Shown piece by piece: positions 1-28,415 of a stretch of DNA of 28,415 nucleotides. The stretch is from Verrucomicrobiota bacterium (GTDB lineage Bacteria; Verrucomicrobiota; Verrucomicrobiia; Limisphaerales; CAIMTB01), in NCBI GenBank assembly GCA_038328885.1, contig JBBQML010000001.1:1-28415 (forward strand), read 5' to 3'. The notes under the pieces were generated by a model, which made no database searches, had not been told where the DNA came from, and saw only the letters and a list, made by a program, of their open reading frames with translations. The translations under genes were made by a program, and so were the position numbers. How positions within the stretch are numbered: position 1 is the first letter of the stretch; each line of letters starts with the position of its first letter.

Positions 1-2112
1 GCCGAGTCCACCCGCCTGCTGCTGGCGGCCGGGGCCGATCCCAACGCGGACTCCGACCGCCGGGGAGTGCCGGTCGGACGCGCCCTGGCATTCAATCCGG
101 CCATGGGGACGACGTTGTCCGCCGGCGGTCGGCTGACCCCGAGTTTCGCCCCCGACCAGGCCGGCACCTTGAGGGCGCTGTTGGCGGCGGGCGCGGATCT
201 CTTCCGCTCCACAGACCGAAGTGGAACAACCACGCTGGCGGACTATCTGCCCGGGTGGCCCGGGCCTCTCCTCGAACTGGTGTTGACCAATGCCCTCCCT
301 GCGGCCCAGCACAGTCCGCGGGGCGATACGCTGCTGCACGTGGCGGCGGCCACGGGAACCACCAACGCCATCGCCGTCCTCCTCGGTCGTGGACCGTCCG
401 CGAACGTCACCAACGGCCTGGGGCTCACGCCGCTTCAGGCGGTGGCGCGGCAGCGCGTGGGCGAACCTCGGAGCGAGTTCGGTGAGTTCTGGGCGCCGGG
501 ATGGCGACCGCTGCATTTTTGCGGACGGCTTCCCGCTCCGGTCCGGTCGGCCGTCGCCGCGCAACTCCTGGCCGCCGGTGCCCGTCGGGACGTGTTCTCG
601 GCCGCTGGCCTGGCGGACCTGCGGACGCTGGAGGTCTTGGTGGACGGCGACCCGGGTTTGCTGCGGGCCCGGGATTCGCGTCAGCGCACGCCGTTGCACT
701 GGGCGGTACAGGGGGGCGATCCCCTCGCGGTGGAATGGTGCGTGCGCCGTGGGGCGGACCTGGCTGCGGCGGATGTCGACGGCAACACGCCACTGCACCT
801 GGCGCTCACCTGGTGGCCCAGTGATCCGGCGAGATCGCTGATCGCGGCCGGGGCTCCGCTCGGCCTCACCAATCGCGCGGGGTTCACGCCTCTCGCCCTG
901 GCGGCGTACGCACCGGGCGCGGTGGAGTTGCTCCTGGCCAAGGGGGCCGCCGCGGAGCCGCCGCAGGGTGCCCTCCCGCTGGTGCAGGCTGCGCGTCTCG
1001 TGGACGAGGGATGGCGATTGCCGCTGCCCCCGCGGGGGATGCCGGTGGTCCTTGCCCGTTTCCCGGTCGCCTTCGAGTCGGTCCAGCGGTTGCTTGCCGC
1101 CGGAGCACACCCGGCCACGCGGGACCCGGAAGGCATGGCGGCCTTCGAGGTCGCCATGAAAATCGGGGCGCTCAACCTGGTCGAGCTGTTCGTGGCGAAG
1201 GGCGCCGACCCGAACGCGGTGGATCTGGCGGGCAACCCGGCTTGGATGGACCTCCTGCGTCGGGGTTCGCAGCAGCGCTATCTCACGGGCGAGTCCTGGC
1301 GCTACCGCTTCGCTCAGTATCTCCCCGCCGCGGTGAAGGCATCGCTGCAGACCCTCGGGGCCATGCCCGATCCACCCCGGGAGGTGAGTCTCCCCGTCCT
1401 GCCGTTTCTCACCCGCCTCGGGGTGCACCTCCAGGCGACCAATGCCGCCGGCCGGAACGCCCTGCACGCGTTGGCCCTCGCGCCGCCGAGGACCGCGGAC
1501 GGCACGGCCGACCTGTCGTGGATGATGTTCGGCGCGTCGACCCTGGCGAGTGACCCGCAGGGCGCGATGATCGAGGAACTGAAGCAGGCCGGGGTCCGGG
1601 TGGACGCCCGGGACCGCGAGGGCAACACCCCGTTCCTGCTCGCGTGGAGCCGGCACTCGATCGCGCTGGCCTGCTCGTTGGCTCGCGCCGGGGCGGACGT
1701 GCGAGCCACCAATGCCGCCGGGGCTTCCGCCCTTCACCTGGCCAGCAGCTACTCCGACCCCCGGAATCCCCTCATCGGCCCGTACGTTTTTTACCTCGGC
1801 TCGCTGGGCCTCGACCCGAATGCGCCGGATACGCAGGGCCGCACCCCGCTCCATTTCGCGGTGCACACCAACACGCTCGACAACGCCGCCCTCTATATCG
1901 CCGCCCTCGACCTGCTCGAACTGGGGGCCGATTCCCGGGCCGCCGATCGCAACGGGGTCACGCCGCTGCAGTTGGCCGAGGAATGGAAATGCCGGGGCAT
2001 TCTGGAGGCGCTGCGCCGACCGCGTGGGGTTCCACCCTACCGGAACCCATTCTTCGGCCCGGGCGGCGTCGGTCTGCAGGGCGCCCCGAGCCCTCCGCCC
2101 TCCGGCCGCTGA
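1..2112 (+). CDS. Ankyrin-repeat protein, 5'-truncated by the window edge
   Basis: Frame is open from base 1 (AESTRLLLAAGADPNA...). At least 10 ankyrin-type motifs: GDTLLHVAA, GLTPLQAVA, QRTPLHWAV, GNTPLHLAL, GFTPLALAA, GRNALHALA, GNTPFLLAW, GASALHLAS, GRTPLHFAV, GVTPLQLAE. Stop TGA at 2110-2112. Confidence 0.9.
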   Translation, partial: AESTRLLLAAGADPNADSDRRGVPVGRALAFNPAMGTTLSAGGRLTPSFAPDQAGTLRALLAAGADLFRSTDRSGTTTLADYLPGWPGPLLELVLTNALPAAQHSPRGDTLLHVAAATGTTNAIAVLLGRGPSANVTNGLGLTPLQAVARQRVGEPRSEFGEFWAPGWRPLHFCGRLPAPVRSAVAAQLLAAGARRDVFSAAGLADLRTLEVLVDGDPGLLRARDSRQRTPLHWAVQGGDPLAVEWCVRRGADLAAADVDGNTPLHLALTWWPSDPARSLIAAGAPLGLTNRAGFTPLALAAYAPGAVELLLAKGAAAEPPQGALPLVQAARLVDEGWRLPLPPRGMPVVLARFPVAFESVQRLLAAGAHPATRDPEGMAAFEVAMKIGALNLVELFVAKGADPNAVDLAGNPAWMDLLRRGSQQRYLTGESWRYRFAQYLPAAVKASLQTLGAMPDPPREVSLPVLPFLTRLGVHLQATNAAGRNALHALALAPPRTADGTADLSWMMFGASTLASDPQGAMIEELKQAGVRVDARDREGNTPFLLAWSRHSIALACSLARAGADVRATNAAGASALHLASSYSDPRNPLIGPYVFYLGSLGLDPNAPDTQGRTPLHFAVHTNTLDNAALYIAALDLLELGADSRAADRNGVTPLQLAEEWKCRGILEALRRPRGVPPYRNPFFGPGGVGLQGAPSPPPSGR

Positions 2113-2167
2113 GGTTCAGTACCCCGCCGGCTGAGCATTTCGGGATGGGGGGTGTCTAGTCCCGGTC

Positions 2168-2810
2168 ATGCGTCGTCACCTGTTGGCCGTGTGCGTGCTC
2201 CTCGGTTTGGGAGCGATGGTGGCGGCCTGGACTCCCGTCGCCGCCGGGGCGATCCCCGCCGCGCTGGTGGCTCTCTCGGAGTTGCAGGCCGGGCGCCTCC
2301 TCGAGTGGCGCCTGGAGGGGGTTCCGGTCGTGACCAATTCCTTCGACCCCGCGGTGATCCGGGTGGACGTGGAGGTGACCGAACCCGCGGGGCGTCGGCG
2401 GTCCATTCCCGCTTTCTGGTGCCGGCCTTACCGGCGGGCGCTGGTGCAGGGGAGCGAGATGCTGACGGCCACCGGGGCGGTGAATGGCGTCTGCGCTTCC
2501 TCGGTGCCGAGGCAGGTCTCCAGACCATGCGCCTGATGGTCAGCCTTCAGGACGAACCCGCCCGCGTGCTGGTCGAGACCAACTTCGTCCTCGCCGCGGC
2601 AGCCACGCCCTTCCGCGGCTTCGCCCGGGTCGCACCGGGTCGCCAGTTCTTCGAGACCGCCGATCAAACGCCGCTGCCACTGGTGGGGGCCGACAACTTT
2701 GCGGTGTACCACTCCTACGCCGAGTCCGCCCCTGCCCGACGCCTCGCCGCGGTCACGCAGTCCATGCGCGCGCGCTATGGCAAGCCGGTCCTCGTGGGTG
2801 AGGCGGGCGT
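2168..2810 (+). pseudogene. Disrupted DUF5060-domain / GH5-like secreted glycoside hydrolase remnant
   Basis: Signal peptide, then NSFDPAVIRVDVEVTEPAGRRRSIPAFW (DUF5060-like). The match continues in a different frame as GEWRLRF...FFETADQTPLPLVGA; one extra G in the GGGG run at 2474-2477 would join the frames. It then jumps directly to FAVYHSY...RYGKPVLVGEAG, which I recall as the C-terminal end of the TIM barrel. Confidence 0.65.
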
Positions 2811-3327
2811 TGCTTCCCCCCGCCCTCCGGAAGCGGGTGGCGTGTCCTGTGGAGTGCGCCGAGGAGCCTCGCGAGGCGGCGCTTTGGTATCCGGTCACCG
2901 ACCACTCGTGGAGGCACCGGGCTTCTGCCGGACTGGAACGGACTCGTTGGTAACCTTCGGTGCCCCGGTCCCGTCTGCAGGGACACTTCGCGATCGCCTG
3001 GGCGGATGTTCTTCCCAGGCCAACCCGCGGCAACGAGGACAGGAGATTACTGATGAACAGGTGAAGAAGTGGGAGACCCTCCAGGCCGAGAACCGGAATC
3101 GTGGGCAGGACCGCGGCCGGGGCGCGGGTGGTGGAGGTGGTGCCGGTGGTTCAGGCGGTGGCGCGGGCGCCAACCGGAGGAACTGACGAGCGCTCGGGGG
3201 AGATCGGTCGGTTGCCGCGAGTCGCGGCGCGTTGAAGGAGTGGTGGGCGGGGGACCGGGCAACCGGGCTCCCGCCCTGATTTTTTGGTTACCCGCCCACC
3301 CCGGCTCAGGTCATTCTCGCCGCGCGC

Positions 3328-5067
3328 ATGAAGAAGAAGACGAAGTCGCCGGCCAAGTCGGCTCACGCCCAGCCCTCCTCCTCCCATTCCCTCGAACGTG
3401 TCTGGTCATCCACGGTGGTCGACGGCGCCGAACGTGCCGCCAGCCGGGCCATGCTGCACGCTGTGGGATTCAGTCGGGATGACTTCCGGAAGTCCCAGGT
3501 GGGGGTCTGCTCCACGTGGAGCCAGGTCACCCCCTGCAACATCCACATCGACCAACTCGCGGTCCACGTGGCGACCGGCATCAACGAGGCCGGGGGCAAA
3601 TCGGTCGTCTTCAACACCATCACCATCTCGGACGGCATCTCCATGGGGACCGAGGGGATGAAGTACTCGCTGGTGTCACGCGAGGTGATCGCGGATTCCA
3701 TCGAGACCGTGGTCGGCTGCGAGGGTTTCGACGGGTTCGTGGCCATTGGGGGTTGCGACAAGAACATGCCCGGCTGCCTGATCGCCATGGCGCGGTTGAA
3801 CCGCCCGGCGGTGTTTGTCTACGGCGGCACGATCCTCCCGGGCGAACACGAGGGTCGCGCGGTGGATATCGTGTCCTGCTTCGAAGCCGTGGGTCAGCAC
3901 GCCGCTGGCAAACTGGGTGATGAGCAGTTGGCCGCCCTGGAGGCGGTGGCGATCCCGGGCGCCGGCGCGTGCGGCGGCATGTACACGGCCAACACCATGG
4001 CCAGCGCCATCGAGGCCCTGGGCATGAGCCTTCCCAACAGCTCCGCGCAGACGGCGATCGGCGAGGACAAGAAGCTCGACTGCGAGCAGGCCGGCGCGGC
4101 GGTGCTCCAGCTCATCCGGTTGGGGATCCGCCCCCGCGACATCCTGACCAGGAAAGCCTTCGAGAACGCGATCACTCTGGTGATGGCGCTGGGCGGTTCG
4201 ACCAACGCCGTGTTGCACCTGCTGGCCATGGCGAACGCGGCGGGCGTGAAGCTCACTCTCGACGACTTCACCCGCATCGGCCGCCGCACGCCCGTGCTCG
4301 CGGACCTCAAGCCCAGTGGCAAGTACGTGATGGCCGAGTTGGTCAAGATCGGTGGCACCGTGCCCCTGATGAAGCAGTTGCTGGACCGCGGCCTGTTCCA
4401 TGGCGACTGCCTGACGGTGACCGGCAAGACCATGGCCGAGAACCTGAAGAATGCGCCCGCCTATCCGGCCGGCCAGGACGTGGTGCGGGGTTGGGACAAC
4501 CCCATCAAGAAGACGGGTCACCTGGTGATCCTGCGTGGCAACCTCGCGCCAGAGGGGGCGGTGGCGAAGATCAGTGGGAAAGAGGGCCTCCAGTTCGAGG
4601 GCCGCGCGCTCTGCTTCGATTCCGAGGAGAAAGCGCTCCAGGCGATCCTGAACGGCAAGGTCAAGAAAGGGCACGTGATCGTGATCCGTCACGAGGGCCC
4701 CAAGGGCGGGCCGGGCATGCGCGAGATGCTCTCACCCACGAGTGCCATCATGGGCAAGGGCCTGGGCAAGGACGTGGCGCTGATCACCGACGGCCGGTTC
4801 TCCGGGGGCTCGCACGGGTTCGTGATCGGTCATGTCACCCCCGAGGCCTTCGAAGGAGGGCCGATCGCGGTGGTGAAGAATGGGGACCCGATTCTCATCG
4901 ATGCCGAGACCCGGACCCTGACGCTCGACATTCCCGCGAAGGAGTTGAAGGCCCGGCTGAAGGCGTGGAAGCAGCCGAAGCCTCGTTACACGCGCGGGGT
5001 GCTGGCGAAGTACGCCGCGACGGTCACATCCGCCAGCCTCGGCGCCGTGACGGATCTGGACCTGTAA
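3328..5067 (+). CDS. ilvD: Dihydroxy-acid dehydratase
   Basis: 579 aa with IlvD/Edd motifs: PCNIH, SDGISMGTEGMKYSLVSRE, GGCDKNMPG, GACGGMYTANTM, GGSTNAVLHL, GPKGGPGMREML, TDGRFSGG, GHVTPEA. Confidence 0.98.
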   Translation: MKKKTKSPAKSAHAQPSSSHSLERVWSSTVVDGAERAASRAMLHAVGFSRDDFRKSQVGVCSTWSQVTPCNIHIDQLAVHVATGINEAGGKSVVFNTITISDGISMGTEGMKYSLVSREVIADSIETVVGCEGFDGFVAIGGCDKNMPGCLIAMARLNRPAVFVYGGTILPGEHEGRAVDIVSCFEAVGQHAAGKLGDEQLAALEAVAIPGAGACGGMYTANTMASAIEALGMSLPNSSAQTAIGEDKKLDCEQAGAAVLQLIRLGIRPRDILTRKAFENAITLVMALGGSTNAVLHLLAMANAAGVKLTLDDFTRIGRRTPVLADLKPSGKYVMAELVKIGGTVPLMKQLLDRGLFHGDCLTVTGKTMAENLKNAPAYPAGQDVVRGWDNPIKKTGHLVILRGNLAPEGAVAKISGKEGLQFEGRALCFDSEEKALQAILNGKVKKGHVIVIRHEGPKGGPGMREMLSPTSAIMGKGLGKDVALITDGRFSGGSHGFVIGHVTPEAFEGGPIAVVKNGDPILIDAETRTLTLDIPAKELKARLKAWKQPKPRYTRGVLAKYAATVTSASLGAVTDLDL

Positions 5068-5117
5068 GAGCCGGGAGGGCTCCCCGACGCCGGTTTTTGG
5101 CCATCCAGTCTGGGGAG

Positions 5118-5140
5118 ACGTCGGCGCCAGCCGCCGACGT
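5118..5140. repeat. GC-rich hairpin (REP-like or terminator-like) downstream of ilvD
   Basis: ACGTCGGCG-CCAGC-CGCCGACGT, a perfect 9-bp stem with a 5-nt loop, followed by TT. Three tandem TGCCGATC octamers lie nearby at 5188-5211. Confidence 0.45.
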
Positions 5141-5329
5141 TTGGGCGGGTTCTCCGGCCTGGGCGCAAGCGGGGCGTTCGAGGCTGGTGCCGATCTGCCG
5201 ATCTGCCGATCACGCCGGTCCCGTCCGCCCATCCCGGAAGCCGCGGCTCGGGACCGTTGTCGCAGTGATCAAACTCAAGAACCGACTCCCTGCGACCCCT
5301 TTCCCCCTTTCTTGAGGCCCTGGCGTGCG

Positions 5330-5358
5330 TTGACACATGATGCCTGAACATCATGATG
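5330..5358 (+). promoter_or_regulatory. Sigma70-type promoter with overlapping inverted-repeat operator for vapBC
   Basis: TTGACA (5330-5335), 16 nt, CATGAT (5352-5357), 6 nt, GTG start. Inverted repeat CATGATG-N6-CATCATG (5336-5355) and perfect palindrome CATCATGATG (5349-5358). Confidence 0.75.
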
Positions 5359-5363
5359 CCCGC

Positions 5364-5609
5364 GTGCGAACCACACTGACGCTCGATCCGGATATCGCCG
5401 CCAAAGCGAAGCGGAGCGCAGCCAGGCTGCACAAACCCTTCAAGGAGGTGATCAATGCGGCACTTCGGGTGGGGCTTGACGCCATCCTCGCGCCGCCCGC
5501 CGCGAGGCCTTACCACACGAAGCCACGGCCGCTGGGGCTGCGCGGGGGGTTCAGTTACGACAATATCTCGGAACTGATCGCCGCCGCCGAGGGAGAGGAT
5601 CACCCGTGA
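5364..5609 (+). CDS. vapB: Type II antitoxin, VapB-like with an N-terminal ribbon-helix-helix-like region
   Basis: 81 aa from GTG: MRTTLTLDPDIAAKAKR...FKEVINAALRVGL. Its stop overlaps the start of a PIN-domain gene (GTGA, 5606-5609). Confidence 0.85.
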   Translation: MRTTLTLDPDIAAKAKRSAARLHKPFKEVINAALRVGLDAILAPPAARPYHTKPRPLGLRGGFSYDNISELIAAAEGEDHP

Positions 5610-6037
5610 TCCTGGTCGACGCGAATCTCCTGCTTTATGCGGAGGACAGCCTGTCGGACCACCACGAAGCCGCCCGGACCTGGTGGGATGCCCAACTCAG
5701 CGGTTCCGCCCCCGTGGCTCTCTGCTGGCCCGTGTTGAACGCTTTCATACGCATCGGCACCAACGCCCGACTGCATCAGCGGCCGCTCACGCTGAAGGAG
5801 GCTGCCGAGCGCGTGCAGAGCTGGTTCGAACAGTCTTGCGTCCTCATCATTCAACCGACCGAGGAGCACTGGAGCCTCTTCCAGCAGATGCTCCGCAGCG
5901 GGAATGCCGTGGGCAATCTCGTCTCGGACGCGCATCTCGCGGCGCTGGCGGTGGAGCACAACGCCGTCCTTCATTCCACCGACGCCGATTTCTCGCGTTT
6001 CCGCGGGCTCAAGTGGAAGAACCCGGTCGCGGGTTGA
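5606..6037 (+). CDS. vapC: PIN-domain toxin, VapC family
   Basis: 143 aa with PIN motifs MILVDANLLLYA...GNLVSDAHLAALAVEH...LHSTDADFSRF. Translationally coupled to the upstream small gene. Confidence 0.93.
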   Translation: MILVDANLLLYAEDSLSDHHEAARTWWDAQLSGSAPVALCWPVLNAFIRIGTNARLHQRPLTLKEAAERVQSWFEQSCVLIIQPTEEHWSLFQQMLRSGNAVGNLVSDAHLAALAVEHNAVLHSTDADFSRFRGLKWKNPVAG

Positions 6038-9000
6038 ACCGCTGGGAGCGCCTCGAAGCGGACTCCGCGGCACCCGGGCTCCGGACCAGGAGCCCCCGTT
6101 CCCCCGAGAGGCCGAGTTGTCCCTCGCTCTCCAGGCGCTGCACCTGGCGCTCGACCAATGTCCGGAGCGCGGCCCCGGCGGTTCTGAAGCCCAGCAAACG
6201 CGCCACGGCTCCCGGCAACTCCTGCCGCGCCACGCCATGCGCGGCCTCCACAAGCCCCAGAATGGCTTCCCGCACCTCCGCCGGCGGCACGAACTCCGGC
6301 TTGCGGAGTGTCGCTGACTCGAGGGCGTCGCGGCGTCGCAGTCGCACCGGTTGGCCCGGGATCGCGAGGAATCCGTCCTCACGCAGGCACTGGCGCGTGG
6401 CCAGCAGGGTCCGTACGCCTCGCGCCACCGCTTCCTGCACGCGTGCGCCCGCCCGCTGCAACCCCCACACGTCCCGCACCCGGGTCACGAGTTCGTCTTC
6501 ATGCACGGGTCCTTCGATCTCCACGATCCGGACGAGCACGTCCGCCATGTCCCGCGGCGTCAGGGCCTGGGGTTCGGTGCCGGGCGGCGGCGGGAAGCAC
6601 GCCAGCGCGTAGGGCTCCACCGGCAAGGCGGGCAAACCCACCTCGGGCGCGGGTTCGTCCTCGCGGTCGATTTCGCTGGTGGTCGTGGACACAGGACCGC
6701 CGCGGGGGCCAGGGCCCGGGGGCACTCCGGCCGGGGTGGGCACTCCGGCCGGGGTGGGCGCGCCGGCGGGACCGAGTCGGGCCCGGGCGGCCTCAATGGC
6801 GGCGACCACCCGGCGCAGTTGCTCCTCCGGCCGCTGGAACCAGTCCGTGCTCCAGATCCGGTGGATGCACCACCCGTGGTCTTCGAGGACGGCCTGCCGG
6901 AGTCGATCGCGGTCCCGGGCACTGCGGGAGGCGTGGTACGCGGCGCCGTCGCACTCGATCCCAAGGACGTAGTGCCCGGGGCGATCGGGATCGACGACGC
7001 CGAGGTCGATGAAGAACCCGGCGATGCCCACCTGGGGACGGACCTCGTAGCCCTGGGCCTCCACGGCTTGGCGGACGGCTTCCTCGAACGGGGATCCTTC
7101 CTCGCGGTCGCTGGGTACGGCCAGGCCGAGACGTCCGGTTTCAGCGAAGTGGAGGAACTGCTTGAGCGCCTGGACTCCGCGGCCCGAGGCGCGCGCCAGG
7201 TCGATGTCATCGGAGCGCAGGGAGGCGAAGACCACACAGCGCCGGCGGGCCCGGGAGATGAGCACATTCAGCCGGCGTTCCCCACCCTCGGCGCCGAGCG
7301 GGCCGAAATTCATCCGCAGGTAGCCGTCGGGATCGCGGCCGTACCCGATGGAGAGGAACACCACGTCACGCTCATCGCCCTGCACATTCTCGAGGTTCTT
7401 GACGAAGAACGGCTCTTCCGGGTGCCCGTTGAAAAACCCTTCGGTGTCGGGGTGCTCGCGCCGCAGCAGCTCCAGTTCGTCCAGGATCGCCTGCTGCTGG
7501 CGCAGCGAGAAGGCGGCGACGCCCAGCGACCGGTCGGGATGCGTGCGGGCGTGGGCGAGGACCGCCTGGCAGACGGCGCGGGCTTCGACGCGATTGGTGC
7601 CGGTGCCGCCGCTGTCGAAGACCCCGTTGGGGACCGGGTGCAAGGCCAACCCGAGGTCGTCGGAGGTCGCCTTGGGACTGGGCACGATGAACAACCGGTT
7701 CTCGTAGAACTCGTGGTTGGAGACGGCGATGAGTGAATGGTGCCGGCTCCGGTAGTGCCAGCGGAGCATGGCCGAGGGCAGGCCGCGGGCGGTGCAGAGC
7801 CCGAGGATGCTCTCGAGGTCCTGTACCTGGGCCGTGCCGACCCCGCTCCCGTCGGCGAGGTCGGCGTCGTGTTCGTCCCCCGTGATGCGCGCGAAGAAGC
7901 GGGTCGGCGGCAGTTGGCGGCTGTCTCCCACCACCACGATCTGGCGGCAGCGCGCCACCGCCCCCAGGGCATCCACGGGTTGGACCTGGCTGGCCTCGTC
8001 GACGACCAGCAGGTCGAAGGACACCGCGCCCGGCGCGAGGAACTGGGCGACGGAGAGCGGGCTCATCATGAAGACCGGCTTGATGGCTTGCACCACGGAG
8101 CCGGCGTCGATCAGCAGTTGGCGCACGGGCCGGTGGCCTCGCTTACGTTCGAGTTCGCTGTTCACGATGCCCACGGCGCCGACGCCCGCCGTCGGGTCGG
8201 GCAGGTGGGCATGGTGGGTGGCGAGCACCTGGAAACGCGCCAGGGTCAGCCGCTCACGATCAAGCCGGCGGAACTCCTCAACCAAACGGCTGTGGGTCTC
8301 GCCGTCGAAGCCAGCGAGGCCCGGGTTGCGACGGGCGAACTCGCGCAGGATGCTGCCGAAGCAGGTGCGTCGAAAGGCCGCCCGGGCCCCGACGGCCGGG
8401 ACGTCGCCGGTCGCCAGGGCGCTGACGAGCGGCTCGAGTCCGAGCTCGTGGGCCTGCTCGACGCGGGCGAAGTACTGGGTCCAGATCGACAGCGATCCGG
8501 GATCACGCCGCCACTCCGCCAGTCGGGAGTCGAGCTCGACCCAGTTCACCTGGGCGGCGTCGGGGACGCCGAAGGCGGCGGGGACATCGAGGGCCAGATC
8601 GGTGGTAAAGAGCCGCTGCAGCGGCCCCTGGGCGGCAGCCAGCATCTGCTCGAGCTGCTGGCCGGCGAGGCCGGCCTGGGCCGGGTCGGGCACCGCGGCG
8701 AACTGTTGGCGGAAGCCCCGATCGAGGCCCGCCGCCTGCTGCGCCTGGACCCAGGCCACGATTCCGTCGAGGCGGGCCCAGTCCGACTGCTCGCCGCGCC
8801 AGGCGGTGCCGAACGCCTCGGTGCCGAGGGCGCCGCCGGCCTGCACCCGGCGAAGGGCGGCCTGGCCAGCCAGCAGCGGGTCGAGGAGCGCAAGACGCGC
8901 CTCGTGGGCCCGGGGCGGATCGCCCTTGAGAACCCCGCGCCACGTCGCCATGGCACGGCGAAACCCGCCGTTGAGGAACCTCAGCCAGGAACGTCCGTGG

Positions 9001-10946
9001 GCGGCAACAGTCTGCCGGACCTCGGTGAAATCCTGCTCCCAGGCGGCGTCGATCACCTGGGAGCCGAGGGACTGGACCGCCTGGTGGAAACATTGCCCCG
9101 CAGTGACCAGGGCCTGCAGCGCGAGCAACTCATTGTCCCAGGCTGGGGAAGCGAGCGCCGTGCGGTCGACGGCGGGGGCGGCGGCGGCGTGTTGCGCCAC
9201 CACGATGAGCCGCTCGGCGGCGGCTCCGGTTTCCGGCGGCGACAGGGCGAGGGCCGCCGCGGCGGCTTGCGCGGAGGCCCGGGCGGCGGCGAGGCGTTGA
9301 GCGACCTCCACGACCCGCGCCACCAGCGGGGGCAGGTCGATCGGCAGAATCGTGGCCTGTCGAACCCCGCGCCAGGGATGGGCATCCGGCAGCCCGTGGT
9401 GACCGAGGCGCGCGCCGAGATCGGCGACCAGTTCCTCGCGGGCCGCCCGTTCCTCCGGAGTCCAGGTGGCGGCGAGCGGCAGTTCCAGCGTCGCGGCGGA
9501 GCCTCCGTCCTCATCGAGCGAGACCAACTCGCCGAGCACCCGGAACACCGTGAGGCCGGTGGGAACATGGACCGTGTGGAGGGCCTGGCAGTGCGCGTTG
9601 AGGGCCGTGCGACGGTGGTCCAGTTCGGCCATCACCCCGGAGAGCTCCCGGTCACGGGGCTTGCCGAGGCGCCAGGTACGGCCGAGTTCCGCCAGCACCG
9701 CGCGCTTGCTGGCCTTGTTGCTGTGCAACTCGAGGCAGATGTCGCCGAGGCCCTCCCGCTCCAGGCGTCGCTTGACCACCTCGAGGGCCGCCAGTTTCTC
9801 GGCGACGAACAGCACCCGCTTTCCCTCGAGCACGGCGGTGGCGATGAGGTTGGCGATGCTCTGGCTCTTGCCCGTGCCCGGCGGCCCCTGGAGCACGAGG
9901 CTTCGACCCTGGCGCACCATCTCAATGGCCCGCGTCTGGGAGCCATCGGCGTCCACGACGTGATCGAGACGTTCGACCGGGATCAGTTCATCAAGCTGGG
10001 CCGAGTCCGGAATCGGCGGATCGGCAGCGGGGAAGCCGTCGCCTAGCAGCGCCGACACAAACGGGTTTTCCAGCAGGGGCCGGTCGATCGGCCAGGTGGC
10101 CGGGTCGAGATCGCGGTACAGGAGGAACTTCGCGAAGGAAAAGCAGCCCAGGACGACTGCGTCCGGGAGGACTGCCCAGCCGGGGCGATCGGCCAGGGTG
10201 TCAGTGACGGCCTGGAAATAGGCGACGAGGTCGAGGGTTTCGGGATCCGGGAAGGCCGGGAGCGTCAGTCCGAAATCGCTCTCCAGCTTGGCGCGCAGGC
10301 TGAGGTTCTCCTCCACGTCCTCTTCCCGGGCGCGCAGGAGAAAGCGCTCCGCGGCGTTGCGGCGGGCGAGGCCGACCGGCACCAGGACCAGCGGGGCGAA
10401 ACGCCGAACCTCCGGGGCCCCTTCCTCGCACCATTGCAGTTGCCCGAGGGCGAGGTAGAGCACGTTGACGCCGGTTTCCTCGAGGCTGCTGCGGGCATCG
10501 CGCTCGAGATCGAGCAACCGGCGCTGCAATCCCTCCGGGGTCAGCGAGGTCTGCAGCCGGGCGTCGAGGTGCCGTTTCGCGGGTCCCTTGCCGGTCTCGT
10601 CGGCGTCATCGGGTGGCGGGAGTCCGATCTCCTCCTCCTCCTCGTCCGCCATCGTCCCGGGTCGGCCCGGGTCCGTTCCGGTCGGCGGGGAGTCGGGAGC
10701 AGCCAGGGTGCTGTCGGGGCCCTTTCCGGGCCTGGTCGTGGCGGAGGTGGTGCGACTGGCGAGGAAGCTCAGCGCCTTCCCTTCGGTCACCAGGAGGTGG
10801 AAGACTTCGGAGCCCCGCTCATCGACCACCGGGACCAGCCGTGCCAGCCGTGAACCCACCGGCACCGACACGAGTCGGTTGCGGTTGGATAGGTCGAGGA
10901 GTTCGCGGCGGGCGCGGTCCAGGCGGGCTCGGAGTTCGCTCGACAT
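6009..10946 (-). CDS. DUF4011 - SF1 (Upf1-like) helicase - restriction/Vsr-like endonuclease - DUF3320 multidomain protein (Hhe-like defence candidate)
   Basis: 1645 aa. N-terminal ARRELLDLSNRNRL...LYLALGQL.W...APLVLVPV (DUF4011-like). Helicase motifs QGPPGTGKSQ, VVDEASQ, GDSRQLPP, HYRS, ENVQGDERD, RLNVLISRAR. Nuclease segment SPFEEAV...FIDLGV...IECDGAAYH...RDRDRLRQAVLE..GW.IHRIWSTDW. C-terminal VEIEGPVHEDEL...WG (DUF3320-like). Confidence 0.88.
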   Translation of the reverse strand: MSSELRARLDRARRELLDLSNRNRLVSVPVGSRLARLVPVVDERGSEVFHLLVTEGKALSFLASRTTSATTRPGKGPDSTLAAPDSPPTGTDPGRPGTMADEEEEEIGLPPPDDADETGKGPAKRHLDARLQTSLTPEGLQRRLLDLERDARSSLEETGVNVLYLALGQLQWCEEGAPEVRRFAPLVLVPVGLARRNAAERFLLRAREEDVEENLSLRAKLESDFGLTLPAFPDPETLDLVAYFQAVTDTLADRPGWAVLPDAVVLGCFSFAKFLLYRDLDPATWPIDRPLLENPFVSALLGDGFPAADPPIPDSAQLDELIPVERLDHVVDADGSQTRAIEMVRQGRSLVLQGPPGTGKSQSIANLIATAVLEGKRVLFVAEKLAALEVVKRRLEREGLGDICLELHSNKASKRAVLAELGRTWRLGKPRDRELSGVMAELDHRRTALNAHCQALHTVHVPTGLTVFRVLGELVSLDEDGGSAATLELPLAATWTPEERAAREELVADLGARLGHHGLPDAHPWRGVRQATILPIDLPPLVARVVEVAQRLAAARASAQAAAAALALSPPETGAAAERLIVVAQHAAAAPAVDRTALASPAWDNELLALQALVTAGQCFHQAVQSLGSQVIDAAWEQDFTEVRQTVAAHGRSWLRFLNGGFRRAMATWRGVLKGDPPRAHEARLALLDPLLAGQAALRRVQAGGALGTEAFGTAWRGEQSDWARLDGIVAWVQAQQAAGLDRGFRQQFAAVPDPAQAGLAGQQLEQMLAAAQGPLQRLFTTDLALDVPAAFGVPDAAQVNWVELDSRLAEWRRDPGSLSIWTQYFARVEQAHELGLEPLVSALATGDVPAVGARAAFRRTCFGSILREFARRNPGLAGFDGETHSRLVEEFRRLDRERLTLARFQVLATHHAHLPDPTAGVGAVGIVNSELERKRGHRPVRQLLIDAGSVVQAIKPVFMMSPLSVAQFLAPGAVSFDLLVVDEASQVQPVDALGAVARCRQIVVVGDSRQLPPTRFFARITGDEHDADLADGSGVGTAQVQDLESILGLCTARGLPSAMLRWHYRSRHHSLIAVSNHEFYENRLFIVPSPKATSDDLGLALHPVPNGVFDSGGTGTNRVEARAVCQAVLAHARTHPDRSLGVAAFSLRQQQAILDELELLRREHPDTEGFFNGHPEEPFFVKNLENVQGDERDVVFLSIGYGRDPDGYLRMNFGPLGAEGGERRLNVLISRARRRCVVFASLRSDDIDLARASGRGVQALKQFLHFAETGRLGLAVPSDREEGSPFEEAVRQAVEAQGYEVRPQVGIAGFFIDLGVVDPDRPGHYVLGIECDGAAYHASRSARDRDRLRQAVLEDHGWCIHRIWSTDWFQRPEEQLRRVVAAIEAARARLGPAGAPTPAGVPTPAGVPPGPGPRGGPVSTTTSEIDREDEPAPEVGLPALPVEPYALACFPPPPGTEPQALTPRDMADVLVRIVEIEGPVHEDELVTRVRDVWGLQRAGARVQEAVARGVRTLLATRQCLREDGFLAIPGQPVRLRRRDALESATLRKPEFVPPAEVREAILGLVEAAHGVARQELPGAVARLLGFRTAGAALRTLVERQVQRLESEGQLGLSGERGLLVRSPGAAESASRRSQRFNPRPGSST

Positions 10947-10965
10947 GGCGGGGCCTGGGTCTCGG

Positions 10966-13716
<2,751 letters not shown>

Positions 13717-13916
13717 GGGAGTGCCGCGGAGCGTTCCCCAAGCGAGCCGCCGAGGCGAGCCTGAGAACTCCCGAAGTGGAAGGAACCAGGCTGACACCAG
13801 AGGTCGCCGGTCCCCAACCACTCCCACTTGACGTCCCCGCGGAGGCCGCCAGACAAATGCAACGGCGTTCGGGGGAAAACAGGGAGAGGTGCGCGTGGCC
13901 GGGTGGGTGGGATGTC

Positions 13917-15056
13917 CTAGAAGCGCCTCGAGATCGAGGCGTTGACCACGAAGTCGGCGAAGGCCGCGTCGCCGTGCCGATAGACGCCGGTGGCGGCGGT
14001 TTGCTGCTTGTCCGGCACGCTTTGCTCACGGTTCCGGTACACCGCGACGGGGGTCGTCACCGCGAACATCCAACCGTTGCGCGACAGGCTCACACCCGGC
14101 TCGATGCCGATCGAAAGGCCGGGACGGCGGAAGCCCTCGCTGCCGCCGACGGCATCGTTGACCGGCACGCCGTCGATGCGACCGCCGAGGGACAGCGCCA
14201 AACCCCATTTGGGCAGGACCATGTAGTCCACTCCCACGCGGCCCATGTAAGTGTCCGCGATCGACATGATCGCCTCGTAGGGGCTTCCGCGGTAGGTGCG
14301 CACCCCATTCTTCTCCTCCGGCGTGACCGTGTAGGACCCGTTCGCGTAGAGATTCAGCCCCTTCCCGAGTCCGTAGTAGCCGTAGAGCTCCATCACCATG
14401 CCCCAGCCGCCGTCGCCGAGTTGGATCGACTGATCCACGGTGCGATCCCGCGCCACGATCCGCCCCGTGGGGGCGTCGAATGCCTGGAAGGTGTCCTTGG
14501 CGTCCTTCTCCCCGGTTGGCATGTCCACGCCAAGCATTACGAGCAGGTTGCCCTTGGGTGCGTTCACCGGATCCAGGATCCACGCGTTGCCCGTGAGGCG
14601 TATGTCCCCCAGGCCCGCCGACTGGGTGTGGTACCGCTGCAGGATGGTCCGCGAGGTGTCGTTCGACCGGACCACCTGGGAGCGGTCATTGATCGAGAAA
14701 GGGATGGTCAGAGTCGCGCTGTAACGGGGCGTGAACGCGTAGGTCAGGCTGACGTCCAGGAAGTTCGAGTTATTGATGACCTCGCTGCCCTCCTTCTGAC
14801 GCTCCGGGTGCTCCTGGTCGCCGACGAAGTGGCGGTCCGAATGGAGCCACCGGTAGCCGACGGCAGCCTGGAAGCCCTCCGTCGTCTGGAGTTCGATCCC
14901 TGGCAAGTGGAAGAAGGTTCCGCTTCGACCGGCCACGCAGCCCTGTCCGAAGGACGAGGGCAGGTACAGCGCCGCCGCCAGCATTGCGGCCAATCCCAGG
15001 CCGAGCCGCCGGTTGCGGTGCGCGGATTGTGGTTGGGAGATAGTTTTGAAAATCAT
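13917..15056 (-). CDS. Putative outer-membrane beta-barrel transporter/channel (MetA-pathway-like porin superfamily)
   Basis: 379 aa. Signal peptide ending ...SSFG-QGCVAG, GLGDIRL and TG...QLGDGG motifs, alternating beta-strand patterns, terminal ...VNASISRRF. Confidence 0.7.
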   Translation of the reverse strand: MIFKTISQPQSAHRNRRLGLGLAAMLAAALYLPSSFGQGCVAGRSGTFFHLPGIELQTTEGFQAAVGYRWLHSDRHFVGDQEHPERQKEGSEVINNSNFLDVSLTYAFTPRYSATLTIPFSINDRSQVVRSNDTSRTILQRYHTQSAGLGDIRLTGNAWILDPVNAPKGNLLVMLGVDMPTGEKDAKDTFQAFDAPTGRIVARDRTVDQSIQLGDGGWGMVMELYGYYGLGKGLNLYANGSYTVTPEEKNGVRTYRGSPYEAIMSIADTYMGRVGVDYMVLPKWGLALSLGGRIDGVPVNDAVGGSEGFRRPGLSIGIEPGVSLSRNGWMFAVTTPVAVYRNREQSVPDKQQTAATGVYRHGDAAFADFVVNASISRRF

Positions 15057-15389
15057 GCGGCAAATAAGTGGATGAAGTAGTGGTGCGGCGGGAGGTTTTA
15101 GAGGGTCCTCCCGGCGCGGCGAAGGGCCTTGGGGTGAACGGCTGGCAATCCGTGGCGAAGTGGAGTGCGGCGGGGGCGGAATGCGGAACGGGCCGTTGAG
15201 CGGCGTCCGGCGAAGGCGACTTGGTGGAGGAAGGTGTGGGTGTCGTGCCCGAGATCCTACCGAATGGTAGCCACGCCGAGTGGCATGGAGGGGATTCAGT
15301 GGCGCAACCGGGGGCAGGCATCCTGTGGTGGGCAGTCAACGAAAGATGGATAGTGCTCCGGCTTTGGTCGAATCTTGCGACGTCTTGGA

Positions 15390-15968
15390 ATGAGTGCTGG
15401 CCACCCCCAAACCCCGTCGGACGGGTCGTCCCTGAGTGCCGAGCGCATCCTGGACGCCCTGGAAAAGCTGTCCGCGGAACTCGGCCGGCAGGGCGTGATG
15501 GGTGAGGCCTGCCTCTTCGGTGGCACGGTCATGGTGCTCGCATTCACGGCACGTCTGACGACGAAGGACGTCGACGCGCTCTTCCAACCCGCCGCGGCTG
15601 TGCGCGAAGCCGCGCGTCGCATCGCCGACGAAGCGCATCTCCCGGCCGATTGGCTCAATGACGGCGTCAAAGGCTTCGTCTCGGCCCGCCACGAAACGAC
15701 CTTGAGAAACCTGCCGCAGTTCCCGAACCTCCGTTTGACGATGCCGGTGCCGGAGTACCTGCTCGCCATGAAGTGCATGGCCGCGCGGTTGGGCGGCATC
15801 ACCGGGGAGCAGTCCGACGTGGCGGACATCGTCTTTCTCATCCGGCGGCTCCAACTCTGTTCGGCACCTGAGGTGCTCGATCTGGTTGCCCTCTACTATC
15901 CGGCTCACCGTATTCCGGTGAAGACGCAGTACCTGGTCGAGGGATTGTTTGAGGAAGGCAGGATATGA
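15390..15968 (+). CDS. Nucleotidyltransferase, DUF6036/AbiEii/MenT-like
   Basis: 192 aa from ATG 15390. Motifs LFGGTVM...ARLTTKDVDA, WLNDGVKGF, YLLAMKCMAAR, DVADI match the GG...TxDxD...K...DxxD pattern of this NTase superfamily. Confidence 0.75.
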   Translation: MSAGHPQTPSDGSSLSAERILDALEKLSAELGRQGVMGEACLFGGTVMVLAFTARLTTKDVDALFQPAAAVREAARRIADEAHLPADWLNDGVKGFVSARHETTLRNLPQFPNLRLTMPVPEYLLAMKCMAARLGGITGEQSDVADIVFLIRRLQLCSAPEVLDLVALYYPAHRIPVKTQYLVEGLFEEGRI

Positions 15969-16345
15969 GGCCCAAGTCGCTTGCCGAGGTTGCGCAACTG
16001 GCTGGGGACGGGGACTCCTTCGACCGCTGCCTGGCCAATTTCCTCGACGGATTCTACGCCACGCCGGCGGGCGCGGCGCTGCAGGAATCCCCAGCGCTCC
16101 TTGGTCCCTGGATGGGCGACGTGGGTCGGGTGCAGGACGCCTACCTGGCGGCGACCGCGGAGGAACTGGCCCGGCGTTTCGCCCTGCCGCTGCCGGTCTG
16201 GACGTGCGCCGCCGAACGGGGACTGCACCGACCGTGGTTCGCCTCTCCGCTGGGGTCGTTGCGTGCGGTGCTCCTGCTGGAAAGCCCGGCAGGTTTCCGC
16301 GCGCGCAACCTGTTCGTCAGCGAGAACGCCCTCTCCCGCGCTTGA
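15965..16345 (+). CDS. Small uncharacterised partner of the NTase (putative antitoxin)
   Basis: 126 aa. ATGA overlap with the NTase stop. C-terminal PWF...LLLESPAGFRARNLFVSENALSRA looks like a conserved motif. No HTH recognised. Confidence 0.7.
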   Translation: MRPKSLAEVAQLAGDGDSFDRCLANFLDGFYATPAGAALQESPALLGPWMGDVGRVQDAYLAATAEELARRFALPLPVWTCAAERGLHRPWFASPLGSLRAVLLLESPAGFRARNLFVSENALSRA

Positions 16346-16448
16346 GCTGGGGTCAGATCTAAATTGTTGACAAAGCCGATGCTTTCGAGCGCGTCCGGGA
16401 GCGGCACGGGTTGGCGTTCGTGCCAAGGAGGTGGGTGGTCTGGCCCGC

Positions 16449-16477
16449 TTGCGGTGCCGCTGCCGGTGACGCAATCT
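16449..16477 (+). promoter_or_regulatory. Putative leaderless sigma70-type promoter
   Basis: TTGCGG (16449-16454), 17 nt, CAATCT (16472-16477), 6 nt, GTG at 16484. Confidence 0.55.
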
Positions 16478-16483
16478 GGCGGG

Positions 16484-17302
16484 GTGTTTGCGCGTTCGAT
16501 CCTGCTCCTGTTCGCCCTCGGCGCGTCGCCGTGGGCGCTCGGTGGTGGGTTGCTGCCGGTGGGGAGCGAGGCGGTGGACGTGCCCGCCCTGCTTCAGCGG
16601 GTGGTGGCGCGAGCCCGGGCCGTGGCGACGGAGACGAACGGGGGTTTCTACGTGTTCCGCAAGCTCGCGGTCACCGACACGCTGGACGCCAGCGGCGAGA
16701 TCAAGCGGACCAGGGAGAAGGTCTACGAGGTCACCGTACGGCAGGGGATGACCCAGAACCGGTTGGTGGCGGTCGACGGGCGCCGCCTGGCGGGTGCGGA
16801 GAGCGACGCGCTCAGCGAGAAGGAGCGTCGCTGGCGGGAGACGTACTCGAGCCGGCGAGGTGAGGAAGGGGGGTCGCGGACCGAGCGGATGGACCAGATC
16901 GTGAACGAGAAGCTGTTCGCGCGGTTCGAGTTCACTGCGGTAGGGCGGGAGGTGCTGCGCGGGCGCCCTTGCATTGCCCTCGATTTCCGTCCCAGGTCGG
17001 GAGACCTCCCGGACGAGCGGTTGATGGATCGGGTGCTGAACCTGTTCCGGGGCCGGATCTGGATCGACGAGGAGGAGGATGAGTTGGCGCGCGCCGAAAT
17101 CGCGACGGAGGGGGCGATGCGGGTCTGGGGGGGCATGTTGGGTAGCCTGGAGCGGTTCCGATTGCATGTAGATCGCGAGCGAAGCCCCTACGGGGTCTGG
17201 TTCAACCGCCACGCCGAAATCGAGATCCGGGCGCGTAAACTTCTTACCTCCTTTGGTATGCGCGTCCGTGAGGTGGGCAGCGAATTCCGGCCTGCGACCT
17301 AA
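16484..17302 (+). CDS. Exported hypothetical protein, possibly MucB/RseB or LolA-like fold
   Basis: 272 aa from GTG 16484, which gives a clean signal peptide (MFARSILLLFALGASPWALG). Beta-rich body with FEFTAVGREVLRGRPCIALDFRP and GRIWIDEEEDELARAE. Confidence 0.7.
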   Translation: MFARSILLLFALGASPWALGGGLLPVGSEAVDVPALLQRVVARARAVATETNGGFYVFRKLAVTDTLDASGEIKRTREKVYEVTVRQGMTQNRLVAVDGRRLAGAESDALSEKERRWRETYSSRRGEEGGSRTERMDQIVNEKLFARFEFTAVGREVLRGRPCIALDFRPRSGDLPDERLMDRVLNLFRGRIWIDEEEDELARAEIATEGAMRVWGGMLGSLERFRLHVDRERSPYGVWFNRHAEIEIRARKLLTSFGMRVREVGSEFRPAT

Positions 17303-17513
17303 GCCCGTTGAAAAAGTCTGGCAGCAGCCGCGAACAACGCAAAGGAACCCCGAAAAGCCAGTTAATGCGCCGTGTCACCACGGCGGCTACGGGACAAGGG
17401 GGCTTTTTGAACAGACTGCCAGTGACAACGCAGAGGAGCCCCCAAAAGCCAGTTAATGCGCCGTGTTACCACGGCGGCTACGGGACAAGGGGGCTTTTCG
17501 AACAGGCTGCTAG
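17302..17513. mobile_element. Non-autonomous IS-end-like element (MITE-like) containing a 91-bp tandem duplication
   Basis: Two near-identical copies with a 91-bp period (17334-17420 and 17425-17511). The left end AGCCCGTTGAAAAAGTC is an imperfect inverted repeat (13/17) of the right end GGCTTTTCGAACAGGCT. The element ends in CTAG. No transposase is present. Confidence 0.55.
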
Positions 17514-17590
17514 CCGCAAGCCGCAAGCCGCGCGGCCCCGTCGACAGCGGCCGGTCCCCGGCGCCTTTCCAAGTCCGGGCCCCGGTCGAC

Positions 17591-17619
17591 TCGACGCGCA
17601 GGGGGGAGGACGGCAAACT
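17591..17619 (+). promoter_or_regulatory. Putative leaderless promoter for the ROK gene
   Basis: TCGACG, 17 nt, CAAACT, 6 nt, ATG at 17626. No Shine-Dalgarno sequence between the -10 box and the start. Confidence 0.5.
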
Positions 17620-17625
17620 TCCCGC

Positions 17626-19029
17626 ATGGACGCGCACCTTTCGTTTCTCAAGCCACCACGACTTGCTGCCGTGCTCGATCCGGGGTTTCGTCCGGCAGCG
17701 CTGGCGGTTCAGGATTTTGAGGCTGCGGCAGAGGCTTCCGGCCGTCCCCTCACACTGGGCATCGCCATCGAACAGGCGGACGGCTCGACGTACGCCTTCC
17801 GGCGGAAGTTCCTGCCGCTGGACCACCCGCAAGCGGGGGCGAACGCCTTTTTCCTCGAGCGCCTCGCGAAGTTCCTGCTCTGGTCACGCGGGGGCTGGCG
17901 GCTCCGGGTGGCCGGGCCTGCCACGCTGGTGGACACCCTCGCGCGCCACTACCGCGAGACCGAGGAGGGGCGCTTTGACGCCGAGATGATGGGTGGGCGG
18001 GTCTACGAGCGGCCGTTCACGGTGGAGGCGGTCGCCGAACTGCCACCCGAGCGGGCCGCGACCCAAAGCCTGGGCCGGCACTGGGACGGGTGCCGGATTG
18101 GCTTCGACCTGGGCGGAAGCGATCGGAAAGTCTCGGCCGTCCGGGATGGTGAGCCAGTATTCAGCGAGGAGACGGTCTGGGATCCGATCAAGCAGGCGGA
18201 CCCGCAGTATCATTTCGACGGCATCATGGATTCGTTGCGCAAGGCGGCGGCCCATCTGCCAAGGGTCGATGCGATCGGGGGTAGCGCGGCGGGCGTTTAT
18301 GTGAGCAACCGGCCCAAGGTCGCCTCGCTCTTCCGCTCTGTACCCCCGGCGCAGTTCGAGGCGCGCATCAAGAACCTGTTCTTCGAGCTCAAGGCGGCCT
18401 GGGGCGAAGTGCCGTTCGAGGTGGCCAACGATGGAGAGGTGACCGCTTTGGCCGGGTCGATGTCGCTGGGCAGGAACGCCGTCCTCGGCATCGCCATGGG
18501 CACCAGCACCGCGGCGGGTTATGTGACGCCGGACGGCAACATCACTTCCTGGCTCAACGAACTGGCGTTTGTTCCGGTGGATTATCGTCCGGAGGGCCCG
18601 CAGTGCGAGTGGAGCAGGGACCGCGGGGTCGGGTCCCAGTATTTCTCCCAGCAGGCGCTCGGTCGCCTGGTCCCGGCCTCTGGCATCGAGGTCGATCCGA
18701 CGCTGCCCTTGCCAGAAAAGCTCAAGCTTGTGCAGCGGCTGATGGCGGGGGGTGACCTGCGGGCTCGACGCATTTACGAGACGATCGGCACCTACCTCGG
18801 GTACGGACTGGCGCACATCGCGGGATTCTATGATTGCGAGCACGTGCTGGTCCTGGGACGCGTCATGACGGGCGACGGAGGCACGGTGATTCTGGAGGGT
18901 GCCCGGACGGTGCTGGACGCGGAGTTTCCGGAGTTGGCGAAACGGGTCGCGTTCCACACCCCGGACGAGACCTCGAAGCGCCACGGCCAGGCGGTCGCTG
19001 CGGCGAGTCTCCCGCTCCTGCGGGAGTGA
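17626..19029 (+). CDS. ROK-family protein (sugar kinase-like) with an N-terminal extension
   Basis: 467 aa. IGFDLGGSDRK (phosphate-1), VANDGEVTALAG, GIAMGTSTAAGY, NELAF, C-terminal GQAVAAASL. Confidence 0.82.
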   Translation: MDAHLSFLKPPRLAAVLDPGFRPAALAVQDFEAAAEASGRPLTLGIAIEQADGSTYAFRRKFLPLDHPQAGANAFFLERLAKFLLWSRGGWRLRVAGPATLVDTLARHYRETEEGRFDAEMMGGRVYERPFTVEAVAELPPERAATQSLGRHWDGCRIGFDLGGSDRKVSAVRDGEPVFSEETVWDPIKQADPQYHFDGIMDSLRKAAAHLPRVDAIGGSAAGVYVSNRPKVASLFRSVPPAQFEARIKNLFFELKAAWGEVPFEVANDGEVTALAGSMSLGRNAVLGIAMGTSTAAGYVTPDGNITSWLNELAFVPVDYRPEGPQCEWSRDRGVGSQYFSQQALGRLVPASGIEVDPTLPLPEKLKLVQRLMAGGDLRARRIYETIGTYLGYGLAHIAGFYDCEHVLVLGRVMTGDGGTVILEGARTVLDAEFPELAKRVAFHTPDETSKRHGQAVAAASLPLLRE

Positions 19030-19041
19030 GGGTCCGGCGCC

Positions 19042-19953
19042 TCAGGGAGCGGGACGGTGGAAGGAGCCGGAGCGCCATTCCTTGCGTCGGGAATCACGGA
19101 TCAACTGCAGTCCGGCGGCGTGGAACCTCGCGCTCACGGTTTCGAACTCCTCGGCGAGAATGCCGGCCAGGACGAGGCGGCCTCCCGCGATCACCGGCGC
19201 CACCAGCCGGGGGGCGTGCAGCAACAGGAGGTCGGCGGTGAGATTGGCACACACGACATCATAGGTGTGCCCCCGGCTCGGGTTGTCGGGAAGCCGGGCC
19301 ACGTCGTCATGCGTCAACTGCATCCGGTCCAGCACGCCGTTGTCGCTGGCGTTGCGGCGGGCGACGTCGACGGCCTCCGGGTCGAAGTCAAACGCGCGCA
19401 CCGGACCGTAGCCGAGCTTGGCGGCGGCGATGGCGAGGATTCCTGACCCCGTTCCGATATCGAGGAGACTCGTCGCTGCCCGGCGGGGTGCAAGGCGGAC
19501 CACCTCGCGGAGGCAGAACTCCGTGGTGGGATGCTGGCCGGTGCCGAAGCTGAGGCCCGGGTCGAGGACGATCTCGACCTGCTCGCCCAGGGGACGGCGT
19601 CTGGACCAACTGGGTCGGACCAGCAGGCGGTGGCCGATGGCGAGCGGCTTGAAGTGCTTTTTCCAGGACTCGCGCCAATCGGCGGGCGGCACCGTCCGGA
19701 AGACGATCCGGCCGGGCTGGGTGTCCAGGTCGCAGTCGGCGATCGCCCTGAGGCCATGGCGGAGGTTCGCGCGGCGCGTCGGCAGGAGGGACGGTGTGTC
19801 GGTGAGGAAGACCGTCACGGTGCTCAGCCCGGTGACGCGGCTGTGGGTGGCGACGGCGGCTTGGCCGGTCTCCCGCAGGAGCAGTTCCGCGACCGCGTCC
19901 TCGGCCTCCCCGCTGGTGAGGATGGAAAGGGAATGCAGGGGGGGCGTTTGCAT
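19042..19953 (-). CDS. prmA: Ribosomal protein L11 methyltransferase
   Basis: 303 aa. WRESWKKHFKP, RPSW, LDPGLSFGTGQHPTT, LDIGTGSGILAIAAAKLG, DFDPEAV, VVCANL. Confidence 0.93.
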   Translation of the reverse strand: MQTPPLHSLSILTSGEAEDAVAELLLRETGQAAVATHSRVTGLSTVTVFLTDTPSLLPTRRANLRHGLRAIADCDLDTQPGRIVFRTVPPADWRESWKKHFKPLAIGHRLLVRPSWSRRRPLGEQVEIVLDPGLSFGTGQHPTTEFCLREVVRLAPRRAATSLLDIGTGSGILAIAAAKLGYGPVRAFDFDPEAVDVARRNASDNGVLDRMQLTHDDVARLPDNPSRGHTYDVVCANLTADLLLLHAPRLVAPVIAGGRLVLAGILAEEFETVSARFHAAGLQLIRDSRRKEWRSGSFHRPAP

Positions 19954-19958
19954 GACTG

Positions 19959-20900
19959 TCAGGGTACGGGCGGGGGTATGGGCGCGGGCGCGGTTGCGGG
20001 CGGCACGTTTCTCGGTGCGGCGGTGGTTGGTGGATCGGCTGGCGGCGCAGGCCGTGGGGTGGCGACGGCGGGCGCTGCGGGCGCTGCGGGTGTGGCGGGT
20101 GTGGCGGGTGTGGGAGCTTTGGCGAGGGGTGTCGCCGGGGTGAACTCCATCATTACGGCGGTGCCGAGCGGTGGGAGTCGGGCGGGGTCCGGCACGTGGA
20201 TGTCGTCGTTGTCCTGATCAGCGCGACCGCTGTTGGCCACCGCGCCCGGGTCACGAATCAGCGACACGATCGAGCCTTCGAAGTGCGCCACAAAACCCTC
20301 CGTGCTGAAGGTTGATCCGTTGAACAGCCAAGGACCCGGGGCGAGGTGGCCGGTGATGGCGCCGGCGAGGTCAGCGCCTCCGCCGGTGACCAGACCGATG
20401 AGCTTCTCGAGAGCCAGCCGGTTGGTCTGGCCGGCGGTGCTCCAGGCAACGGAGATTTCCAGGGCACTGGCCGGCGCTGGATCGGCTGAACCATGCGCCG
20501 CGAGACTTCCCGGTCCCGCAGGCTGGAGGTTCAGGAGCAGCAGGGCGCCCTGCAGGTCGCGTGGGCCGGCTTCGGTGATCAACAGGCTCTCGTGCGTCTT
20601 TCCGTAGTCCGTGACCAGGGCGTACTCGATCACGCCGTTGGTCTGGTTCAGACGCGCCGGCATGTACACGGTCCGTCGCCGCGGGTCGACGATTACCCGG
20701 CCGAGGCTCAGTGGGGCGGCATCCGCCGCGTGCAGGGGGCGAGCAGGCCAATCGCCCGCCACGACGACACCCAGCAGCGCGGCGAGGACGGTGCGGTGTG
20801 GCCGGACGATTCCCGTCCCGTCGGCGGTCGCTGGTCGACACGCCAGTCCGCCGGGCACGCTCCGCGAGCGGGCGGTGACATCAGCGGGGTCGGCGGCCAT
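19959..20900 (-). CDS. YdjY-like exported protein with a Pro/Ala-rich C-terminal tail
   Basis: Core LGRVIVDPRRRTVYMPARLNQTNGVIEYALV...GKTHESLL...LLLLNL and WLFNGS...EGSIVSLIRDP. Hydrophobic N-terminal segment and a PAT/PAA low-complexity tail. Start is 5 bp after the upstream gene's stop. Confidence 0.65.
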   Translation of the reverse strand: MAADPADVTARSRSVPGGLACRPATADGTGIVRPHRTVLAALLGVVVAGDWPARPLHAADAAPLSLGRVIVDPRRRTVYMPARLNQTNGVIEYALVTDYGKTHESLLITEAGPRDLQGALLLLNLQPAGPGSLAAHGSADPAPASALEISVAWSTAGQTNRLALEKLIGLVTGGGADLAGAITGHLAPGPWLFNGSTFSTEGFVAHFEGSIVSLIRDPGAVANSGRADQDNDDIHVPDPARLPPLGTAVMMEFTPATPLAKAPTPATPATPAAPAAPAVATPRPAPPADPPTTAAPRNVPPATAPAPIPPPVP

Positions 20901-20905
20901 GGCGG

Positions 20906-21664
20906 TCAGTCGCGGCGGGCGACGACGAAGGCGTTGAACATGGCCCAGCGCAGCGGGGTCGCGTTCAGGAGCCATTCCAACGGGGCCGGCACGTAACGAT
21001 CGGTGCATTCCACCCGTTCCACCCGGCATCCGAGTTGCTCCAGGAAGAAAGCGATCTCGAGGGGATTCGTGGCGACCGTCGCATCGTCGTCCGGTTTGAA
21101 GGGTTCGCGGATGATCGGCTCCATGCGCTCGAAACGCACGCGGTCGGGCTGCTCACGGATCCGGCGGCGGCGTGCTCGCAGCCCTTGGAGGTTGGACCAC
21201 TTGCAGGCGAGCCCCCGCATGCGGGGGTGGTAGCCAGGACCCAGCACGCGGAGAAAGTTCGGACTGCTGACCACCACCCTTCCACCGCGTTCCGCGACCC
21301 GGACGAGTTCGGCCAGGAATGCCTCCGGTTCGTCCACGTGCTCCAGCACATTGAGTGTGCCGACTGCGGCGAAGTGGCCGTCCGCGTAGGGCAACCGCCG
21401 GCCGTCGTAGAGTCGGGCGTGGGGGCAGACCTCGAGTGCGCGGGCGAGGTTCGGTTCGGAGATCTCGACGCCGTGGGCCTCGATGCCGTCGGCGGTCAGC
21501 TTACCGATGACCTGACCCACGCCGCAGCCGACGTCGAGAGACCTGCCGCCGGAAGACGGCGGGCGCAGGGCATCCGTATACTTCGAGTAGAACCGGGAGT
21601 CCCAGTTGGCGAGGAACTCGGCGTAGGCTTCGTTGTGGCGGTAGTAGGAGTCCTGGTGGCTCAA
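20906..21664 (-). CDS. Class I SAM-dependent methyltransferase (Methyltransf_11-like)
   Basis: SLDVGCGVG, GVEIS, LPYADGHF, NVLEHV, GGRVVVSSPN. The TTG start at 21664 is preceded by CATCCT 8 nt upstream. Confidence 0.85.
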   Translation of the reverse strand: MSHQDSYYRHNEAYAEFLANWDSRFYSKYTDALRPPSSGGRSLDVGCGVGQVIGKLTADGIEAHGVEISEPNLARALEVCPHARLYDGRRLPYADGHFAAVGTLNVLEHVDEPEAFLAELVRVAERGGRVVVSSPNFLRVLGPGYHPRMRGLACKWSNLQGLRARRRRIREQPDRVRFERMEPIIREPFKPDDDATVATNPLEIAFFLEQLGCRVERVECTDRYVPAPLEWLLNATPLRWAMFNAFVVARRD

Positions 21665-21752
21665 CGGCCGGGAGGATGGCGCGCCAGGGCGGGCGAGGCG
21701 AGGCCGATTGGAGAGCAGGAGGGTGCCGTGGAATCGGAACTGACCGCTGGGA

Positions 21753-22904
21753 TCAGAAGCGGAAATTGAGGCCCAGCGAGAACAGCGCGCTGCTGCTGAG
21801 ATCGAGTTCGGCAGATCGCCCCACGGCGTCGAGTTGGACACTCTCCAGAGCCTGGAACTCGGCCGCGGCGTAAACCCCGACATGGTCCGAGAGGCGTCCG
21901 GTGAGTTGGCCGCGGACGTAGCCCCCGAGCAGCCATTCGCTGCCGCTGGCACTCCCGGTGGCCGACCAGGCCGGTCCACCGACGACCTCGGCCCGTTCGG
22001 TGAAGCTGAACTCGCCGTCGAACAGGGCGACCGCCAATCCGCCGGACACTTGGGCCGAGAGCCAGTCGCCCAGCGGGATGTCGAGCATCGGCCCCAGTTT
22101 GAACCCGTAGAGCTCGCCGGTGAGTTCGCGATTGCCGCTGATCCGGGTGGGCACCGCTGCCGTGGTGCGGGTCGGGTTGTCGGACAGCACCGCTCCCGGG
22201 CCAACGAATGAACCCGCGAACGGGGCTGTCGGCGGGATCACTCCGTTGAGTGCGTAGGTGTCGGAGGTCTCCGTCACGCTGCCGGCCCGGGCGCTGTCGT
22301 CCCCGAGGTCGAGGCTCAGGAAGTTGAAGCCGAGCTCCAGCCCCCACCGTCCCCCCGCCCATTCACTGAGGACGCGGGTATAGCCCAATTCTCCGCCCCA
22401 TTGCGGATCCTCATTCCCGTCGGCGGTGTCGCCCCACGGGTTCCCGCTGTAGCCGTGGTGGACGATGGCGGTGTCGCCGGGGAGCACCTGGCTGCTCTTG
22501 TCATAGCCCCAGTTCCAGGTTTCCCCGGCGGCGTTCCCGCTGCTGTCGACCCGCACAAAGCCATCGAAGTAACTGCGGTCCGTGGCCCCGCCGGCGGGCG
22601 GTCCGAACTGGCCCACCAAGGGCGCGGCGGTGTTGCGGAACTCGACCTGGACGTTGAGCGCCGCCCGGCCTCCAACGTAGAACCGGTTCCGTTGGTCATC
22701 GAAATCCGCGGCCTGGACGGCGACGGCCTGCACGGCGACGCCGGAAAGAAGGCTCAGGCCCAGCGCACGTGCCGCGCCCCGACCTGGGGAGGGGATCCTG
22801 AGGCCGGACGGCGCCGACCGGGGAACTCGCGCTCCCGATGGGGTGGGAGTGGATCGGAGGCCGTTCAGGGGGACAGACAGCCGCGGTGGAGGGGAAGGCT
22901 TCAT
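21753..22904 (-). CDS. Outer-membrane beta-barrel protein of unknown function
   Basis: 383 aa. Signal-like ALGLSLLSGVAVQAVAVQA, amphipathic strands (WGGELGY, WGLELGFNF, LLGGYVRGQL), terminal FSLGLNFRF, which is a BAM beta-signal pattern. Confidence 0.75.
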   Translation of the reverse strand: MKPSPPPRLSVPLNGLRSTPTPSGARVPRSAPSGLRIPSPGRGAARALGLSLLSGVAVQAVAVQAADFDDQRNRFYVGGRAALNVQVEFRNTAAPLVGQFGPPAGGATDRSYFDGFVRVDSSGNAAGETWNWGYDKSSQVLPGDTAIVHHGYSGNPWGDTADGNEDPQWGGELGYTRVLSEWAGGRWGLELGFNFLSLDLGDDSARAGSVTETSDTYALNGVIPPTAPFAGSFVGPGAVLSDNPTRTTAAVPTRISGNRELTGELYGFKLGPMLDIPLGDWLSAQVSGGLAVALFDGEFSFTERAEVVGGPAWSATGSASGSEWLLGGYVRGQLTGRLSDHVGVYAAAEFQALESVQLDAVGRSAELDLSSSALFSLGLNFRF

Positions 22905-22947
22905 GGATGGGTTGCCAGATGGGGAACCAGATAGGAGCGGGTCGGGA

Positions 22948-25035
22948 TCAGGGAGCGGACGGGCCAAGACGGATGGCGCGGTAGAAGCGTTGGGCCTCGG
23001 CGGGGGGCACGCTGCGCGTCTCGGGTGGGCCCTGGTCGATCCATTGCGTGCGTGTCCCACCGGCGAGGACGGCGGTCGCGGCGGGGGTCCAGGTCACGAG
23101 GTCCTCGGAGTATTCGATCCCATACCGTGCACCGGGCTCGGAAACGAATTCTACGAGCAACCCTCCCGCCGGCAGGGGCCGGGTGCGGTCCACGGAGAAG
23201 CGCGGCCCTTCGGGAGTGGCCGGTGCGTCCCAGGTGCCGTAGCGCGTGAGGTAGGTCGGGGCGGTGAAGCCGGTGCGGTTGGGCTGCCGGAACGTCAACG
23301 TCAGATCCGCCTGTCCGCCCTTGGGCGGGGCGCTGACGAGCTGGAAATAGTGCCCATCGCCATCCTGGCCGAGGGCGTTCGGCAGGGTGACATCCGCCGG
23401 CAGCCCGCTGACGACGATCCTCACCTGGTCGGTGGCTGATCCGCCGAAACGCGTGAACCGGACCCGGTGCTCGTAGAGGCCCGTCTGGCGGTTCAGAGTA
23501 ATCCCGCCCAGGGGTTGGAACTCCGTTTCGGTCACGAGGAGCGTTTGCCGGGCGGTCACCTGGCTGAATTCCTGGACGAGCCCGGAGGGCCATTCGATGC
23601 GCACGACCTCGGCCGCGCCCGCATCGCCAAGGCCGAAGTGGGCGACGAGTTCCTGGGATCCCTGCGCGTCTTCGCCGCCCACCTGGCGGAGTTGCCAGAC
23701 CGTTTGCCCGCCGATGGTTGCCTTCACGCGCACCCGGGCTCCGATGCCCGCCCGGTTGGAGAACCGGCCGTCCAAACGCAGGCGCAACCAGGCGTTGCCG
23801 GTTGCTTCGTTCCGGTACAACGAGGGACTGCCCTGTCCTTCCCAGTTCGTCAGAAGGACATCCAGGTCGCCGTCGAGGTCGTAGTCGGCCAGGGCGACTC
23901 CGTTGGCGCCGTTGGCGCGGTTGGCGATCGGGCCGTTGGTGATCGACTCGAAGCGGCCGTCCCCGGTGCCCCGAAACAGCAACTGCCCGCTCTGCCGTCG
24001 GGCGATCAGGACGTCGAGCCAGCCGTCGTTGTCGAAATCGGCGAACACGCCACCGACGCACAATCCTCTGGAGGTCGTCAAGGGCGGGCGATCGAGGCGG
24101 GTGAAGATGCCATCTCCGTCGTTGCGGTAGAGGCCGTGGCCGGGGTCGCCATGAACCACCAGAAGATCGAGGTCCCCGTCGTTGTCGTAGTCGCCCCAGG
24201 CGGCTGAGGCCGAGCCCAGAAAGGCCGCTTCCTCCGCGATGGGGCCGGTGAGCACGCGTTCGAAGCTGCCATCGCCGCGGTTGTGGAAGAGTGAACCCCT
24301 TCCCCAAATGTTCGCCACGAAGAGATCCAGCCAGCCGTCGCCGTCGTAGTCGGCAGCCGCGCCACCCACTGAGTTGAGGACATCCTCCGCCACCACCCCG
24401 TCCGTGTCCCGGGCGAATGCGCCGCCGCCGAGGCCACGCAGAAGCAGGTCGGCCTCGGGTTGGAACCCACCGCCGTTGGGCACGAAGAAGTCGATCCACC
24501 CGTCGCGGTTGAAATCCCCGGCGACAGCGGACTGTCCCAGTCCGCCCGTGGCGGAGAACGGCGGGTTGAGATCGGAGACGAAGGTGCCGTCGCCTTGGTT
24601 TCGGTAGAGGAGGTCGTTCTCCGAGGCTGACGTCCCGACGAAAAGGTCGAGGTCGCCGTCGTTCTCTACATCCGTCCAGACGGCCCCTGCCCGGGAGGCG
24701 ATGTCCGTGCCGATCGTCCCGTCGGTCACCGCCACGAAGCCGTCAGGGGTGTTCCGGAAAAAGGCCGCGGGCGCGTTGAAGAGGGTCGAGAGGTAGGGAT
24801 CGGGCCGGCCGTCGAGGTCGAAGTCGCCCCAGGCCGCCGAATAGGCCAGGGCGGTGACGGCGGAGAGCGGGCCGGCGTCCACCTCGCTGAAGGGGAGAGT
24901 GGCGGCTGCGGTGGCGAGGGAGAACGCGCTGCCGGCGACCGTCGCCAGGGCCAAGGCGGTGACGGCGGAGTGCCCGCGGACCCGACCCAAGTGGAGCGAA
25001 CGACGATCGCCGTGACGGCAGTCGAGGAGCTTCAT
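22948..25035 (-). CDS. Secreted FG-GAP/VCBS-repeat + ASPIC/UnbV (CRTAC1-like) protein with an extra C-terminal module
   Basis: Signal peptide and seven DxDxDGxxD repeats (GDFDLDGRPD, TDVENDGDLD, GDFNRDGWID, ADYDGDGWLD, GDYDNDGDLD, ADFDNDGWLD, ADYDLDGDLD). ASPIC/UnbV motif NRAGIGARV...HFGLG...IEWPSG. Tail ending YGIEYSEDLVTW...WIDQGPP...RFYR. Confidence 0.9.
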   Translation of the reverse strand: MKLLDCRHGDRRSLHLGRVRGHSAVTALALATVAGSAFSLATAAATLPFSEVDAGPLSAVTALAYSAAWGDFDLDGRPDPYLSTLFNAPAAFFRNTPDGFVAVTDGTIGTDIASRAGAVWTDVENDGDLDLFVGTSASENDLLYRNQGDGTFVSDLNPPFSATGGLGQSAVAGDFNRDGWIDFFVPNGGGFQPEADLLLRGLGGGAFARDTDGVVAEDVLNSVGGAAADYDGDGWLDLFVANIWGRGSLFHNRGDGSFERVLTGPIAEEAAFLGSASAAWGDYDNDGDLDLLVVHGDPGHGLYRNDGDGIFTRLDRPPLTTSRGLCVGGVFADFDNDGWLDVLIARRQSGQLLFRGTGDGRFESITNGPIANRANGANGVALADYDLDGDLDVLLTNWEGQGSPSLYRNEATGNAWLRLRLDGRFSNRAGIGARVRVKATIGGQTVWQLRQVGGEDAQGSQELVAHFGLGDAGAAEVVRIEWPSGLVQEFSQVTARQTLLVTETEFQPLGGITLNRQTGLYEHRVRFTRFGGSATDQVRIVVSGLPADVTLPNALGQDGDGHYFQLVSAPPKGGQADLTLTFRQPNRTGFTAPTYLTRYGTWDAPATPEGPRFSVDRTRPLPAGGLLVEFVSEPGARYGIEYSEDLVTWTPAATAVLAGGTRTQWIDQGPPETRSVPPAEAQRFYRAIRLGPSAP

Positions 25036-25066
25036 AAGGCGGCGGAGTTTGCGAATAGGACGCCGA

Positions 25067-25094
25067 AGGTTGCCATTCCCCGCCGGTCTGGCAA
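25067..25094 (-). promoter_or_regulatory. Putative promoter for the FG-GAP gene
   Basis: On the minus strand: TTGCCA, 16 nt, CAACCT. A second CAnnnT box (CAAACT, 25051-25046) lies 10 nt before the ATG. Confidence 0.4.
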
Positions 25095-25115
25095 GGGGGT
25101 TCGGGTGGAGTTCCG

Positions 25116-25325
25116 GGGTCCGGGGTCCGGGGTCGGAGGTCGGAGGTCCGGGGTCCGAGGTCCGAGGTCAGAGGTCAGAGGTCGGAGGTCGGAGGTCGGA
25201 GGTCCGAGGTCCGAGGTCCGAGGTCCGAGGTCCGAGAGCCGAGGTCCGAGGTCGGAGGTCAGAGGTCAGAGATCCGAGATCCGAGATCCGAGGTCCGAGG
25301 TCCGAGAGCCGAGAGCCGAGAGCCG
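25116..25325 (+). repeat. Heptamer tandem array, exactly 30 units
   Basis: AGGTCCG x10, AGGTCGG x5, AGGTCAG x4, AGAGCCG x4, AGATCCG x3, GGGTCCG x3, GGGTCGG x1. 210 bp with no indels. Confidence 0.97.
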
Positions 25326-25356
25326 CGGCACGAAAATGGACGGCGACCGGGCTCGG

Positions 25357-25448
25357 GCGTCGCGGAGCGACTGCAGGATGGTAGCCGTGGGCTGTGAGCC
25401 CACGGAACCGGCGCATCGACCCCCTGAGTGCGTCGCGTCGCGGAGCGA
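25357..25448. repeat. REP/BIME-like composite palindromic element
   Basis: GCGTCGCGGAGCGA direct repeats at 25357-25370 and 25435-25448, each a small hairpin, flank the perfect hairpin CCGTGGGCT-GTG-AGCCCACGG (25385-25405). Confidence 0.7.
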
Positions 25449-25450
25449 TC

Positions 25451-28111
25451 CTACCGGTTCCTCCACGCGACCCAACCGCAGAGCGCGAGGCCGGCAGCAA
25501 GGGCCGAGAGGGAGGTCCAGAAGGTGGTGAGGGACGGCTCGAACCGGAACTCTACCTGGTGCTTGCCCGGCCCCAGGTACACCCCGCGCATGAGGAAGTT
25601 CGCCCGAAGCAATGTGTCTTCCTTTCCATCGACGTACACATGCCAGCTCGGATCGTGTTTGTCGTTCAACAGGAGCACGGCAGGGGTGCGCGTCTCGGTG
25701 GCCAGAACCACGCGCGTGGGGGAGTACGACTGGTGCGCGACGGTGCCGGCGGGTTGCGTGGCGGTGTCCACGGCGGGCGCGGGCACCTGCTCGGCCACCA
25801 GCACCTCGGCGTGCGGGTTGAAGTTCGTCGAGGCCAGCAAGCTGAGGGATTCCTCGTCGGTCACGGCACTGCGCCAGCGGTCGAAGAGCATGGCCCTGGG
25901 CAGGGCGCCGGTGAACTCAAGCAGGCCGAACGGCCCGGTGCTGTTCGTTTCCACCTGGATCACGCCGGTCGGTGTCTGGGAGAGGTTGAAGGCGGTCCGG
26001 AGGCGGAAGCGTTTCTGGACCGTGTCCAGTTGCTCGTTCATGGCGTCGGCCAACGGAGCCAGGGTGAGCAACCAGCGGACATTCCCGAGTTCCCACTCGC
26101 GGAGCGGTTGTCCGCGGAGCGCCTGGAGATAGGCCGCACGGTCGGCCGGGATTCGCGGCATCTGGACGATGTCGAGCGACTGGATGTCGTAGTAGCGGAA
26201 CTGGTGTTGCAGCCACTCGATGCCATAGACCGAGCCGAGGGATTCCTGGAGGCGACCGCCCTGGCCGGGGAGGGCGAAGGGCATCTGGCCGGTGAGGCGG
26301 CCTTCGTGTGGAGCGCGGCGCAGGAGTTCGAAGAGAGGATTGGAGGCGTACCGCTCGCGCCAGTTGTAATGCTGGATCCATGGGATGTTGGCTCGCGCGA
26401 GGTCCAGGCAGAGCAATCCGCCCAGCGCCACCGTGGCCAGTCGCGCGCGGGCTCCGGCGAAGACGCCCCCCAGCGTCGCCAGGACAATCAACACGCCCAG
26501 GGCCAGCAAGCCGGCAAAGATCCCGACCTCCTGAATGCTGTGCCGGGCGATGGGCTCCGCTTGCGCCGCTTCGAAACCAACCAATCCGAGGTGCTGGACC
26601 AGGCCGCTTCGCGAAGTCCCGTAGATCAGCCAACCCAGGATGGCGGCGGCCGTCAGGACCGCCGTGCCCAGGGCCCAGCGCTGTTCCCAGGCGCCTGAGC
26701 GACGGAACGTCGCCCGCACGGCCTCGATGAACCCTGGACTGCCGGTTCGCGGGGCTGCCGTGGTCACCCAGCCCCGCCAGAGCGCCTGCAGGCCGTACGC
26801 GAACAGCACCACCAGACAGAGGCTCAGCGGGTGCAGGAACTTCACCGGGTTCCGGATCGTGTTGAAGTAAGGGAGGGCATAGATGACCTGGTAGAACGGC
26901 GCGTAGCGGCCGAAGGCGAAGAGCAGCGACAGCAGTGCCGCGGCTCCCCAGAACCACACCCAGCGCCGTTCCGCGGGGGTGAACGCGCCCACACCTTCCC
27001 GGCGAAGGCTCCGGGCCAGCGCGAACGCGGCCAGCAGCACGACCAGCACCCCGGCGTAGTGCCCGGCGCCGGAGTAGCGCAGGATCGCCCGGGGCGCCTG
27101 CTGCGGGTTGGGGCTCCGGGCCGACAGGTAGTCGTCCCACTGGGGATGGCTGCCCACGAGGCCCCAGTACTGGCCGCCTTCCGGGGTGTCCATGCGGTAA
27201 CCGTAGAGCCCCGGGATCACGGTCCGCAGCGTTTCGCGCGGGGGCAGGCTCCATTGGGTGGACTCGAGCCAGCGGTTGGCCCGGCTTTCCTTGTCCTGGC
27301 TCATTCCCACGACACCGGACACGTTGAGTTGGACCAGGCTGATGAGCACATGCGCCGCCACGAGTCCGGACACCACCGCCACCACCGCGGTGCCGAGGAC
27401 CCCCGCCCCCAGGCGCCGTGCCGCGGGGACGGTCCGGCCCTGCAGCCAGGCGTGCACGAGGGCGAAGGCGGCGACGTAGAGACTGAAGATCGCGCCGTTG
27501 TCGAAGCCCTCCATCAGGGCATGACCCAGGGCCACCCCCGCGAGCACGGGTCTGGCCCAGGCGGGCCGCGCGCCCGAGGTCAGTGCGGCGAGGGCGAGGA
27601 ACACCGAGGCCACGCAGAGGGTCAGCGTGCCGAGCCCCCAGCAGGCATAGGAGAAGAAGTCCGTGTTGAGTGCCGCCGCGACGCCCCCGAGCAGGCAGAC
27701 CGCCGGGTGAAAACCCAGTTGCCGAAAAAAGAGCCACGCGCTCAGGCCGAGCACGACCAGGGTGATCGCCGGGTAAAACTTGATGAAGCCCAGCGGACCC
27801 AGGGCCCAGGCCAGCAACGAGGTCAGGTCGAAGGGTGTGCTGCCCCCGTTCAAACCCACCCAGTTGAGGTCGGCCCAGACCCCCATCCACGCGGCTGGGA
27901 ACCGGTTGCAGGCCGCCGCCACCAACCCCAACGGGCCGTCGTTGGCGAAGGTGGCCATGTCGGGGTTGAAGCTCTCCCGGAAAAGGAAACCGACCACCGC
28001 AACCAGCAGTCCCAGGATCACCCACGGTCCACCGCTTCGACGGGCGGGCGCGGAGTCGGTGGACACCGGACGGGCTGGGGACGGAGGGGCGGCGGCAGGA
28101 CGCGAAGCCAT
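25451..28111 (-). CDS. YfhO-like multi-pass membrane protein (putative GT-C glycosyltransferase)
   Basis: 886 aa from ATG 28111 with many TM helices. Motifs FANDGP, HYAGVLV, FGRYAPFY...PYFNTIRNPVKF. YfhO-type C-terminus LLLNDKHDPSWHVYVDG...ANFLMRGVYLGPGKHQVEFRF followed by a final TM helix. Confidence 0.82.
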   Translation of the reverse strand: MASRPAAAPPSPARPVSTDSAPARRSGGPWVILGLLVAVVGFLFRESFNPDMATFANDGPLGLVAAACNRFPAAWMGVWADLNWVGLNGGSTPFDLTSLLAWALGPLGFIKFYPAITLVVLGLSAWLFFRQLGFHPAVCLLGGVAAALNTDFFSYACWGLGTLTLCVASVFLALAALTSGARPAWARPVLAGVALGHALMEGFDNGAIFSLYVAAFALVHAWLQGRTVPAARRLGAGVLGTAVVAVVSGLVAAHVLISLVQLNVSGVVGMSQDKESRANRWLESTQWSLPPRETLRTVIPGLYGYRMDTPEGGQYWGLVGSHPQWDDYLSARSPNPQQAPRAILRYSGAGHYAGVLVVLLAAFALARSLRREGVGAFTPAERRWVWFWGAAALLSLLFAFGRYAPFYQVIYALPYFNTIRNPVKFLHPLSLCLVVLFAYGLQALWRGWVTTAAPRTGSPGFIEAVRATFRRSGAWEQRWALGTAVLTAAAILGWLIYGTSRSGLVQHLGLVGFEAAQAEPIARHSIQEVGIFAGLLALGVLIVLATLGGVFAGARARLATVALGGLLCLDLARANIPWIQHYNWRERYASNPLFELLRRAPHEGRLTGQMPFALPGQGGRLQESLGSVYGIEWLQHQFRYYDIQSLDIVQMPRIPADRAAYLQALRGQPLREWELGNVRWLLTLAPLADAMNEQLDTVQKRFRLRTAFNLSQTPTGVIQVETNSTGPFGLLEFTGALPRAMLFDRWRSAVTDEESLSLLASTNFNPHAEVLVAEQVPAPAVDTATQPAGTVAHQSYSPTRVVLATETRTPAVLLLNDKHDPSWHVYVDGKEDTLLRANFLMRGVYLGPGKHQVEFRFEPSLTTFWTSLSALAAGLALCGWVAWRNR

Positions 28112-28120
28112 GTGGCCGGC

Positions 28121-28149
28121 ACGATGCCCTCGGTGCCGGGACCCGACAA
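28121..28149 (-). promoter_or_regulatory. Putative short-leader promoter for the YfhO-like gene
   Basis: On the minus strand: TTGTCG, 17 nt, CATCGT, 9 nt, ATG at 28111. Confidence 0.55.
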
Positions 28150-28160
28150 GGCCTTCGGCG

Positions 28161-28244
28161 TCTTGGGTCGTCGGTCGTCGGTCTTGGGTCTTGGGTCGTC
28201 GGACTATTGCCGACTGAGGACTGTCGATTGAGGATTTGCGATTG
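28161..28244 (+). repeat. Two further heptamer tracts in phase
   Basis: Six units of TCTTGGG/TCGTCGG (28161-28202), then six degenerate units ACTATTG CCGACTG AGGACTG TCGATTG AGGATTT GCGATTG (28203-28244). Confidence 0.8.
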
Positions 28245-28257
28245 CCCGAAGAGTGCA

Positions 28258-28415
28258 CCGACCTCCGACCCCTGACTTCTGACCTCTGACCTCGGATCTC
28301 CGACCTCTGACCTCGGACCCCGGACCTCGGATCTCCGACCTCGGATCTCGGATCTCGGATCTCCGACCTCTGACCTCGGACCTCGGATCTCGGATCTCTG
28401 ACCTCGGACCTCAGA
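28258..28415 (-). repeat. Heptamer tandem array, at least 22 units, in reverse-complement orientation to the 25116-25325 array; runs off the window
   Basis: Units CCGACCT, CTGACCT, CGGATCT, CGGACCT, CGGACCC are the reverse complements of the left-array units. Confidence 0.97.

Follow-up and report, generated by a model that had tools for sequence, protein, structure and literature searches.

A putative mobile toxin-antidote cassette of a MenT/AbiE-like nucleotidyltransferase and an unnamed helical partner in Verrucomicrobiota

The locus and its two genes

The window, by which we mean the whole stretch of 28,415 nucleotides that was analysed, carries at positions 15390-16345 two genes on the + strand. 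Open reading frames and their translations assign 192 amino acids to the product of the first, gene A (15390-15968; protein P0001), and 126 amino acids to that of the second, gene B (15965-16345; protein P0002). The features are as follows.

15390..15968, + strand: gene A, a 192-aa minimal nucleotidyltransferase (NTase) and putative toxin/effector, a DUF6036-type relative of MenT1/AbiEii (from ORF, homologues and profile matches)
15519..15524, + strand: codons G44-G45, the GG of NTase motif I, invariant in the set of 16 homologues
15561..15575, + strand: codons T58-K-D60-V-D62, the catalytic DxD and the Thr at the position of MenT1 T39, aligned to MenT1 FTRDVD
15765..15773, + strand: codons A126-M127-K128, aligned to MenT1 LIAMK, with K128 equivalent to MenT1 K137 (motif III)
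15816..15827, + strand: codons D143-V-A-D146, aligned to MenT1 QDRSD, with D146 equivalent to MenT1 D152
15965..15968, + strand: ATGA overlap of A and B, in which the ATG of B (15965-15967) lies over the TGA of A (15966-15968)
15965..16345, + strand: gene B, a 126-aa mostly helical protein of an unnamed family, putative antidote or regulator of A (from ORF, homologues and the AF2 model)
16295..16315, + strand: codons F111-R112-A-R114-N115-L-F117, encoding FRxRNxF, the polar motif of B with the highest conservation in the alignments

The ATGA overlap suggests that A and B may be translationally coupled. An earlier, sequence-only reading had described two ATGA-coupled genes with these boundaries, and both the coordinates and the overlap are confirmed. 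The ATATGAG junction is unchanged in two relatives that are about 77% identical (L027 and L028), and overlaps of 4 bp between A and B recur across many related loci. The ATG start of gene A fits homologues that begin with MSAG, MSAD, or MSTQ; an alternative TTG start lies at 15375. Each gene is present in a single copy in the host assembly, which comprises 5.64 Mb in 1055 contigs and is 81% complete.

Are these genuine genes? There are 2732 homologue matches for A and 2068 for B in public data, and the closest homologues of both are 75-92% identical, constant in length, and found mostly in Verrucomicrobia MAGs. All of these closest homologues bear the label 'hypothetical'. Compared with L027 and L028, at an identity of about 77% for A and 69% for B, dN/dS was 0.07-0.09 per gene in five of six pairwise comparisons, and the sixth gave no ratio because dS was saturated. 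Both genes are under purifying selection. The thousands of homologues, the low dN/dS, and the presence of B beside A in most related loci (see below) make A and B more than chance reading frames. A scan around the cassette found no sigma-70 promoter, and terminator-like matches in an intrinsic terminator scan lay inside gene A or upstream of the cassette, at chance level. The candidate operator upstream of the cassette amounts to one weak inverted repeat at 15085-15117. The cassette does not stand out from its flanks in GC content.

To which family does A belong? The Pfam matches of P0001 are all sub-threshold: DUF2204 with an E value of 0.047, and DUF6036 (PF19502) with an E value of 0.065 and 13.5 bits, against a gathering cut-off of 23.6. 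P0001 has no match to AbiEii (PF08843) at E up to 1, nor to any model of NCBIfam or PADLOC (2023). Homologues that are 44-49% identical to it do pass the DUF6036 cut-off (L005 with 33.5 bits, L003 with 27.6 bits), and over 29 members of the A family, DUF6036 is matched by 22 (best 3e-8), DUF2204 by 12, and PF08843 by seven (best 1.4e-6). A profile built from these 29 sequences recovered MenT1 (8an4_A) from the PDB with an E value of 1.3e-4, the sole match below E 0.1.

The motifs GG...RxTxDVD...AMK...DxxD, which had been noticed in the first gene from its sequence, are indeed present in A as G44-G45, R55, T58-K-D60-V-D62, A126-M127-K128, and D143-V-A-D146. Among 16 homologues (34-79% identity) they do not vary, and 25 of the 29 sequences of the wider set retain them intact; K128, D143, and D146 are invariant in all 29, and R133, invariant in the 16-sequence set, is kept in 26 of 29. 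Motif I of the pol-beta NTase fold, hGG...(S/T)xDxD, is represented by G44-G45 together with T58-K-D60-V-D62 and aligns with GG...FTRDVD of MenT1. The motif III pattern of AbiEii/MenT proteins, K...R...DxxD, is also found, with K128, R133, D143, and D146 aligning to AMKLLARDDDRRPQDRSD of 8an4. In the printed alignments, T58, D60, K128, and D146 correspond to T39, D41, K137, and D152 of MenT1, the residues that were substituted by mutagenesis (PMC10435456). T39 is the site of an auto-phosphorylation that is induced by MenA1 (PMC11375011).

In our reading, A is a divergent member, of the DUF6036 type, of the MenT/AbiEii superfamily, and its catalytic set is complete. The initial description of A as an AbiEii/MenT NTase stands as far as kinship goes, on the strength of the MenT1 profile match and the PF08843 matches within the family. 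It does not stand for AbiEii proper: the best family is DUF6036, and since P0001 does not match PF08843 and only seven of the 29 family members do, A is a relative within the superfamily and not a PF08843 member by the Pfam criterion.

The AF2 model of A has a pLDDT of 84.9, lower around the catalytic loop, and its N-terminal half does not form a canonical NTase core. VIA-align placed MenT1 (8an4_A) at rank 1 of 48,161 chains (Z 5.6, rmsd 3.3, 67 residues aligned), a match that is limited to residues 118-189 in the C-terminal half of A and tied with unrelated helical bundles. Foldseek against the PDB, which had been proposed as a check of both proteins, returned no match for the model of A or for that of B at E up to 0.001.

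The B protein belongs to no named family: P0002 has no match in Pfam (E up to 1), NCBIfam, or PADLOC, Pfam detects no DNA-binding domain in it, and a B profile run against PDB sequences recovered neither MenA1 nor AbiEi. This agrees with the earlier statement that the partner resembles neither AbiEi nor MenA, and its assignment to a characterised antitoxin family, which had been named as grounds for rejecting the idea, was not found in Pfam, NCBIfam, PADLOC, or the PDB. The AF2 model of B is mostly helical (pLDDT 97.5, pTM 0.91). In a wide VIA-align search its best Z was 4.2, among unrelated helical proteins; the fold is thus unassigned, which does not prove that it is new. Among PDB sequences the B profile matched only the N-terminus of ribosomal protein eS19, locally over about 44 residues (E 0.0018). 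Because this match found no backing in the fold search, it is taken as a local helix-P-x-W resemblance. A feature search of the ESM Atlas limited to named clusters gave nothing usable (best score 0.85, unnamed).

Conservation in B is concentrated on a surface of its C-terminal half, which comprises P77, W79, P90, F92, P108, and F111-R-x-R-N-x-F117 and is a candidate interface. Within the last motif, R112, R114, N115, and F117 are invariant in alignment A2, and across 73 diverse members F111 is invariant and R114 and F117 are nearly so.

Pairing, mobility, and modular forms

Among related loci drawn from a sample of 301 genomes of the phylum, B adjoins A in 21 of 24. The sample contains A in 22 genomes and B in 27, with both in 20, so that B accompanies A in 20 of 22; the co-occurrence that had been put forward as a check is thus borne out. 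In 19 of the 21 paired loci A precedes B, often with a 4-bp overlap, and in the other two (L007 and L008) B precedes A and carries an N-terminal extension. The extension in L007 scores 22.2 bits for HTH_3, just below the cut-off of 23, and that in L008 has no Pfam match. Two further loci with HTH-B or wHTH-B proteins are also ordered B then A, so an N-terminally extended B lay upstream of A in all four loci checked. On a Brevibacillus plasmid, a bare B lies ahead of A, behind another small ORF and an integrase. The order NTase (the putative toxin) then partner, as first proposed, holds for the window and for most paired loci and is inverted in the relatives with an extended B that were checked.

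The pair moves as a unit. The presence of A is patchy within genera, and the window, L027 (on a 1.37-Mb contig), and L028 contain the intact cassette with no flanking gene in common. Homologues are found on plasmids of Mycobacterium, Rhodococcus, Mycolicibacterium, and Brevibacillus, with ParDE or an integrase beside some of them. A conserved adjacent pair with a patchy distribution is what is generally expected of a toxin-antitoxin (TA) system.

Further TA genes occur in the surroundings. A ParE-like gene lies near the cassette in L028, ParDE is near the A/B homologue of the Mycobacterium intracellulare plasmid pFLAC0070_2, and ORFs that on visual inspection of their sequence encode a PIN domain (VapC-like) are found nearby in L034 and L035. 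In the window, vapC (5606-6037) and a gene for a PDC-S37/Hhe-like helicase-nuclease (6009-10946) are present; this gene and vapBC lie 4.4-10 kb upstream of A/B, with metabolic and envelope genes in between. Such neighbours are anecdotal and amount to no statistical enrichment, and a defence island around the pair in the window is suggestive only.

How widespread is the B domain, and with what is it combined? A profile search of 1.84 billion cluster representatives (E up to 0.001) found 2569 clusters at 50% identity, which makes the family a large one. Of 151 representatives, 99 consist of the bare domain, as in the window; the domain is extended at its N-terminus by 45 aa or more in 31 (about a fifth) and at its C-terminus by 30 aa or more in 22, and five include an A domain in the same chain. 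The N-terminal extensions that were scanned contain an XRE-type HTH (P0322, with 44 bits for HTH_3, and P0368, P0316, and P0270) or a winged HTH (P0333). In the ESM Atlas, a search by structure recovered the B fold (TM 0.76-0.90 by query) from clusters of several types: HTH_3 is fused to it in some, a ribbon-helix-helix (RHH) domain of the NikA/TacA1 type is fused to it in one, and a further one contains DUF2204 (about 352 aa, 159 members, mostly Actinomycetota). The description of the partner as HTH-less is accurate for P0002 and does not extend to the family, because relatives carry XRE-HTH, winged HTH, or RHH domains. Judged by these layouts, B appears to behave like the neutralising module of modular antitoxins.

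Single-chain fusions occur in both orders, A-B in P0255 and P0391, and B-A in P0343. Plasmid pFLAC0070_2 encodes a B-A protein of 359 aa (WP_007172361.1), in which B occupies residues 60-178 and A residues 191-358, with the catalytic motifs intact. A search for longer forms of B gave P0391 alone, a result shaped by the length window and by crowding from long proteins that is not to be read as a count of fusions. These fusions are taken to show that the A and B domains act together. They also indicate that A and B can work within one polypeptide, which the classical model of a labile antitoxin does not predict.

Prediction of the A/B complex, another of the checks proposed at the outset, gave a score of 0.57 against 0.00 for the best control. 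The mark for this score is reached by 58 of 80 solved complexes and by two of 110 mismatched pairs, and at values of 0.60 or below it is reached by just seven of the 80 solved complexes and by both of the passing mismatches, so the value of 0.57 gives weak support to a predicted complex of A with B. Contact agreement between the runs was at least 71%, and the partner pLDDT at least 89.

Which partner is the poison?

The manner in which the pair decays bears on this question. Five of the 27 genomes with B have no intact A: in three of them (G150, G284, and G231) remnants of A lie directly next to an intact B, and in two (G177 and G198) an intact B stands alone. In two representative proteins (P0261 and P0365), a complete or largely complete B domain is joined to an A that is truncated. 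Intact A-like genes that lack B occur only in L025 and L026. HG replaces GG in these two paralogues and in no other sequence compared, and the DxD is absent; their context is conserved and non-mobile, with a membrane protein and a SulP-type transporter alongside. The A gene of G229 is interrupted by an in-frame stop and is located at the end of a contig. In L014, L015, and L029, a catalytic Asp has been lost though B is still adjacent. Within this small sample, B is kept without A, as orphan antitoxins are, and no competent A occurs without B.

This asymmetry, together with the DNA-binding domains found on B and the kinship of A to proven toxins, favours A as the toxin and B as its antidote. 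It argues against the polarity of MNT-HEPN systems and against mutually dependent subunits, and it is supportive and not conclusive, given a small sample of related genomes. The patchy distribution, the changing flanks, the orphan copies of B, and the dead A without B all fit what would be expected of a toxin-antidote pair. We regard it as probable that the two genes make up a mobile cassette of toxin and antidote, of the MenT/AbiE kind.

How would such a cassette work? By analogy, A in its free state would draw on NTPs to append nucleotides to an essential RNA, with the 3' ends of tRNA as the likeliest target, and such an extension would block aminoacylation and bring translation to a stop. 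MenT1, MenT3, and MenT4 extend tRNA 3' ends (PMC7450476, PMC10435456). As MenT1 is not toxic in E. coli (PMC7450476), toxicity may be host-dependent. B, translated by coupling right after A, would bind A and hold it inactive. It could do so by blocking the active site of A or, alternatively, by inducing auto-phosphorylation of T58, as MenA1 does on T39 of MenT1 (PMC11375011). B would then represent a new neutralising domain, joined elsewhere to XRE-HTH, winged-HTH, or RHH domains, which is the classical antitoxin layout, or to the NTase. A role in phage defence may also be supposed.

Several observations count against the toxin-antidote reading. P0001 stays below the Pfam cut-offs, the model of its N-terminal half is not a canonical NTase core, and Foldseek came back empty; the immediate neighbours of the pair are metabolic or envelope genes, and neither protein has a PADLOC model. 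The loss of a catalytic Asp beside B in three loci and the lack of MenT1 toxicity in E. coli point in the same direction. The B protein of the window has no DNA-binding domain, which leaves autoregulation unaccounted for, and stable fusions of A and B would be equally expected of an enzyme that has a regulatory or specificity domain. Such an enzyme would have two parts, with B as the substrate-recognition or activating subunit of a benign NTase that acts, for example, on a small molecule, an antibiotic, or a nucleic acid, and the versions with an HTH would couple regulation to the enzyme. It would account for single-chain fusions in both orders, including the 159-member cluster, for strong purifying selection on both genes, and for the failure of defence and TA models to match either protein; the weakly supported complex would also suit it. 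It is nevertheless an unlikely explanation. Intact B is found as an orphan beside a decayed A and is missing only where A is catalytically dead, an asymmetry that is expected of a poison and its antidote and not of interdependent subunits. The distribution is patchy and non-syntenic and includes plasmids, VapBC, ParDE, or ParE are frequent neighbours, and the closest kin of A are proven toxins.

Could the roles be reversed? In mntA-hepT, the NTase gene comes first, the gene for a small helical partner comes second, and the stop and start codons overlap. A/B has the same arrangement, and if it functioned like MntA-HepT (a type VII TA system), A would be an antitoxin that nucleotidylylates a toxic B; the conserved Arg/Asn motif of B, FRxRNxF, could be seen in this light. 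In MntA-HepT the toxin is a HEPN RNase, whereas neither the MNT nor the HEPN signature is found in A/B, and the comparative evidence indicates the opposite polarity. The HEPN motif Rx4-6H is absent from the sequence and alignments of B, which has no HEPN match in Pfam, and a HEPN identity for B was rejected on these two counts. In place of the MNT pattern GSxxRG...SDxD, A has GGTVMVLAF...TKDVD, which aligns to the toxin MenT1, and it has no match to NTP_transf_2. An unopposed toxin should not be tolerated, yet intact B occurs without A in five of 27 genomes, and the HTH and RHH domains are found on B. A reversal of roles is accordingly very improbable. There is still less probability that A/B has decayed or been domesticated into a remnant that no longer functions in the genome of the window. 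Some relatives have indeed lost catalytic residues or parts of A, but the frames in the window are intact, all catalytic residues and the ATGA coupling are kept, and dN/dS is low.

Relation to known systems

MenT/AbiEii NTases are well-studied toxins, encountered both in the persistence biology of M. tuberculosis and in abortive phage infection. The antitoxins known for them, MenA1, COG4861, and COG5340, each work in a different way. An upstream antitoxin of the COG5340, COG4861, or MenA1-like class is not what is found at this locus, where B lies downstream and matches no family.

Among the closest parallels to a toxin-antidote reading of A/B is MenT1-MenA1 (Rv0078A-Rv0078B) of Mycobacterium tuberculosis. 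MenT1 (196 aa) and A (192 aa) are both small single-domain NTases that share the motifs GG...(F/T)T(R/K)DVD and AMK...R...DxxD, and neither MenA1 nor B has a DNA-binding domain. However, MenA1 is a two-helix peptide of 68 aa encoded upstream, whereas B is a globular domain of 126 aa encoded downstream; MenA1 has no sequence match to B, and MenT1 has been assigned to DUF1814, whereas A scores best with DUF6036. In AbiEi-AbiEii, MenA3-MenT3, and MenA4-MenT4, the toxin belongs to the same NTase superfamily as A, with motifs I and III. AbiEii and MenT3 are proteins of about 300 aa with an additional C-terminal motif IV, in contrast to the 192 aa of A. AbiEi, MenA3, and MenA4 are COG5340 proteins with a winged HTH and a C-terminal domain, and B has no AbiEi match in Pfam at E up to 1. 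The gene order of AbiEi-AbiEii is opposite to that of A/B in the window, although its layout, with a DNA-binding and a neutralising domain encoded upstream of the NTase, is the one seen in the extended relatives of B. A DNA-binding domain on the antitoxin, a general feature of TA systems, is likewise absent from P0002 and present in some relatives of B. The fused TA defence protein CapRel(SJ46) offers another comparison, since the B domain and the NTase also form one chain in some lineages, much as an effector would be combined with an antitoxin-like domain that autoinhibits it. In CapRel(SJ46) the enzyme is a toxSAS and not an NTase; in the window, A and B are two separate genes.

In the literature searched, DUF6036/PF19502 is not mentioned, DUF2204 is mentioned in one unrelated paper, and the pairing of A with B is not described. 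The toxin class is already known; what appears to be undescribed is the partner domain, together with the modular forms it takes and its connection to DUF6036/DUF2204. The A/B locus suggests one more partner family, a very large one, attached to the DUF6036/DUF2204 branch of small NTases, which is also present on mycobacterial plasmids. If the toxin-antidote reading is confirmed, DUF6036 and DUF2204 would gain a function and the TA repertoire a new neutralising domain, thousands of 'hypothetical' proteins would become annotatable, and the compact pair of 192 and 126 aa would be available to probe the generality of antitoxin-induced auto-phosphorylation. New antitoxin families are expected by TA specialists, and A/B is a solid, testable lead of this kind.

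A broader proposal, which we hold only tentatively, is that B founds an unrecognised antitoxin or regulatory domain that controls a large DUF6036/DUF2204 branch of MenT-like toxins. This branch would span Verrucomicrobiota, Actinomycetota, Pseudomonadota, and Bacillota, and B, with a fold that has no solved relative, would serve it as a free-standing protein, in combination with a DNA-binding domain, or in one chain with the enzyme, where it might act as an autoinhibitory sensor. Were the fused B released by a phage or stress signal, the pair would amount to an AbiE-like module for abortive infection, controlled by a new logic.

DUF6036 (PF19502) and DUF2204 (PF09970), the Pfam families that A and its relatives match best, with P0001 below both cut-offs, are purely descriptive NTase families with no assigned function or partner. 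In RefSeq, plasmid homologues of A are named 'DUF6036 family nucleotidyltransferase'.

Resemblances and variant forms of the partner protein

Is the putative antidote B related to a known protein? The B family profile repeatedly matches the N-terminal helix-loop of eS19, a ribosomal protein of eukaryotes, at a best E of 0.0018, and in the window's own B, P0002, the eS19-like stretch covers residues about 45-88, with the motif DAYLAA...L....lP.W. The resemblance between B and eS19 is probably local, because a fold search with B gave no support for it.

Many B proteins, among them those of the related loci L010-L013, L015, and others, carry a very basic C-terminal extension of about 45 aa. The genes with this extension encode 170-183 aa, and its pattern is GRPxV...KKxKAxxRxxxYRxRxRxL. 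The tail could be a nucleic-acid-binding or coiled-coil element that takes the place of the N-terminal HTH. In one representative of the family, P0303 (384 aa), an N-terminal B domain (residues 2-127) is joined to a hydrolase of the HAD family, which scores 54.8 bits with PF13419; this apparent fusion may be real or an artefact of gene calling.

Paralogues of A lacking a partner

Two genomes encode A-like paralogues:
L025, 2974-3522, minus strand: A-like paralogue, HG for GG, no DxD
L026, 2995-3567, plus strand: A-like paralogue, HG for GG, no DxD

Both retain AMK...DxxD despite the change of GG to HG and the loss of DxD, and their motifs predict that they are catalytically dead. The B partner is absent at both loci, and their shared neighbourhood contains a protein that spans the membrane several times along with a transporter of the SulP type. 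These paralogues may represent a non-toxic side branch of the A family that has undergone domestication.

Genes around the cassette

The following features of the window surround the A/B cassette:
5337-6037, plus strand: vapBC-like pair, two overlapping ORFs
5337-5609, plus strand: putative antitoxin ORF, 90 aa, overlapping the vapC ORF; its sole match is faint and BrnA-like
5606-6037, plus strand: VapC PIN toxin ORF, 143 aa (TIGR00028, 130 bits)
6009-10946, minus strand: 1645-aa protein, DUF4011 + Upf1-like helicase + REase_MTES_1575 + DUF3320
13917-15056, minus strand: 379-aa protein, cassette neighbour
16364-17302, plus strand: 312-aa protein, cassette neighbour
17308-19029, plus strand: 573-aa protein, cassette neighbour

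The helicase gene is separated from the cassette, which is downstream of it, by 4.4 kb. Its product, a candidate single-gene defence system, matches the PADLOC model PDC-S37 over the entire length with 1811 bits, and Hhe at 723 bits. The end of this gene is overlapped by the 3' end of vapC on the opposite strand; the 90-aa ORF is likely to encode the antitoxin of VapC.

The three immediate neighbours had no Pfam match at E up to 1e-4. Since the N-terminus of the 379-aa protein resembles a signal peptide, it may be an envelope protein.

In the relative L027, a 1.37-Mb contig, the cassette is followed by other genes:
L027, 7323-10696: MksF-domain (kleisin-like) gene, plus two genes lacking annotation

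These may constitute a Wadjet/Mks-type condensin system.
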